From contig CACORF010000003.1 of NCBI GenBank assembly GCA_902629505.1, positions 11,939 to 75,938 on the forward strand: a stretch of DNA of 64,000 nucleotides, given 5' to 3'. The DNA is from an uncultured Bacteroidota bacterium (lineage in GTDB: Bacteria; Bacteroidota; Bacteroidia; Flavobacteriales; Flavobacteriaceae). Below, in pieces: positions 1 to 64,000 of this stretch. The position numbers and the translations under genes were made by a program. The number at the start of each line of letters is the position of its first letter. Within the stretch, counting starts at the first letter, position 1. The notes beneath the pieces were generated by a model that did no database searches, had not been told where the DNA came from, and saw only the letters and a program-made list of their open reading frames with translations.

Positions 1-169
1 CATAGAACTGCTCGTATTTAGTAAAATTATCTTGGCAAAACTTGTGATTACATCCAATATGCGGCATACCAGCATCCTGAGTGTTACCCAGGACATATAT
101 ATACTCTGATTGAGCATAAATAGGAATAGTAATGGATAGAATGTAGAAAAATTTTAAAAATCTAATCAA
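1..169 (-). CDS. PqqB-like MBL-fold metallo-hydrolase, N-terminal fragment (gene runs off the left edge)
   Basis: Not in the ORF track. The minus frame reads (TTG)MIRFLKFFYILSITIPIYAQSEYIYVLGNTQDAGMPHIGCNHKFCQDNFTKYEQFY. This is a short signal peptide followed by a 'VLG..QDAG.P..GC' motif that I recall from PqqB-family beta-lactamase-fold proteins of Flavobacteriia. An in-frame stop at 179..181 leaves only TTG 169..167 (or ATT) as a start. Confidence 0.4.
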   Translation of the reverse strand, partial: MIRFLKFFYILSITIPIYAQSEYIYVLGNTQDAGMPHIGCNHKFCQDNFTKYEQFY

Positions 170-2190
170 AATGAAAAATTAAGACCAAAGTAAAAATTTC
201 TTTTTGGAGCCGGCTCATAGTATCTTCTTCCAAAAGCATTTATCCTTATGTTATCATAAAACTCTTGATCAAAAAGATTATTAACTCCGATTGTAAATTC
301 ACTATTTTTCAAAATCCCTTTTGAATATTTAACATTAAAGATATTGTATGAGCTAATAAGAGTCTCGTTAAGATTATCAGCATACCTCTCTCCTATTAGG
401 CGATTAGTTAATATTAATGTTCTTTTTCTAGATAATTTGAGTAAGAGTTCCAAATCTAGCATTTGACTTGGAATTCCTGGGATTAAATTATCTGAAAGAT
501 CCGTACCATTAAATATAAATTCTTTGAATCTATTTTTACTCAATGTATAGTTAAGGCTAAAAAAACCTCGATCAAATGAAAGGGTAGAACTAAGCTCAAC
601 TCCCTTTCTAATTGTTGATCCCACATTTCTATAAAAGTTTTTACCAGGAAATTGTTCAATTTCATAAGGTAAAATTTCGTTATCTGAATTTGTAATATAA
701 GCTACAGCCTCAAAAGCAATATTTGTTAATGATTTTCTCCATCCAATCTCATAGTTGACAGCATTATTAGAGTTTAAGTCTTTATTAAATCCACTACCAT
801 CTGGGTTATTTGATAACTCATTTAAAGTTGGTGTCTCAAAGCTTGTTCCAAAGGAGAAAAACAAATTATCCGATGAATTGATTGTATATGATAAACCTAA
901 AGAGGGGTTGATTTTATCTAAATTAATTTTGTTACTTGAATCAATTCCAATAGAGTTGATATCATATCTAATACCATATCTAAAAAGGAAACCTGTAATG
1001 AATCTAGTTTGATTAACAAGGTAAAAACCTGTTGAATCAAAGTTTTCCATTTGACTTAAAGTTACATCTCCCCTTGAACCAAAATTATTTTTGAATCTTT
1101 TTCTATCATCTGATTGGCTCAAATGATCAAGACCCATAACAAAAGAGTTATTTTTGTTTTCAGAATTTTTATTTCTTGTAAATTTTGTTCCAAATCCAAA
1201 ATAATTTCTGTCAATTTCAATAACTCCACCAAAATTAAAAGGTAATTTTGAGTAAAAATCTCTTTTTTGATAGAAGAAATAGCTGTCAAAAAAGGAATCT
1301 TCGCTTTTCTTATAATTCCAAGATACCCCTGTTTTTAAGTGTTTTACCTTTTCATAAGTATCGTAATCAATATTATTTTTTCTAGCTTGTCTTCTATCAT
1401 CTTTAACTTCACTTAGTTTAAGACCGCCTGGGTCGAATGCATAAGGGCTATCAGTATAATTTATTTGCCAAATAATCTTGTTTTTTTGATTCAACTCATT
1501 AATATATTTAAGATTTAGTATTGTGGATTTGTAGTTACTTTGATCTCTATACCCGTTAGATTTTCTTTTATCATAATGGATTATTAGGTTTGAAGTTTCC
1601 CAGTTTAAAACTCTTGTCCTCTGAATAGATTGATATTGATAAGCTCCAAAGATTCCTGAAGTTCTATAATACTTTTCATCAGGATTAGACAAAGTATTTA
1701 TACTTATTACTCCACCAGAGGAGTTACCATATAAGTTTGCATTTGGACCTCTTAATATTTCAATGTTTGAAATCAACCCTAGTGGGAGATTGTCTAATTG
1801 ACTTTGTCCATCGGGAGTTGTCTCTGGAATACCATCAACTATTAACTTTATTCCTCTTATACCAAAAGCAGATCTTGCACCAAAACCTCTCATTGAAATC
1901 CTCATGTCTTGAGAGAAATTATTTGATGAGGTAGTAAAAACACCTGGTGTATTTTTTATAAAATCAGAAAATGAAGATTGTGAGCTGAAGTTTTTATCCT
2001 CACTAAAGCTTTTTAAAGTAACTGATAATGGAGCCTGCTTTTGAATCGTATTAATTTTAGTTGATTTAACAACTACATTTTCAAGATCTATAGTTTGAAT
2101 TGTATCTTGCAAATTACCAAAAACAAAAAATGGCGCTATTATTATAATTCTATTGATATACCCTAACATAGTCAATTTCGTAAGTTGCAC
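166..2190 (-). CDS. TonB-dependent outer-membrane receptor (plug plus beta-barrel)
   Basis: 674 aa. Plug segment 'ISMRGFGARS..IKLIVDGIPE..ISNIEILRGPNANLYGNSSGGVISINT', a long Y/N/S/G-rich barrel region, and a C-terminal aromatic end '...YFGLNFSF'. An alternative start is at M8 (2169). Confidence 0.85.
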   Translation of the reverse strand: MQLTKLTMLGYINRIIIIAPFFVFGNLQDTIQTIDLENVVVKSTKINTIQKQAPLSVTLKSFSEDKNFSSQSSFSDFIKNTPGVFTTSSNNFSQDMRISMRGFGARSAFGIRGIKLIVDGIPETTPDGQSQLDNLPLGLISNIEILRGPNANLYGNSSGGVISINTLSNPDEKYYRTSGIFGAYQYQSIQRTRVLNWETSNLIIHYDKRKSNGYRDQSNYKSTILNLKYINELNQKNKIIWQINYTDSPYAFDPGGLKLSEVKDDRRQARKNNIDYDTYEKVKHLKTGVSWNYKKSEDSFFDSYFFYQKRDFYSKLPFNFGGVIEIDRNYFGFGTKFTRNKNSENKNNSFVMGLDHLSQSDDRKRFKNNFGSRGDVTLSQMENFDSTGFYLVNQTRFITGFLFRYGIRYDINSIGIDSSNKINLDKINPSLGLSYTINSSDNLFFSFGTSFETPTLNELSNNPDGSGFNKDLNSNNAVNYEIGWRKSLTNIAFEAVAYITNSDNEILPYEIEQFPGKNFYRNVGSTIRKGVELSSTLSFDRGFFSLNYTLSKNRFKEFIFNGTDLSDNLIPGIPSQMLDLELLLKLSRKRTLILTNRLIGERYADNLNETLISSYNIFNVKYSKGILKNSEFTIGVNNLFDQEFYDNIRINAFGRRYYEPAPKRNFYFGLNFSF

Positions 2191-3163
2191 TTGTAAATCC
2201 TGGAGCTACATATCCATCAGTCCAGTGACCACCAACCGCAAGGTTCAAGAGTAAGAAAAATGGTTTGTCAAATGGTGAGTGTTGAGATTGCATTGGATAC
2301 TCAAAATACATTTCTTCATCAACAAAAAATTCGATTTTATCTGGGGTCCATTGGATTGAATAGGTATGAAATTCCTCAAATGGATTATCAATAATTTTTT
2401 CTGCTCTAATAAATCTTTCTTGACCAGTATCAAAAAAGATTTTATCTTGAACATATGTAGTCTGCCATGAATAATCTTGAGGACCATAGTGAACAGCAGA
2501 GGAGATTAATCCTGGATCATTACTAGTGCTATCTTTCACATAGTCTCCATGTTCTAATATGTCTAGCTCTCCACAATTAGGCCAACTAATATCATCAATA
2601 TTTGCGCCTAGCATCCAAAATGCTGGCCACATTCCCTCCCAGTTTGGAAGTTTTGCTTTCATCTCAACTCGACCATAAGTAAATTCAAATTTATCCTGTG
2701 TGTTTATTCTTGCAGATGTATATAATTTACCCTGAAAATCTTCTCTTTTTGCAGTAATTTTCAATAGACCGTCTTCAACTTTAATATTGTCTTGTTTATC
2801 CGTATAATACTGTAACTCTCCATTATACCAGCTCCCATTATCTGGAGCAACTGTTTCTATGTTCCATTTATCAGAGGAAACAGCAGGAGATCCAGATAAT
2901 GAATTTTCATCAAATTCATCACTCCAAACAAGCTCGTTACCAAAAGAATAACTCGTATTTGTTTGGTTAGACGAGGAATTTCCTTGACTATTTAAGCTTC
3001 CTTGACTATTTAAGCTTCCTTGACTATTTAAGCTTCCTTGATTTAAGTTTGAGGTCTGATTAACATTTCCCGAAAGAAGAGAATCATTGACGTCAGATTT
3101 AGAGCCACCACACGAGATTAATAAAAACAAAGTAAAAAAGACTGAATTTAAGTAGGCTTTCAT
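2150..3163 (-). CDS. Glycoside hydrolase family 16 (laminarinase-like beta-glucanase) lipoprotein
   Basis: GH16 catalytic motif 'GELDILEH' preceded by 'WPAFWMLG'. Lipoprotein signal MKAYLNSVFFTLFLLISC. The start is trimmed to ATG at 3163, because the track start at 3259 adds an implausible leader that overlaps nupC. A repetitive S/N/Q linker follows the lipobox. Confidence 0.85.
   Translation of the reverse strand: MKAYLNSVFFTLFLLISCGGSKSDVNDSLLSGNVNQTSNLNQGSLNSQGSLNSQGSLNSQGNSSSNQTNTSYSFGNELVWSDEFDENSLSGSPAVSSDKWNIETVAPDNGSWYNGELQYYTDKQDNIKVEDGLLKITAKREDFQGKLYTSARINTQDKFEFTYGRVEMKAKLPNWEGMWPAFWMLGANIDDISWPNCGELDILEHGDYVKDSTSNDPGLISSAVHYGPQDYSWQTTYVQDKIFFDTGQERFIRAEKIIDNPFEEFHTYSIQWTPDKIEFFVDEEMYFEYPMQSQHSPFDKPFFLLLNLAVGGHWTDGYVAPGFTSATYEIDYVRVYQ
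2981..3047 (-). repeat. In-frame 18-bp tandem repeat (about 3.5 copies of tccttgactatttaagct) encoding (QGSLNS)n in the GH16 linker
   Basis: Perfect direct repeats read at 2981-2998, 2999-3016 and 3017-3034, plus a partial copy. The protein shows QGSLNSQGSLNSQGSLNSQG. Confidence 0.9.
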
Positions 3164-3257
3164 ATATAAGGTGAATTGTAAGTCAAAGCTAATAATATTT
3201 ATTATTTTTAGTAAAACTTTTTTAATGGAATTAATTCCACACCAAGGAATTTCAATC

Positions 3258-4544
3258 ATGTCAATCTTAAGAGGGATAATAGGGTTGGTTTCTATTATTT
3301 TAATTGCTTATTCACTGAGCAATAATAAGAGGAAAATTGATTGGAAGACTATCATAATTGGTATTTCAAGTCAGTTTATTATTGCTATAGCAGTATTAAA
3401 AGTTGATTTTGTTAGAATGATTTTTGAAAAACTTGGCCAAGGTTTTTTAGCAATTGTAACTTACACAAATCAAGGGTCTAGAATTCTATTTGGTGAATTA
3501 GCAGACTCGTCTAAATATGGTGAGATATTTGTATTTCAGGTTCTACCTGTTATTATTTTCTTTTCAGCACTCACATCAGTATTATATTATTATCGAATTA
3601 TTCAAAGAATCGTTTCCGGACTAGCATGGATGCTTACTAAACTTTTGAATATATCTGGTCAAGAAAGTTTAGCAGTTGCTGGAAATATTTTTTTAGGACA
3701 AACTGAAGCTCCTCTTTTAGTTAAAGGATACCTTGGTAAAATGAACAGATCGGAATATTTTCTTTTGATGACAGGTGGTATGGCAACTGTAGCAGGAAGC
3801 GTTCTAGCTGCCTATATAGGATTTTTAGGAGGTGATGATCCTGTGCAAAGAATAGAAGTGGCAAAAAACTTAATCATTGCATCTGTAATGGCTGCTCCTG
3901 GTGCAATTGTGATTTCAAAAATAATGTTTCCACAAACCGAAGAGGTAAATAAAGTAATAGAAATAAGTACTGAAGTTACAGGTACAAATCTACTTTCAGC
4001 AATAACTAACGGCACAAGAGATGGAATTAAAATGGCTGTTAATGTTGGAGCAATGTTACTTGTATTTCTTGCACTAATTGCTCTTGTCAATGGAGTTTTA
4101 TTTCAAATAGCAGAAGTCTTTGGCTTGAATTTATGGATTGAGCAGAATACAATCTACAGCTCTTTGTCACTTGAATTAATATTGGGTTATTTATTTGCGC
4201 CTCTAATGTGGTTAATTGGTGTTGCTAAAGAAGATATAACTCTAATGGGACAGCTTTTAGGTGTCAAGCTAGCTGCCAGTGAATTTGTTGCATATATTGA
4301 ACTAGCCAGTTTGAAAGATATCACTAGCGCAATGTATCTAAGCTATCAAAAGTCTGTAATTATGGCCACGATAATGCTTTGTGGGTTTGCAAACTTTGCT
4401 TCAATTGGAATCCAAATAGGGGGAATTGGAATATTAGCCCCAGGAAAATCTAAATTATTAACTGAATTAGGATTTAAAGCCATGTTAGCAGGAACACTTG
4501 TTTCATTATTATCAGCAACTTTTGTTGGAATGCTTCTTGGTTAA
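3258..4544 (+). CDS. nupC: NupC/CNT-family concentrative nucleoside transporter
   Basis: Polytopic membrane protein with 'GNIFLGQTEAPLLVKGYL' and 'ELGFKAMLAGTL' motifs typical of the NupC family. The start is trimmed to ATG 3258 (MSILRGIIGL...). Confidence 0.8.
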   Translation: MSILRGIIGLVSIILIAYSLSNNKRKIDWKTIIIGISSQFIIAIAVLKVDFVRMIFEKLGQGFLAIVTYTNQGSRILFGELADSSKYGEIFVFQVLPVIIFFSALTSVLYYYRIIQRIVSGLAWMLTKLLNISGQESLAVAGNIFLGQTEAPLLVKGYLGKMNRSEYFLLMTGGMATVAGSVLAAYIGFLGGDDPVQRIEVAKNLIIASVMAAPGAIVISKIMFPQTEEVNKVIEISTEVTGTNLLSAITNGTRDGIKMAVNVGAMLLVFLALIALVNGVLFQIAEVFGLNLWIEQNTIYSSLSLELILGYLFAPLMWLIGVAKEDITLMGQLLGVKLAASEFVAYIELASLKDITSAMYLSYQKSVIMATIMLCGFANFASIGIQIGGIGILAPGKSKLLTELGFKAMLAGTLVSLLSATFVGMLLG

Positions 4545-6316
4545 TTTTCTTCAGTAGAAAGTCTTTTCCAAAATTTCATTAGGAGTAAAACTGATATTAC
4601 AGATATAATAATAAAGTAAAGTCCAAGTGTTGTCTTTGAATATAGAATGTAGCCTACTCCAAAGAGAACACTATAGACAGATATGCTACCAAAAACCATA
4701 CACAATATTCCACTCGGCACATCCCATTTTTCTTTTTTACCAGAGATAATTACACCACTATCCTCTGATTCTTTAACTATCTTTTTCCATCCAGGACCAC
4801 CAGGTTGAATTTTTTTATAAAAATTTTGCAAAGTATCCATACTTGACGGAGGTGTAATCATAGTTACAATCAACCATGAAATAGTTGTTATCGTTACACC
4901 AATAATAAGTTTTTCCTCAACTGAAAAATTATTAGGTATTATAAATTCAAAAGCTAAAGCAACTAAAAAGGATACTATCATTGCTGTTAATTCACTATAT
5001 ACGTTTATTCTGTACCAAAACCATCTCAGAATAAATATTAAACCTGTCCCAGCACCAATTTGAAGAATTATTCCAAATGCTTGAAGTGAGTTATTCAGAT
5101 AAAGAGCAAAGAATGCAGATATAATCATCAACAATACAGTGAACACTCTTCCCATTAACACATAATGTTTCTCTGATTTATCAGTAACAAAAAACCTTCT
5201 GTAGAAGTCATGTACTAGATATGATGATCCCCAATTTAGATGAGTTGATATAGTTGACATAAAGGCTGCAATTAAAGATGCGACTAAGAGACCTAATAAT
5301 CCTGATGGTAAAAAGGAAATCATCGCTGGATACGCAAGATCATTTCCAACAATTGTATTTGGAAAAGCTACTTGAAGTGACTCTAAATTAGGGAAGACAA
5401 CAATAGATGCCAGTGCAATCAAAATCCACGGCCATGGTCTTACAGCATAATGCATAAAATTAAAAAGTAGTGTAGCCCAAATTGCATTCTTTTCATCTTT
5501 TGCTGATAACATTCTTTGAGCAACATATCCTCCACCACCTGGTTCTGCTCCAGGATACCATACAGCCCACCATTGAACTGCTAGTGGAATTATAAATACT
5601 GCAATAAATAAATCTGTATCTGCTATATCAGGAATCAGACTAAGTTTTGGAATAACATCCGGGTGATTAAGAAGTTTGGTCAATCCCTGAATTTGAGGTA
5701 GAGATACAATCTCGTAAGCAGCCCAGAAAGTTGCAACCATTGCCAAAATAAATTGAAAGAAGTCTGTTATTATAATTCCCCTTAGACCACCAATTGAACT
5801 GTAAATTACTGTAATTGCACATGAAATAAGAAGTGTTTCAACTGGGCTTAAGCCTAATAATGCTCCCCCAATTTTAATTCCTGCCAAACATACGCTTGCC
5901 ATAATTAGTATATTAAAAACTGCTCCCAAGTAGAATGCTCTAAAACCTCTTAAAAAAGCTGCTCCTTTTCCACTATATCTTAGTTCATAAAATTCTAAAT
6001 CAGTCAGCACTTTTGATCTTCTCCAAAGTTTCGCATAAACAAAAACTGTTAACATTCCTGTCAACAAGAAAGCCCACCAAACCCAATTTCCAGCAACACC
6101 ATTAGTCCTTACTATATCTGTTACCAAATTTGGTGTATCAGCTGAAAAAGTTGTAGCTACCATTGATATCCCAAGTAACCACCAAGGCATCTTTCTACCT
6201 GAAAGAAAAAACTCTGTAACATCTTTTCCAGATTTTTTTGAAACAACAACTCCAATTACTAATGATAGTATAAAGAAGGATGATATTATAAGCCAATCTA
6301 AGTTTTCTAATTGCAT
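4541..6316 (-). CDS. Sodium:solute symporter (SSS) family transporter
   Basis: 591 aa with about 13-14 TM segments. 'GGGGYVAQRMLSAKDEKNA' is the SSS signature region. Substrate not assignable. Confidence 0.8.
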   Translation of the reverse strand: MQLENLDWLIISSFFILSLVIGVVVSKKSGKDVTEFFLSGRKMPWWLLGISMVATTFSADTPNLVTDIVRTNGVAGNWVWWAFLLTGMLTVFVYAKLWRRSKVLTDLEFYELRYSGKGAAFLRGFRAFYLGAVFNILIMASVCLAGIKIGGALLGLSPVETLLISCAITVIYSSIGGLRGIIITDFFQFILAMVATFWAAYEIVSLPQIQGLTKLLNHPDVIPKLSLIPDIADTDLFIAVFIIPLAVQWWAVWYPGAEPGGGGYVAQRMLSAKDEKNAIWATLLFNFMHYAVRPWPWILIALASIVVFPNLESLQVAFPNTIVGNDLAYPAMISFLPSGLLGLLVASLIAAFMSTISTHLNWGSSYLVHDFYRRFFVTDKSEKHYVLMGRVFTVLLMIISAFFALYLNNSLQAFGIILQIGAGTGLIFILRWFWYRINVYSELTAMIVSFLVALAFEFIIPNNFSVEEKLIIGVTITTISWLIVTMITPPSSMDTLQNFYKKIQPGGPGWKKIVKESEDSGVIISGKKEKWDVPSGILCMVFGSISVYSVLFGVGYILYSKTTLGLYFIIISVISVLLLMKFWKRLSTEEN

Positions 6317-6349
6317 GTTAAAGGTTTATCTTAGTGAAAAATTATTAGG

Positions 6350-7006
6350 TTGATTCAATATAATAAATATATAGTTTTTTTAATGCTTTCAATGTTGATT
6401 GTTGGATTTAGTTATTCTCAAGAAAATTCAAACAACTCAACGGGATCTTCCTTTTTCTCCTCAAATTCTAATTCTGAAAAATCACTTTTAAAACTAGAAA
6501 AAAAAGAGAATCCATTTTTAAAAAAACTAAAAGATAAAAACAAAAAAAATTTTTTTCCAGATGCTAACGTAAAAGAAAAAAAGCCTGAAAGATTTATTAA
6601 CTCAAATGATTTTTATCTTTCAAGGCTCAATAGGAGAGAAACTGAATCAAATAAAAATATTAATAAATTTAAGGTTGATCAATTCCTTGGAGAGATCAGA
6701 AATGATGGTGAATATGTAAACATTATTCTTAGAGATCATGAATATCCTGATGGTGATTTGATTAAAGTTGAGGTTAATGAAAATATTGTGATGCCTGCAA
6801 TATTATTAACAGAGAAAGCAAAAGGTTTTAAACTTGATCTTAAAAGTGGGTTTAATGTTGTTGACTTCGTTGCTTTAAATCAAGGAAGCTCAGGGCCAAA
6901 TACAGCAGAAATTATTGTGTATGATGATCAAGGAAAATTAGTTGGTACAAATAGATGGAATCTGGCTACTGGAGTTAAAGCTACCTATATAATCTACAAA
7001 AATTAG
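6350..7006 (+). CDS. Hypothetical secreted protein (low-complexity N-terminus, about 110-aa C-terminal beta-rich domain)
   Basis: Signal-like MLSMLIVGFSYSQ. TTG start in the track, and ATG 6383 is also possible. No motif recognised. Confidence 0.45.
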   Translation: MIQYNKYIVFLMLSMLIVGFSYSQENSNNSTGSSFFSSNSNSEKSLLKLEKKENPFLKKLKDKNKKNFFPDANVKEKKPERFINSNDFYLSRLNRRETESNKNINKFKVDQFLGEIRNDGEYVNIILRDHEYPDGDLIKVEVNENIVMPAILLTEKAKGFKLDLKSGFNVVDFVALNQGSSGPNTAEIIVYDDQGKLVGTNRWNLATGVKATYIIYKN

Positions 7007-8133
7007 CTGTAGATATCTAGCATTGCACTTACAAACCTATCTACCTCTTGGCTAGTTCCAGTGCTTATTCTACACCACTCGTAGAAAGGTGGAAAAGGTC
7101 TACCTATTCTTACACCCTTGTCAAGCATTTCTTTCGATAAAATATCAATGTGTTTTTTGGATTCAAAAAAAACAAAATTAGTGCTAGACTCAACATACTT
7201 TAGGCCCAAATAATCTAAAAGTTTATATATCTTATCTTTTTCCTCATTAGCTTTTTTTAATGAAAAAGCATAAAAATCTTTATCCTTTAATGCTTCAATC
7301 GCAGCTGCAACTGCAAGCACATTTGTCTGAGCCATAATTTTATTTCTTCCATATGGAGAATATTCTCCAAATAGTTTATCTGCTAATTGAGGCTTTAAAA
7401 CCATATAACCAATTCTTAGTCCAGCCATTCCATAAACTTTTGAAAATGTTCTAGAGATAATTATATCTTTTTCCTGTCTTACCAAGTAGTCCATTGAGGG
7501 ATAGTCTGGTTCATTTATATAATCATAGTAAGCCTCGTCACAAAAAACTAATGTTTTTTCTGAAACTCCTTCGCAGAATTTACTTAGTGATGATTTTTCT
7601 AGTAATGTTCCTGTCGGATTATTTGGGTTTGCAATAAAAACCATTTTAGTTTTTTCATTTATATTTTTTTGTATTTCGACCAAGTCATATCCTTTATTTG
7701 AATCAACCGGGACCCAGTTTATCTTTCCACCCCACGCTTCTGCATAGCTCATTAAGGCTAGATATGTTGGCTTACCAGCCACAATCTCTCCCCCTTGATC
7801 TGCTACTGCCAATCCCGTGACCCTTAAAGCTTCATTCGAACCTCCTGTAATTACAATACTCTCTGGACTAACATCATGTTTTTTTGCTAATATGTTCTGT
7901 AACTTTAAAATATACTCATAAGGGTAGCGACATGCATCTTCAAATGAATCAACAATTGCATTTCTTACTTTTTCTGATGGACCATATGGATTTTCATTTG
8001 AGCTAAGTTTAACTATATCAGATAAAGGTCTTGGATTATATTTTTTAATTTCTTCAGCAGTCAGAATTGATGGTGTCATCATTAACCCACCTAAACCTAT
8101 TGAAGACTTGAACCACTCACGTCTAGATTGCAT
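7003..8133 (-). CDS. Class I/II PLP-dependent aminotransferase (HisC-like) with an N-terminal twin-arginine signal
   Basis: 'SRTFSKVYGMAGLRIGY' (PLP-lysine region) and 'NPNNPTG'. The N-terminus MQSRREWFKSSIGLGGLMMTPSILTA matches the Tat consensus S/T-R-R-x-F-L-K followed by a hydrophobic region. Confidence 0.8.
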   Translation of the reverse strand: MQSRREWFKSSIGLGGLMMTPSILTAEEIKKYNPRPLSDIVKLSSNENPYGPSEKVRNAIVDSFEDACRYPYEYILKLQNILAKKHDVSPESIVITGGSNEALRVTGLAVADQGGEIVAGKPTYLALMSYAEAWGGKINWVPVDSNKGYDLVEIQKNINEKTKMVFIANPNNPTGTLLEKSSLSKFCEGVSEKTLVFCDEAYYDYINEPDYPSMDYLVRQEKDIIISRTFSKVYGMAGLRIGYMVLKPQLADKLFGEYSPYGRNKIMAQTNVLAVAAAIEALKDKDFYAFSLKKANEEKDKIYKLLDYLGLKYVESSTNFVFFESKKHIDILSKEMLDKGVRIGRPFPPFYEWCRISTGTSQEVDRFVSAMLDIYS

Positions 8134-8201
8134 AATTATTTATTTTACTTTAATTTAAAAAAGAAAGTATTCTTTTCAAAATTTAATGTTTAATTTACAA
8201 C

Positions 8202-9551
8202 ATGCTTGAAATGTTTGATATTATTGAGAACTACATAAATCAAATTATTATACCATTAAATTGGTTAATGCTTATCCTAATTATTGGGGGTGGTATTTAT
8301 TTAACACTTATTTCTAAAGCTAACCCTTTGATAAAAATTAGTCAAGGTTTCAAGCTACTCTTGATAAAAGACAATTCAGCAATAGGTATTTCAAGATTTC
8401 AAGCTTTATCAGCTGTTCTTGCAGCAACTGTTGGTCTTGGGAATATTTCAGGTGTTTCAATTGCAATTCATCAAGGTGGTCCAGGTGTCCTTGTTTGGAT
8501 GTGGGTTACTGCCCTTATTGGGGCTACAATTAAATTTTTTTCCTGCTCACTGGCCGTTAGCCTGAGAGAAAAAGATGAGGATGGAGATTATTTAGGAGGA
8601 CCTATGTATTATATGACTTTAGGAATAAAAAAGTGGGGTAAACCTCTAGCAATTTGGTTTTCTATTGCAGGATTAATTGGTGTACTTCCAGCATTTACTG
8701 CAAATCAATTAACTCAATCGTACATAGATGTTATAAACCCAAATGCTATGTTTGATTTGGGGGATAGTAACTGGAAGCTTATAATAGGTGTTATTTTTAC
8801 AATATTAACTTCGGTCGTAATTTTTGGAGGACTTAAATCTATTGTGCGTGTAACCTCTGGACTAGTTCCAATTATGGTAATACTATATTTCATTTTGGGA
8901 TTATTTATTTTGGTGTCTAATGCAAGTGTTGTTCCCTCTACTTTTATATTAATTTTTAGTGAAGCTTTTAATTTTAACACAATGGTTCAAGGTGGATTTT
9001 GGGGGCTTGTTCTAATTGGTATTCGAAGAGCTGTTTTTTCAAGTGAGAGTGGTGTAGGTTTAGCACCTATTTATCATGGCCAGTCATCAACTAGAAAGGG
9101 AACGGATGAGGGCTTAGTGGGTATGCTTGGACCTATTTTAGATACAATTTTAGTATGTACAATAACTGGACTAATTATTATTATCAGTGGTGCTTATCTT
9201 GAAAGTGATCTAAATGGAATTGTTCTTTCGTTAGAAGCTTTCAGGAGATTATTCTTTGGTTTTGGAGATTATATTTTAATTATAATGATTTCAGTATTTG
9301 GAATATCTACACTTTTCACATATTCTTATTATGGTGTTAAATGCTATGGCTTTTTGACTTCACCAAAAAAAGGCAAGTATTACAATATTATATATATCAG
9401 CGCAATTATTATATCATCAATTCTTACTGTAGAGATAGTTATTGGATTAATTGATGTTGCATTCGCATTAATGGCAATTCCTAATATGATTGCAATAATA
9501 TTCTTGTCAAAAGTTGTCACAAAAGAAATGAAAGAGAGGTCTTGGATTTAG
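8202..9551 (+). CDS. Alanine/glycine:cation symporter (AGCS) family transporter
   Basis: 'GLGNISGVSIAIHQGGPGVLVWMWVTALIG' is the AGCS signature region. Polytopic. An alternative ATG is at 8211. Confidence 0.8.
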   Translation: MLEMFDIIENYINQIIIPLNWLMLILIIGGGIYLTLISKANPLIKISQGFKLLLIKDNSAIGISRFQALSAVLAATVGLGNISGVSIAIHQGGPGVLVWMWVTALIGATIKFFSCSLAVSLREKDEDGDYLGGPMYYMTLGIKKWGKPLAIWFSIAGLIGVLPAFTANQLTQSYIDVINPNAMFDLGDSNWKLIIGVIFTILTSVVIFGGLKSIVRVTSGLVPIMVILYFILGLFILVSNASVVPSTFILIFSEAFNFNTMVQGGFWGLVLIGIRRAVFSSESGVGLAPIYHGQSSTRKGTDEGLVGMLGPILDTILVCTITGLIIIISGAYLESDLNGIVLSLEAFRRLFFGFGDYILIIMISVFGISTLFTYSYYGVKCYGFLTSPKKGKYYNIIYISAIIISSILTVEIVIGLIDVAFALMAIPNMIAIIFLSKVVTKEMKERSWI

Positions 9552-10981
9552 TCCACATAATCAATAGGCGGTGGGCCTGGATCTAAATATGGATCGTACT
9601 CATATTCACCTATTTTTTCATCAAACTCTTTTTTAATATCCTCTCTTAATTTACTGTCTTTAAATATGTCAACCATTGTCATTCCAAGAGCTTTTGCTGC
9701 GTGAAGCATCCCCTTATGTCCGATTGACATTCCAGAACTTGCAACTACCGACCATGAATGCCATGGTACACCTTTTGGTGCAGTTGTAGCTGCTAAGCTA
9801 ACCACAGGAATATTATAACTTACATCTCCACTATCCGTTGAACCTCCTCCGGGACTTTTGAGGGTTTCTCTAAGTGGTCTTATTTTACCATCGATACCTA
9901 TTTCAGGTTTTCCATTATTTCTTTGCAGTTCCAAAGCAAACTCTATTTCCTCCTCTGTATAATAAATATCTCCAAGGGTCTCAAGGTTTTTTTGCAAAGC
10001 TGCACCTCCAACTCTATTTGGAAGAAGATCATGCACACCAGATATTAACGAAACTTTATGTTCAACATTAGCCATTATAGCTGCACCTCCAGCCATTTTT
10101 CTTACCTGCTCATAAACAGGTTGTAATCCTTCTTTAGTAATATCTCTAACTCTTACCCAAATTCTTGAATAGTCAGGCACAACATTGACAACTTTTCCTG
10201 CATCCTGAATATGATAATGCATTCTTACTGATGGCAATACGTGTTCTCTGTAGGCATTAATACCACTGGTGTAAAGTTCAAGCGCATCATTAGCAGCCCT
10301 TGCATTCCATGGATCAACAGATGCATGAGCAGTTTGCCCTGTAAATTCGACCATAAAATCAACTAATGCAAGGGATGGTTGTACATTAGCCTCTGTCTTA
10401 TCAGCTGGATGCCAGTCCATACAGATATCAACATCATCAAAAACTCCATCTCTTATCATCCAGAGTTTTCCAAAAAACTTTTCTTCTGCTGGTGTTCCAA
10501 AAAATTTTACAGTTCCATTAAGTTCTCCTCTCTCAATTAATTCTTTTACAGCAATAGCAGCGCCTAAACTTGCTGTTCCAAAAAGATTATGTCCACAACC
10601 ATGACCAGCACCACCTTCGATTAGTTCATGCCTATGAGGTAGGGTGTCCTGTGAGAGGCCTGGAAGAGCATCAAATTCACCAATTATACCAATTACTGGC
10701 TTACCTTCTCCATATGAAGCAGTAAAAGCAGTTGGCATTCCGGCAAGACCTTTTTCAACAATTAACCCATTTGCTTCAGCATATTGAATTAAATATTCTG
10801 CGGATTTATCTTCTCTGAATGCTACTTCAGCAGCTTCCCATATTTTATCACTTAGTGTGGTTAAATCAGATGTTTTCTGATCTATAGAATTTACCAACTG
10901 TTTTTTTAATTTACTAGTGCTTTGAGATTGCATTGATAAAAATGAGAATACTAACATTAAAATTGTGATAAAATTTTTCAT
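9548..10981 (-). CDS. Exported M20-family amidohydrolase (AbgB / M20D-like)
   Basis: Signal peptide MKNFITILMLVFSFLSMQSQS. 'GHGCGHNLFG' metal-binding motif, 'GTPAEEK' and 'GSTDSGDVS', typical of M20 amidohydrolases. Confidence 0.75.
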   Translation of the reverse strand: MKNFITILMLVFSFLSMQSQSTSKLKKQLVNSIDQKTSDLTTLSDKIWEAAEVAFREDKSAEYLIQYAEANGLIVEKGLAGMPTAFTASYGEGKPVIGIIGEFDALPGLSQDTLPHRHELIEGGAGHGCGHNLFGTASLGAAIAVKELIERGELNGTVKFFGTPAEEKFFGKLWMIRDGVFDDVDICMDWHPADKTEANVQPSLALVDFMVEFTGQTAHASVDPWNARAANDALELYTSGINAYREHVLPSVRMHYHIQDAGKVVNVVPDYSRIWVRVRDITKEGLQPVYEQVRKMAGGAAIMANVEHKVSLISGVHDLLPNRVGGAALQKNLETLGDIYYTEEEIEFALELQRNNGKPEIGIDGKIRPLRETLKSPGGGSTDSGDVSYNIPVVSLAATTAPKGVPWHSWSVVASSGMSIGHKGMLHAAKALGMTMVDIFKDSKLREDIKKEFDEKIGEYEYDPYLDPGPPPIDYVD

Positions 10982-11041
10982 TATTTGATAATTTAAGGTT
11001 TACTTAAGAACCTAATTTACAAATAATATTTATTTTCGAAT

Positions 11042-11491
11042 ATGAGATTATTTAAGGATGTTAAGGGGAATAATATTGATCCAGTTAATCACACATTGTC
11101 AATTTTAAAAGAATATCCTTATGCAAAAATTCATATAGGTTCTGACTCTCAAAATGTTGGTAAAAAAACAAACTATACCAGTGTAATTGCTTATAGGCTT
11201 GGTACTAGAGGAGTACATTATATTTTAAGCAAATCTTCATGTGAAGTAATAAATGACATATGGAAAAGACTTTGGCTAGAAGCTGAGTACAGTATTAAGG
11301 TTGCCGAATGGCTAACTAAACAGGTAAGTGTTCAAGTTGAAATTGATATGGATTATAATTCTGATGAAAATCACAAATCAAATAAACTTATTTCAGCAAC
11401 AAAAGGCTGGGCTAATTCTTTAGGTTATAAAGTTAATGTGAAACCAAATAATCAGATAGCAACGAGAGCTGCTGATCATCATTGTAAGTAA
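11042..11491 (+). CDS. DUF458 / YkuK-like RNase H-fold protein
   Basis: 'KIHIGSDSQ' near the N-terminus and a C-terminal 'KPNNQIATRAADHHCK'. These parallel my recollection of B. subtilis YkuK (IGTDSQ ... KPDSFVASSYANRYTK). Confidence 0.55.
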   Translation: MRLFKDVKGNNIDPVNHTLSILKEYPYAKIHIGSDSQNVGKKTNYTSVIAYRLGTRGVHYILSKSSCEVINDIWKRLWLEAEYSIKVAEWLTKQVSVQVEIDMDYNSDENHKSNKLISATKGWANSLGYKVNVKPNNQIATRAADHHCK

Positions 11492-12523
11492 TTATATTAA
11501 TTGATTAAAGATTTTTTCACCTCCATACCTTATAACATCAGTAGCTGGAAGTCCAGTAATTTTTTCAGTCTTTTTTATAAATTCCTTTGCATCCTTATCA
11601 GACATTTCAACTGTATTAAGAGCAACACCGATGACTTTAGAATTTGGATAAGTACCTAAAACTGAAGATAAATCTTCATTCAGTTTTATAAATTTTTTTA
11701 AATCAGGAATTTTAATATTCTCTAGAGATCTCAATGAATCATTTCTTGCTATGTGGCACAAAATCATATGAGTTGGACATGTTCCTCTCATCAAAGGTAG
11801 TGTTGCTGAGCTTCCTGGGTGGAGAATTGAACCTTGACCCTCTACAATAACAATATCTTTATTTTTTTGCTCAACAACTGCTGCTTCAACAGCTCCACAT
11901 GCGTGGTCAAGCTTATATGCATCTAAAGGTATACCCTTTCCAGTTACAGTAATACCTACTTGTCCAGTAGCTACAAAGCCTGTTTTGATATGCTTATCTC
12001 TTAAGTATGAATATAATTCTAATCCAACTGTCATTTTCCCTGCAGCCATATCTGTTCCAATCATCAAAACTCTTTTGTTATTTAGACTAGCAGATTTTGC
12101 AGATCCTATTTTTGGTATAAATTTAGGTACTCTAGTATCCCATATCCATTGATTTTTTTCAGTTAAATATTTTTCAAACTGAGGAAAAACCTGGTCATGT
12201 AATCCATTGATTATTGACATTCCCTTACTTAAAGATTCTTTTATTACACTATCCCATGACTCAGGTCTGATTCCACCTGACGTCAACACTCCAAGTAGAA
12301 GAACATTTGCACCCAAAGACTTTGCTTTATTTATATCTTGAACTATTGGAATATCTTTTTTTATTATTGAGACCTCTGATATTTTCCTGCCTGCAAAAAC
12401 AGAGTCTATAACACACACAATTTCGTTATCAAGATATCTGAGTGCACTTATTCCCATTTTGCCATAGTCGTCATCAATGCTTGACTCCATCCATATAGCA
12501 ATCTTATCAGTTTCTTTCAACAT
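11492..12523 (-). CDS. DUF1611-family protein (DgcN-like putative N-acetyltransferase)
   Basis: 'IGTDMAAGKMTVGLEL', 'VATGQVGI' and 'VEGQGSILHPGSSATLPLMRG' match the conserved DUF1611 blocks as I remember them. The start overlaps the upstream epimerase stop by 17 nt. Confidence 0.75.
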   Translation of the reverse strand: MLKETDKIAIWMESSIDDDYGKMGISALRYLDNEIVCVIDSVFAGRKISEVSIIKKDIPIVQDINKAKSLGANVLLLGVLTSGGIRPESWDSVIKESLSKGMSIINGLHDQVFPQFEKYLTEKNQWIWDTRVPKFIPKIGSAKSASLNNKRVLMIGTDMAAGKMTVGLELYSYLRDKHIKTGFVATGQVGITVTGKGIPLDAYKLDHACGAVEAAVVEQKNKDIVIVEGQGSILHPGSSATLPLMRGTCPTHMILCHIARNDSLRSLENIKIPDLKKFIKLNEDLSSVLGTYPNSKVIGVALNTVEMSDKDAKEFIKKTEKITGLPATDVIRYGGEKIFNQLI

Positions 12524-13565
12524 AGCTATGTGGTTTTAGTTTTGCCCCATGACCTAATTTTGAACTAGTCTTGGTTATTCCATTCACCATTAAAGAGCCT
12601 TCACTAGGGTCCGGGTCTAAATTATAGTGAGAATCTAAATCAACAAAATCAATTATACCGGTAATAGATGCTCCTGCTGATATACTTACAGATGACTCAC
12701 TCATACAACCAATCATGGTTTTTAAACCATGGGATCTTGCAACATTCAATATTCTTAGAGCCTCTGTAATACCACCACATTTCATTAGCTTTAAGTTTAC
12801 ACCATCAACATACTGATAATGTTCAGCTACATCTTCTGAAAATCTACATGATTCATCAATAAAAATTGGAAGAGGTCTACCCTCAAATAAAAACTTAAGC
12901 TTATCTTCATCTCCCTCAACTAAAGGCTGCTCTATATATTCAGCTTTTCTTTCCGATAGCCATTTCATCATTAGTTTTGCCTCATCTAAAGACCATCCTC
13001 CATTTGCATCTACTCTTATGGCTACATTTGAGTTTTTTGTTGATTCAATGACCTGAGAATAGATTAGTTTATCATACTCTATTCCTTCATTAGATCCTAA
13101 TTTAATTTTTAATGCTTTAACCTGAGAATCCTGTAATATTAATTCTATCCTCTCTTTAACAATGTCTGGTGGATTAATCCCTATAGTTAAAGATGTGGGA
13201 ACATTGGTAGGAGGAAGTCCTAAAAGTTCCTGTAAAGACATATTTGCTTTTTTTGCCTTCCAATCCCAAAGTGCTATATCAAGGCCTGCTATGGCACATG
13301 CGGGTATATTTAAATCTTTAGCTCTTTGGTGGACTTCATATAAAGAAAGGTTTTCTACATTAGAATCTATTAATCTTTTTAAATGCTTTTCAACTTCTTG
13401 AGCAGAAGTAGCTCCTTCTGTTTTACCAGGAGCACATTCTCCCCATGCTGTGATACCATCTTTTATAAATTCAACAAAAAGGTTTTGAGATTTATCATGA
13501 ACACCTCTACTTATTTGGAGAGGAAATTTTTTCTTCAGATTTACAGTATGAAAATTAAATTCCAT
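12507..13565 (-). CDS. Enolase-superfamily (MLE subgroup) dipeptide epimerase / N-acyl amino acid racemase
   Basis: 'ALKIKLG', 'RVDANGGW', 'YIEQPL', 'IFIDESC' and 'LKLMKCGG': canonical metal-ligand and catalytic-lysine blocks of L-Ala-D/L-Glu epimerase-type enzymes. Confidence 0.8.
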   Translation of the reverse strand: MEFNFHTVNLKKKFPLQISRGVHDKSQNLFVEFIKDGITAWGECAPGKTEGATSAQEVEKHLKRLIDSNVENLSLYEVHQRAKDLNIPACAIAGLDIALWDWKAKKANMSLQELLGLPPTNVPTSLTIGINPPDIVKERIELILQDSQVKALKIKLGSNEGIEYDKLIYSQVIESTKNSNVAIRVDANGGWSLDEAKLMMKWLSERKAEYIEQPLVEGDEDKLKFLFEGRPLPIFIDESCRFSEDVAEHYQYVDGVNLKLMKCGGITEALRILNVARSHGLKTMIGCMSESSVSISAGASITGIIDFVDLDSHYNLDPDPSEGSLMVNGITKTSSKLGHGAKLKPHSYVERN

Positions 13566-13582
13566 TTACTTAGATTGGTAAT

Positions 13583-13924
13583 CTAAGTTAATGGTTTTTC
13601 TTGATTTTTTTCCTTAAAACTATCAAGCGCCTCTCTTGAATAAATAGGGGTTCTATTTCTTCTTGTTATCCATTTAAGCTTTCCCTTTTCTTGATACCTA
13701 ATTAAAGTACTTTCGCTTAAACCAAGATATTCAGCTGCTTGTTTTCTTGGAAGATATTTAATGTGATCGGGTAAATTTGAACTATCAAAATCAGAAGACA
13801 TTATCTCAAGAAAACTTCTTTCGATTTGAATATCTTCTTTCTTTACTCTTCTTCCACCAAAGTAAACAGATCTTACTCCATCAGGAAAATAAATTTGGTT
13901 TATGTCATCCCACTTCTTGTTCAT
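13583..13924 (-). CDS. Small helix-turn-helix (excisionase/MerR-type HTH_17-like) DNA-binding protein
   Basis: 'RKQAAEYLGLSESTLIRYQEKGKLKW' is a typical excisionase-family HTH. 113 aa. Confidence 0.5.
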   Translation of the reverse strand: MNKKWDDINQIYFPDGVRSVYFGGRRVKKEDIQIERSFLEIMSSDFDSSNLPDHIKYLPRKQAAEYLGLSESTLIRYQEKGKLKWITRRNRTPIYSREALDSFKEKNQEKPLT

Positions 13925-13962
13925 TATTTTTTTAGCTAGTCTGTAAAGGTAGAAAAAAAAAT

Positions 13963-13970
13963 TATATTTG
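13963..13970 (+). promoter_or_regulatory. Candidate Bacteroidota -7 promoter box TATATTTG upstream of the plug-like gene pair
   Basis: Exact match to TAnnTTTG, 27 nt upstream of ATG 13998. No clear -33 TTTG. Confidence 0.35.
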
Positions 13971-13997
13971 TATGTGATTATAGATTGATATTTTACT

Positions 13998-14522
13998 ATG
14001 CAAAAATTCCTATCATTTCTATTTATTTTCTCTGTCTCAATTTCATTAAACGCTCAATCAGGAAGTAGTGGATACAACCCATCAAATTACGGGACAAGAA
14101 ACTATGGATCAGGAATCAATTCATTTAAATATGGAATCGTTGGTTCAAATCAAGATGCAACAGGATCACCTGTAGGGTTAGTTTCTGCAATAACTAGAAG
14201 AATTCCTAGTGCAAAGAAAATTTCTGATAAATTTGGGAATGAAAATATATCTCTTCGAGGTAGGGGTTCAGTTCAAGCTGCCGGAGATGAGGTGCTATGG
14301 GAAATTGATGGTGTTACGTTTGAATCTCCCCCGATGCTCAGTGTAAATGAAGTTGTTTACGTTGAAGTTATTAAGGGACTGGCAGCAACTAATAAATATG
14401 GTTCCGATGGAGCTGCTGGTGTTATTATTGTAAAAACATCCGTTAATGCTTCAAATTATGATTTGATCAATTCTCCAAAAAATTTATGGAGAAGTGTTAC
14501 TGAAAAAAGAATTAAGAAGTAA
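13998..14522 (+). CDS. Secreted plug-domain-like mini-protein, paralog 1 (no barrel)
   Basis: Signal peptide MQKFLSFLFIFSVSISLNAQ. The core 'ISLRGRGSVQAAGDEVLWEIDGVTFE..VNEVVYVEVIKGLAATNKYGSDGAAGVIIVKT' parallels the TonB-dependent-receptor plug block (IRG..S...PL.VIDG....I.SIEVLK..sA.a.YG.rGANGVI.ITT). Confidence 0.6.
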   Translation: MQKFLSFLFIFSVSISLNAQSGSSGYNPSNYGTRNYGSGINSFKYGIVGSNQDATGSPVGLVSAITRRIPSAKKISDKFGNENISLRGRGSVQAAGDEVLWEIDGVTFESPPMLSVNEVVYVEVIKGLAATNKYGSDGAAGVIIVKTSVNASNYDLINSPKNLWRSVTEKRIKK

Positions 14523-14567
14523 TTAACACTATCCTCTTTAACTTTTATTTACTTTAGTTTCAATTAT

Positions 14568-15050
14568 ATGAGATACACACAACTAATATTAATTATACTT
14601 TTTAGTAACTTATCATTCGCACAAGAAGATAAAATTGCTCAGGCACAGCAATCTGCTGTATCATCTATGTCATTGGTCGACGCCCTTTCTTCAAGAATAC
14701 CCGGAGCAAAAAGAGTTACTGATAGAATGGGAAATAAAAACATTGCTATCAGAGGTAGGCAGTCATTCAAAACTGCTGGCAATGAAGTTCTTTGGGAAAT
14801 TGATGGAGTAATTTACACTAACCCACCAGAATTATATGCAAATCAAGTAAAATATGTGGAAGTTCTTAGTGGATTAGCTGCAACGAATAAGTATGGAAGT
14901 GAAGGAGCTGCAGGAGTAATTGTTGTAAAAACTAATGTAAGTGAAGAAAAGTTTAATAGCAGAAAAAATCTTTGGAATAGATCATCACAATTTCCGAAAA
15001 AAAAGAAAGACAAAAAATCTAAGAAAAAAAAGAAGGACAAAAAATCCTAA
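14568..15050 (+). CDS. Secreted plug-domain-like mini-protein, paralog 2, with a lysine-rich tail
   Basis: Signal peptide MRYTQLILIILFSNLSFAQ. 'IAIRGRQSFKTAGNEVLWEIDGVIYT..VKYVEVLSGLAATNKYGSEGAAGVIVVKT' is collinear with paralog 1. C-terminus KKKKDKKSKKKKKDKKS. Confidence 0.6.
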   Translation: MRYTQLILIILFSNLSFAQEDKIAQAQQSAVSSMSLVDALSSRIPGAKRVTDRMGNKNIAIRGRQSFKTAGNEVLWEIDGVIYTNPPELYANQVKYVEVLSGLAATNKYGSEGAAGVIVVKTNVSEEKFNSRKNLWNRSSQFPKKKKDKKSKKKKKDKKS

Positions 15051-15094
15051 AATTCTAATACTTTAATTTTTGTAATTTTAATAAAATTTCAAAT

Positions 15095-15586
15095 TTGAAA
15101 ACAATAATTTTTAATACGTTATGTTTTTTGTTATTGTTTAGTTGCAACTCAGGAGTTACAAATAGTAAGAGTTTTTCTGATTTAGATGCTTTGCAGCTTA
15201 AAACTTCATTTATTGATTTAAACGAGAATAATTCAGATCTATCAGTCTATCAAAACGGTAAGATTGTGGTTAGTTATTGGGCTACATGGTGTGCCCCCTG
15301 TATAAAGGAAATGCCTGGCATCAAAAAAGCTGAAGAAATACTAAAAGAGTACGGATATACTTTTTTATTAATTTCTGATGAAACAGTAGATAAAATATCA
15401 AAGTTTAAAAACGAATGGAATTTTGATTTCAATTTTTTAAAATCCACTAAATCATTTGAGACACTTGGAGTGTATGCCATGCCTACTTCGTATATATTTG
15501 ATGAAAATGGGCAAATAATTGAAACTATAGTTGGAGCCATTGAATGGGATTCTGAAGAAATGATAAATAAATTGAAAATGTTGTAA
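15095..15586 (+). CDS. TlpA/ResA-like thioredoxin-fold thiol:disulfide oxidoreductase lipoprotein
   Basis: Lipobox LLLFSC, 'YWATWCAPCIKEMP' CxxC motif, and a TTG start (no in-frame ATG near the N-terminus). Confidence 0.8.
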   Translation: MKTIIFNTLCFLLLFSCNSGVTNSKSFSDLDALQLKTSFIDLNENNSDLSVYQNGKIVVSYWATWCAPCIKEMPGIKKAEEILKEYGYTFLLISDETVDKISKFKNEWNFDFNFLKSTKSFETLGVYAMPTSYIFDENGQIIETIVGAIEWDSEEMINKLKML

Positions 15587-15587
15587 T

Positions 15588-16787
15588 ATGAGAAATTTTG
15601 TTTTTGCCATATCCTTGCTAATGCTTTTTTCTTGCGCATCAAATGATATTATAATAGAAGAAATTTCTTTTATATATAACAACAATAATGCACAACCTAG
15701 TTTAGTTTCAAATAATGGTAACTTATCGTTGACTTGGATTTCTAGCGATGAGGACATGAATTCTATTTTAAATTTTAGACAATTTAAAAATAATGAATGG
15801 TCTAATACTTTAAGCTTGGCTGAAGGCTCCGACTGGTTTGTTAATTGGGCTGACTTTCCAACTCATGCAATAAGCGGTAACTTAGTTTTAACAAGTTATC
15901 TAAAAAAATCTGCCTCCGGTACATATACCTATGATGTTTTTTTAAGTCTACATAAATTATCTGGAGAAAAAGTAAAAGAAGACTTTATATTAAATACTGA
16001 TGGCTTTAAAGCAGAACATGGTTTTGTAAGTATATCCTCAAATGATAATGAAGGGTTTTTAGTTACTTGGTTAGATGGAAGAAATACTGTCAAGAAAGAT
16101 GAGAAAGGGGATCACAAGCCCATGACTATTCGATATGCAGAAATAACAAATGCCGGAGATATTATAAATGAGACTGAACTTGATTCATCAGTATGTGATT
16201 GTTGTCAGACATCAATGACATATACCAATAAAGGACCTGTTGTTGTCTATCGAGATAGAACTGAAGAAGAAGTGCGGGATATATATTTTACTCGAAATAT
16301 AAATAAGGTTTGGGAAAGCCCCATACCAGTTCATAATGATGGATGGGTAATATATGGATGTCCAGTTAATGGCCCTAAAGTTGTCTCTAATTCAAATAAT
16401 ATTGCAGTAAGTTGGTTCACTGTTTCAGATGGAATACCAAAAGTCAATCTTTCATTTTCAGAATCTTATGGCTCTTCTTTCAGTAACCCAATAAAAATTA
16501 ATGACCTTAATGCTATTGGTAGAGTTGATACTGCATTCTTAAATGAACAAGAAGTAATAGTAAGTTATATGGAAGGTGATGATGATGGGACTTATTTAAG
16601 AATAAAAAAAGTTTCAATAAATGGAATAGTTTCAAAGCCCATTACAATCTCTAAAATTGACAGTGGACGAGGCACAGGAGTACCACAATTAGAAATACTA
16701 GATGATGAAATATTTATTGTTTGGACTGTTTTTGATAATTTAAGTAATCAATTAAAAACGGTAAAATTAAGCTCTAAAGATGTTTAA
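15588..16787 (+). CDS. Uncharacterised lipoprotein, probably beta-propeller/sialidase-fold-like, with conserved-looking Cys motifs
   Basis: Lipobox LMLFSC. Repetitive beta-strand-like blocks (VSW/VTW/IVW). 'SSVCDCCQTSM' and 'YGCPVNGPK'. Starts 1 nt after the TlpA stop. Confidence 0.45.
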   Translation: MRNFVFAISLLMLFSCASNDIIIEEISFIYNNNNAQPSLVSNNGNLSLTWISSDEDMNSILNFRQFKNNEWSNTLSLAEGSDWFVNWADFPTHAISGNLVLTSYLKKSASGTYTYDVFLSLHKLSGEKVKEDFILNTDGFKAEHGFVSISSNDNEGFLVTWLDGRNTVKKDEKGDHKPMTIRYAEITNAGDIINETELDSSVCDCCQTSMTYTNKGPVVVYRDRTEEEVRDIYFTRNINKVWESPIPVHNDGWVIYGCPVNGPKVVSNSNNIAVSWFTVSDGIPKVNLSFSESYGSSFSNPIKINDLNAIGRVDTAFLNEQEVIVSYMEGDDDGTYLRIKKVSINGIVSKPITISKIDSGRGTGVPQLEILDDEIFIVWTVFDNLSNQLKTVKLSSKDV

Positions 16788-17652
16788 ATCATTCAAAGAT
16801 TATTACTTCTTAATACTATTAATATTATTTAGTTGTTCAACTGAACAGGAAAAGGAAATTTATGAAAGCGCTGTTGTCCTTGAATCTATAGTTTTACCAA
16901 AAGTCATAAATGAAACTTCAGGTTTAGAAATTCTAAATGAAGTTTTTTTAACTCATAATGATTCTGGAGGTGAACCTAGTTTATATTTTTTTAACCTTAA
17001 TGGTGAGATCATAAATTCTGTAAAGTTGGATGAGGAATCTTCCTGGCAAATTTATAACATTGATTGGGAAGATGTTGCAGCTGACGAAGATTATATATTC
17101 ATTGCTGATACAGGTAACAATTTTGGAAATAGAGACAATCTTAACATTATAAAAGTTAAGACAAATGACTTTAGTGTCGATGATAAAATTGATGTTGCCT
17201 ATAAAGATCAAAAAACATTTATTCCTAGACCAAAACATAAGTATGATGCTGAAGCATTATTTTTAATTGAAGATAAAATTGCAATATTATCTAAGGATAG
17301 AAGTAATTTATTTACTGATTTATATTTAATTGATAAAGAAAGTAGTTCAAGACAAGTCCTTGAAAGTAAAGTTACATATGATGTAAATTCTCTTATTACT
17401 GGAGGTGACTATAACGAGGAGCTAAGACTTCTTGCCCTTGTCAGTTATAGTTCAAAGGGTAGTCAGTACTTAATATTATTTGAAAATTTTAGCTTAGAGA
17501 ACTTAGCAGAGAAGAAATTTAGAAAAATTAAAATTCCAATTGAGAGAGCACAGATTGAAGCAATAAAAATAATTGACAATTCGACATTTTGGATTACGTC
17601 TGAGGATGAAGGGGTTGGAAGTCCTTATATGTATAAAGTAAGAGTAAAATAA
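16780..17652 (+). CDS. Uncharacterised lipoprotein (beta-propeller-like; 'ETSGL', 'NDSGG', 'DWEDVA..IADTGNNFGNR' motifs)
   Basis: Lipobox LILFSC. Overlaps the upstream gene by 8 nt. The motifs resemble SdiA-regulated/phytase-like propeller families, but I cannot assign a family. Confidence 0.45.
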   Translation: MFKSFKDYYFLILLILFSCSTEQEKEIYESAVVLESIVLPKVINETSGLEILNEVFLTHNDSGGEPSLYFFNLNGEIINSVKLDEESSWQIYNIDWEDVAADEDYIFIADTGNNFGNRDNLNIIKVKTNDFSVDDKIDVAYKDQKTFIPRPKHKYDAEALFLIEDKIAILSKDRSNLFTDLYLIDKESSSRQVLESKVTYDVNSLITGGDYNEELRLLALVSYSSKGSQYLILFENFSLENLAEKKFRKIKIPIERAQIEAIKIIDNSTFWITSEDEGVGSPYMYKVRVK

Positions 17653-17654
17653 AA

Positions 17655-17736
17655 AAACGCTCCTAACAAAACCAATTAACAAAAATTCAAAATTAACCTA
17701 GCTAAAAAAGGACTAAAAATGACCTTAGGAGCGTTT
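17655..17736. other. 12-bp perfect inverted repeat (aaacgctcctaa / ttaggagcgttt) separated by 58 nt, in a convergent intergenic spacer
   Basis: Arms read at 17655-17666 and 17725-17736. On the minus strand the stem is followed by TTTTATTTT. This could be an atypical terminator for the LpxR-like gene or a small structured RNA. Confidence 0.3.
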
Positions 17737-17797
17737 GTGAATCAATACTTAAAAATAAGATAATTCTTAGCGATATAATTTTAAAGAAAAGTTAAAA

Positions 17798-18694
17798 TTA
17801 GTTCAGTTGATAGCTTAAACTGATTTTTAAAAAGGGGTGTCTTAAAGTTCTTTGCAAATTGGTATCCTTTGACATTGAGTTAAACGTTGTAAGTAATTGA
17901 AGTTTTTGGAAACGTTTTTGAAACCCAACCTCAATTGTATTCCTGTATTTATTTGATGGCATTGTAAGCTCAGCGTTTTCATTAAACAAGCTTCCTTCTA
18001 ATTTATAATCATGTAAATAATATTCCTGACTGGTCCCAATATAAAATGATAAATTATTATTTAATTGATTTATAATATTGTCTGAAATACTAAGCCACTT
18101 TAATTCTCCAACTAAAAGACCAATATTTATTCCTGCCATTAACTGATAGGTTCCTAACCGTGAATAAAATTCTGTTGTAATATTTATGTTGTCTTCCAAT
18201 TTAAAGCCTTTGAAATAATTTGCAACTAAATTTATTTGAAGTTCCTGAGGCATCTGGGATTTCCATTCCAGATTTGGTAAATTTAAAACAAGATCATGGT
18301 ATAAATTCTGCATTCCTTTAGCCAATGATGCGTTACCTGTAATTCCAATATTTACTCCATAAGTAAAACTGGAGTAATCAGATAGCTGTTTTTGATTTAA
18401 TCCCTCCAAAAATAAATAGCCACTATATGGGTAATCATATTTATTTGGATCTGTCTCATATCTGCTTGATGGAGTATAGATAAACTGTCCTAATTTAAAA
18501 TGATTAATAAAGGTTTTTTCTTCTTCATTTTTATAAGATGAGTATGAGAGAAAAATTCCACTTGAATAGTAAAAGTCTCTGTCAAAATAAAGATCATTAT
18601 CTACATCCAAATTAACCTGTTGCTGAGAATAGCTATAACTTGAAATCGTTACAACTAGGGTAATCAAAAATCTAAGGAATGCTTTTTTAGACAA
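17798..18694 (-). CDS. LpxR-like (DUF2219) outer-membrane lipid A deacylase family protein
   Basis: Signal peptide. 'NLDVDNDLYFDRDFYYSSGIFLSY' resembles the N-terminal ENDxF...D..YT.G block of the LpxR family. Barrel-like composition and a C-terminal 'ISLSYQLN'. Confidence 0.5.
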   Translation of the reverse strand: MSKKAFLRFLITLVVTISSYSYSQQQVNLDVDNDLYFDRDFYYSSGIFLSYSSYKNEEEKTFINHFKLGQFIYTPSSRYETDPNKYDYPYSGYLFLEGLNQKQLSDYSSFTYGVNIGITGNASLAKGMQNLYHDLVLNLPNLEWKSQMPQELQINLVANYFKGFKLEDNINITTEFYSRLGTYQLMAGINIGLLVGELKWLSISDNIINQLNNNLSFYIGTSQEYYLHDYKLEGSLFNENAELTMPSNKYRNTIEVGFQKRFQKLQLLTTFNSMSKDTNLQRTLRHPFLKISLSYQLN

Positions 18695-18734
18695 TTAAAT
18701 TAATTTTACTCTAATTTAAACATTATTATTTTTT

Positions 18735-19244
18735 ATGATTAAAATTGAATTAGCTGGAATAAATGATATTAATGACATAATGAAAATGATTCATGATTGC
18801 GCAAATGATTTAATAGGCCAAAATATTTTTCAGTGGAATGAAAAATATCCAAGTAGAGATATTTTTTTATCTGATATTGAAAAAAAGAATTTATTTATAC
18901 TAAAAAACAACTCAGGAATTATAGGCTGTATAGCACTTTCTCATGAAAAAGATATAGAGTACACTGATGTAAAGTGGCTAACCAAAGATGATAAAAATTT
19001 GTATTTGCATAGGTTAGCTGTTGATCCAAAATTTCAAAAAAAAGGGATAGGTAAATTATTAATGGATTTTGCTGAAGATTATGCCCGAAATAATAAATTT
19101 ATATCTGTCAGGCTTGACACATTTAGTAAGAATGAAAGAAATAATAGGTTTTATAAATCAAGAAAATACACAAGGCTTGATGATGTTTATTTTCCAAATC
19201 AAAGTGAGTTTCCTTTTCATTGCTATGAAAAGATATTGGATTAA
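18735..19244 (+). CDS. GNAT-family N-acetyltransferase
   Basis: 'LHRLAVDPKFQKKGIGKLLMDFAE' acetyl-CoA binding motif (Q/R-x-x-G-x-G/A). Confidence 0.8.
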   Translation: MIKIELAGINDINDIMKMIHDCANDLIGQNIFQWNEKYPSRDIFLSDIEKKNLFILKNNSGIIGCIALSHEKDIEYTDVKWLTKDDKNLYLHRLAVDPKFQKKGIGKLLMDFAEDYARNNKFISVRLDTFSKNERNNRFYKSRKYTRLDDVYFPNQSEFPFHCYEKILD

Positions 19245-21526
19245 AAACCTAGCTCTTCAAGATCTTTTTTCTTCTTAGAACTTTCAATATTTAAATTTTC
19301 ACAATCTAATGGAATTGTAACTAATTCTGGGACTGGAAAATCTTCTGATGATATTCCTAAATCTGGATTTAGATAAGCTTTCTTCATGTATTGTCCCCAG
19401 ATAGGGAGAGCCATAGTAGCTCCTTGACCAAAAGCAATATCCTCAAAATGGATAGATCGGTCTTCACCTCCAACCCAAACTCCAGTTACAAGGTTTGGAA
19501 CCATCCCCATGAACCATCCATCACTTTGATTTTGAGTTGTTCCAGTTTTTCCAGCAATAGCATTTTCAAATGCATATGGATATCCTGTAACTAAATTCTT
19601 ATAGATATAATTTGTTTCTTCCAATCCGGAATGTCTGAGTCTTCCTCCTGAGCCGTATTTTGTTACACCTTCCATTAGATTAACTGTCACATATGCTGCT
19701 TCTTCACTAATAACATCTGTTGTATTTGGTATTACTTCAAAAAGTGGTACTCCATTTTTATCCTCTATCCTTGTAATAAAAATTGGCTCAATATAAATCC
19801 CTTTGTTTACAAAAGTGCTGTATGCCCCTACCATTTCATATAGACTTAGATCTGGTGTTCCAAGAGCAATTGATGGTACCTCAGGTAAAAATGAATTTAT
19901 TCCCATTTTTTTCATCAAAGCAACAACAGGTTTTGGTCCAACCTGATCCATTATTCTTGCACTGATTGTATTAATTGAATTAGCTAAAGCATTTTTTAAA
20001 TTTCGTGTCTGACCATATTTATCACTTGAGTTCTTTGGACACCATGCATCAATATTACCATGTTTGCCTGGCTCAATACAATATAATGCATCTGGTACAG
20101 TATAACATGGTGAAAGTTTTAATTGATCAATTGCTGTCGCATATAGAAAAGGTTTAAAAGTGGAACCTATTTGGCGTCTTCCTTGTTTTACTTGATCATA
20201 TTGGAAATGTTTATAGTTAACACCTCCAACCCATGCTTTAACATGACCTGTTTGTGGCTCCATTGACATCATTGAAGCTCTAAGATGGAACTTATAATAT
20301 TTAATTGAATCAATTGGCTTCATTATAGTATCAATCTCACCATTCCATGAAAATATTTTCATTGGAGTTTCTACCTGGAATGTTTTCCAAATCTCATCTT
20401 CATCCTTACCACTTAGTTTCATCTTTCTCCATCTCTCAGATCTCATTGCTGATAATTTAATTAATGTATCAACTTGACCCTCTCTTAAATCTCTAAATGG
20501 TGGTGTTAGATTTTCTTCAGATTCTTTATTTTGGGCAAAAAATTCTGATTGGAGATTCTTCATGTGCTCATTGACTGATTCTTCAGCGATTGATTGAAGC
20601 CTAGAGTCAATAGTTGTATAAATTCTTAGGCCATCTTTATATAGATTATATCTTTCACCATCAGCTTTTGGGTTATCTCTTAGCCATTTATTCATAAACT
20701 CTTGAAGATATGCTCTAAAATATGTGGCTAAACCTTCTCTGTGTGACTCTGGAGAATAATCAATATTTAGAGGAAGCATAGATAATGAGTCTCTTTGATC
20801 TTTTGTGATCATCTCATTTCTGTACATTTGTTGGAAAACAACATTTCTTCTTTCTGTAACAAGTTCTGGTCTTCTAAGCGGATTGTAAAGTGATGAGTTC
20901 TTTAACATTCCCACAAGGGTAGCAGCATCTTCAATTAGAAGTGAGTCAGGAGTTTTATTAAAGTAAATTTTTGAAGCTGAGCGAACTCCATCAGCTGTGT
21001 TGTTAAAATCATATATGTTTAAATACATAGCAATAATTTCATTTTTGGTATATCTTTTCTCAATTTGAATAGCTAGAACCCACTCTCTTGCTTTTTGGAG
21101 AACTGCTTGAATAATATTTCTAGATCTGACCCCAACAAAAAGCTGTCTAGCTAGTTGTTGGCTAATTGTACTTGAACCACCTCTTGTATTTAAAAAAATT
21201 ATTGCTCTTAATGTTGATCTTATGTCGATTCCTGGATGATTATAAAACCTTTCATCTTCAGTAGCAATCAAAGCATCAACCAAATTTTTAGGAAGTTCAT
21301 CATAAGTTATGGGAGTTCTGTTATCGTTAAAATAATATTTACCTAATATTTCTCCATCTGAAGATATAATTTGAGTAGCTAGATTAGTGTTTGGATTTTC
21401 CAGTTGTTCGAATTGAGGCATTTCTCCAAACGTCCCATTTCCTGCAAGAATAAACAATCCAAAGAAGGATATTAACCCAACTAAAATTGAAGCCCATAAT
21501 AATCTAATAGTGAGTAATCTTTTCAT
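19241..21526 (-). CDS. mrcA: Bifunctional class A penicillin-binding protein (PBP1A; transglycosylase/transpeptidase)
   Basis: GT51 motifs 'EDERFYNHPGID' and 'GGSTISQQLARQL'. Transpeptidase 'STFKPF', 'SINT' and 'KTGTT'. Confidence 0.92.
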   Translation of the reverse strand: MKRLLTIRLLWASILVGLISFFGLFILAGNGTFGEMPQFEQLENPNTNLATQIISSDGEILGKYYFNDNRTPITYDELPKNLVDALIATEDERFYNHPGIDIRSTLRAIIFLNTRGGSSTISQQLARQLFVGVRSRNIIQAVLQKAREWVLAIQIEKRYTKNEIIAMYLNIYDFNNTADGVRSASKIYFNKTPDSLLIEDAATLVGMLKNSSLYNPLRRPELVTERRNVVFQQMYRNEMITKDQRDSLSMLPLNIDYSPESHREGLATYFRAYLQEFMNKWLRDNPKADGERYNLYKDGLRIYTTIDSRLQSIAEESVNEHMKNLQSEFFAQNKESEENLTPPFRDLREGQVDTLIKLSAMRSERWRKMKLSGKDEDEIWKTFQVETPMKIFSWNGEIDTIMKPIDSIKYYKFHLRASMMSMEPQTGHVKAWVGGVNYKHFQYDQVKQGRRQIGSTFKPFLYATAIDQLKLSPCYTVPDALYCIEPGKHGNIDAWCPKNSSDKYGQTRNLKNALANSINTISARIMDQVGPKPVVALMKKMGINSFLPEVPSIALGTPDLSLYEMVGAYSTFVNKGIYIEPIFITRIEDKNGVPLFEVIPNTTDVISEEAAYVTVNLMEGVTKYGSGGRLRHSGLEETNYIYKNLVTGYPYAFENAIAGKTGTTQNQSDGWFMGMVPNLVTGVWVGGEDRSIHFEDIAFGQGATMALPIWGQYMKKAYLNPDLGISSEDFPVPELVTIPLDCENLNIESSKKKKDLEELGF

Positions 21527-21527
21527 A

Positions 21528-22562
21528 TTAGTCTATTTTATATTTCAGTTTAGTTGATCTTCCTTTTTTAAAAATCTTATTGCTATTTCCTTTTCCTTTT
21601 CGTAGTGATTTCTGCTCATCATAGGGAAGTGCATTGATTTTCTTACATTCATCTGAGCAACAATTATTCATCTGCTTTTTGCAATCATCACACTGAATAA
21701 AAAGCAAATGACATGATTCATTCGCACAATTTACATGAGTATCACAAGGGGCTCCACACTGATGACAATTTGAGACAATTTTATCTGAAACTCTTTCGCC
21801 TAGTCTTTCGTCAAATACAAAGTTTTTTCCAAGAAAATTGTTTTCTAGATTTTGGTCTTTAACTTGTCGAATGTATTCTATTATTCCCCCTGCAAGTTGA
21901 AAAACATTTTGAATCCCTTTGTATTTAAGATACGCACTTGCTTTTTCACATCTGATTCCTCCTGTGCAGTACATTAAATAGTTTCTATCTTTTCCATTTT
22001 TATCTAACTCTTTGTCAATTATTTGCAAGGATTCTCTAAAAGTATCCACATCTGGTTTTATAGCACCCTTGAAGAATCCTATTTCACTTTCATAATGATT
22101 CCTCATATCGATGCAAATAGTGTTTTTATTATTTAGCATTTCATTAAATCTCTTAGCATCCAAATGTTCACCAATTCTTGTTACGTCAAAAGTGGAATCA
22201 TCAAGTCCATCATTAACAATTTTATCTCTAATCTTTATGGTTAATTTTAAAAAAGATTTACTGAAATTTTCATGAGCTATATTCAGTCTAATATCTTTTA
22301 ATGGGGTTATTTCATTGACTGATATCTTAAATTTTTTATAGTTTTCTTTAGGAACTGAGAGCTGAGCATTAATACCCTCCTTTGCAACATAAATTCTACC
22401 TAAAACATCTAGATCAGACCATAAAATAAATAAATGATCTCGGAATAGCGATGGGTTACCTAATTTGAAATACTTGTAGAAAGAGAGTGTGAGTCTCTCT
22501 TGAGAATTTTCATCAATTATCCTGGCACGCTCAATAGCGCTAAGTTTATTGTACAGTTGCAT
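21528..22562 (-). CDS. trhO: Rhodanese-domain tRNA U34 hydroxylase (UPF0176/TrhO family)
   Basis: 'YCTGGIRCEKASAYL' active-site loop and a C-terminal Cys-rich tail, typical of YceA/TrhO. Confidence 0.8.
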   Translation of the reverse strand: MQLYNKLSAIERARIIDENSQERLTLSFYKYFKLGNPSLFRDHLFILWSDLDVLGRIYVAKEGINAQLSVPKENYKKFKISVNEITPLKDIRLNIAHENFSKSFLKLTIKIRDKIVNDGLDDSTFDVTRIGEHLDAKRFNEMLNNKNTICIDMRNHYESEIGFFKGAIKPDVDTFRESLQIIDKELDKNGKDRNYLMYCTGGIRCEKASAYLKYKGIQNVFQLAGGIIEYIRQVKDQNLENNFLGKNFVFDERLGERVSDKIVSNCHQCGAPCDTHVNCANESCHLLFIQCDDCKKQMNNCCSDECKKINALPYDEQKSLRKGKGNSNKIFKKGRSTKLKYKID

Positions 22563-22581
22563 GCTATACTAATATAGATAG

Positions 22582-22589
22582 CAAAATTA
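22582..22589 (-). promoter_or_regulatory. Candidate -7 box (TAATTTTG on the minus strand) for trhO
   Basis: Plus-strand CAAAATTA, 19 nt upstream of the trhO ATG (22562). Confidence 0.3.
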
Positions 22590-22621
22590 CAACTTTTTAC
22601 TAACCTTATGTTTATTTATTT

Positions 22622-23953
22622 TTAGTCGTCTAAACCTGTTTGTTTTTCACCCACTAAAAGAAACTCTGTTAGTCGACCATTGATATATCTAAATCCATCT
22701 TCACCAAAGAATCCTGGAACTTCTAGCATAATCCTTATATCTTTATCCCACTCCTCAATATATACAGTTGTATTTAGTTCAATAGCATATGCTGTGTTAA
22801 ATTGTAGAGGGTAGTCTCCGGTGTAAGGAACGCCTCCTTGTGAGTCCCACATTCCAATAGTAGTCCCTGCAGAATGTCCATATGTGCCCAGCGGATGAGT
22901 ATAAATAGAAGGTCTCAAGCCTTCAGCCTTTCCTTGTTCAAGAGATCTTCTCAAAATTTCATTTCCTGTTAATCCTTGCCTAAAATTATTTGTGAAAATA
23001 TCTTGTACCCTCGTACCTTCTTTAAACGCTTTTATCAAAAAGTCTGGAGCCTTTGTTTCTCCAGGTTTCAGCACATATGCTAACTCTTGGGTATCAGTAT
23101 TTAAAGTCAAGTATGAAATACCAAAATCACAATGAAGAAGATCTCCGGGTAATATTATATCAAATTTTGATTTATTATCAAATGCATACAAGTCACTATT
23201 ATCCTTTCTTTGAACATCTACGGTGGGATGAAACCACGTGTTTAAGCCAAGAGATGAAACTTTTTCACGCATCCACCATACTACATCATCAGTACTAGTT
23301 ACTCCAGGTGTAATGACTTTAGTAGAAAAAGCTTCTCTAATTATCGAGCTGCTAATTTCAACTAATTGAGAAAATACTGTCATCTCTAAATCTGTTCTAG
23401 TTTCTATCCAAGCAATTGCAAGGTCTTCAGCAGAAGTAATTTTTTTTCTGAATTTCGGGGATAAAACATCATAGAGCTGGTCGTAATGATATTTACTGAG
23501 TCCGTCAGCTAACGATTCATAGCTAGAAGTATTTAATCCTATTTTTTCTGGATTTTTACTAACTATGTAATCTTTTAAGGCTTCCCATTGATTAGGCTGT
23601 TTTTCCTTATCCCAAATTGATGGTATATTTTCACCAAAGGCATATCTCGCTATAGCAACTGATTCAAATTTTTTAGTTTTTTTATCTAAAGAAAACACTA
23701 AAATAGTTGTTCTTCTAGCATTTAGCCATGTGGGAGGCAACATAGTTTTTATTATTGGATCTTCATTATATTCTCTAGCAATTAAAACCCACATATCAAT
23801 GTCAGTTTTTTCCATTAACTGAGGTAATAATTTATTAAGTCTTTCTTTTTGAAGTTTGTTTACAAACGCAGCCCTTTCCTTTAATGGAAGGATATCTTGT
23901 GCATAAATGTTTGTTGCGAATATGGCTGTAAATAATATTAATATTTTTCTCAT
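22622..23953 (-). CDS. Exported M24-family metallopeptidase (Xaa-Pro aminopeptidase-like)
   Basis: Signal peptide MRKILILFTAIFATNIYAQ. 'LHCDFGISY', 'HPLGTYGHSAG' and 'AIELNT' pita-bread-fold metal-ligand blocks. Confidence 0.7.
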   Translation of the reverse strand: MRKILILFTAIFATNIYAQDILPLKERAAFVNKLQKERLNKLLPQLMEKTDIDMWVLIAREYNEDPIIKTMLPPTWLNARRTTILVFSLDKKTKKFESVAIARYAFGENIPSIWDKEKQPNQWEALKDYIVSKNPEKIGLNTSSYESLADGLSKYHYDQLYDVLSPKFRKKITSAEDLAIAWIETRTDLEMTVFSQLVEISSSIIREAFSTKVITPGVTSTDDVVWWMREKVSSLGLNTWFHPTVDVQRKDNSDLYAFDNKSKFDIILPGDLLHCDFGISYLTLNTDTQELAYVLKPGETKAPDFLIKAFKEGTRVQDIFTNNFRQGLTGNEILRRSLEQGKAEGLRPSIYTHPLGTYGHSAGTTIGMWDSQGGVPYTGDYPLQFNTAYAIELNTTVYIEEWDKDIRIMLEVPGFFGEDGFRYINGRLTEFLLVGEKQTGLDD

Positions 23954-24007
23954 AGTTTGGTAAAATATAAATATAAAAAATATTACTTTAGTGATAAATG
24001 ATTCAAT

Positions 24008-25009
24008 ATGTCAGATCCTAAAGATTCTAAACTAAAAGCACTAAAACTAACATTAGACAAATTAGATAAAACCTACGGTAAGGGCTCCGTTATGAAGCTG
24101 GGTGATCAAACTGTTGAAAAAGTTGAATCAATATCTTCAGGCTCCATTGGTCTGGATATAGCTCTAGGTGTCGGCGGCTATCCAAAAGGAAGAGTAATAG
24201 AAATATATGGACCAGAGTCTTCTGGTAAAACTACACTGACGTTGCACGCAATTGCAGAATGTCAAAAGGCAGGTGGCATTGCAGCTTTTATTGATGCAGA
24301 ACATGCATTCGACAGATTTTATGCCGAAAAGCTTGGGGTAGATCTAGGAGAGTTAGTGATTTCACAACCTGATAATGGGGAACAAGCCCTAGAAATAGCT
24401 GACAACTTGATAAGGTCTGGAGCAGTAGATGCATTGGTAATCGACTCCGTTGCTGCTCTAACACCAAAAAGCGAAATAGAGGGAGAAATGGGAGATTCAA
24501 AAATGGGATTACATGCAAGACTAATGTCTCAAGCATTAAGAAAACTTACAGCATCAATTAGTAAGACAAATTGCACTGTGTTTTTCATTAATCAATTAAG
24601 AGAAAAGATTGGTGTGATGTTTGGAAATCCTGAAACTACGACTGGAGGTAATGCTCTAAAATTTTATGCTTCTGTTAGAATTGATATTAGAAGATCGACA
24701 CAACTAAAAAATACAGAAGGAGGAGTATTAGGGAATAAAACAAGAGTAAAAATAGTTAAGAATAAAGTTGCTCCCCCTTTCAAGACTGCTGAATTTGACA
24801 TAATGTACGGAGAAGGGATCTCTAAAATTGGTGAAATACTTGATATTGGTGTTGAAAGAGATATAATAGAGAAAAGTGGATCATGGTTTAGTTATGGAGG
24901 AAGTAAACTTGGTCAAGGTAGAGACTCCGTTAAATCTATTTTGAAAGATAATCCTGAACTTATGGAAGAGCTTGAACAAAAGATTCTTGAAGAACTTAAA
25001 TCAGATTAA
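24008..25009 (+). CDS. recA: Recombinase RecA
   Basis: '[10 protein letters not shown]' Walker A, 'AFIDAEHA', 'VIDSVAAL' and '[32 protein letters not shown]'. Confidence 0.98.
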
Positions 25010-25788
25010 GCTAATATTTTTTTCCATTTTTCTGTTGCTGTAACAGCAGCTTTTTTAGGATCATTTTCTAATTCCCGTTTTATTAAATCAAAAGCTTTCT
25101 TTGTCAGCATTGGTATATCATCTTCTCCAAGACCATCTACACTAATTTTGTCTAAAACTTTAACTCTTAATTTTCCTAGTGATCCGAATTTTGGGTACCA
25201 TGGATGTTTTAACTTTAAGTCATAGAATACGAGAGGTATAATTGGAAGATTATTATCGATGGCAATCTTAAAAGCTCCTCTCTTAAAATCGGCCAAAAGA
25301 ATTGTGTCATCCATGTAATGAGATTCAGGAAATATACACACATTATAACCACGCTTCAACATTTCGTTTGCCTTTCCATAAACTTCAAATCTACTTTTTG
25401 GATCAGATCTGTCAACCATAATGGCCGCACGCTTATATACATATCCAAATAGTGGAATACTATATAATTCTTTCTTACCAACAAACATAAATGGCTTTTT
25501 ATTTGCTATAAGCATTAAAAAAACATCCATGTGACTAGAGTGATTAGCTATAATAAGACAGTTAGTTGCTGAATTTAATTTTTCTTTATTTTCTATAGTT
25601 ACATAATACCCACTCCCATGAAGAATAATTCTGGCCCATATATTTCTTGCAATCCAAAATAATTTAGTGTAAGCCTTTGGCAACGTAAGTATTATTACTA
25701 AAAAAGGGAAATATATAACTACTTGTATACCTGCTAGAAAATAAAACCAGGTTTGAAGCCATATCTTAAGTAAGAGCTTTTTTATCAT
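25006..25788 (-). CDS. plsC: 1-acyl-sn-glycerol-3-phosphate acyltransferase (PlsC family)
   Basis: 'NHSSHMDV' HX4D motif and 'FPESH'. The start is trimmed to ATG 25788 (MIKKLLLK...), which removes the overlap with the trpS promoter and start. Confidence 0.8.
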
Positions 25789-25812
25789 GTCTAAATAATT
25801 GACATTATTTAT

Positions 25813-25820
25813 CAAAGGTA
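25813..25820 (-). promoter_or_regulatory. Candidate -7 box (TACCTTTG on the minus strand) for plsC
   Basis: Plus-strand CAAAGGTA, 24 nt upstream of ATG 25788. Confidence 0.3.
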
Positions 25821-25828
25821 ACAGGTAT

Positions 25829-25859
25829 TTTGTTTCAAGGTCAAAAAAAAATATCTTTG
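25829..25859 (+). promoter_or_regulatory. Candidate Bacteroidota promoter for trpS: -33 TTTG (25829-25832) and -7 TATCTTTG (25852-25859)
   Basis: Both elements are exact, with a 19-nt spacer containing an A9 run. The -7 box ends 17 nt before ATG 25877. Confidence 0.45.
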
Positions 25860-25876
25860 TTTTGTAAATAACTCTC

Positions 25877-26845
25877 ATGGCCAAAATACTAACTGGCATT
25901 CAATCCACAGGAACTCCTCACCTTGGTAATATACTCGGAGCAATTATTCCTGCTGTAGAAATGGCAAATTCAACTAGTGATGAATCGTATCTTTTTATCG
26001 CTAATATGCATTCTCTTACTCAAATTAAAAATGAAAAAATTCTTAAAGAGAATACATTTTCAACCGCGGCAACATGGTTAGCGTTTGGCTTAGATCCACA
26101 AAAAACTTGCTTTTACAGACAAAGTGACGTGCCAGAAGTAACAGAGTTAGCTTGGTATTTAAGTTGTTTTTTTCCATATCAGAGATTGAAATTGGCTCAC
26201 TCATTTAAAGACAAGTCTGATAACTTAAAAGATGTAAATTCTGGACTATTTTCTTATCCAATGTTAATGTCTGCTGATATTCTTCTTTATGACGCTGACA
26301 TTGTCCCTGTTGGAAAAGATCAACTACAGCATCTTGAAATGACAAGAGATGTAGCCTCAAGATTTAATAATTTGATGGGGGAAACATTTATTATACCTGA
26401 AGCTAAAATTCATGATAACACAAAGCTCATTACTGGAACAAATGGTGAGAAAATGAGTAAATCAAAGAGTAACATCATAGATATTTTTGTAGATGACAAG
26501 ACACTAAGAAAGCAAATTATGAAGATTGAGACTCGCAGCCTGTCAGTTGAAGATCCAAAAAATCCAGAAGAATGCAATGTATTTAGGTTATATGAAGTTG
26601 TCGCTTCAAAAAATGAAGTTGAATTATTGAAAAAACAATATTTAAAAGGAGGGGTTGGTTATGGTGAAGCGAAAGAACTATTGTTGAATAAAATTTTAAA
26701 TCGTTTTTCAGAAAACAGAGAAAAATATTTTAAGTTAATAGAAGATAGATCTAAAGTTGAAGACCTACTGTCAAGAGGATCCAAGAAGGCAAGAGTTCAA
26801 GCACAAAAAGTTCTTAAAAGAGTTAGGAGTCGTGTTGGTTTTTAG
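25877..26845 (+). CDS. trpS: Tryptophan--tRNA ligase
   Basis: 'GIQSTGTPHLGNILGA' (HIGH region), 'KMSKS', and size typical of TrpRS. Confidence 0.95.
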   Translation: MAKILTGIQSTGTPHLGNILGAIIPAVEMANSTSDESYLFIANMHSLTQIKNEKILKENTFSTAATWLAFGLDPQKTCFYRQSDVPEVTELAWYLSCFFPYQRLKLAHSFKDKSDNLKDVNSGLFSYPMLMSADILLYDADIVPVGKDQLQHLEMTRDVASRFNNLMGETFIIPEAKIHDNTKLITGTNGEKMSKSKSNIIDIFVDDKTLRKQIMKIETRSLSVEDPKNPEECNVFRLYEVVASKNEVELLKKQYLKGGVGYGEAKELLLNKILNRFSENREKYFKLIEDRSKVEDLLSRGSKKARVQAQKVLKRVRSRVGF

Positions 26846-26868
26846 CTGTTTTTTTTTAAATTTACTTA

Positions 26869-27768
26869 ATGAGTATTTTTAAAGATATATCTCACCTTTT
26901 ACATTCTAATGACTGTGTAATTCTTCCTGACTTTGGCGCTTTTGTCCTTAAAAGTAAATCAGCTTACATAGAAAAAAATGAGTTTTTCCCACCTAGTAAA
27001 TATGTAACATTCAACTCAATGCTCAAAGATAATGATGGTCTTTTAGCAAAATTTATAAGTCAAGAAAGAAAAATATCATATAAAAAATCTCTAAAACTAA
27101 TATCAGATGATGTCAAAGTATTAAATGAAAAGTTATCTGAAGATTTAATTTTTGATACTGAATATTTTGGCATTTTTGAATTGAAAGAAAAAAATATTTT
27201 AATATTTAATCCCGATTTTTCAATAAATTTTGATAGTTCAGTTTTTGGTTTAAATTCTTTCACGAGAAAGCCTATTATTAATATTAGCTCTAAAAAGACT
27301 GAAGAGAAAAATCAATTTGACACAAATTATTTATTGAGGTATGCAGCAGTTTTCATATCTGTACTTGCACTGTCTTACTTTGGATATGTTAATTACAATG
27401 ACTATCTAAATAATGAAAAATTAAAAAATATTGCAATAGCTCAAGAGAAAATCCTTGAGAATGTGCAAGCGGCAACATTCAATTTAGGAGATCTACCTAC
27501 CATGAACATAAGTGTTACAGCACCTGTGATTAAGGATAACTTGACCTATTACAGCGTTATTGCTGGTGCTTTTAGATCTAAAAAAAATGCAGAGAAGCAA
27601 CTAAATACTTTAATAATTAATGGATATCAAGCATCATATACTTCCATAAATCCAAAAGGCCTTTTTAGAGTAGCATATGCAAGACTAAAAACAAGAAAAG
27701 AAGCTGTAGATTTAATCTCAAAAATTAAAACTAGCGGACAAGACGCCTGGTTATTAATTGAAAACTAA
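26869..27768 (+). CDS. SPOR-domain protein with an N-terminal HU-like (HU-CCDC81-type) domain and one TM segment
   Basis: N-terminal 'VILPDFGAFVLK'. C-terminal 'YYSVIAGAFRSKKNAEKQLNTLIINGYQA...FRVAYARLKTRKEAVDLISKIK' is a SPOR repeat. Confidence 0.7.
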   Translation: MSIFKDISHLLHSNDCVILPDFGAFVLKSKSAYIEKNEFFPPSKYVTFNSMLKDNDGLLAKFISQERKISYKKSLKLISDDVKVLNEKLSEDLIFDTEYFGIFELKEKNILIFNPDFSINFDSSVFGLNSFTRKPIINISSKKTEEKNQFDTNYLLRYAAVFISVLALSYFGYVNYNDYLNNEKLKNIAIAQEKILENVQAATFNLGDLPTMNISVTAPVIKDNLTYYSVIAGAFRSKKNAEKQLNTLIINGYQASYTSINPKGLFRVAYARLKTRKEAVDLISKIKTSGQDAWLLIEN

Positions 27769-28973
27769 TTATCCAACCAAATTGCTGGGTTTTCAGGTTT
27801 TAATTCATTAAAAATGTTAAACTTTAAAATAGTTTTACCATTAGAATCATTTGTAAATACAATTCCTATTTCATCATTTGCATTTATTTTATCTCCTTTT
27901 TTTACAAAAATTGAAGATAAATTTTGATAATTAGAAATGTACTTTCCATGCCTAATTAAAACTCCTGGATTACCTCCAGAGAAACCATAAACAGATAAAA
28001 CTTCACCATCAAAAACGGAATAGGCTATTGAATTTGGAGAAGTTGCAATTGAAATTCCATTACTATTAATAGTTGTAGTTCTGACTACTGGGTGAGGTTG
28101 TCTGCCAAATCTTCGTACAATTACTCCTTCTTTAACTGGCCACGGTAATCGTCCTCGATTTGATTGAAAGCTTGATGAAATTATTCTACCCTCAGGAGTA
28201 AGTGCGAAATTTGTTGAATTTTTGTTTTTATTTGACTCAGCAATTGCTAGTCTAATAAGTTTTTGAATTTCATTGTCAATTAATTTTGCCTGTTTTTCTT
28301 TTTCATTTATTTGAGCAGCATAATTCTTTTGATTCTTAAGTAAACTATCAAATAGATTATCCTGTTGCTTTTTTTCCTTAGACAATGATTGTTTTATATC
28401 CTGATTTTCATCTATAATCTTTTGCTTTTGATTCTTTCTGATAACCAAACTATCAACTGTATCTTCTATTTCAGTTTGAACTTGAAGAATTCTTTCGGCT
28501 TGCTTTTTTCTATACTTTGAATACTGTTTAAAATACTGAAAACGTTTAAACGCTTGGTTTACATTTTCAGAGGCAAATAAAAACATTAACTTCATTTGAG
28601 AAGATCTTTTTTTATAAGAATTGTATATTATTTTTTCATACTCACTTTTAAGATTTATAAGATCAACCTCTAGATCAGCTATTTTGTCATTTTGATTGTT
28701 TATAATATTAGTCAAATTATTAAGTTGTGAATTGTTAATGTTGATTAGTTTATCACGAACAGATATTTTAAGCTGAAGGTCTTCTAGATCATTGGCTAAA
28801 TTTTTAGATCTTTTTTTTGAATCAGCTATTAATAGGTTGATCTGACTAATTTCTTTTTTTAGAGAAATTTTTTGAGCTTCCAATTTTTTTTGTCTTGCCT
28901 GATAGTCTTGGGCATCCAGTTGTAAAGCTGACAGGAGAAATAAATAAATTAATATCTTACTCAATAATCTCAT
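27765..28973 (-). CDS. Coiled-coil M23/LytM-domain murein hydrolase activator (EnvC-like)
   Basis: Signal peptide, about 230 aa of heptad-like K/E/Q-rich sequence, and a C-terminal LytM domain ('PWPVKEG', 'GVLIRHGKYISNYQNL'). Confidence 0.75.
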   Translation of the reverse strand: MRLLSKILIYLFLLSALQLDAQDYQARQKKLEAQKISLKKEISQINLLIADSKKRSKNLANDLEDLQLKISVRDKLININNSQLNNLTNIINNQNDKIADLEVDLINLKSEYEKIIYNSYKKRSSQMKLMFLFASENVNQAFKRFQYFKQYSKYRKKQAERILQVQTEIEDTVDSLVIRKNQKQKIIDENQDIKQSLSKEKKQQDNLFDSLLKNQKNYAAQINEKEKQAKLIDNEIQKLIRLAIAESNKNKNSTNFALTPEGRIISSSFQSNRGRLPWPVKEGVIVRRFGRQPHPVVRTTTINSNGISIATSPNSIAYSVFDGEVLSVYGFSGGNPGVLIRHGKYISNYQNLSSIFVKKGDKINANDEIGIVFTNDSNGKTILKFNIFNELKPENPAIWLDN

Positions 28974-29754
28974 TTATATTTACACGTTTATAGTCTGAGG
29001 GTATTTCCATTGGAAAATTAAGATTTTCTGGAAAGTCAAATTGAGAATACTCTAAGTTTATCTTTGTAATTTGGTTTCCTTTCATATAAGAGATTAACAC
29101 CTCACTAGGAACTGTTTTTCCATCAATATTTTTATAGTTTCTATAATTAAATGTTACCAGAGAAGAAAGGAGTGGAATAAAAATTCTCTGCTGTTCAAGC
29201 TGATAGGTTTTTGGGTTTAAAAAAAGTGTTGTTTGAATCCCTTTTGATGATTGAAGCACATAATAATTTGAGTTTTGAATCCGATCCCATTTACCCTTAT
29301 TTATTTCTATAACTGGACTTCCAAAAAGAATATTTTGTAGAAAATTTACTGGACTTTTTAGATTCAATAATTTTAATACTTGAGATAGTTCCTCATCAAT
29401 ATAATTTTTTTGAAATTTTTCATAAAAAACAAATCTTTCATTACTCATTAATACTTTAGCTATCGGCACTATCATTGATGCACTCATCCAAATAACTTCA
29501 TCTTCTACAGCTCTAAAATTTAGAACAATGTTTTGAGTTAAGCGACCATTATCAAATTCAACCCTAATTCTATTCCTTAGATTCTCAAATGTGAAATCTG
29601 TCTTTCGTGAGTTTTTAATTATTTCCGAAATTTCTATTTCTGCAATTGGTAAATCACTGACAATAATTTTTTTTGTTGCACACCCTTGAAGTATAACTAA
29701 TAATAGAAGGCAATTTAAAAAAGCATAAGCTTTATTAGTTGTATTCATTGTCAT
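28957..29754 (-). CDS. DUF4292-like (LolB-fold?) lipoprotein
   Basis: Lipobox LVILQGC. The gene order nucleotidyltransferase, this gene, then M23 is one I recall as conserved in Flavobacteriia. Overlaps its neighbours by 17-20 nt. Confidence 0.45.
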   Translation of the reverse strand: MTMNTTNKAYAFLNCLLLLVILQGCATKKIIVSDLPIAEIEISEIIKNSRKTDFTFENLRNRIRVEFDNGRLTQNIVLNFRAVEDEVIWMSASMIVPIAKVLMSNERFVFYEKFQKNYIDEELSQVLKLLNLKSPVNFLQNILFGSPVIEINKGKWDRIQNSNYYVLQSSKGIQTTLFLNPKTYQLEQQRIFIPLLSSLVTFNYRNYKNIDGKTVPSEVLISYMKGNQITKINLEYSQFDFPENLNFPMEIPSDYKRVNINEIIE

Positions 29755-30760
29755 TTATTTGTGAATAGTCCCCTAAAAAAATTTCTTTGTTTGATCCATC
29801 ATAAACTGAATATGCACCAAGGATCGAGTTTTTAATATCTGCATTCGAAACTTTTACACTTTTATAGATTAGTGTTGACTCAATATTTGAATTAGATATA
29901 TCTGTGTCATCCCCAATTGAAACATAAGGGCCAATAGTTGAATCTTTAATTTTAACATTTTTACCAATAAAAACAGGTTGAGTAATTTTAACATTACCTG
30001 TTTTTGCAAAACTATTATTTACTTTAGAATTAATTTGAGAGTTCATAATTTTTTTGGCAGACTCAATCAATAATCGTGGGGTTCCACAATCCATCCAAGT
30101 TTCTATCTCTTGAGATTTAAATACTTTTTTATTTTTAATCATTCTCTCAATACCATAGTTTAACAAATATTCTTTTCCTGGGCTCAACTTTTCATTTAAA
30201 TGAATTTTTAACTCATCTCTTATTGTTGATATATCTTTAAAATAATATATACCTACAACTGCAAGATCCGAGACATAGCTCTGCGGTTTTTCAACTAAAT
30301 CTGTAATATTTTGTTTTTCATCCAGGCTTACAACTCCGTAACTAGATGGATTCTTAACTTTTTTTACCCAAATTATTCCATCCACACCTGAGTCAATTGA
30401 AATTTGACCCTGAATCATTGTATCTGCATATGCAATTATTGAGGGTCCTTCTAATGAATCTTCAGCACACATAATAGCATGACCCGTACCTAATTGGTCT
30501 AGCTGTCTATACACTTTCGTTTTTGCGTTATACTTATTTGCTATCAAAGTTAACGAATTGACAATGTTTGAGTTAAAATATGCTTCATCTCCCAAAATAT
30601 ATATGATCTCATCAATTTGAGCTGTTAGCTTTGAACTAATTTGATTTATGAGGTGTTCAACTATTGTCTTATCATTAATTTGTAATAAAGGTTTTGGACA
30701 AGTCAATGTAAAAGGTCTAAGCCTTGTGCCTTTCCCTGCCATAGGTATAAATAACTTCAT
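29735..30760 (-). CDS. Sugar-phosphate nucleotidyltransferase with a C-terminal left-handed beta-helix
   Basis: 'MAGKGTRLRP' N-terminal signature. The C-terminus has hexapeptide-like repeats (IGKNVKIKDSTIGPYVSIGDDTDISNSNIES). Confidence 0.75.
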   Translation of the reverse strand: MKLFIPMAGKGTRLRPFTLTCPKPLLQINDKTIVEHLINQISSKLTAQIDEIIYILGDEAYFNSNIVNSLTLIANKYNAKTKVYRQLDQLGTGHAIMCAEDSLEGPSIIAYADTMIQGQISIDSGVDGIIWVKKVKNPSSYGVVSLDEKQNITDLVEKPQSYVSDLAVVGIYYFKDISTIRDELKIHLNEKLSPGKEYLLNYGIERMIKNKKVFKSQEIETWMDCGTPRLLIESAKKIMNSQINSKVNNSFAKTGNVKITQPVFIGKNVKIKDSTIGPYVSIGDDTDISNSNIESTLIYKSVKVSNADIKNSILGAYSVYDGSNKEIFLGDYSQINDNEYN

Positions 30761-30775
30761 GTAGATTATTTAAAT

Positions 30776-30783
30776 CAAAAATA
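30776..30783 (-). promoter_or_regulatory. Candidate -7 box (TATTTTTG on the minus strand) for the nucleotidyltransferase operon
   Basis: Plus-strand CAAAAATA, 15 nt upstream of ATG 30760. Confidence 0.3.
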
Positions 30784-30810
30784 CAAAAAGTGTAGGATGT
30801 AAATTTATTG

Positions 30811-31671
30811 TCAAGAGTTTAAAGCCTCAGCACCTCCAACAATTTCTAAAATTTCGTTTGTTATTGCTGTTTGTCTTGCCTTATTGTATGTGAGTTTCAA
30901 TTGGTCTCTAAGCTCTGATGCATTATCAGTTGCCTTATGCATAGCTGTCATTCTTGCCCCATGTTCACCAGCAATAGAATCAGATATAGACTTGAATAAT
31001 TGAATAGATAAAGTCTTTGGAATAAGTTCCTCAAGAATCTTTTCCCTATTTGGCTCAAAAATATAATCTCCTGAAATTGATACATTATCATCTTCATTTT
31101 CAGAAATTGGTAAGAACTGCTCTTTTGTAATAATCTGAGTAGCTGCATTTTTAAAATGATTATACACTAGTATGACCTCATCATATTTTTCATCAGTGTA
31201 TAGTTGCATAATTTTGCTAGCTATTGATTTTACATTTAAATAAGAAAACTCATCATACAAATCATTATGAGAGCTAATCACGTTGAATTTTTTTCTAAGT
31301 ATATCATTCCCTTTCTTACCTATAGTCAACAGGTCAGGCTTATTAATCCCGTACTCGGAGCTAATATTATATACTTCCTTTATTATATTAGAATTAAATC
31401 CACCACAAAGCCCCTTATTAGATGTGATGACTATAATAAGTGGGTTTTTTACCTCTCTAGCAATAAATAATGGATTGGAGTCGATTGAATCAATAGAGGC
31501 AGAAATATTCTTCACTAATTCTGAAAGTTTATTAGAATAAGGAAGTGTAGCAGTAATAGAGTCCTGTGCTTTTTTCAATTTTGCAGCCGATACCATCTTC
31601 ATTGCATTGGTAATTTGCATAGTTGAAGAAACTGAGCTAATTCGATTCCTTATCTCCTTTAATCCTGACAT
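30811..31671 (-). CDS. atpG: F1 ATP synthase gamma subunit
   Basis: 'LKEIRNRISSVSSTMQITNAMKMVSAAKL' N-terminus and 'ARQTAITNEILEIVGGAEAL' C-terminus. Confidence 0.95.
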   Translation of the reverse strand: MSGLKEIRNRISSVSSTMQITNAMKMVSAAKLKKAQDSITATLPYSNKLSELVKNISASIDSIDSNPLFIAREVKNPLIIVITSNKGLCGGFNSNIIKEVYNISSEYGINKPDLLTIGKKGNDILRKKFNVISSHNDLYDEFSYLNVKSIASKIMQLYTDEKYDEVILVYNHFKNAATQIITKEQFLPISENEDDNVSISGDYIFEPNREKILEELIPKTLSIQLFKSISDSIAGEHGARMTAMHKATDNASELRDQLKLTYNKARQTAITNEILEIVGGAEALNS

Positions 31672-31674
31672 ATA

Positions 31675-33249
31675 TTAAAATGACTTAGCAACTTTTTCAG
31701 CTACCTTTTTTATTTCATCTGTTTCTTTATCAGAAATTTTTCCTGATTTTAATTCTGCTAGAAGTTTCTTATTGTTTTTTTTGAGCTCTTGAAGAAAAGC
31801 TTCTTCGAATGCTTTAACTTTCTCAACAGGAACTTCTTTTAGTAAATTTTGAGATCCAGCATAGATAATAGCTACTTGATCTTCAACTTGGAATGGATCA
31901 TTTTGATTCTGTTTTAGAATTTCAACATTCCTTCTACCTTTTTCTATTACATTCAATGTTGCAGCGTCTAGATCTGAGCCAAATTTTGAAAAAGCTTCAA
32001 GCTCTCTATATTGAGCTTGGTCAAGCTTAAGAGTACCGGCAACTTTTTTCATTGATTTAATTTGAGCTGATCCTCCAACTCTTGAGACTGAAATCCCTAC
32101 GTTAATGGCTGGTCTAACTCCTGAATTAAATAAATCTGATTCTAAAAAGATTTGTCCATCTGTAATAGATATAACGTTAGTGGGTATATAAGCCGAGACA
32201 TCTCCTGCTTGAGTCTCAATAATTGGAAGTGCTGTTAATGATCCTCCACCTTTGACTTTTGATTTTAAAGAAACTGGCAAATCGTTCATGCCGCTAGCAA
32301 CTTTATCGTCATTTACAACCTTTGCCGATCTCTCTAAAAGTCTAGAGTGAAGATAAAAAACATCTCCTGGATATGCTTCCCTTCCTGGAGGTCTTCTTAA
32401 AAGAAGTGAAACCTCTCTATATGCAACTGCTTGTTTTGATAAATCATCATAAATTATTAAAGCAGGCCTACCTGTATCTCTAAAGTATTCTCCTATACAG
32501 GCGCCTGAAAAAGGAGCAAATACTTGCATAGGCGCTGGATCCGAGGCATTTGCAGCAACTATAACCGTATAATCTAAAGCACCTTTTTCTTCTAAAGTTT
32601 TTGCAATCCCTGCAACAGTTGAAGCCTTTTGACCTATCGCAACATAAATACAAAAAACAGGCTCTCCAGCGTCATAAAATTCTTTTTGATTTAGGATTGT
32701 GTCTATACAAACAGTTGTCTTACCAGTCTGTCTATCTCCAATAACTAATTCTCTTTGACCCCTTCCAATAGGTATCATAGCATCAATTGATTTAATTCCA
32801 GTCTGCAATGGTTCATTAACAGGTTGACGATAGATGACCCCTGGCGCTTTTCTTTCGATTGGCATATCAAAAAGTTCACCTTCAATAGGGCCTTTTCCAT
32901 CTATAGGATTTCCAAGAGTATCAACAACTCTCCCAAGAATACCTTCTCCAACTTTTATAGATGCTATCTGATTAGTTCTTTTAACAGCATCTCCTTCCTT
33001 AACTCCTTTTGATGGACCGAACAATACAATTCCAACATGGTCTTCTTCTAGATTTAGTACCATTCCCTGAAGGCCACTGTCGAAAGATACAAGCTCACCG
33101 TACTCGGCATTTGTAAGACCATAAACTCTTGCTATACCGTCCCCTACCTCTAAGACAGTTCCAACTTCATCAAAAGATGATTGAATATCTGCAGATTCTA
33201 ATTGTTTTTTCAATAAAGCTGATATCTCAGCTGGTTTAATTTTTTGCAT
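31675..33249 (-). CDS. atpA: F1 ATP synthase alpha subunit
   Basis: 'GDRQTGKT' Walker A, '[42 protein letters not shown]'. Confidence 0.98.
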
Positions 33250-33260
33250 TATTTAAAATT

Positions 33261-33485
33261 TTAATTTTTATTCTTATTTTTTGATTTTTTAACTGTCCCT
33301 ATTTCTACTTGCATGTCGAACTTGTCTCTAGCTTGACTTCTTAAAGTATCAACTAATATTTCAAGTTTTTCTATATTATAGTCTTCTGGAACAGAAATAT
33401 TTATTTCCATTTTATCTGGAAACTTTAACGAAATACATGATTGAAGCAGTAATGATATTATAAAAAGAATAATAAGTTTTTTCAT
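33261..33485 (-). CDS. Small (74 aa) predicted lipoprotein embedded between atpH and atpA
   Basis: MKKLIILFIISLLLQSC lipobox and a basic KSKNKNKN tail. 7-nt and 11-nt gaps to atpH and atpA, on the same strand. Confidence 0.5.
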   Translation of the reverse strand: MKKLIILFIISLLLQSCISLKFPDKMEINISVPEDYNIEKLEILVDTLRSQARDKFDMQVEIGTVKKSKNKNKN

Positions 33486-33492
33486 TATTAAT

Positions 33493-34026
33493 TTATTTTT
33501 TTAATTCTTTCTTCATCTTCTCAAGTCTTTTTTTTACGCTTGCATCCAATCTCGTATTATTGTAATCAATTGTAAAACCTGCAATTAAAGATTCATCTTT
33601 CTTGTTTACCAGCTTAACCTTTCCATTTTCAATTGAATTTAAGTATGCTTGTATAGAACTTTCAATATCTTCAGAAATCACAATGGGAGTGGTAACAGTA
33701 ACTTCAACTATCCCCTTGTATGTATTGTATTGTTTTATAAACCGTTTACATACATCTAGAAGCATGTCTACTCGATTGTTTTTTGAAAGCAAATTTATCA
33801 CTGTTGAGGTGTTGGGTAAAGAATCTGTTATTAATTCATTTAAAACTTTCTGCTTTATATCTTTTGATATAGTAGGGTTTGATATAAAACTTTGTAAATC
33901 CTCAGAGTCTTCTAAAGTATCTATCAAAGATGAGATTTCACCAAAAAGAATATCCAGGTTATCCTTTTCAACTCCATAGCCTATTAAAGCTTTTGCATAT
34001 CTTTTAGATGAAGTTTCTAAACCCAT
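33493..34026 (-). CDS. atpH: F1 ATP synthase delta (OSCP) subunit
   Basis: Position between atpF and atpA. 'SKRYAKALIGY' N-terminus and 'LIAGFTIDYNNTRLDASVKKRL' C-terminus, typical of delta. Confidence 0.85.
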   Translation of the reverse strand: MGLETSSKRYAKALIGYGVEKDNLDILFGEISSLIDTLEDSEDLQSFISNPTISKDIKQKVLNELITDSLPNTSTVINLLSKNNRVDMLLDVCKRFIKQYNTYKGIVEVTVTTPIVISEDIESSIQAYLNSIENGKVKLVNKKDESLIAGFTIDYNNTRLDASVKKRLEKMKKELKK

Positions 34027-34031
34027 AATTA

Positions 34032-34532
34032 TTAATCAAATTTTTTCTCTTTTAAAAGTTTCTTGATATATACTTCGTGATTTTTATTATTATCGAGCTC
34101 TTGCTCTAATACTTTAGAGGCTATATCAATTGATAAATCCGCAACTTGATTTTTAATTTCATTCATTGCTGATCTTTTTTCATTCTCAATTGAAGTTCGA
34201 GCTTGTGCTAGAATATTCTCAGCTTCCAAACGAGCATCAGATTTTGCTTTTTCAACAAGCTCCTTCCCTGATTGTTTTGCTTGACTAATCATTGCATCAC
34301 TTTCAGCTCTGGCTTCTTGAAGAATTTTTTTATTTTCAGCCTGTAGGCTTTCCATTTCTTTTTTTGCCTGTTTAGCAGAGTTTAAAGAGTCTCGAATAGA
34401 TTTCTCTCTTTCATTAATAGTATCTAATATTGGTTTCCAAGCAAATTTTCTTAATAAGAAAATTAGAGTAACGAATATTAATGTCTGCCAAAAGAAAAGG
34501 CCTGATGAAAATTCACTTATTAATTTTTCCAT
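34032..34532 (-). CDS. atpF: F0 ATP synthase b subunit
   Basis: Single N-terminal TM segment followed by a long charged helix (AKQAKKEMESLQAENKK...). Operon position. Confidence 0.85.
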   Translation of the reverse strand: MEKLISEFSSGLFFWQTLIFVTLIFLLRKFAWKPILDTINEREKSIRDSLNSAKQAKKEMESLQAENKKILQEARAESDAMISQAKQSGKELVEKAKSDARLEAENILAQARTSIENEKRSAMNEIKNQVADLSIDIASKVLEQELDNNKNHEVYIKKLLKEKKFD

Positions 34533-34544
34533 AAACTAATTTAA

Positions 34545-34739
34545 TTAGTTAACTGCGAATAATGCTGCAAAAGCAATCCCCTCAACAAGAGCTGCTATAA
34601 CAATAGCTGCCACAAGAATTTTATTAGATGCATCTGGCTGTCTTCCAATTGCATCCATTGCACCACGACCAATAAGACCGATACCGATTCCAGTTCCGAT
34701 AATTACAAGTCCTGCTCCGACTATTTTAGGTATTTCCAT
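34545..34739 (-). CDS. atpE: F0 ATP synthase c subunit
   Basis: 64-aa two-helix hairpin, 'GRQPDA' loop, and a carboxylate helix 'AALVEGIAFAALF'. Confidence 0.9.
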   Translation of the reverse strand: MEIPKIVGAGLVIIGTGIGIGLIGRGAMDAIGRQPDASNKILVAAIVIAALVEGIAFAALFAVN

Positions 34740-34776
34740 TTTTATTTATTTAAATTATACAATTATTATTTTTAAG

Positions 34777-35847
34777 TTAATGATCGTCCTCCTGAACTGC
34801 AAAACCAAAGTATAGAGCTGATAAAAGCGTAAAGATATAAGCTTGTAATAAAGCAACTAACACTTCAATTATTGAAATAAAAAAAACAAGGACAAGTGAT
34901 AAGCTAGATCCAACTAAATTTTTAAAAATAAAAATTAATCCTATCAAGCTGTACAGTACTATATGACCTGCAAGAATATTTGCATATAACCTTATCATTA
35001 AAGAGAAAGGTTTAATAAATACTCCCAAAAGTTCAATTGGTGCCAGGAGTGGTTTTAACCATATTGGAACACCTGGCATCCAGAAAATATGCTTCCAATA
35101 TGTTTTATTTGCTGTTAAATTTGTAATCAAAAAAGTTATTAAGGCGAGCCCGAATGTAACAGCTATATTTCCTGTAACGTTAACTCCTAGAGGACTTAAA
35201 CCTAATAAATTTAAAAACCAAATAAAGAAGAATAATGTTAGCAAGAAACTCATGTATTTTTTATAATGATGTTCTCCAATACTAGGGATAGCAATCTCAT
35301 CTCTTATCAATAGTACGATAGGTTCAAAAAATCTACCAATTCCAGATGCTATTTGATTGTTATTTACATACGATTTAGCTAATGAAGTAAATATCCAAAA
35401 CATCAATAATGATATCAACAAGATTGAAAAAACACTTTTTGTAATTGATAGATCCAGGGGTTTAGCATTAGTTACATTTCCTTCATCGTCATATGAAATA
35501 TATCCTTCTGAATCTGTTTCATATATTTTACCGTGATAAAGCTTATAATATTTACCTGAAGCATTAACAACCTTTTTGCCGTGATCTAACTTTGAAGACA
35601 TAAAAACCTTTACACCTTCATCAACCAATATGACTGGTAATGGAAATCCATAATATTTTTTCTTTCCTGTTTCTTTATCCTTAGTGGAAAAAAAAGAAAA
35701 ATCATGAGAATCTTGTACATGATGGTAGATGTATTCGGTAATTTCTTCTTGAAGAGTCTGCTCTTTTTCTTCTTCTTTTGCGTCGGCAAATGAGGCAGAC
35801 AAAATTATTATGGAAAGAAAAAAATATCTGCTTTTTGTATATATCAT
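34777..35847 (-). CDS. atpB: F0 ATP synthase a subunit (with the long N-terminal extension usual in Bacteroidota)
   Basis: 'LMIRLYANILAGHIV' (essential Arg region). Multi-TM C-terminal half. Confidence 0.9.
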   Translation of the reverse strand: MIYTKSRYFFLSIIILSASFADAKEEEKEQTLQEEITEYIYHHVQDSHDFSFFSTKDKETGKKKYYGFPLPVILVDEGVKVFMSSKLDHGKKVVNASGKYYKLYHGKIYETDSEGYISYDDEGNVTNAKPLDLSITKSVFSILLISLLMFWIFTSLAKSYVNNNQIASGIGRFFEPIVLLIRDEIAIPSIGEHHYKKYMSFLLTLFFFIWFLNLLGLSPLGVNVTGNIAVTFGLALITFLITNLTANKTYWKHIFWMPGVPIWLKPLLAPIELLGVFIKPFSLMIRLYANILAGHIVLYSLIGLIFIFKNLVGSSLSLVLVFFISIIEVLVALLQAYIFTLLSALYFGFAVQEDDH

Positions 35848-35878
35848 GCTTAAACTAAGTAGATTAAGTTTTGCGCGA

Positions 35879-35886
35879 CAAATGTA
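35879..35886 (-). promoter_or_regulatory. Candidate internal -7 box (TACATTTG on the minus strand) ahead of atpB
   Basis: Plus-strand CAAATGTA, 31 nt upstream of the atpB ATG, in the 88-nt gap after the atpZ-like gene. Confidence 0.3.
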
Positions 35887-35935
35887 AGATATAAATACAT
35901 ATTTATAAAATCATTTGAGGTCAAAATTTAAAAAG

Positions 35936-36139
35936 TTATTTTAAATTTTTTGTTTGAAAAATTATAAGGTAAATAATTAGAATTATCCCAATCAAAGAAA
36001 ACATAAGAGTAAACTGATTTGATTCTTTTTGAAAATAAGAATCAGCATAAGTTCCAAGTCTTGTTAGTACAAACATGACTATGGCAATCTGAAAAAACAA
36101 ACCTGAAAAGATAAGCCAAGGTTTAGGCTGTTTTTTCAC
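35936..36139 (-). CDS. AtpZ/AtpI-family small membrane protein
   Basis: 67 aa with two TM helices. 'FQIAIVMFVLTRLGTYADSYF...FTLMFSLIGIILIIY' resembles AtpZ. Located directly upstream of atpB. Confidence 0.6.
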   Translation of the reverse strand: MKKQPKPWLIFSGLFFQIAIVMFVLTRLGTYADSYFQKESNQFTLMFSLIGIILIIYLIIFQTKNLK

Positions 36140-36530
36140 GCGGATTGTTAAAATTTGTAATCTTTTTTAATGGTGCTGAACTAGATGTATCATTTTTCAT
36201 TGATGACTTTGCATTAAAAATTGCACCAGACTCAACAATTAACTTTGACATGACAATGTCACCATGAACTTCACCTGAGGATCTTATAGACAATAAATCA
36301 TCAACATGTATAGTGCCTTTAAATTTACCCTCGATATCAGCAGATGTACATACAATAGTACCATCTATATTACCATTCTTACCAATAACGACCTTTCCTT
36401 TGGTTTCTATGTTTCCCTCAAATGAGCCATCAATTCTAAAGTCAGACTCTGAATTAAAATTACCAATGAAACTAGTATTCTTTTCAACGGTATTACAGCT
36501 AGCTGATAAATCGTAATTTTTCATTTTCAT
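36123..36530 (-). CDS. Bactofilin (polymer-forming cytoskeletal protein, CcmA-like)
   Basis: Repetitive beta-helix pattern 'FRIDGSFEGNIETKGKVVIGKNGNIDGTIVCTSADIEGKFKGTIHVDDLLSIRSSGEVHGDI'. Overlaps the atpZ-like gene by 17 nt. Confidence 0.75.
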   Translation of the reverse strand: MKMKNYDLSASCNTVEKNTSFIGNFNSESDFRIDGSFEGNIETKGKVVIGKNGNIDGTIVCTSADIEGKFKGTIHVDDLLSIRSSGEVHGDIVMSKLIVESGAIFNAKSSMKNDTSSSAPLKKITNFNNPREKTA

Positions 36531-36612
36531 AAAATTGGGCGATAAATCTACAATTTTATTTTTAATTAATAGTTAATTTATTAGTAATATTGCGCTTAGA
36601 ATTCATCAATAT

Positions 36613-36894
36613 ATGTCAAAAAAAATAAAAATTATTTGTGATAATATAGAATACAATCTTGAAATGTTAGATGATAAAACTATTTTAGATCTAGCTCTTG
36701 ATAATGATATTGATGCTCCGTATTCATGTCATGGTGGAATTTGCAGTACATGTTTAGCAAAAATAAGTAGGGGGACTGTAGAAATGGATATGAATCAAAT
36801 TCTTACAGATGATGAAATTGAAGATGGATACATTTTAACATGTCAAGCAAGACCAACATCTGACGAAGTAGTAGTTAATTATGACGAGGTGTAA
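36613..36894 (+). CDS. Plant-type [2Fe-2S] ferredoxin
   Basis: 'YSCHGGICSTCLAKI' plus 'ILTCQARP': the C-x4-C-x2-C...C cluster ligand pattern. Confidence 0.85.
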   Translation: MSKKIKIICDNIEYNLEMLDDKTILDLALDNDIDAPYSCHGGICSTCLAKISRGTVEMDMNQILTDDEIEDGYILTCQARPTSDEVVVNYDEV

Positions 36895-37942
36895 TATCCT
36901 CCAAAATCTTTAATGCTTTTTCAATTATTTCTTTTGGCTCAATTGATCTGAATGCACTTTCATAACCTTTTGGAATTTTATTTCCGAAAATTGATGTTGG
37001 GACTGCAGGGTACAAATTCCTATCTATCACAATTGAATTTTCCAGAGCTTGATCAAAAGGAGTGAATCCACAAAAAGGGTGAGTCATACCCCAAATTGTC
37101 AAAACAGGGACTCCAAAGTTTGCTGCAAGATGACCATTAGCTGAATCCATAGAAATCATTAGGTCGATATAATTAATAATATTTAATTGCTGAGCTAAAT
37201 TAAAGTCTTTTGAAACATCAAAAACATTTTCATAAGCTCTATCCCAAATTTCTATTTGCTTTAATTCATTTTCTCCTCCTCCAAAAAGATATACGCTATG
37301 AGTCTTTTGAAGATAAGCAATTACGTTTTGCATAAGATCTAATGGGTAGCTTTTACCTTGAAATGATGCAAAAGGTGCAACACCTATTTTCTTTTTGTTT
37401 ATACATAAAGAAAGTAGTTTTTGTTCCTTCATATCATTATCCAAGAAAGGTTTTATAGGATACTCATGATTTACTAAGTCAACTGGGAATCCTAATCTCC
37501 TAAAAACATCACAATATCTATACTGAACTGGAGTTAAAGGTTTAAATATTTTATTTTTTTTTCTTATTAATTTTTTTCTTTCTGATCTACCCTTTTTAAC
37601 AGACTGAACTTTTTTTAGTGTTATCCTGAATAAAAAATTCAAAAACTTAGTTCTTAAAACATTATGAAGATCTGCAACTGATTTTATATTTTTTTTTCTA
37701 AGTAACTTGAATAGGTTAAAAAGCCCTTTAACACCTTGATAATTTTTATTAAAATCTACCCCAATGAATTCTAAATTATCAAATTCATCAAAAAGTGGTT
37801 TAACATAATGTCTTGAGACAAATATGATTTTTTGATTAGGATATGATTTAAAAAAAGATCTTAGTACAGGGATTGTCATAGCAATATCACCAAGGGCAGA
37901 GAATCTATATACTAATAAGGGTTTATCCTTTTGCTGAGTCAT
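36875..37942 (-). CDS. Glycosyltransferase family 9 (LPS heptosyltransferase-like)
   Basis: 'LLVYRFSALGDIAMTIPVL' N-terminal GT9 signature and 'SMDSANGHLAANFGVPVLTIWG'. Confidence 0.8.
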   Translation of the reverse strand: MTQQKDKPLLVYRFSALGDIAMTIPVLRSFFKSYPNQKIIFVSRHYVKPLFDEFDNLEFIGVDFNKNYQGVKGLFNLFKLLRKKNIKSVADLHNVLRTKFLNFLFRITLKKVQSVKKGRSERKKLIRKKNKIFKPLTPVQYRYCDVFRRLGFPVDLVNHEYPIKPFLDNDMKEQKLLSLCINKKKIGVAPFASFQGKSYPLDLMQNVIAYLQKTHSVYLFGGGENELKQIEIWDRAYENVFDVSKDFNLAQQLNIINYIDLMISMDSANGHLAANFGVPVLTIWGMTHPFCGFTPFDQALENSIVIDRNLYPAVPTSIFGNKIPKGYESAFRSIEPKEIIEKALKILEDITPRHN

Positions 37943-38552
37943 CTTTTTTATACAAAACAGGATTTAATGATTCATCATTATACATTTTCATCTGTTTATA
38001 AACTCTCATCTTCTTAATACCTTTAGACAAATCCATTAATAGTTGATCTATTGATTCTGAAAGATCTTCTCGCTGTTCAATTAGAATATCTAGTTTTTTT
38101 TGACAATTATTTCTATGCTCATCTGTTACATCTTTTCTATTTGACTCCTCTTCCATATGATATATTTTTAAGATTAATATCGACAGCCTGTCTATTGCCC
38201 ATGCTGGACTCTCAGTATTTACTTTAGCATTTTCTATTGGGTTTACACTTGAATATAAGTTTAGAAAATATGAATCAATATACTCAACCATCTCGGTTCT
38301 ATTTTGATTTGAGCTGTCAATTAACCTTTTGAGCTTCATACCCTCATTTGGATCAATATCAGGATCACGAATAATATCCTCATAGTGCCACTGAACAGTA
38401 TCAATCCAATTCTTCTCATACATGAGATGTTCAAAACTTTTATTCTCAAAAGGATTACTTGGCTTACGATTTATATCATCATAAACATGATAATCATTTA
38501 CTGATTTTTCAAATATTTCTATTGCTTTCGAGCTGATTTTAATTTCTGTCAT
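37923..38552 (-). CDS. DUF4254-like protein of unknown function
   Basis: Soluble, helical and charged. By recollection, DUF4254 genes sit beside GT9 genes in Bacteroidota. Overlaps GT9 by 20 nt. Confidence 0.45.
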   Translation of the reverse strand: MTEIKISSKAIEIFEKSVNDYHVYDDINRKPSNPFENKSFEHLMYEKNWIDTVQWHYEDIIRDPDIDPNEGMKLKRLIDSSNQNRTEMVEYIDSYFLNLYSSVNPIENAKVNTESPAWAIDRLSILILKIYHMEEESNRKDVTDEHRNNCQKKLDILIEQREDLSESIDQLLMDLSKGIKKMRVYKQMKMYNDESLNPVLYKKDDSAKG

Positions 38553-39502
38553 ATGATGAATTTAAAAGTAAATGTCGATACAATTAAAGATATAAAGATA
38601 AGATTTACATAAATACTGTTAATTTTTTTTGTAAAAATTTGAGCAATGAAATAAACTATTATCAATGAAATATAATGAAACTCCGATCCACTAATACTTT
38701 GATTCACCATAAAAAATATTATAAATAAGAAAAAGAAAAAAACACCTATAATATCAAGTAGTCGTCTTTGAAATCCTACTGTCTTTCTTAGCTTAATTAC
38801 AACAGCTATTAAAAAATAAACAATAACAAGAATTAGAGGCCAAAATGAGGATTGAACTCCGAAATCATTCACCATAGAAACTTCTAGTTGATCTGAAGTA
38901 TCAAATAAATAGGAACTAAATAATTTACTGTCTAATTTCAAAAAGGAAAGAATTACATTAATAGTTGGTATAATAATAATTGGGGTTACAATAATTATTA
39001 TAAAGTATTTAATATCTCTCTTAATATTTCCTACAAATAAAATTATGATAGGTACTAGTAGAATAAAAATATTTTCTAAAATTAATACAGAGGAAATGGT
39101 GATAAGGAGAACAGCATCAAAGAGTCTTTTTATTTTTTCTTGATTATTTGTTGTCTCAATAAACAATCTAGTATTTCTCCAGGCAGACCAAATTGCTGCT
39201 GAGCCAAGAATAAATCTCATATCTATTGATTCTAATGGAAAAGAAAAAATCACTAATGGATACAATAAGAGATGATAAGCATTTCTATTTGACCTTTCAA
39301 TTGTAAGTTGCCTTGTGACAGTGTCAATTGAATAATTTGAAAGCATTAAGGCACCAAAAACTAATATTCCATTTAAAATTTTAGATTCAAAAAAAGACCA
39401 TGTGATATCAAGGGTAGTGTAATAATATGATAATCCTATTAATAAAATAGATGAAACAATTAATGAAGTATAATTAAATTGTTGAAATGCTTTTGCAATC
39501 AT
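38549..39502 (-). CDS. Polytopic integral membrane protein of unknown function
   Basis: About 9-10 hydrophobic segments. 4-nt overlap with the downstream DUF4254-like gene. Confidence 0.5.
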   Translation of the reverse strand: MIAKAFQQFNYTSLIVSSILLIGLSYYYTTLDITWSFFESKILNGILVFGALMLSNYSIDTVTRQLTIERSNRNAYHLLLYPLVIFSFPLESIDMRFILGSAAIWSAWRNTRLFIETTNNQEKIKRLFDAVLLITISSVLILENIFILLVPIIILFVGNIKRDIKYFIIIIVTPIIIIPTINVILSFLKLDSKLFSSYLFDTSDQLEVSMVNDFGVQSSFWPLILVIVYFLIAVVIKLRKTVGFQRRLLDIIGVFFFFLFIIFFMVNQSISGSEFHYISLIIVYFIAQIFTKKINSIYVNLIFISLIVSTFTFKFII

Positions 39503-39514
39503 ATTTCAATGTAT

Positions 39515-39522
39515 TAATTTTG
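39515..39522 (+). promoter_or_regulatory. Candidate -7 box TAATTTTG for the small membrane-protein gene
   Basis: Exact TAnnTTTG, 16 nt upstream of ATG 39539. Confidence 0.3.
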
Positions 39523-39538
39523 TGTTATAATTTAAATT

Positions 39539-39772
39539 ATGGTTAAAGATTTTTTTTATTCACTAGGTTGGTTTTTTCAAGAAGTACTATTCTTTCCTTT
39601 CGATCTTCTTAGAAGTATACAGTTTGAAAGTTGGTATATAGCTAACATTGTAAGCTGGACATTTATATTAATTGGAATTGTTGGAGCAGCTTATTGGTTA
39701 AAAAAATTAAAAGAGTTCGATGACAATGATGAAGAAAATAAAGACATTACTTCGCATTCTTTTCTAAAATAA
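39539..39772 (+). CDS. Small (77 aa) two-TM membrane protein, conserved-looking in Flavobacteriia
   Basis: 'FFPFDLLRSIQFESWYIANIVSWTFILIGIVGAAYWLKKLKEFDDNDEE' resembles a small family I recall from flavobacterial genomes. Function unknown. Confidence 0.45.
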   Translation: MVKDFFYSLGWFFQEVLFFPFDLLRSIQFESWYIANIVSWTFILIGIVGAAYWLKKLKEFDDNDEENKDITSHSFLK

Positions 39773-41038
39773 ATCAAAACCTATATCTTTTCTATAATTC
39801 ATTCCATCAAAATTTATTTTATCAATTTGAGAGTAAGAACTTTTTAAAGCTTGCTTAAAATCTTTTGCCATAGACGTTACTGCTAAAACTCTTCCACCGT
39901 TAGTAAGAAAAGTATTATCCTTTTTAATTGTCCCTGCATGAAAGATTAAATCATTTGACAAATCATTTAAACCAGTTATAGTTTTTCCCTTTTCATATGA
40001 CTCAGGATAACCACCTGACACCAATATAACTGTAGCAGCATGTTTGTTGTTAATACTTAATTTGGTATCATTAAAACTTGATGTTCCCATTGAATCAAAT
40101 AGTTCAAGTATGTCATTGTTTAGTCTTGGAAACACAACCTCTGTCTCTGGATCTCCCATCCTTACATTATATTCTATAACATATGGCTCATCTTTTACTT
40201 TTATTAATCCTATAAAAATAAATCCGTTATATGACATCTTTTCTTTAATTATACCATTAACAGTTGGTTTAATTATTTTATTTTGAATTTTAGATAAAAA
40301 ATTATCGTCAAGAAAAGGAACAGGAGAAATGGCCCCCATCCCTCCAGTATTTAATCCTGTATCACCTTCTCCAATTTTTTTGTAATCTTTAGCGAACGGA
40401 AAAACTTTGTAATTAATACCATCGGTTAAAACAAAACAAGAAAGCTCAATACCATCTAGAAATTCCTCAATAACTACTTTTGCAGATGAGTCTCCAAATT
40501 TTTTTTCTAATATCATGCTTCTTAACTCCGATTTTGCCTCATACAAATCTTCAATAATTAAAACACCTTTACCAGCTGCTAAACCATCTGCCTTGAGAAC
40601 ATATGGCGGCTTCATACTCTCTAAAAATTTATCTGCCTTATCCAGGTTTTCAGTGGAAAAGGTTTTATGTTTTGCTGTTGGTATGTTATACTTTTCCATA
40701 AAATTTTTAGCAAAATCTTTACTTCCTTCAAGATAACCTGCTTGTTTACTTGGTGCAATAATATTTATGTTTTTAAGTTGAGGATCAGATTTAAAAAAGT
40801 CGTATATACCATTAACAATTGGATCTTCGGGCCCTACAAAAACAAGTGATATCTTATTTTTTAAACTAATTTTCTTAATGAGCTCAAAGTCATTTACATC
40901 GCCTATAACATTTTCTGCTAATAATTCTGTTCCACCATTTCCAGGTAAAGCAAAAATTTTTGAACATCTTTTACTTTTGGATATGCTATTTATTATTGCA
41001 TGTTCTCTTCCGCCTGAGCCAATAATTAAAATATTCAT
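39764..41038 (-). CDS. purD: Phosphoribosylamine--glycine ligase
   Basis: 'MNILIIGSGGREHAI', 'KADGLAAGKGV', 'EYNVRMGDPETEVV' and 'GGRVLAVT'. Confidence 0.95.
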   Translation of the reverse strand: MNILIIGSGGREHAIINSISKSKRCSKIFALPGNGGTELLAENVIGDVNDFELIKKISLKNKISLVFVGPEDPIVNGIYDFFKSDPQLKNINIIAPSKQAGYLEGSKDFAKNFMEKYNIPTAKHKTFSTENLDKADKFLESMKPPYVLKADGLAAGKGVLIIEDLYEAKSELRSMILEKKFGDSSAKVVIEEFLDGIELSCFVLTDGINYKVFPFAKDYKKIGEGDTGLNTGGMGAISPVPFLDDNFLSKIQNKIIKPTVNGIIKEKMSYNGFIFIGLIKVKDEPYVIEYNVRMGDPETEVVFPRLNNDILELFDSMGTSSFNDTKLSINNKHAATVILVSGGYPESYEKGKTITGLNDLSNDLIFHAGTIKKDNTFLTNGGRVLAVTSMAKDFKQALKSSYSQIDKINFDGMNYRKDIGFDLF

Positions 41039-41964
41039 TAAACTTTAAACTTATTAATTAATTGGTTTATCTTTTTGATGTAAATCATATGGTTTTCCAT
41101 AATTTGAATTGTATCTAAATTAATCATAAAAAAGTCGTTAAGGCACACTGTGTTAAAATAATTTTTTAAACCAGATAATCTCATTTTATGATTACTATGT
41201 TCAAGACCCTCATTGATAAAGATGACCTTTAATCCCATTGCTAAAGCTGGCAAAGCAGCGTGAATTCTTGAGGTAATTATTATCTTACTTTCAGCAATTT
41301 TCTGAAGCATATTTTCAGCAAGCTCTAAGCCTTTAGCGTGAGAATCAATTGGTTTTTTTGTGATTTGATCAAAATTTTTAATTTTAAAATTTTGCCTTTT
41401 TAAATGTTTATTGAATTTATAAAGCTTAATCTGATAATTAAAAAATTTTAATGGATATCTAAATATAGACAAAAGAAATTTTGATGAAGATTTATAGTCT
41501 AAAAATGGTTTAAGCCTATCAAATGCTCCAATTACAATTATTCCCTCTGGTTGTTTCTCAAGATAATTTTTTCTTTCAATCCCTAACGTTACACATGATG
41601 AAAAATATGCATTTATTCCATTTTCAATCAAAAGATCTCTTGTGTAGTAGTCTCTACATCCTATAGGCTCATGCTTTTTAAAATAATCGATTGAATCTTG
41701 ACTTATGAATGACTCTTTAACAGATGGATTGATATGAAAAGATATAAATAGTGGGTCTATATTATTACTAGGTGGCCAATTTTCAGGGCTCTCCATAAAC
41801 CAACCATTCACTATTGTTTTTATTCGATTTCCTTTATAATTATTTAGTTTTTCTCTATCGAGAATTTTAATATTTTGTGTTTTTAAAATATCAATAACAG
41901 CTTTTGTTTGAATATAATCTCCAATATTTTTAGATCCCGTAAACCCTAATACCCCTATTTCCAT
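41038..41964 (-). CDS. Polysaccharide pyruvyl transferase-family protein
   Basis: 'IGVLGFTGSKNIGDYIQTKAV' N-terminal motif and 'IITSRIHAALPALAMG'. 1-nt stop/start overlaps on both sides. Confidence 0.6.
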   Translation of the reverse strand: MEIGVLGFTGSKNIGDYIQTKAVIDILKTQNIKILDREKLNNYKGNRIKTIVNGWFMESPENWPPSNNIDPLFISFHINPSVKESFISQDSIDYFKKHEPIGCRDYYTRDLLIENGINAYFSSCVTLGIERKNYLEKQPEGIIVIGAFDRLKPFLDYKSSSKFLLSIFRYPLKFFNYQIKLYKFNKHLKRQNFKIKNFDQITKKPIDSHAKGLELAENMLQKIAESKIIITSRIHAALPALAMGLKVIFINEGLEHSNHKMRLSGLKNYFNTVCLNDFFMINLDTIQIMENHMIYIKKINQLINKFKV

Positions 41965-43010
41965 TATTCAATGCTTTCTTTTATTTTTTCAATCCTTCTA
42001 GATATATCAAACTTTGATATTATTCTATTCCTGGCCTGTTTTGAGTCTTTGTCACCTATACCTGAAAGTATAAAGTCTTTAACCTGAACTAGATCATTTT
42101 CATTATCAAACAGTATTCCAGTATTGCCAATTATATCTGGAATACCAAAAACTTTAGAGCCAATTGGAATACATCCGCATAACATTGCCTCACAGACAGA
42201 ATTAGGAAGGCCTTCAAGTCTTGAACCCTGAAAATAAAATTTATTTTTTTGATAGAGCTGTTTCATTTGAGTGCTCGTTTGAACTCCTAGCACATTAACG
42301 TTAGGATTTAAGTTTATGAATTTATCTATTTGAATTTTTGTCTCTCCTACTACTGTGAATGGAATATCGGGTAATAAATATGCTAATTCGTTAAAAATCT
42401 TTAAGCCTTTAATGTTTATGACTCGTTCGTCTGAGAAATAGGCAGCTGTCATCACACCAATTTTTTCATTGTTCCTGTCATAATCCCAAAATCTAACATC
42501 ATATCCCGTGCTAATTTCCTTAATAACCAGTTTTTTGTTGTTTGTAAAACTCCTAACTCCTGATATAATATTAAACTTCTCCTTAGCATAACTACAACCT
42601 TCTTCTAAAGATTTATGGACTACCCATATTTCACTAACTAAGCTATAATTTATTTTAGCTAATGTTGACCTAATCCCTTTTTTAAAAAATAATCCATGCC
42701 TATTCTGCTTGTCTACAATAGCATCATATCCTCCTACAATTATCACGGATTTTTTTAAAAAAAGCTTTGAAAAAAGAATTGGTATAAAAGCATGATAATC
42801 ATTAAACCAAATAATTACTATTTTCGATCTGGATACATATAGAATTGACTTTATTTTTTCTTTTATCCTGTTTATTATAAAAGACATTAATGTTTTTTTT
42901 GGACTAGATTGGATTTGAAAAACATTATAGTCCAATGCCTCTAGAATTGAAATATCTGATTTAACAAAACTTCTTTTAATTGAATAAACTATTGTAGCAT
43001 TCTTTTTCAA
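41964..43010 (-). CDS. Glycosyltransferase family 4 (GT-B fold)
   Basis: 'GSRLEGLPNSVCEAMLCGCIPIGS' E-x7-E region. Confidence 0.8.
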   Translation of the reverse strand: MKKNATIVYSIKRSFVKSDISILEALDYNVFQIQSSPKKTLMSFIINRIKEKIKSILYVSRSKIVIIWFNDYHAFIPILFSKLFLKKSVIIVGGYDAIVDKQNRHGLFFKKGIRSTLAKINYSLVSEIWVVHKSLEEGCSYAKEKFNIISGVRSFTNNKKLVIKEISTGYDVRFWDYDRNNEKIGVMTAAYFSDERVINIKGLKIFNELAYLLPDIPFTVVGETKIQIDKFINLNPNVNVLGVQTSTQMKQLYQKNKFYFQGSRLEGLPNSVCEAMLCGCIPIGSKVFGIPDIIGNTGILFDNENDLVQVKDFILSGIGDKDSKQARNRIISKFDISRRIEKIKESIE

Positions 43011-44500
43011 GAGTTAAAGGCATTTAATTTGTCTGCAATTTTTCTATCATTTGAAAGCCTGGGAACTTTATTTTGTCCCCCCAATCTACCAACTGATTTC
43101 ATATAGTCATTAAACCCGCCTTTTTTAACCGAGATTACCTCTAATGGCTTTATTATTCCACCATAAATTAAGTCTCTATAATAAATGTTTTGATCTAGCA
43201 TTTCTGTTTCTAATGTTTTTGAAAAAGCATTTATGTCTTTTGGCTGAGTTTCAAATTCAATATACCATTCATGACATGGTAGGCCTTCTTTAGGATTTAT
43301 ATTTGGGGCAACCGTAAACTCTCTTATTGTTACACCATGATTCTTTGTAGCAATCTTCATTGAATTCTCAACCTCTTCAGAGATAACATGCTCTCCAAAT
43401 GCCGATAAAAAGTGCTTTATTCGTCCTGACACAATTATTTTATATGGCTTAGTTGAAGTAAATTTTATAGTGTCTCCAATATTATAACCCCAAAGACCAG
43501 CAGATGTAGATATAATTAAAAGGTAGTTTTCATTAACCTGAACGTCTTTAAGTGTTATTCTTTCGTATTCTCCTTTTAAAAAATCTTCAGCTTTAATGAA
43601 TTCATAAAATATATCGTTATTCAGCAACAATAATAAATCAGTATTTTCATCTGTAAAATTATATTGATATCCGAAAAAACCTTCTGATGCAGGGAAAGTT
43701 GCTAATGTATCAACGTTTTTTCCAAATAATTTATCAAAAGTTGACTTATAAGGATCGTAACTTACACCGCCATATACATAAAGTGATAAATCTGGAAAAA
43801 CTTCCTTTATTGATTTATTTTCATTACTAACAATTCTTTCAAAATACATCTGAACCCATGATGGAATTCCAGCTATAATTGTCATTTTTTCTCCAACAGT
43901 TTCTTTAATTATGTTTTCAACTTTTTCTTCCCAATCTTCAATGCAGTTTGTTTTCCATGAAGGCTTTCTGTTGTTTATAAAAAGTTTTGGAATATAATGT
44001 GCGCTAATACCAGAAAGTCGTCCTATAAAAACTCCATTTTTTTTTTCGAGTTTGGGACTACCTTGCAAAAACATATGTTTTCCATTTATTGGTTTATAAT
44101 TTTTTGTCTTCAAAAAATAATTTAACAGGGCATCACGCGCTGAATTAATATGGGTCTTGATTGATTCTTTTGTTATAGGTATATATTTGGCACCTGAGGT
44201 TGTTCCACTGGTTTTTGCAAAATAAAGTGGTTTTCCAGGCCAAAGTATGTTTTTTTCTCCAGAAATTACTTTATCAACATAAGGCTTTAAGCCTTCATAA
44301 TCTCTTATTGGTACTTGATTTTTAAAATCCTCGTAATTTTTTATAGTAGAAAATTTATGGTCTCTACCAAACTCGGTATTGGTTGCTTTTAACAATAATT
44401 TGTCGAAAGTTTTAGCTTGTGCTTCAAGAGGGTTAGAAATCCATTTATTGTTTCTTTTTTTTACTACTCTAGCAAAAATTAATGTAATTAAAGTTTTCAT
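43007..44500 (-). CDS. GH3 (auxin-responsive promoter) family adenylate-forming enzyme
   Basis: 'YFAKTSGTTSGAKYIPIT' (acyl-adenylate P-loop-like) and 'GLWGYNIGD'. This family is common in Bacteroidota and has no known function there. Confidence 0.7.
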   Translation of the reverse strand: MKTLITLIFARVVKKRNNKWISNPLEAQAKTFDKLLLKATNTEFGRDHKFSTIKNYEDFKNQVPIRDYEGLKPYVDKVISGEKNILWPGKPLYFAKTSGTTSGAKYIPITKESIKTHINSARDALLNYFLKTKNYKPINGKHMFLQGSPKLEKKNGVFIGRLSGISAHYIPKLFINNRKPSWKTNCIEDWEEKVENIIKETVGEKMTIIAGIPSWVQMYFERIVSNENKSIKEVFPDLSLYVYGGVSYDPYKSTFDKLFGKNVDTLATFPASEGFFGYQYNFTDENTDLLLLLNNDIFYEFIKAEDFLKGEYERITLKDVQVNENYLLIISTSAGLWGYNIGDTIKFTSTKPYKIIVSGRIKHFLSAFGEHVISEEVENSMKIATKNHGVTIREFTVAPNINPKEGLPCHEWYIEFETQPKDINAFSKTLETEMLDQNIYYRDLIYGGIIKPLEVISVKKGGFNDYMKSVGRLGGQNKVPRLSNDRKIADKLNAFNS

Positions 44501-45358
44501 TTAAAACTCAATATAGCTTTGGGGGTCAACAGGCTCTCCCTGATACCACAACTCAAAATGAAGATGTGGGCCAGTGGTTAATTCACCCGTATTTCCAGTA
44601 AATGCAATTATTTCTCCAGTATCAACTCTGTCCCCTTGATTCTTGACAATTGAGGAGTTATGTTTATAAATTGATGTTAGACCGTTTAGATGTTCAATTA
44701 TAATTACAAACCCTGTTGCTGAAGTCCATTCAGAAAAAACAACAATTCCTTCACTAATTGAATGAACAGGTGAATTCTCGGGCATAACTATATCTACACC
44801 ATAGTGTTTACTATTTAAATCAAAAGCTGATGAAAGTCCACCTTTAACAGGGGGGAAAAGCACAGTTGTAAATCTCTCTCCCTGAATGTCAAATGCATTA
44901 TACTTATCCTCCTCCTCAACAAGCGCTCTTAACAATGAATCGTCCTGATTAGTCTCAACAATCTCTAATTCAATAATTGTATTTTCACTTCTGTTTAAAT
45001 TCTCATCTAATTCTTCATAAGAAATGTTTCCAGAAAGCAAATCTTTTAATGAATTTAAATAATTACTCTGCATAATGTATAGGTTCTCTAAAGAATCTAA
45101 TTTAATAGAGTTTTCAACTGAATTCTGTCTTAACTCTTCGCTTGTGTAACCTCTAAAATATTCTTTTAACGGTGTGAAATATATCAGCAGAAAAGAAGCC
45201 GAAAGAATTACTAAAAATGCAATAAAAGAAGAAGCAACAAGATTGAATGTTGATGATGAGATAAGTTTTCTTTTTTCAAGAGTTTTTTCATTAACTAAAA
45301 GTATATGGAACCTTTCAGAAAGTTTATCAATTATAGTATGTTTTTTATTTTTTGGCAT
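44501..45358 (-). CDS. M23-family metallopeptidase with an N-terminal membrane anchor
   Basis: 'HYGVDI', 'GNTGELTTGPHLHFELW' and one TM segment. Confidence 0.85.
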   Translation of the reverse strand: MPKNKKHTIIDKLSERFHILLVNEKTLEKRKLISSSTFNLVASSFIAFLVILSASFLLIYFTPLKEYFRGYTSEELRQNSVENSIKLDSLENLYIMQSNYLNSLKDLLSGNISYEELDENLNRSENTIIELEIVETNQDDSLLRALVEEEDKYNAFDIQGERFTTVLFPPVKGGLSSAFDLNSKHYGVDIVMPENSPVHSISEGIVVFSEWTSATGFVIIIEHLNGLTSIYKHNSSIVKNQGDRVDTGEIIAFTGNTGELTTGPHLHFELWYQGEPVDPQSYIEF

Positions 45359-45363
45359 TAATG

Positions 45364-45371
45364 CAAATATA
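45364..45371 (-). promoter_or_regulatory. Candidate -7 box (TATATTTG on the minus strand), 5 nt from the M23 start codon
   Basis: Plus-strand CAAATATA at 45364-45371. ATG at 45358-45356. Confidence 0.3.
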
Positions 45372-45432
45372 TGTATAGTTCAGCATAAGTTATTATATGA
45401 ATAATAAATTCACATTACAAAAAATAATTCAG

Positions 45433-45440
45433 TAAATTTG
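45433..45440 (+). promoter_or_regulatory. Candidate -7 box TAAATTTG for tatA
   Basis: Exact TAnnTTTG, 31 nt upstream of ATG 45472. Confidence 0.3.
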
Positions 45441-45471
45441 TTTTTAGAACTTAGTTCAAAATTTTATAGAT

Positions 45472-45624
45472 ATGATAGGTGGACCTCAAATTATTCTGAT
45501 AGTTATTGTTGTTCTTTTACTATTTGGTGGTAGAAAAATTCCTGAGCTCATGAGAGGGCTTGGAAGTGGTATCAAGGAATTTAAAAAAGCTACTAAAGAA
45601 GAAGATGATGATTCAAAAGAATAG
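45472..45624 (+). CDS. tatA: Twin-arginine translocase subunit TatA/E (50 aa; below the ORF-track size cutoff)
   Basis: My translation: [50 protein letters not shown]. This is the canonical TatA TM helix, 'FGxxKLPEL' hinge and amphipathic helix. Confidence 0.85.
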
Positions 45625-45629
45625 TATCT

Positions 45630-46607
45630 CTATTTAACAAGCTTCATCGTAGTTATAATCGTGTTTAATTCAAACATGTAATCTCTTTTGCTTTCTGATG
45701 GTGCAAATGAAAAACCCTCAATTACTATATTTCTATTATTTAATGTGTCTTTAATAATATAATTGACATAAGGCCCTGCCATAAAATCATTTTGAACCTC
45801 CCAAGTCCCTTTTGTCAAGATGGCGTCTAAATTATTAACTTTTGTTTTATAATAATAAGGAAGGTATGCTCTCTCAGTAATCATGTATGAACCTGGAACT
45901 CTTCCTGGTACGTATATTTGTCCAATTGAGTCTCTTATTGCTGGTATTCTTTCTTCTATTTTTTTTAAATCAATATTAATAGGCAGTGTGTAAGCGATAA
46001 TATTTAAATGTCCTTTGACTACTTGTTTTTCAATCCACACAAAATTAGTGGTGTCTTTAACTGTAGAGTATGCATCTGGAAAAGTAAGATTAATTCCAAA
46101 ACGATCTTTTAACTGTGGGTCATCATTAAGTGACTTAGTCATTCTACGAATTTTTTCAACTCTTTCATTTTCAGAAATTGATCGAATTAATAGATCTTTG
46201 TTTTCATCAAAATAAAAATTCATTATATCCTCATCCTCTCCGGTTATCAAAGCTGTTACCTGAGGTCTTGCCCAGAGATTTTTAATCAGCCTAAACCCTT
46301 GACCTACTGTGTCTTTATTAAAGACAATTATATTTCTACTACTTCTTGCAAAGCCTTTAAAGATTGATGGTTGAAGATAATACAAATCATATTTTGGTTC
46401 GTCAAATGGAAGCCCCTCATAAGGCTCCATCAATGATTCTTTAACATTGTTTCCAAGTCTCCCTTCCCATAGGCTATTATTCATTACAACAGTCAGAGCA
46501 TTAATATTACCATTCGATTCCGGCACATATGCATTAGAGCCATTTGATTGACATGAAATGAAAATCATGCAAGTTATTATTGCTGTAATTTTATTCTTTA
46601 AGTTCAT
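45630..46607 (-). CDS. Uncharacterised lipoprotein (possibly DUF4837-like)
   Basis: Lipobox MIFISC. No catalytic motif recognised. 4-nt overlap with the pgk stop. Confidence 0.4.
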   Translation of the reverse strand: MNLKNKITAIITCMIFISCQSNGSNAYVPESNGNINALTVVMNNSLWEGRLGNNVKESLMEPYEGLPFDEPKYDLYYLQPSIFKGFARSSRNIIVFNKDTVGQGFRLIKNLWARPQVTALITGEDEDIMNFYFDENKDLLIRSISENERVEKIRRMTKSLNDDPQLKDRFGINLTFPDAYSTVKDTTNFVWIEKQVVKGHLNIIAYTLPINIDLKKIEERIPAIRDSIGQIYVPGRVPGSYMITERAYLPYYYKTKVNNLDAILTKGTWEVQNDFMAGPYVNYIIKDTLNNRNIVIEGFSFAPSESKRDYMFELNTIITTMKLVK

Positions 46608-47791
46608 TGCATCAAAGCCTTTACACCCGGCAGAGTTTTCCCCTCTAAACTTTCTAAAAGAGCCCCTCCTCCTGTTGAAATATAACTAACCCAGTCTTTA
46701 TTTCCAAGCTTTTTCAAAGCAGCTATTGAATCACCTCCACCAACTATTACGTTAATCCCTTTTTGTTTTGCTTCTCTAAGATAATTACATATTGAGGCGG
46801 TTCCTTCAGAGAATAATTCCTTTTCAAATACACCCATAGGTCCATTCCAAAAAATAGTATTGCTTAATAAAATCTCTTGGCCAAATTTTCCTATCGATTT
46901 TTTTCCAATATCTAGTCCCATCCAATCATCTTCAATTTCATTTGAATTAAATGTTTTAATTTGATCATTCTTTTCAAAATCCTTGGATGCTTTTGTGTCA
47001 ACAGGTAAAATTATTTGTTTTTCTAGTTTATCAGCTAAACTCAAAATTTCTTTAGCATTAGATATTAATTCATCCTCAACCAAAGAATTTCCTATTTTTC
47101 CGCCTTTTGCTTTAATAAAAGTATATGCCATTCCTCCTCCAATAATTATTTTGTCAACTCTTTTTATAAGGTTATACATAATATTTAGCTTACTTGAAAC
47201 CTTAGCTCCACCTAATATTGCAAGTACAGGTTTTTTTCCATTATTTGCGATTTGATTGATTGCCTGAAGTTCTTTTTGTAAAAGCTTGCCTGCAAATTTT
47301 TTGTTCTTAAAATGTTTTGTAATTAGGGCTGTTGAGGAATGCTCTCTATGACATGTCCCGAAAGCATCATTTACATATATGTCTCCTAATTTTGATAACT
47401 TTTCTGCAAACAAGCTATCCCCCAATGTTTCCTCTTTATAAAAACGTAAGTTTTCTAAAAGAATTATATCTCCCCGCTTTAAATTAGATATAACCTCTTG
47501 AACTTCATCGCCAATGCAATCATTATGAAAAACCACTGGGTGATTAAGAACTTCTGAAACAGTCTCTACTATATGTTTTAAAGAAAACTTGTCTTCCCTT
47601 TCTTTTGGTCTACCAAAATGTGATATTAAAATACATGACCCTCCATTGCTTATGATTAAATCAACTGTTTCTTTACACGCTTCAATCCTCGTAATGTCTG
47701 TAACGTTAAAGTTATCATCTAACGGAACATTAAAATCAACCCTTATAATTACTTTTTGGTTTTTTAGGTCTTGTTTTTCAAGATTAAACAT
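46604..47791 (-). CDS. pgk: Phosphoglycerate kinase
   Basis: 'RVDFNVPL', 'ISHFGRPK', 'AILGGAKVSSKL' and 'STGGGALLE'. Confidence 0.96.
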   Translation of the reverse strand: MFNLEKQDLKNQKVIIRVDFNVPLDDNFNVTDITRIEACKETVDLIISNGGSCILISHFGRPKEREDKFSLKHIVETVSEVLNHPVVFHNDCIGDEVQEVISNLKRGDIILLENLRFYKEETLGDSLFAEKLSKLGDIYVNDAFGTCHREHSSTALITKHFKNKKFAGKLLQKELQAINQIANNGKKPVLAILGGAKVSSKLNIMYNLIKRVDKIIIGGGMAYTFIKAKGGKIGNSLVEDELISNAKEILSLADKLEKQIILPVDTKASKDFEKNDQIKTFNSNEIEDDWMGLDIGKKSIGKFGQEILLSNTIFWNGPMGVFEKELFSEGTASICNYLREAKQKGINVIVGGGDSIAALKKLGNKDWVSYISTGGGALLESLEGKTLPGVKALMQ

Positions 47792-47810
47792 GTTAATATA
47801 ATTATGTCGA

Positions 47811-47818
47811 CAAAGATA
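47811..47818 (-). promoter_or_regulatory. Candidate -7 box (TATCTTTG on the minus strand) for pgk
   Basis: Plus-strand CAAAGATA, 19 nt upstream of the pgk ATG (47791). Confidence 0.35.
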
Positions 47819-47828
47819 TAATATGATA

Positions 47829-47836
47829 TATATTTG
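47829..47836 (+). promoter_or_regulatory. Candidate -7 box TATATTTG, 3 nt from the holB-like ATG
   Basis: Exact TAnnTTTG ending at 47836. ATG at 47840. Confidence 0.3.
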
Positions 47837-47839
47837 GGT

Positions 47840-48946
47840 ATGAAATTAGATGGAATTTTAGGTCAAGAGCATTTAAAAAAGAAGATTTATGATTCAATTG
47901 AAAAAAAAATTTTCCCGCAATCTAAAATTCTTGTTGATAGGGATGGATACGGTGGACTAAACTTTGCCATTGAAATTGCAAGAGGTTTGCTGGAAGTTGA
48001 TAAAAATTACAAAGGAGAAATCCTGAATCATCCTGATTTATATTTTTCTTTCCCAACATTTGCAGATAAACAAACTAGTCCTGATCTTATAGATTCATGG
48101 ATAGAACTTATCAAAAAAAATGTTTATATAGATTTTAATGATTGGAAGAATATTTCAACAGATAGCAAAGGCAAAAACATAGAGGGAAAAATTAGAAAGG
48201 CTGAAATAGATCTTATCTTCTCAAAGGCTCACCTCAAATCTTTCGTTGGCGGAGCTAAAGTTTTTATTATTTGGAATATGCAAAGGTTGGATAATTATGG
48301 ACAAAACAAATTGCTCAAGTTGCTTGAAGAGCCCCCAAAAGATACATTTTTTTTACTTGTTACTGAAAGTCTAGATTCTCTGTTGCCAACAATAATTTCT
48401 AGGTGTCAAATTTCTAATTTAATTCCTGTTAAATACGATGAGCATAAATATTTTTTAGAAAATTTAATGGATAATATTGATTACGACTTAATCGTAAAGT
48501 CTTCTAGAGGAAGTGTTTCAAGGGGTATGAATTATATTAGTGAAAATGCTTCTTCTATTTCTCACGAACAAAATTTTATTGATTGTTTGAGGTTTGCTTT
48601 TCTTGCAAAAACAAGTAAAAAGGCTGTATTAGATCTAACAAAATGGTCTGAAAAAATGTCATCAAACTCTCGAATACAACAAAAAGAATTTCTAAGTTTT
48701 TGTTCTTTTCTTATTAGAGAGGCTATGCTTGTCAGCTATAACTCTCAGAACTTATCATCTTTCATTTCAAGTTCGAATTTTAAAATAGAAAAGCTTTCCC
48801 CATTTATTCATAGTCAAAATTTAATTGAGATAATTGAATTAATAGAAGACTCTCATTATTCTATTTCAAGAAATGTCAATTCTAAAATTGTGTTTACATC
48901 CTTTGCAATTAAAATGACAAAACTTATCAATCGAAGTGAAGATTAG
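47840..48946 (+). CDS. holB: DNA polymerase III delta-prime-like clamp-loader subunit
   Basis: 'NKLLKLLEEPPKDTFFLLVT', 'LPTIISRCQ', AAA+ lid pattern, and a degenerate Walker A as in delta-prime. The start is trimmed to ATG 47840. Confidence 0.7.
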   Translation: MKLDGILGQEHLKKKIYDSIEKKIFPQSKILVDRDGYGGLNFAIEIARGLLEVDKNYKGEILNHPDLYFSFPTFADKQTSPDLIDSWIELIKKNVYIDFNDWKNISTDSKGKNIEGKIRKAEIDLIFSKAHLKSFVGGAKVFIIWNMQRLDNYGQNKLLKLLEEPPKDTFFLLVTESLDSLLPTIISRCQISNLIPVKYDEHKYFLENLMDNIDYDLIVKSSRGSVSRGMNYISENASSISHEQNFIDCLRFAFLAKTSKKAVLDLTKWSEKMSSNSRIQQKEFLSFCSFLIREAMLVSYNSQNLSSFISSSNFKIEKLSPFIHSQNLIEIIELIEDSHYSISRNVNSKIVFTSFAIKMTKLINRSED

Positions 48947-49755
48947 TCTTTTTTAAACACATAAAAAGAAGACGAATATTTTGATGTAATAACCCCAAGT
49001 ATATTTGAGATTGTGCCTATTAAAAATGAATTAATCCATGGAAAAAATGATTTTTTATATTTTGAGGATAAGTAAGAAATATAATAGGCATCTAACAATA
49101 AAGGGTGTCTTGAAATTAGACTAAACCCATTATTTTTCATAAAATCAATTAAAGATTTATGATTAAAATGATATAAATGTCTAGGTACATCCCAAGCAGC
49201 CCAATATTTCTTGTATACTTTAGAGTCAAAACAATCTCTATTTGGTACAGCAACAACTATAGCCCCATTTTTTCTTAATTTTTTTCTTAATGTTGCAATA
49301 GCGGCTTCTATGTCTAAAATATGCTCAAGAACATGCCACAACATGATTATATCATATTGATTATCAGCAAGTTGGTCTTTATTTTCATTTTTTGTTATTG
49401 GGTCATAAGTGTCAACACTAATATTCTTTTTTTGTAAAAATTCAGCAAAATTACCATCCCCTGATCCATAGTCTAAAATTAAACTGGATGGTTGTAGGTT
49501 CTTTTTTAAGACCTTGAGCTTGTAAGAAAACATTATATTTTGTGAAATCTTGTATAAAATGGATAAAAGCCCTTTCTTTTTATTATGAGGTAGATAATTA
49601 GAGTTTTTATAATATTTACGATGATTCTGTTGTTTATTAATTTCAGTCCAAACAATATTGGTTTTTGTATCAAGGTAAAGATTAAAGATTTCGTTTGAGG
49701 CAATATAATCTTTAGTGCTTAGAAATATTTTGTCTTTTTTTAAAAATTGTTTCAC
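48943..49755 (-). CDS. Class I SAM-dependent methyltransferase
   Basis: 'ILDYGSGDGNFAEFL' motif I and 'YDIIMLWHVLEH'. Confidence 0.75.
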   Translation of the reverse strand: MKQFLKKDKIFLSTKDYIASNEIFNLYLDTKTNIVWTEINKQQNHRKYYKNSNYLPHNKKKGLLSILYKISQNIMFSYKLKVLKKNLQPSSLILDYGSGDGNFAEFLQKKNISVDTYDPITKNENKDQLADNQYDIIMLWHVLEHILDIEAAIATLRKKLRKNGAIVVAVPNRDCFDSKVYKKYWAAWDVPRHLYHFNHKSLIDFMKNNGFSLISRHPLLLDAYYISYLSSKYKKSFFPWINSFLIGTISNILGVITSKYSSSFYVFKKD

Positions 49756-49764
49756 GTGGAACTT

Positions 49765-51636
49765 TTATCTGCCCATCTTGACTAATAGGACGCTAATATC
49801 ACTAGGTTTAATACCGCTGATTCTTGATGCTTGAGATAATGTGGATGGTCTAATTTTGTTTAGCTTTTCCTTTGCCTCATGAGAAAGAGAAGACATGGGA
49901 TTATAATCAAAATTATCCGGTATCTTTATGTCCTCAAGCCTCTGAAGTTTATCCGCATTTGCTTTCTCTTTTTCTATATACCCTTTATATTTTATTTGAA
50001 TCTCTGTTTGATCTAAAACCTCCTGATCTAATTTGTTGCTTTCAATGTACTTTTCTACAGAAGTTAATTTCCTTATATCCTCTTGTTTAATGTTTGGCCT
50101 TGCATATATTTTGTCGATTTTTCCTTTTTGAGGTACCGGTTCATAACTTACAGACTCTAATATTTTATTAACCTCATCTAAATCAAAGCTTGTTTCATTA
50201 AAAAACTTAACAAAGCCCTCTACCTGGTCTTGTTTCTCTTGAACACGGGTATACCTTTCTTCCTTAGCCAAACCTATTTTAAAAGATTTTCCAGTTAGTC
50301 TTATGTCTGCATTATCTTGTCTAAGAAGAGTTCTATATTCTGCACGAGACGTAAACATTCTATATGGCTCTTCTGTTCCTTTTGTAATTAAGTCGTCAAT
50401 TAGAACCCCAATATAAGCTTCGCTCCTTGTTAAGATAAGGGGTTCTCTTTCAAAAACTTTTGAAACTGCATTGATTCCTGCCATTAAACCTTGAGCTGCA
50501 GCTTCTTCATATCCAGTTGTGCCGTTAATCTGTCCAGCAAAGAATAAGTTTTCTATCAATTTAGTTTCGAGGGTAAGTGTTAGTTGTGTGGGAGGAAAGT
50601 AATCATACTCTATAGCATATCCTGGTCTAAAAAACTTAACCTTTTCAAAACCTTTAATTTTTTTTATGGCTGCATATTGAACATCTTCTGGCATTGAAGT
50701 TGAAAAACCATTAACATAGACCTCAACAGTGTTCTTTCCCTCTGGCTCAACAAATATTTGATGTCTTTCCTTGTCAGAAAACCTGTGTATTTTATCTTCA
50801 ATTGAGGGGCAATATCTTGGGCCTGTACTATTAATATTTCCATTAAACATAGGTGATCTATCAAATGAATTGGCCATAATATCATGCACCTCAATGTTTG
50901 TATATGTCATATAACAACTGATTTGCTCCTTTAAAGGATGAATAGTTTGGAGATAACTAAACTTTCCTGGATCCTTATCTCCAGGTTGCTCCTCCATAAC
51001 ACTATAATCTAGAGATCGTCCATCTACTCGTGGTGGTGTTCCTGTTTTCATTCTACCTGATTTAAAACCATATGACTCAAGATCAGCGGTAATTCCAGTA
51101 GAGGGTTTTTCACCAACCCTACCTCCTCCAAAATTTTTATCTCCAACGTGAATTAGGCCATTTAAAAAAGTACCATTAGTTAAAATAACAGAGCGTGAGT
51201 AAATTTTGTTACCCAAACCTGTTAGTACGCCTTTTATTTGATTCTTCTCCACAATTAAACCCACAACCATATCTTGGTAGAAATCAAGGTTTGGAGTTCT
51301 CTCAAGTAATTCCCTCCACTTTAATGCAAACTGCGCCCTATCAGATTGAACCCTGGGGCTCCACATTGCAGGCCCCTTTGACTTGTTTAACATTTTGAAC
51401 TGGATTGCAGTTAAGTCAGAAACAATTCCACTATATCCTCCCATGGCGTCTATTTCTCTAACAATTTGTCCCTTTGCAATACCACCCATTGCTGGATTAC
51501 AAGACATTTGCCCTATTGTTTGCAGGTTCATTGTTACCAAAAGTGTTTTGGCTCCCAAATTAGCGGAAGCTGCAGCAGCCTCTGCACCAGCATGACCACC
51601 ACCAACAACAATTACATCAAATTGAGAATCAAACAT
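49765..51636 (-). CDS. mnmG: tRNA uridine-5-carboxymethylaminomethyl modification enzyme MnmG (GidA)
   Basis: 'FDVIVVGGGHAGAEAA', 'SCNPAMGG', 'GPRYCPSIEDK' and 'FFAGQINGTTGYEEAAAQGL'. The start is trimmed to ATG 51636. Confidence 0.96.
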   Translation of the reverse strand: MFDSQFDVIVVGGGHAGAEAAAASANLGAKTLLVTMNLQTIGQMSCNPAMGGIAKGQIVREIDAMGGYSGIVSDLTAIQFKMLNKSKGPAMWSPRVQSDRAQFALKWRELLERTPNLDFYQDMVVGLIVEKNQIKGVLTGLGNKIYSRSVILTNGTFLNGLIHVGDKNFGGGRVGEKPSTGITADLESYGFKSGRMKTGTPPRVDGRSLDYSVMEEQPGDKDPGKFSYLQTIHPLKEQISCYMTYTNIEVHDIMANSFDRSPMFNGNINSTGPRYCPSIEDKIHRFSDKERHQIFVEPEGKNTVEVYVNGFSTSMPEDVQYAAIKKIKGFEKVKFFRPGYAIEYDYFPPTQLTLTLETKLIENLFFAGQINGTTGYEEAAAQGLMAGINAVSKVFEREPLILTRSEAYIGVLIDDLITKGTEEPYRMFTSRAEYRTLLRQDNADIRLTGKSFKIGLAKEERYTRVQEKQDQVEGFVKFFNETSFDLDEVNKILESVSYEPVPQKGKIDKIYARPNIKQEDIRKLTSVEKYIESNKLDQEVLDQTEIQIKYKGYIEKEKANADKLQRLEDIKIPDNFDYNPMSSLSHEAKEKLNKIRPSTLSQASRISGIKPSDISVLLVKMGR

Positions 51637-52057
51637 CTTGATTAGTTTCACGTGAAACAGCAAAGATAAACTCTTCTTCCTTTTTTCTCATAATCACCTT
51701 TTCCTCTGGCTCTTTGTCTTTGTAACCAAGACAATGAAAAAGACCATGTGAAATCAGCCTAATACACTCATTATCAACACTTTGATTGTTCATTTTTGCA
51801 TTTTCTATCATCATCTGAGTAGAGATAAAAACCTCTGCTATAATTGATTTGCCCTCAGTATAATCAAAAGTGATTATATCCGTATCATTTTTGTGATTAA
51901 GAAAATTGGTGTTTAAAGACCTCATCTGTTTTAAGTCTACAAAATTATACTCTAACTTTTTTATTTTAAATCCACTTTTATGAGCAAAAGAGACAATTGT
52001 TTCCTTCAAAATATTACTCTCTATTAAACCCTCTGGACAGGCAATAAACTTTATCAT
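51629..52057 (-). CDS. ybeY: rRNA maturation endoribonuclease YbeY
   Basis: 'HGLFHCLGYKD' zinc motif (H-G-x-L-H-L-x-G-Y). Start chosen as MIKF (52057), and 52063 is also possible. The track start at 52084 would swallow a -7 box at 52071-52078. Confidence 0.85.
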   Translation of the reverse strand: MIKFIACPEGLIESNILKETIVSFAHKSGFKIKKLEYNFVDLKQMRSLNTNFLNHKNDTDIITFDYTEGKSIIAEVFISTQMMIENAKMNNQSVDNECIRLISHGLFHCLGYKDKEPEEKVIMRKKEEEFIFAVSRETNQDV

Positions 52058-52070
52058 TTGCATAATTTGA

Positions 52071-52078
52071 CAAATATA
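52071..52078 (-). promoter_or_regulatory. Candidate -7 box (TATATTTG on the minus strand) for ybeY-mnmG
   Basis: Plus-strand CAAATATA, 7-13 nt upstream of the two candidate ybeY ATGs. Confidence 0.3.
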
Positions 52079-52121
52079 AATCAATTATCCAGGATAATTT
52101 CAATAAGGAATAATATGGTGT

Positions 52122-52129
52122 TATATTTG
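52122..52129 (+). promoter_or_regulatory. Candidate -7 box TATATTTG, 4 nt from the gltX ATG
   Basis: Exact TAnnTTTG ending at 52129. ATG at 52134. Confidence 0.3.
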
Positions 52130-52133
52130 AAAC

Positions 52134-53582
52134 ATGGTAGAAAGAGCTAGATTTGCACCAAGTCCAACCGGACCTCTTCATATTGGGGGTGTACGAACAG
52201 CACTGTTTAATTATCTAATAGCAAAAAGGAGTGGGGGAAGCTTTATTTTACGTATTGAAGACACAGACTCTAAAAGAACAGTTGCTGGTGCAGAAAATCA
52301 CATAAAGGATACTTTAAAATGGCTTGGTTTAAATATTGATGAAGGGCCGATAAAACAAAGTGAAAGAAAAGGTTTGTACAAAAAAAGTGTTGAGGAGCTT
52401 CTGAAAAAAGGTTTAGCCTATTATGCATTTGACTCTTCTGCTGAGCTTGAAAGTGCGCGAAAAGAGTCTAAAGGTGAGTTTAAATATAACTATGAGACAA
52501 GGATGAATATGGTTAACTCTTTCACTGTTTCAGAAGAAGAAACTAAAAGCAGGGTTGAAAGAGGGGGCTATGTAATCAGAATGGTTATTCCTGAAAAAGA
52601 AACAATTAGGGTTGCTGACGAAATCAGAGGCTCTTTAAATTTTAATTCAAATGAAATTGAGGACAAAGTGATTATGAAATCTGATGGTATGCCAACATAT
52701 CATTTTGCTAATGTTGTAGATGATCATGATATGAGAATCACCTCTGTTGTTAGGGGCGAAGAGTGGTTGTCTTCTCTTCCATCACATGTGACGCTATATA
52801 ATCATTTTGGTTGGTCTCCACCTAAATTTTATCATCTTCCCTTAATCTTAAAAAGTACAGGTCAAGGGAAACTTTCCAAAAGGGATGCTGAGGAGCAGGG
52901 CCACCCTGTTTTTGCAGTTCAATGGGAAGAGTCAAAAGGGTTTAAAGAGTCAGGATATACACCTGAAGGAATATTAAACTACTTAGCTTTATTGGGATGG
53001 AAAGGAAAAGGAGATCGTGAAAAGTATTCTCTCGATGAGCTTGTCAAAGAGTTTGACAGCAAAGACATAAATAAGTCAGGCGCTCGATTTGACATAAGAA
53101 AAGCAGAGTGGATTAATCATCTTCACCTTAAAGATTTTTCTTCAAAAAAAATTCTTTCTTTAAGTGAACAAGCTAAAATTTTACTAGAAAAAAAATACAG
53201 CAATGAAGTCTCTGAGCAAATTATTGATTTGATTAAAGAAAGACTTAATAATTTATTTGATGTTGAAAAAGAAGTCTTTGTTTTTGTTAGCCAACCTAAA
53301 AACTACGACCAAGAGGCAGTAGAAAAAATTACGAGAAACACTATATATAATATTCTAAATTTTTGTAAATTAAAAGAGGAGTTACTTTCAGAGCCCTTGT
53401 TGTTAAAAGAAAGCTTGATGTCTTTTGGTTCTGAAAACAAGATTTCATTTGGTAACATTATGAAGACTTTACGTCTTTGTATAGTTGGTAGATTGTCGGG
53501 CCCTGATCTGTTTAAAATTATAGATATTATTGGTCCTGAAGAAACGCTCCAGAGAATTGAAAGTTTAATAAATAAAATTTAA
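52134..53582 (+). CDS. gltX: Glutamate--tRNA ligase
   Basis: 'RFAPSPTGPLHIGGVRTALFNY' HIGH region and 'KLSKRD'. Confidence 0.96.
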   Translation: MVERARFAPSPTGPLHIGGVRTALFNYLIAKRSGGSFILRIEDTDSKRTVAGAENHIKDTLKWLGLNIDEGPIKQSERKGLYKKSVEELLKKGLAYYAFDSSAELESARKESKGEFKYNYETRMNMVNSFTVSEEETKSRVERGGYVIRMVIPEKETIRVADEIRGSLNFNSNEIEDKVIMKSDGMPTYHFANVVDDHDMRITSVVRGEEWLSSLPSHVTLYNHFGWSPPKFYHLPLILKSTGQGKLSKRDAEEQGHPVFAVQWEESKGFKESGYTPEGILNYLALLGWKGKGDREKYSLDELVKEFDSKDINKSGARFDIRKAEWINHLHLKDFSSKKILSLSEQAKILLEKKYSNEVSEQIIDLIKERLNNLFDVEKEVFVFVSQPKNYDQEAVEKITRNTIYNILNFCKLKEELLSEPLLLKESLMSFGSENKISFGNIMKTLRLCIVGRLSGPDLFKIIDIIGPEETLQRIESLINKI

Positions 53583-53585
53583 CAC

Positions 53586-54587
53586 ATGAGCCTATTTACA
53601 ACACCCTTAATTATATTACTACTTTTTTTTATCATAATTTCTACGGTATTTATCGTAAAACAGCAGTCGGCTGCTATTGTCGAGCGGTTTGGTAAATTTC
53701 AATCCGTTAGAGGTCCTGGTTTTCAGGTTAAGATTCCTTTGGTTGACAGGATCGCAGGAAGATTAAGCTTAAAAGTTCTACAGCTTGACGTGGTTGTAGA
53801 AACCAAAACAAGTGATGATGTTTTTGTAAAACTAAAAGTTTCCGTTCAATACAGAGTTGTTGAATCAAAAGTTTTTGATGCGTTCTATAAACTAGATTTT
53901 CCACAAGATCAAATAACATCATACGTTTTTGACCTTATTCGTTCTCAGGTTCCAAAAATGAAACTAGATGATGTTTTTTCAAAACAGGATGACATTGCTG
54001 TTGCGGTAAAACAATCTCTTGGAGACGCAATGGAAGAGTATGGTTATTTTATTGTCAAAGCCCTTGTAACAGATATTGAACCCGATGCAGAGGTAAAAAG
54101 AGCAATGAACAGAATTAATGCTGCAGACAGAGAAAAGACAGCAGCCCAATACGAAGGTGACGCTGCAAGAATTCTAATTGTTGAAAAAGCAAAAGCTGAG
54201 GCTGAAAGTAAAAGGCTTCAGGGACAGGGAATTGCTGATCAGAGGAGAGAGATTGCAAAAGGTATTGAAGACTCTGTTGGGACACTTGGGTCAGTGGGTA
54301 TAAACTCCCAAGAGGCTTCTGCGCTTATTGTTGTTACACAACATTATGACACCCTTCAGTCTATTGGAGGTGAAACTAATTCAAATTTGATTCTTCTTCC
54401 AAATTCCCCACAGGCAGGAAGCACAATGCTTAACGATATGGTTGCTGCGTTTACAGCGAGCAGTAAGATTGGTGAAGCCATGCAAAAAGAAAATCAAAAA
54501 ATCTCTGATGCGGGAACATCAGACACTGAAGCTAAAAAACCAGACGAACCTGAAACGCCAGAATTCGGCGAATTTGAAGGCGAATAA
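53586..54587 (+). CDS. SPFH/band-7 (stomatin/prohibitin-like) membrane protein
   Basis: N-terminal TM segment, 'VKQQSAAIVERFGKF', an 'AEAE' coiled region, and an acidic tail. Confidence 0.85.
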   Translation: MSLFTTPLIILLLFFIIISTVFIVKQQSAAIVERFGKFQSVRGPGFQVKIPLVDRIAGRLSLKVLQLDVVVETKTSDDVFVKLKVSVQYRVVESKVFDAFYKLDFPQDQITSYVFDLIRSQVPKMKLDDVFSKQDDIAVAVKQSLGDAMEEYGYFIVKALVTDIEPDAEVKRAMNRINAADREKTAAQYEGDAARILIVEKAKAEAESKRLQGQGIADQRREIAKGIEDSVGTLGSVGINSQEASALIVVTQHYDTLQSIGGETNSNLILLPNSPQAGSTMLNDMVAAFTASSKIGEAMQKENQKISDAGTSDTEAKKPDEPETPEFGEFEGE

Positions 54588-54590
54588 CAA

Positions 54591-56243
54591 TTACTTTTTC
54601 CAACCATCTCTTAACCCTACAGTTTTATTAAACTCTAGGGTTTTTTGGTTGTCTGTCTTAACAAAATAGCCTAGTCTTTGAAACTGATATTGCTGGCCAT
54701 CATTTGCGTTTAATAAATATGGCTCTACGAAGGCTTCTTTTGTTACCAGTGAATTTTCATTTATGTCGTTTTCAATTGTTGTGTTTTTTCCTGGTTCCTC
54801 TACTTTAAAAAGCCTGTCGTATATGTTTATTTTTGCCCTTACTGCTTCTTTTGCTGAAACCCAATGAATTGTGCCCTTAACCTTTCTGTTGCTTTCTGGT
54901 GTGTTTGAACCGCTTTTACTTTTTGGGTCATACTCACACAAAACTTCAGTTATGCTTCCTTTTTCATCTTTGATAACATCAACTGCTTTTATTATATATG
55001 CGTTTTTTAACCTTACTTCTTCCCCTGGTGACAACCTAAAAAAACCATCCTCGGGGTTTTCTTGAAAGTCTTCTTTTTCAATAAACAGTTCTTTTGTAAA
55101 TTTTATTTCTCTTTTTCCTTCTTCTTTATTTTGTGGGTTAATTTCAAAATTTATCACCTCTCCTTCTTTTTTAATATAGTTTGCAATTTTTATTTTTAAA
55201 GGGTTTATTACCGCCATTGCCCTAGGGGCTATTTCATTTAAATGTGCTCTTACGCAAAACTCTAGAAGAGAGGCGTCAATTACATTCTCTCTTTTTGAAA
55301 CTCCAACTGTTACTGCAAAGTTTTTTAAAGACTGTGGTGTATACCCCCTTTTTCTTAAACCAGATATTGTTGGCATTCGAGGATCATCCCAGCCAGAAAC
55401 CATTTTTTTATCAACCAGCTGCGCAAGCTTCCTTTTACTTGTAATAGTGTATGAGAGGTTAAGTCTAGAAAACTCTCTTTGTTTTGGCCTAACTCCTTTT
55501 AGTGGACTAATTGCGTCTAAGAACCAATCATATAATTCTCTGTGGGGTTCAAACTCAAGAGTACAAAGTGAATGTGAAACCTGTTCTATATAATCAGATT
55601 CTCCATGTGTCCAGTCATACATGGGGTAAATGTTCCAGTTTTCACCGGTTCTATGATGGCTTACCTTCATCACTCTGTAAATAACAGGGTCTCGCATCAA
55701 CATGTTGGGTGAGGCCATATCAATCTTTGCCCTTAAAACATGTTCTCCTTGATCATACACCCCTTTATACATTCCCTCAAAAATAGAAAGACTTTCTTCT
55801 TTTGGTCTGTCTCTAAAAGGGCTGTTTTGTCCTGGCTGGGTTGGTGTTCCTTTTTGTGAGGCTATCTGGTCCGAGGTTTGAGAATCAATGTATGCTTTGT
55901 TTTTTTCAATTAAAATAATTGCCCATTCATAAAGTTGATCAAAGTAATCTGAGGCATAACACTCTTTATCCCAATCAAAACCAAGCCAATTAATATCATA
56001 TTTTATAGCATCAACATACTCTTTTGCTTCTTTTTCTGGGTTTGTGTCATCAAACCTTAAATTAACAGGCGAGTTATATTTTTTTCCCAAGTTAAAATTT
56101 AAACATATCGCTTTTAAGTGACCTATATGCAGGTAACCGTTTGGCTCTGGGGGGAATCTGAACCTCAAGTTTTTCTCATCAAACCCTTTGGCTATGTCAC
56201 CTTCTATTATTTGCTCAATAAAGTTTGGGCCTTTTTTCTTCAC
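54591..56243 (-). CDS. glnS: Glutamine--tRNA ligase (apparent GTG start)
   Basis: 'RFRFPPEPNGYLHIGH' and 'TITSKRKL'. Size typical of GlnRS. The only start near the conserved N-terminus is GTG at 56243-56241. Confidence 0.95.
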   Translation of the reverse strand: MKKKGPNFIEQIIEGDIAKGFDEKNLRFRFPPEPNGYLHIGHLKAICLNFNLGKKYNSPVNLRFDDTNPEKEAKEYVDAIKYDINWLGFDWDKECYASDYFDQLYEWAIILIEKNKAYIDSQTSDQIASQKGTPTQPGQNSPFRDRPKEESLSIFEGMYKGVYDQGEHVLRAKIDMASPNMLMRDPVIYRVMKVSHHRTGENWNIYPMYDWTHGESDYIEQVSHSLCTLEFEPHRELYDWFLDAISPLKGVRPKQREFSRLNLSYTITSKRKLAQLVDKKMVSGWDDPRMPTISGLRKRGYTPQSLKNFAVTVGVSKRENVIDASLLEFCVRAHLNEIAPRAMAVINPLKIKIANYIKKEGEVINFEINPQNKEEGKREIKFTKELFIEKEDFQENPEDGFFRLSPGEEVRLKNAYIIKAVDVIKDEKGSITEVLCEYDPKSKSGSNTPESNRKVKGTIHWVSAKEAVRAKINIYDRLFKVEEPGKNTTIENDINENSLVTKEAFVEPYLLNANDGQQYQFQRLGYFVKTDNQKTLEFNKTVGLRDGWKK

Positions 56244-56306
56244 AATTCCAAAGATATTGAAAAGGAAGATAGAAAATATGTTTGCTTTTATATCTTTGGT
56301 AAGATT

Positions 56307-56657
56307 TTGTCAAAAATATATGTAAATAACGCGTGGTTTTATTCTTTTCATGGTTGTCTTCATGAAGAGAGTGTTATTGGGGCTGAGTATTTAGTAAACA
56401 TTATGGTGGAAACTAACACCGATGATGCTGAAAAAAATGATAACCTTAAAAGCACAGTTGATTATGTTGATATTTATAATGCTATTAAAACAGAAATGGA
56501 CAAGCCTTCAAAACTACTTGAGTCTGTTATGGAGAGAATGATAACCTCGATAAAGGGTATTAGCGGTAACATAACTGCTGTAGATGTTAGTATCAAAAAA
56601 CTCTCTCCTCCTATTGGAGGTAATGTTGATTCTGTCGAGTTAAGAAAGAAAGTTTAA
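56307..56657 (+). CDS. folB: Dihydroneopterin aldolase (probable TTG start)
   Basis: 'FYSFHGCLHEESVIGAEYLVNIMVET...DNLKSTVDYVDIYNAI' matches the FolB fold signature. No in-frame ATG lies upstream of it, and TTG 56307 gives about 116 aa (typical size). The track ORF from 56118 overlaps glnS and is rejected. Confidence 0.7.
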   Translation: MSKIYVNNAWFYSFHGCLHEESVIGAEYLVNIMVETNTDDAEKNDNLKSTVDYVDIYNAIKTEMDKPSKLLESVMERMITSIKGISGNITAVDVSIKKLSPPIGGNVDSVELRKKV

Positions 56658-56666
56658 TCTTTTTTT

Positions 56667-56674
56667 TATTTTTG
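56667..56674 (+). promoter_or_regulatory. Candidate -7 box TATTTTTG for tRNA-Cys
   Basis: Exact TAnnTTTG ending 8 nt before tRNA position 1. Confidence 0.35.
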
Positions 56675-56682
56675 CAACCTAT

Positions 56683-56753
56683 GGCATTGTGGCCGAGTGG
56701 CTAGGCGGAGCTCTGCAAAAGCTTTTACAGCGGTTCGAATCCGCTCGATGCCT
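56683..56753 (+). tRNA. tRNA-Cys (anticodon GCA), 71 nt, CCA not encoded
   Basis: Folded by hand. Acceptor stem GGCATTG/CGATGCC (one G-U pair). D arm GCC-GAGTGGCTA-GGC. Anticodon stem GAGCT/AGCTT with loop CTGCAAA. 4-nt variable loop. T arm AGCGG-TTCGAAT-CCGCT. Discriminator U73, the classic Cys identity element. Confidence 0.85.
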
Positions 56754-58903
56754 CAACTAAGGACTTGAAAATCAAGCCTTTTCTTTATTTGATCTGCTTT
56801 AATAAGCATCACTCTTGTTTTGTCTCCAAGCTGATACTTTTTTCCCGTTTTCTCCCCTACAAACCTGTGGTTTTTTTCATCATGCACATAAAAATCCCCT
56901 GGTAAGTCTTTTGCTTTTACTAGCCCTTCACATTTATTTTCGATAACCTCAACGAAAACCCCTCTTGCCACCACACCAGATATAACCGCATCAAATGTCT
57001 TTCCTTCTTTATCCTTCATAAACTTAATTTGCATTAGCTTTACGGAATCTCTTTCTGCTTTTGTTGCTAAAATCTCCATGTGTGTTGAATGCTTACACAG
57101 GGTTTCTGTTTCATCTGTTTTTATTTTTTCTCCTTCTATTTCTGCCTGGATTAACCGGTGAACCATTACATCAGGATACCTTCTAATTGGTGATGTGAAG
57201 TGTGTGTAGTTTTCAAATGACAGACCGTAGTGGCCTATGTTTTTTGTTGTGTACTCCGCCTTACTCATACTTCTAATCATTAGAGTGTCTATTAGGTTTT
57301 GTTCGTTTTTACCGAATGCTTTTTTTAGAAGACTATTAAGGGAGTCGTTTAGTTCATTTGAAGACAGCTTTAAGTTATAGCCTAGCCTTTTCACAACGGT
57401 TTGTAGGTTTTTTAACTTCTCTTGGTCTGGTTGATCGTGAACCCTGTAAACAAAACGCTCTTTGCTTTTTCTCATTTTTTCTGCTACTTTTTTGTTTGCA
57501 AGCAACATAAACTCTTCGATTAGTTTATTTGAACTTTTTGTTGTTTTGAAAACTATATTTTCGGGTTGATTTTTCTTGTCAAGCTCAAATTTAATTTCTG
57601 TCTTATCAAAAATTATTGCACCGTTGTTTATTCTTTTATTTCTTATGGTTTTTGCTATGCTGTTTAGGGTTGTTATAGCTTCTACTGTTTTTTGTGTTAC
57701 TTTTTTTTCTTTTTTTAATATTGTGTGTTCTTTTGGAATCTTTTCTTGGCCTGTTTCAATAATATGCTGAGCTTCCTCGTATGATAGTCTTACGTCTGAT
57801 TCTGTAATTGTTTTTCCAAACCACTCTTCTTTAATATCTCCGTTTTTATTCATTAAGAATACTGCTGAAAAGGTGAGTTTTTCTTCGTTTGGCCTCAGGG
57901 AACAAAGGTTGTTTGAGAGGGTTTCTGGTAACATGGGTATCACTCTGTCTACCAAATAAACTGACGTTGCTCTATTTTGGGCCTCCTCATCTATCTTTGA
58001 CCCTGGTCTTACATAGTGTGAAACATCCGCAATATGAACACCCACTTCATATGTGTTTTCTTCTGTTTTTTTAAATGATATTGCATCATCAAAATCTTTA
58101 GCGTCTACTGGGTCTATTGTAAAGGTTAGCTCTCCCCTCATGTCCCTTCTTTTTTTTACCTCTTCTTTTGTTATTGCTGATGATATTTTTTTCGCCTCTT
58201 CTTCTACTTTGTCTTCAAATTCCGTTGACAAACCATATTCATACAGTATTGAATAGGCGTCTAATGAGTCGTCACCAAACCCAAAGCTTTTAATTATTTT
58301 TCCCTCTGGTGAGTTTTTTGGAGAATCCCATGATTTTATTTCAACAGCCACTTTTTCTCCTTCCTGATACCCCTTCATTTCATCTTTGTCTATAAAGAAA
58401 TCAGTATACATTCTGGCGTTTCTTGTGTTTACAAACCCATAATCTTTGTTTTTTTCATAAACACCAACAAAAACATCTTTTTTTCTTTCTATTATGTCTA
58501 TAATTTTTCCTTCGTATTTGTTTTTGTTTTTTCTTTCTCCAACAGCAACAGAAACAATATCTCCGTGGAGACCCCTATTTAAATTTCTTTGTTCAACTAA
58601 AACATCGGCGTCTAGGTCTTCACAAACAACATATCCTCTTCCTGTGCTTGTAATCTCTAAAACTCCTTCTGCTGTGTTTGATTGAATTCCTGGTGCAACA
58701 AACTTTCCCTTATTAACCCTTATGATCTGTTCTTTTTTTAGAAGTTTGTTTAATATTTTTATTATATCGTTTCTTCCTTTTGTATCGTTTACTCCTAAGG
58801 AAAAAGCTATTTGTTTATAATTAAACTCCTTGTTAGGTTTGCTCCCAATAAATGACTTTATCTTTCTTTCTAATCCCTTTAAGTCCTTCTTCTTTTTTGA
58901 CAT
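56753..58903 (-). CDS. rnr: Ribonuclease R
   Basis: RNB domain motifs ('DPVDAKDFDDAIS', 'SPIRRYPDVMVHR'), N-terminal cold-shock/OB region, C-terminal S1 domain ('GVVARGVFVEV'). Confidence 0.95.
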   Translation of the reverse strand: MSKKKKDLKGLERKIKSFIGSKPNKEFNYKQIAFSLGVNDTKGRNDIIKILNKLLKKEQIIRVNKGKFVAPGIQSNTAEGVLEITSTGRGYVVCEDLDADVLVEQRNLNRGLHGDIVSVAVGERKNKNKYEGKIIDIIERKKDVFVGVYEKNKDYGFVNTRNARMYTDFFIDKDEMKGYQEGEKVAVEIKSWDSPKNSPEGKIIKSFGFGDDSLDAYSILYEYGLSTEFEDKVEEEAKKISSAITKEEVKKRRDMRGELTFTIDPVDAKDFDDAISFKKTEENTYEVGVHIADVSHYVRPGSKIDEEAQNRATSVYLVDRVIPMLPETLSNNLCSLRPNEEKLTFSAVFLMNKNGDIKEEWFGKTITESDVRLSYEEAQHIIETGQEKIPKEHTILKKEKKVTQKTVEAITTLNSIAKTIRNKRINNGAIIFDKTEIKFELDKKNQPENIVFKTTKSSNKLIEEFMLLANKKVAEKMRKSKERFVYRVHDQPDQEKLKNLQTVVKRLGYNLKLSSNELNDSLNSLLKKAFGKNEQNLIDTLMIRSMSKAEYTTKNIGHYGLSFENYTHFTSPIRRYPDVMVHRLIQAEIEGEKIKTDETETLCKHSTHMEILATKAERDSVKLMQIKFMKDKEGKTFDAVISGVVARGVFVEVIENKCEGLVKAKDLPGDFYVHDEKNHRFVGEKTGKKYQLGDKTRVMLIKADQIKKRLDFQVLS

Positions 58904-59322
58904 TTATATTTTTTAAAGTTCAAAGATACTGTTATTAAAACCTAGATTAATTTTATTACCAATAAACATTTAAACATATTAATAATAAGTATGTCTAAAT
59001 ATTAAATATATATTATATGTATTGTTAAATTCTTTATAAATAGTTTAATGAAAAAATACAATTAACACTAAAAAGAAAAAACTAACAAATAATAAACAAC
59101 ACAAAAAGTTGATTTACAGATAAAAAGGGATTAAATAAACAATTGTTAATAGGAGGAAAAACAACATAAAGGTTAACAACTAATACAAACAAAACTAAGG
59201 AAAAAGAGTTAGCAAAATCAAAAGAGATGTTTAGAAAAAAAAAGAGTGATAATTATTAAAAATAAACAAACAACTATTAACAACATATAAAGAAATAATA
59301 AAGGAATTAGTAAATTGAAAAA
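58904..59322. other. 419-bp non-coding spacer: nearly pure A+T left part, strongly A-rich (plus strand) right part
   Basis: No ORF of 60 aa or more on either strand. From about 59045 to 59322 the plus strand is more than half A in the lines I counted, with few T. It is the largest non-coding gap in a window where typical gaps are under 100 bp. Confidence 0.6.
58921..58928 (-). promoter_or_regulatory. Candidate -7 box (TATCTTTG on the minus strand) for rnr
   Basis: Plus-strand CAAAGATA, 17 nt upstream of the rnr ATG (58903). Confidence 0.35.
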
Positions 59323-59757
59323 ATGAAAATAGCAATAGGGAATGATCATGCTGGGGTTGAGGTAAAAAAAAACATAGAAAAACATCTATCTGAAAAAGGA
59401 TACAAGGTTATTAACAAAGGGTATGATGGAAAAGAAAGTGTAGATTATCCAGATTATATACACCCCGTATCGTTAGAAGTAAAAGAAAGGAAAGCACAAA
59501 TAGGAATAATAATTTGTGGAAGTGGTAATGGAGCAGCAATGACAGCTAATAAACACAAGGGGGTCAGAGCAGCAATCTGCTGGAGTGAAGAAATTGCTGA
59601 GCTTGCCAGACAACACAATGACGCAAACATAATTAGTATACCATCACGATTTTTATCAGAAGAAGAAATAATAAGCATAGTAGAAGCTTTTATAAAAACA
59701 GACTTTGAAGGAGGAAGACATAAAAGAAGAATAGATAAAATTGATGGAAATGATTGA
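59323..59757 (+). CDS. rpiB: Ribose-5-phosphate isomerase B
   Basis: 'KIAIGNDHAG', 'GIIICGSGNGAAMTANKHKGVRAA' and 'GGRHKRRIDKI'. Confidence 0.9.
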   Translation: MKIAIGNDHAGVEVKKNIEKHLSEKGYKVINKGYDGKESVDYPDYIHPVSLEVKERKAQIGIIICGSGNGAAMTANKHKGVRAAICWSEEIAELARQHNDANIISIPSRFLSEEEIISIVEAFIKTDFEGGRHKRRIDKIDGND

Positions 59758-60199
59758 GTGGAAAGAACAAAGGTTTTCTGATATAAGCACTAAGGAGTTC
59801 TACGAAATATTTAAGTTCAGGAGTGAGGTTTTTGTGGTAGAGCAAGAAATACTATACAATGACTTCGATTATAAAGACTACAAAGCTATTCATTTATCAG
59901 GGTTTATAAACGACAAGTTAATGGCGTACGCAAGAATATTTGATAAAGGTGATTATTATGAAAACAATCCAGGTTTTGGAAGAGTAGCGGTAGAAGAAAA
60001 AAAAAGAGGAAATAGCTACGGAAAAGAACTGGTAAAAAAATGTATAGAGGTTTGTGAAAAAAACTTTGAAACAAAAGAAATAAAAATTTCTGCGCAAGAG
60101 TATTTAGAAAAATTTTATTTAGACCTGGGATTTGAGTTTAGAGGGGAGAGATATATGGAGGACGGCATCCCACACTGCGCTATGTATTACAACAAATAA
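59741..60199 (+). CDS. GNAT-family acetyltransferase (ElaA-like)
   Basis: 'FYEIFKFRSEVFVVEQEILYNDFDYKDYKAIHL' is the ElaA-type N-terminus. 'KKRGNSYGKELV' is the CoA-binding loop. Overlaps rpiB by 17 nt. Confidence 0.7.
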   Translation: MMEMIEWKEQRFSDISTKEFYEIFKFRSEVFVVEQEILYNDFDYKDYKAIHLSGFINDKLMAYARIFDKGDYYENNPGFGRVAVEEKKRGNSYGKELVKKCIEVCEKNFETKEIKISAQEYLEKFYLDLGFEFRGERYMEDGIPHCAMYYNK

Positions 60200-60200
60200 A

Positions 60201-60884
60201 TTAATAAGAAGTCCTTAAGCCCCAGCTTTGTCTTTTTGCAAAAGCAGGATTACAAGCACTCATAAATAAATCACGTACAATAAAAATAGGATTATATCCC
60301 CCGCCGTACCAATCATAATTAGCAGAAGCAGTCAAACACAAACTAAGGTCATTAGCTGGTTTAATTTTACCATCAACCTCGAAAACAAATTTTTGATTAA
60401 GGTTTTGGTCGCACTCACGTAAAATTAAATCAGAGCGATTACCGATGTTTTCCACCTCCATACAAACATTGTAAAAAGGAAAGCTAAATTCACCACCGGA
60501 AATTTTGGAAACCTCAAAACCCTGATCCGGAGAAACACCGCCTGCCCCACCAATACTAACATTACGCCTGTTATAGTCAGAATGGCAAGTATGAGTTTTT
60601 AGGGGTCTATCAAGGGCAACAGACGTGTTCCTAGCTGCAGCACTTTGCATTGGCGCGAATCCACTCCCATATTGAGAATAAAAATTTTCAGAAATGTCTA
60701 CGCAAACGCTACTGTTGACTCCATTCGAAGCCATATATTGAAGGTTTTCAGGAAAAACAAAATTAGGGTCTAAGTCGTTTAATAAATAAACCTCTGCTAT
60801 TTCTGGAAAAGCCGTTTCTTCAACAATTAAATCGGCCCCTTTATCACACGAAAACAAAAACAACAAAAACAACAAACGCTTCAT
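60201..60884 (-). CDS. Lipoprotein with a probable ricin-type beta-trefoil (carbohydrate-binding) domain
   Basis: Lipobox LFLFSC. Repeats resembling ricin-B subdomains: 'SVCVDISEN', 'VCMEVEN..LILRECDQNLNQKFVFEVDGKIKPANDLSLCLTA', 'ACNPAFAKRQSWGL' (Q-x-W/F motifs). Confidence 0.4.
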   Translation of the reverse strand: MKRLLFLLFLFSCDKGADLIVEETAFPEIAEVYLLNDLDPNFVFPENLQYMASNGVNSSVCVDISENFYSQYGSGFAPMQSAAARNTSVALDRPLKTHTCHSDYNRRNVSIGGAGGVSPDQGFEVSKISGGEFSFPFYNVCMEVENIGNRSDLILRECDQNLNQKFVFEVDGKIKPANDLSLCLTASANYDWYGGGYNPIFIVRDLFMSACNPAFAKRQSWGLRTSY

Positions 60885-60899
60885 TGCACTAAATTAAAA

Positions 60900-61223
60900 C
60901 TAAGCGATGTTTTTAACAAGAACCTTAAAGTCTTTTTCAATCTCTAAAAAAGAAACAACATTTTCAGAAGAATAAATAAACATAAACCAACCCCCGCCAA
61001 AAGACAACACCTCTTTTGAGTTTTTTCTAACGACTTCACGAAGAATGCGTTTTAGTTTGTTTCTGTCAACTGCAAGAGAAAAATTTTTTTTTGGAACAGA
61101 TACAACAAAACGAGAATCTCCTTTGTTTAAAAGATAAATACAATGAAGAAAAGAGGACGACACTCTTTTACCAGAATCAAACAAGACCTCAACGTTTTTA
61201 TTTCCTTTGAGCGGTCTCATCAT
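60900..61223 (-). CDS. rnpA: Ribonuclease P protein component
   Basis: 'AVDRNKLKRILREVVRK' RNR-motif region. 107 aa and basic. Confidence 0.8.
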   Translation of the reverse strand: MMRPLKGNKNVEVLFDSGKRVSSSFLHCIYLLNKGDSRFVVSVPKKNFSLAVDRNKLKRILREVVRKNSKEVLSFGGGWFMFIYSSENVVSFLEIEKDFKVLVKNIA

Positions 61224-62071
61224 GAAAAAAAGTCATTTAAAGAAGAGCTGTTTTCTAACCTCACACCTTTGTCTGTATTCATTAAAGACACGAGCTCATT
61301 ATAGGGGTCGTGTTGCAGAAAGAGAAGGGTTTCGTTTTCTAAACAGCCTTTTAAAATTTTAGATTTCTCTTCCATGGTAACTAAGGGCCTAACATCGTAA
61401 CCCATTAAATATGGAACAGGAATATGTCCAGCAGTAGGCACTAAATCAGAAGTGAAAAGAATAGATCGCCCCTTATACTTAACCATAGGCAAAGCCATTT
61501 TTTCAGTATGACCATCAACAAGCAAAAGATCAAATCCAAGCTCTTTGCAAAAACCATCATTAACACCATCATACAAGTTTAGCTGACCAGACTCCTCCAA
61601 AGGCAAAAGGTTTTCTTTTAAAAAAGAAGCCTTTTCTCTAGGGTTTGGGCTTATGTTCGCCCAATCCCAATGTTTTTTTGAACACCAAAAACGAGCATTT
61701 TTAAAAAGAGGAACAATTTTATCACCCTCTCTTTTTGTTGCGCCACCGCAATGGTCAAAATGAAGATGTGTGAACAGTACATCAGTAATATCGTCTGTAG
61801 AGAACCCCTTTAATTTCAAAGAGTTTTCCAGTGTTGCATCTCCGAATCGGGAGTAATGACTAAAAAATTTTTCACTTTGTTTATTACCAAGTCCAGCATC
61901 AACCAAGATAAGTCTTTCACCTTCCTCAATTAAAAGACAACGCGCGCTCATTTCAATTCGGTTACTAGAGTCGGCCGGGTTTGTTTTTTCCCACAAAACT
62001 TTCGGAACAACACCAAACATAGCACCACCGTCAAGTTTAAAATTACCAGTCTCAATTGAATATAAAGTCAT
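61220..62071 (-). CDS. MBL-fold metallo-hydrolase
   Basis: 'THLHFDHCGG' (HxHxDH) and a downstream His/Asp ligand pattern. The start is trimmed to ATG 62071 (MTLYSIETGNFKLDGG...), 1 nt after the lepA stop. Confidence 0.8.
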   Translation of the reverse strand: MTLYSIETGNFKLDGGAMFGVVPKVLWEKTNPADSSNRIEMSARCLLIEEGERLILVDAGLGNKQSEKFFSHYSRFGDATLENSLKLKGFSTDDITDVLFTHLHFDHCGGATKREGDKIVPLFKNARFWCSKKHWDWANISPNPREKASFLKENLLPLEESGQLNLYDGVNDGFCKELGFDLLLVDGHTEKMALPMVKYKGRSILFTSDLVPTAGHIPVPYLMGYDVRPLVTMEEKSKILKGCLENETLLFLQHDPYNELVSLMNTDKGVRLENSSSLNDFFS

Positions 62072-62072
62072 G

Positions 62073-63872
62073 TTAATCGTTGATTTTGAGGACAGCCATA
62101 AAAGCTTGCTGAGGAATCTCAACACTTCCAACCATTCTCATTTTCTTTTTACCTTTTTTCTGTTTTTCTAACAGTTTTCTCTTTCTTGTAACATCTCCAC
62201 CATATAGTTTAGCGGTTACATCTTTTCTGTAAGCCTTAATGGTTTCTCTTGAAATAATTTTAGCACCGATTGCAGCTTGAACAGGAATATCAAACTGCTG
62301 CCTTGGTATTAACTCTTTTAATTTTTCACACATTTTTCTTCCCATTCTTTGAGCATTATCGAAATGTATTAACGAAGACAAAGCGTCAACAGGTTTTCCA
62401 TTAAGTAAAATATCTAAACGGACAAGTTTTGATGCAACAAAGCCTGTAGGGGTGTAATCAAATGAGGCATACCCCTTGGAAATAGATTTGAGACGATCAT
62501 AAAAATCAAAAACAATTTCCGCTAAAGGAAGCTTAAAGTTAAGTTCAACCCTTTCTGTTGTTAAGTATCTTTGGTTTATAATCTCACCTCTTTTTTCTAT
62601 ACAGAGCGTTAGTACATTACCAACAAACTCTGACTTAGTTATGATTGTTGCGTCAATGAAGGGCTCTTCTACACGATTTAAGCTAGAAGGGTCCGGGAGG
62701 TCAGACGGGTTGTTAACCTGAATTTCTTTAGACGGGTCTTTGTTTACATAAGCTTTGTATGAAACATTAGGAACAGTCGTTATTACAGACATATTAAACT
62801 CCCTTTGAAGCCTTTCCTGAATTATCTCCAAGTGAAGCATGCCTAGAAAACCACACCTAAAACCAAAACCAAGAGCAGCAGAACTTTCAGGAGAAAAAAC
62901 CAAAGAAGCATCATTAAGTTGAAGCTTTTCCATGCTAGACCTTAAATCTTCATAGTCATCAGTGTCAACAGGATAGATGCCTGCAAAAACCATAGGCTTT
63001 ACCTCTTCAAAACCTTCAATAGCCCCAACAGCTTTATCATCAGCCAGTGTTATTGTATCCCCGACCTTCACGTCTTTTGCATCTTTAATTCCGGTGATTA
63101 AATAACCAACATCACCAGTCAAAATCTCTTTTTTTGGAACCTGACTTAACTTAAGCGTACCAACCTCTTCAGCACCATAGTCTTTTCCTGTCGACATAAA
63201 CCTAACTCTATCACCTTTTGAAAGCTTTCCATTTACAACCTTAAAATATGTCTCAATTCCACGATATGGATTAAAAACAGAATCAAAAATAAGAGCCTGC
63301 AACGGAGCATCTAATGTTCCTTCAGGAGCAGGAACTCTGTCAATAATTCCTTTTATTATATTTTCTATACCTTCTCCCGTTTTGGCTGAGGCAAGAATTA
63401 CCTCTTCAGGTTTACACCCGATTAAAGAGACAATTTCATCAACAACAACCTCTGTGTTTGCTGAAGGCAGGTCAATTTTATTTACAACAGGTATAATTTC
63501 TAGGTCATTATCAACAGCTAAATACAAATTGGATATTGTTTGAGCCTGTATGCTTTGTGCTGCGTCTACCACCAACAAAGCCCCTTCACACGCAGCAATA
63601 GCTCTTGAAACTTCATAAGAAAAATCAACATGTCCAGGAGTGTCAATTAAATTCAAAACAAATTTTTCACCTCCAGTATCATAATCCATCTGTACCGCAT
63701 GTGATTTTATTGTTATTCCCCTTTCTCTTTCAAGATCCATGTCATCTAACAATTGGTCTTGTTTTTCTCTATCAGAAACAGACCCAGTAAAATCAAGAAG
63801 ACGGTCGGCAAGCGTACTCTTTCCATGATCTATATGGGCAATAATACAGAAATTACGTATGTTTTGTGACAC
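62073..63872 (-). CDS. lepA: Elongation factor 4 (LepA), probable GTG start
   Basis: '[17 protein letters not shown]', 'DTPGHVDF', 'NKID', and a C-terminal LepA-specific domain. There is no in-frame ATG at the N-terminus. GTG 63872 is preferred over TTG 63890, because a -7 box covers 63888-63895. Confidence 0.95.
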
Positions 63873-63887
63873 AATAAATATTTCCGA

Positions 63888-63895
63888 CAAAGATA
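63888..63895 (-). promoter_or_regulatory. Candidate -7 box (TATCTTTG on the minus strand) for lepA
   Basis: Plus-strand CAAAGATA, 15 nt upstream of GTG 63872. Confidence 0.35.
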
Positions 63896-63946
63896 CTTAC
63901 TTTGTATAATCTTTAAGGTTAACACATAAATAAATTCAAGAATTGT

Positions 63947-63954
63947 TAATTTTG
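63947..63954 (+). promoter_or_regulatory. Candidate -7 box TAATTTTG, 4 nt from the dus-like ATG
   Basis: Exact TAnnTTTG ending at 63954. ATG at 63959. Confidence 0.3.
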
Positions 63955-63958
63955 CCAC

Positions 63959-64000
63959 ATGCTTAAAATAGGAAACATAGAACTTCCTGAATTTCCATTG
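63959..64000 (+). CDS. tRNA-dihydrouridine synthase (DusB-like), first 14 codons only
   Basis: MLKIGNIELPEFPL... matches my recollection of flavobacterial Dus N-termini (M.KIGNIELP.FPLLLAPMEDV). Truncated by the window edge. Confidence 0.35.
   Translation, partial: MLKIGNIELPEFPL

Follow-up and report, generated by a model that had tools for sequence, protein, structure and literature searches.

Two adjacent genes on the forward strand encode small proteins that are related to each other and that appear to be exported. They come from an uncultured marine flavobacterium and lie in a 64-kb window, which is the whole stretch of DNA that was analyzed. PlugA (13998..14522) has 174 amino acids. 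Its predicted signal peptide (aa 1-19) is followed by a conserved, polar extension that is predicted to be disordered (aa 20-59). The plug core takes up aa 60-148, and at the C-terminus an NLW motif precedes a short basic tail (aa 162-174). PlugB (14568..15050) has 160 amino acids. Its predicted signal peptide covers aa 1-18 and its plug core aa 28-124, and it ends in an NLW motif and a poly-lysine tail (aa 134-160, DNA 14967-15047). The proteins are 56% identical over 117 amino acids (BLASTP, E 2e-46), and the alignment takes in the blocks EVLWEIDGV and GLAATNKYGS.GAAGVI.VKT, from which an initial annotation of this DNA had recognized the two same-strand reading frames as paralogs. An open reading frame on the opposite strand (14843..15040) was rejected, since the A-rich lysine tract explains it as an artefact.

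The N-termini of both proteins look like the signal peptides that had been proposed for them. Each has an n-region and a hydrophobic h-region, and glutamine comes directly after the A-x-A-like cleavage site. The predicted sites, read by eye from the sequence, are of the signal peptidase I type and fall between SLNA and QSG in PlugA and between SFA and QED in PlugB. Glutamine at +1 agrees with the Q-rule for signal peptidase I substrates in Bacteroidetes (PMC5837995). In both genes the start codon is the earliest possible one downstream of an in-frame stop, so a hidden N-terminal domain is excluded. The mature proteins are basic and contain no cysteine. Mature PlugB has a pI of 10.1, and about 50% of the tail residues are lysine or arginine among its orthologs. 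Residues A70-G71, W76, and P86-P87 are invariant in the family.

Profile searches and predicted structures connect both proteins to the plug domain of SusC-type transporters. PlugB scores 33.6 bits (E 6e-8) against the Pfam Plug family (PF07715), whose gathering score is 23.9, but PlugA has no Pfam match, so a check against this family succeeds for only one of the pair. Of the 107 model positions, the match takes in 17-107 and thereby almost the complete domain; the plug homology first suggested is upheld, while its restriction to the N-terminal half of a plug is not. The plug region of TIGR04056 (SusC/RagA) matches both PlugA (E 5e-11) and PlugB (E 3e-14), with scores of 41.6 and 52.2 bits that are far under the cutoff of 368. 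The TIGR04057 scores of 25.1 and 25.8 bits are likewise under the cutoff of 46.2. Among PDB sequences, PlugB matches the SusC homolog chains 6zlt_B and 5t3r_D (E 2e-5). When the PlugA family was compared with SusC fragments by hhalign, the probability was 95-96% and aa 60-149 of PlugA were aligned.

The AlphaFold2 models have moderate confidence (pLDDT 71.8 for PlugB and 64.5 for PlugA, in which residues 19-57 are below 50). With Foldseek the PlugB model matches the plugs of SusC, Cir, BtuB, and FrpB, and the PlugA model matches SusC plugs (E 7e-4, probability 1.0). In line with the initial annotation, transporter plugs are the only credible matches of either model, and all others have E values of 0.4 or more. 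The superpositions have low TM-scores (0.31-0.41) and rmsd values of 5.6-10.7 Å. Plug is the sole recognizable domain in each complete reading frame, in the case of PlugA through paralogy, TIGR04056, hhalign, and Foldseek. These comparisons show PlugA and PlugB each to be a single predicted domain of the SusC-type plug fold.

The other parts of a TonB-dependent transporter are absent from both mini-plugs, as judged from their sequences. The proteins end 26-36 amino acids past the plug core and have no 22-strand barrel (PF00593). The syntenic loci all lack a barrel as well, and the gene after PlugB encodes a thioredoxin-fold lipoprotein, as was noted originally. Neither protein has an N-terminal extension domain or a Peptidase_M56 match. 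A TonB box was looked for in the mature N-termini and could not be detected in either protein. The hhalign alignment of PlugA to SusC takes in nothing before PlugA residue 60, and the DEVVVIGYGT region is not part of it. Mature PlugB (N-terminus QEDKIAQAQQ) starts at a point that in SusC sequences lies beyond the TonB box. The proteins have the plug of a TonB-dependent transporter, and they lack its barrel, its TonB box, and scores that reach the TIGR04056 and TIGR04057 cutoffs.

A plug without a barrel could in principle act in trans, in a barrel whose gene encodes no plug. Separately expressed cork and barrel of FhuA reportedly reconstitute in E. coli (Braun and co-workers, 2003). Also in favor of such a role, the Pfam match spans almost the whole plug. 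No plug-less barrel was found in the 64-kb window or in about 25 flanks, however, and the one receptor in the window carries its own plug. In addition, transporter plugs are not known to have a poly-lysine tail, and TonB could not pull a plug that has no TonB box. This suggestion of the initial annotation is weakened to the point of being very improbable. The complete receptor (166..2190, reverse strand), with plug and barrel, had also been cited for its likeness to the pair. It is indeed complete, but it lies about 12 kb away and is only a distant relative, with 30% identity over 73 amino acids (E 0.012).

The plug genes are followed on the same strand by three genes for envelope lipoproteins, with which they are probably co-transcribed. 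The first (15095..15586), which begins 44 nt after PlugB, encodes a TlpA/ResA-like lipoprotein with a thioredoxin fold (Redoxin in Pfam, E 1e-14; ResA-like, E 2e-19). Action of this protein on the plugs is unlikely because neither mature plug protein has a cysteine. The second gene, Lipo399 (15588..16787), starts 1 nt after the thioredoxin gene and encodes a 399-aa lipoprotein with CDCCQT and GCPVNGP motifs, conserved in 20 loci; it has no Pfam, NCBIfam family, or PDB sequence match. The third gene, Lipo290 (16780..17652), overlaps Lipo399 by 8 nt and encodes a 290-aa lipoprotein. Lipo290 has no usable Pfam, NCBIfam, or PDB sequence match and gives a weak phytase-like or beta-propeller-like signal (Phytase-like E 0.024, below threshold). 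Neither Lipo399 nor Lipo290 thus offers a clue to function, and no informative names were found in the sources for five proteins of the locus.

Upstream of the pair and divergent from it is a gene for a 113-aa HTH_17 protein (13583..13924, reverse strand; 30 bits against a threshold of 27). It adjoins the plug genes in every locus that spans this position except the distant L026 and L028, and its product is a possible local regulator. A match to TAnnTTTG (TATATTTG, 13963..13970, forward strand), which we take to be the Bacteroidetes -7 promoter box consensus, lies 35 nt upstream of the PlugA start. It is found at the identical -35 offset in five other loci (L006, L010, L012, L017, and L024), within a conserved intergenic block. 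It may be a promoter box for PlugA, although a match of this kind is weak evidence because the DNA is AT-rich. Matches in a sigma-70 consensus scan were no more frequent than in shuffled sequence, and that consensus is inapplicable to Bacteroidetes promoters. An Rfam scan of the whole window for riboswitches and other RNAs found one tRNA only.

The gene order is conserved in related marine Flavobacteriales. About 25 genomes or contigs have the HTH_17 gene, PlugA, PlugB, the thioredoxin gene, Lipo399, Lipo290, and LpxR in this order, and in none of these loci is a full-length receptor found at the syntenic position. The survey of relatives that had been proposed has thus returned orthologs with conserved neighbors and no parent receptor. 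The downstream partners are not constant. Two MED-G11 loci (L010 and L015) keep both plug genes and have neither the thioredoxin gene nor Lipo399. Lipo290 is the most consistently retained partner and is present in these two loci as well. L026 and L028 have one plug gene and none of the downstream partners, and the gene contexts of more distant mini-plugs also differ. Since the partners vary between loci, the gene neighborhood yields no function. PlugA is missing in four genomes, where a PlugB-type gene alone is kept, so the tandem pair is real but not obligatory.

Sequence and length are conserved as well. In ocean metagenomes, homologs of equal length form 464 clusters at 90% identity for PlugB and 487 for PlugA. 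Among the matches listed, lengths are 140-201 amino acids, and most carry PF07715 as their sole Pfam domain in precomputed annotations, while the remainder have none. A search with the distant L026 protein as query returned 3 proteins. The ratio dN/dS is about 0.1-0.16, similar to that of neighboring genes (0.16 for PlugA against L024 and 0.13 for PlugB against L005). The closest orthologs have dN of 0.08-0.09 and dS of 0.54-0.66; for nearly all others dN is 0.08-0.34 and dS is saturated (>1), in the same range as for the flanking genes. The lineage includes a 1.1-Mb single-contig MAG (L010), which points to small genomes in this group.

These data bear on the possibility that the pair is pseudogene debris, the decaying fragments of a former full-length SusC-like receptor. 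Some features recall such an origin. The proteins have a SusC/RagA-type signature with partial TIGR04056 and TIGR04057 matches, and their genes head a run of lipoprotein genes as in a transporter-lipoprotein operon. By our own reading, the strings NYGTRN and DATGS in PlugA resemble the GYGTxKK..TGS region after the SusC TonB box. However, the reading frames are intact and of equal length in hundreds of clusters, each has a separate predicted signal peptide with glutamine at +1, and dN/dS is low. None of the syntenic loci has a full-length receptor, and the nearest relatives lack a barrel too. Decay of a receptor is therefore extremely improbable. Synteny, cluster counts, and dN/dS show, as far as sequence comparison can, that PlugA and PlugB are genuine genes maintained by purifying selection, in agreement with the initial reading of them as stand-alone exported plug-like proteins.

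The closest larger relatives are, by domain content, other barrel-less plug proteins of Bacteroidota and not receptors. A profile search of 1.84 billion representatives gave 1867 matches. Among the 78 best matches longer than 200 amino acids, CarboxypepD_reg is found in 41, M56 in 21, TonB_C in 8, and a T9SS C-terminal domain in 5, and a TonB_dep_Rec barrel is found in at most one. They include CarboxypepD_reg-Plug-TPR proteins, BlaR1/M56 sensors with 3-4 half-plug repeats, and secreted multi-repeat proteins. The signature WD(V/I)DG...PP is common to the mini-plugs and the CarboxypepD_reg-Plug proteins. There are also further free-standing plugs of 130-195 amino acids with signal peptides or lipoboxes and basic tails.

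Such architectures have been cataloged before. The PlugA ortholog P0229 is named "TonB-dependent receptor plug domain-containing protein" by NCBI. The M56+Plug combination ranks within the nine most common architectures of M56 proteins, and a BlaI-like repressor lies within 5 genes of about 96% of BlaR homologs (PMC13492132). No functional study came up in a literature search on plug proteins that stand alone or lack a barrel. The initial remark that no stand-alone plug has been characterized agrees with this search, yet the barrel-less Plug architectures themselves are not new.

Some of the relatives suggest a connection to TonB. In the free-standing relative P0245 the mature chain opens with LNEVVV, a perfect SusC-type TonB box, and the CarboxypepD_reg-Plug relatives retain an L.EV.[VI] strand. 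For these reasons interaction with TonB may be ancestral in this clade. These relatives, together with the TonB_C domains noted above, favor an idea in the initial annotation that the mini-plugs are soluble decoys or regulators, which would compete with receptors for the C-terminal domain of TonB and so tune energized uptake. The window proteins fit it poorly. No TonB box is detectable in either. The N-terminal sequence of mature PlugB (QEDKIAQAQQSAVSS) aligns past the TonB box region, and PlugA has a polar extension that is predicted to be disordered. A decoy role is accordingly quite unlikely for this pair.

Another explanation is that the proteins are periplasmic shuttles or buffers, which would pass on a small nutrient from an outer-membrane receptor or capture it together with the downstream lipoproteins. 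The loops of plugs bind substrate in transporters, and here they are conserved, with A70-G71 and P86-P87 invariant. In addition, the relative P0251 is the divergent neighbor of a 678-aa receptor with 43% identity to the only receptor of the window. This adjacency is seen in one lineage only; it was not found for P0250, which represents another mini-plug lineage, and a link of the mini-plugs to the window's receptor was rejected on this ground. The distance of 12 kb to that receptor also speaks against a shuttle, and we know of no ligand-binding motif. A shuttle function is unlikely.

The explanation that we tentatively prefer, and to which we give a little less than an even chance, is that the mini-plugs are a soluble periplasmic module for binding or as an adaptor, independent of TonB and with a polybasic tail. 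Both proteins would be exported by Sec and signal peptidase I and remain unlipidated. They may derive from a transporter-type plug that lost its barrel, TonB box, and N-terminal extension domain. Through its conserved loops the plug would contact a partner, which may be a protein or a small ligand, and the polybasic tail could hold the protein on an anionic surface of the envelope, such as membrane head groups, LPS, or peptidoglycan. PlugB is probably the core component, with PlugA a lineage-specific duplicate that can be lost. Whatever their role, the mini-plugs are part of a larger group of barrel-less plug-like modules, found across Bacteroidota, that are free-standing, fused behind CarboxypepD_reg domains, or present as extracytoplasmic repeats of BlaR1/M56-type membrane sensors.

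A broader and more doubtful proposal is that the plug fold also serves as an autonomous periplasmic domain for interaction or sensing, widespread in Bacteroidota. The mini-plugs would be the minimal form of an undescribed envelope signaling or TonB-linked system, and an experimentally tractable one. If so, autonomous plugs come in several forms: free-standing in marine flavobacteria with small genomes, as repeats in BlaR1/M56 sensors, and with a retained TonB box in CarboxypepD_reg proteins. TonB-dependent transporters are the main high-affinity uptake route in marine and gut Bacteroidota, and their plug has so far been treated as meaningful only inside a barrel. One or two free plug genes kept under purifying selection in genomes that appear to be small, together with relatives in the sensor regions of BlaR-like proteases, suggest that the fold has a further role, independent of the barrel. 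Once identified, this role could explain a large set of proteins annotated as "plug domain-containing" or M56-Plug. If the function is a minor structural one, the finding remains an annotation note.

The mini-plugs can also be compared with named systems. They share the motifs RG.xS, xxxxDG, and VEVLxGxAAxxxYGSxGAxGVIxVxT with the plugs of SusC/RagA proteins (for example BT1763; PDB 6zlt, 5t3r, and 8a9y), which are their best Foldseek and PDB matches, with about 33% identity over 90 aligned residues. In contrast to these transporters they lack the 22-strand barrel, TonB box, and CarboxypepD_reg extension, and they have the NLW motif and basic tail and the family-specific W76 and P86-P87. The nearest larger relatives are CarboxypepD_reg-Plug(-TPR) proteins such as P0247, P0264, and P0270 (E 4e-36 to 1e-15), which have WD(V/I)DG...PP...YGSxGxGGVIVV in common with the mini-plugs. 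P0247 also has the NLW motif and basic C-terminus, and P0270 occurs as a tandem pair like PlugA and PlugB. These proteins differ in having a CarboxypepD_reg domain, the TonB-box-like L.EV.[VI], often TPR, and lengths of 250-1080 amino acids, and one of them adjoins an ECF sigma factor. The BlaR1/M56 sensors, which are membrane proteins, carry the same plug-like module outside a barrel, on their extracytoplasmic side. There it takes the form of 3-4 half-plug repeats (profile positions ~70-130) on a transmembrane zinc protease (HExxH), whereas the mini-plugs have one full plug, no protease, and no membrane anchor. Isolated plug domains of FepA, FhuA, and a neisserial transporter have reportedly been studied in vitro. 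These are free of a barrel too, but they are laboratory constructs cut from full receptors, while the mini-plugs are natural genes with their own predicted signal peptides.

PlugA (13998-14522, plus strand, 174 aa) and PlugB (14568-15050, plus strand, 160 aa) are paralogs with homology to nearly the whole plug domain. They are 56% identical over 117 aa (E 2e-46), and the sequence blocks on which the initial annotation based their paralogy fall inside this alignment. PlugB matches the Pfam Plug model with 33.6 bits (gathering score 23.9, E 6e-8), and its residues 28-117 align to positions 17-107 of the 107 in the model, so the earlier suggestion that only the N-terminal half of a plug is represented has to be corrected. 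PlugA has no match in Pfam. Both PlugA and PlugB match the plug part of TIGR04056 (SusC/RagA; E 5e-11 and 3e-14) and, weakly, the SusC signature TIGR04057, with scores far under the family cutoffs. A sequence search of the PDB with PlugB ranked chains 6zlt_B and 5t3r_D, both from SusC homologs, highest (E 2e-5). From 31-37 family sequences, AlphaFold2 produced models of moderate confidence, with a pLDDT of 71.8 for PlugB and of 64.5 for PlugA, in which PlugA residues 19-57 are predicted to be disordered. With both models the sole credible Foldseek matches were transporter plugs (probability 0.87-1.0, E 7e-4 to 0.09), namely SusC of levan and dextran systems, Cir, BtuB (111 columns), and FrpB, and the remaining matches were far worse (E >=0.4). 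The TM-scores of the plug matches are low (0.31-0.41), and therefore the fold assignment rests on sequence and structure evidence combined.

The two proteins are predicted to be exported as small basic chains. Each open reading frame begins at the first start codon past an in-frame stop, which excludes a hidden N-terminal domain. Judged from their sequences, the N-termini are signal peptides of the signal peptidase I type (..SLNA|QSG and ..SFA|QED), and both have glutamine at +1 of the predicted cleavage site, as the Bacteroidetes Q-rule predicts (PMC5837995). The mature proteins have pI values of 9.5 and 10.1. They contain no cysteine, which rules them out as clients of the neighboring thioredoxin. 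PlugB ends in a conserved NLW motif and a tail of about 50% Lys/Arg that is present in all orthologs and variable in length; the basic tail of PlugA is short, and related mini-plugs (small free-standing plug proteins) have a C-terminal NLW..PPLTKEER and a basic helix. The codons of the PlugB poly-lysine tail form long A-runs (14995-15047), and orthologs range from 148 to 163 aa; this slippage-prone sequence may be the cause of the length differences.

Neither protein has a barrel or a detectable TonB box. The chains stop 26-36 residues past the last plug strand, and the genes that follow encode a TlpA/ResA-like thioredoxin lipoprotein (Trx) and lipoproteins of 399 and 290 aa (Lipo399 and Lipo290). 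In the PlugA family the profile alignment to two SusC sequences begins at residue 60 and leaves SusC DEVVVIGYGT unaligned, and the mature PlugB chain (QEDKIAQAQQSAVSS...) starts where the SusC sequences are already beyond the box. A CarboxypepD_reg domain, a lipobox, and a type IX secretion C-terminal domain are also absent from both. The sole complete receptor of the window, with plug and barrel (166-2190, minus strand), is only distantly related to PlugA and PlugB; among NCBIfam models it matches PqqU best, but its 280 bits fall far short of the cutoff of 1200. That the two proteins are plugs supplied in trans to a barrel is very improbable; neither the window nor about 25 flanks of related loci contained a barrel without its own plug.

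The conservation of the locus shows that these are maintained genes. Homologs form 464 (PlugB) and 487 (PlugA) clusters at 90% identity; among the matches listed they are 140-201 aa long and come mostly from ocean metagenomes, Tara included. The order HTH_17 (minus), PlugA-PlugB-Trx-Lipo399-Lipo290 (plus), LpxR (minus), and GNAT recurs in a survey of 22 species-representative genomes plus metagenome contigs, and a full-length receptor occupies the syntenic site in none of these loci. Against the closest orthologs, dN/dS (Nei-Gojobori) is 0.16 for PlugA (locus L024) and 0.13 for PlugB (locus L005); nearly all other ortholog pairs have dN of 0.08-0.34, the same range as the neighboring genes, with dS saturated (>1). 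A 1.1-Mb single-contig MAG of the same lineage (L010) suggests that genomes are small, in which case useless genes would be unlikely to persist. Pseudogene debris is effectively excluded as an explanation; the initial observation is confirmed, and the earlier view of a maintained stand-alone module is supported.

Genomes that carry the locus, both single-cell and metagenome-assembled, bear the labels Candidatus Marisimplicoccus, Cryomorphaceae MED-G11, or "uncultured Bacteroidetes", and the source organism is an uncultured marine member of Flavobacteriales with AT-rich DNA (about 27-38% G+C in the window). One contig (JAURPH010000001.1) is labelled as a Thermodesulfobacteriota MAG but has the flavobacterial locus at 73-79% amino acid identity, and it is probably a binning contaminant. 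Gaps at the plug genes are 45 and 44 nt without a terminator-like site between, and the three lipoprotein genes downstream abut or overlap. A TATATTTG box lies 35 nt 5' of PlugA, a position kept in several relatives. The spacer that separates PlugA from the HTH_17 gene contains a conserved block, TTTTTAGCTAGTCTGTAAAGGTAGAAAAAAAA (13925-13960, and in the orthologous spacers), a possible operator or shared promoter region. Lipo290 has only a weak phytase-like signal, and Lipo399 (15588-16787, plus strand) has no match in Pfam, NCBIfam, or PDB sequence searches. Its conserved CDCCQT and GCPVNGP motifs and its position directly 3' of the thioredoxin gene suggest that it may be a redox client of that protein. 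On the other side (11492-13565, minus strand) is a gene pair for a DgcN-like N-acetyltransferase (DUF1611) and a DgcA-like N-acetyl-D-Glu racemase, both scoring under equivalog cutoffs; even in the relatives furthest away (L026 and L028) this pair adjoins the plug locus.

Variation between genomes shows that PlugB is the core component, that PlugA is a dispensable duplicate, and that no lipoprotein partner is strictly required. Four genomes (L016, L019, L020, and L021) have only a PlugB-type gene, making an obligate heterodimer unlikely. Two MED-G11 genomes (L010 and L015) have both plug genes and Lipo290, with the genes for the thioredoxin and Lipo399 missing. In the most distant relative (L026 and L028), at 46% identity, only one plug gene, of 170 aa, is present; it lies beside the gene for the DgcA-like racemase, and all downstream partners are absent. 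Another locus (L023) has a third, degenerate plug-like frame of 130 aa between Lipo399 and Lipo290 (10202-10594), which lacks the RGR..AGDEVLW segment. In one single-cell genome (L005, 7672-8192) the PlugA coding sequence is broken into two frames, and the genes 3' of the pair are fragmented in a JGI metagenome contig (L027, 4853-7108), reflecting either sequencing errors or local decay.

Barrel-less plugs form a wider family. A search of the family profile against 1.84 billion representative proteins gave 1867 matches at E <=1e-3 and 8 at E <=1e-30, and the best matches outside the immediate family are not receptors. Among the 78 best matches longer than 200 aa, CarboxypepD_reg is found in 41, BlaR1 peptidase M56 in 21, TonB_C in 8, a type IX secretion tail in 5, and a TonB_dep_Rec barrel in at most one; several also have TPR repeats. 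Tandem barrel-less CarboxypepD_reg-Plug-TPR proteins of 568 and 554 aa with a TonB-box-like LDEVNV strand are encoded in one contig (L033, 6001-9470), where the genes for an ECF sigma factor and two unknown proteins run divergently from them. Other free-standing plugs of 130-195 aa combine a signal peptide or lipobox with a basic tail. One of them, the 183-aa metagenome protein P0245 (L031, 1172-1723), has a basic tail after the plug and a mature N-terminus, QTSVTLNEVVVSEQDKK, that includes LNEVVV, a SusC-type TonB box right after the signal peptide; it looks like a soluble protein bearing a TonB box. This box and the TonB_C fusions of larger relatives would fit a role of PlugA and PlugB as TonB decoys, an idea weakened by their own missing box and rather unlikely. 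A receptor-linked ligand shuttle is also unlikely, if slightly less so, and has one suggestive adjacency: the relative P0251 adjoins, divergently, a complete 678-aa receptor (L034, 3912-6579) whose full-length identity to the receptor of the window is 43%, but this adjacency is not reproduced elsewhere and was not seen for the relative P0250. Tentatively, we favor a soluble, exported, TonB-independent plug-fold module, which by analogy with the closest relatives would most likely be a periplasmic binding or adaptor domain; its basic tail would keep it on an anionic surface of the envelope.

A literature search on the function of free-standing plug proteins found no paper, and one PlugA ortholog is named "TonB-dependent receptor plug domain-containing protein" at NCBI. 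The nine most frequent M56 architectures include M56+Plug (PMC13492132), and TonB homologs extended by M56 or CarboxypepD_reg have been described as uncharacterised (PMC10350073). The M56 proteins have 3-4 C-terminal half-plug repeats when the profile is mapped onto them, and secreted proteins of 230-400 aa built of 3-5 such repeats also exist. CarboxypepD_reg-Plug proteins share the signature WD(V/I)DG...PP...YGSxGxGGVIVV with the mini-plugs and retain a TonB-box-like L.EV.[VI] strand. Overall, PlugA and PlugB are not unique; they are small, clean members of an already catalogued class of barrel-less plug modules.
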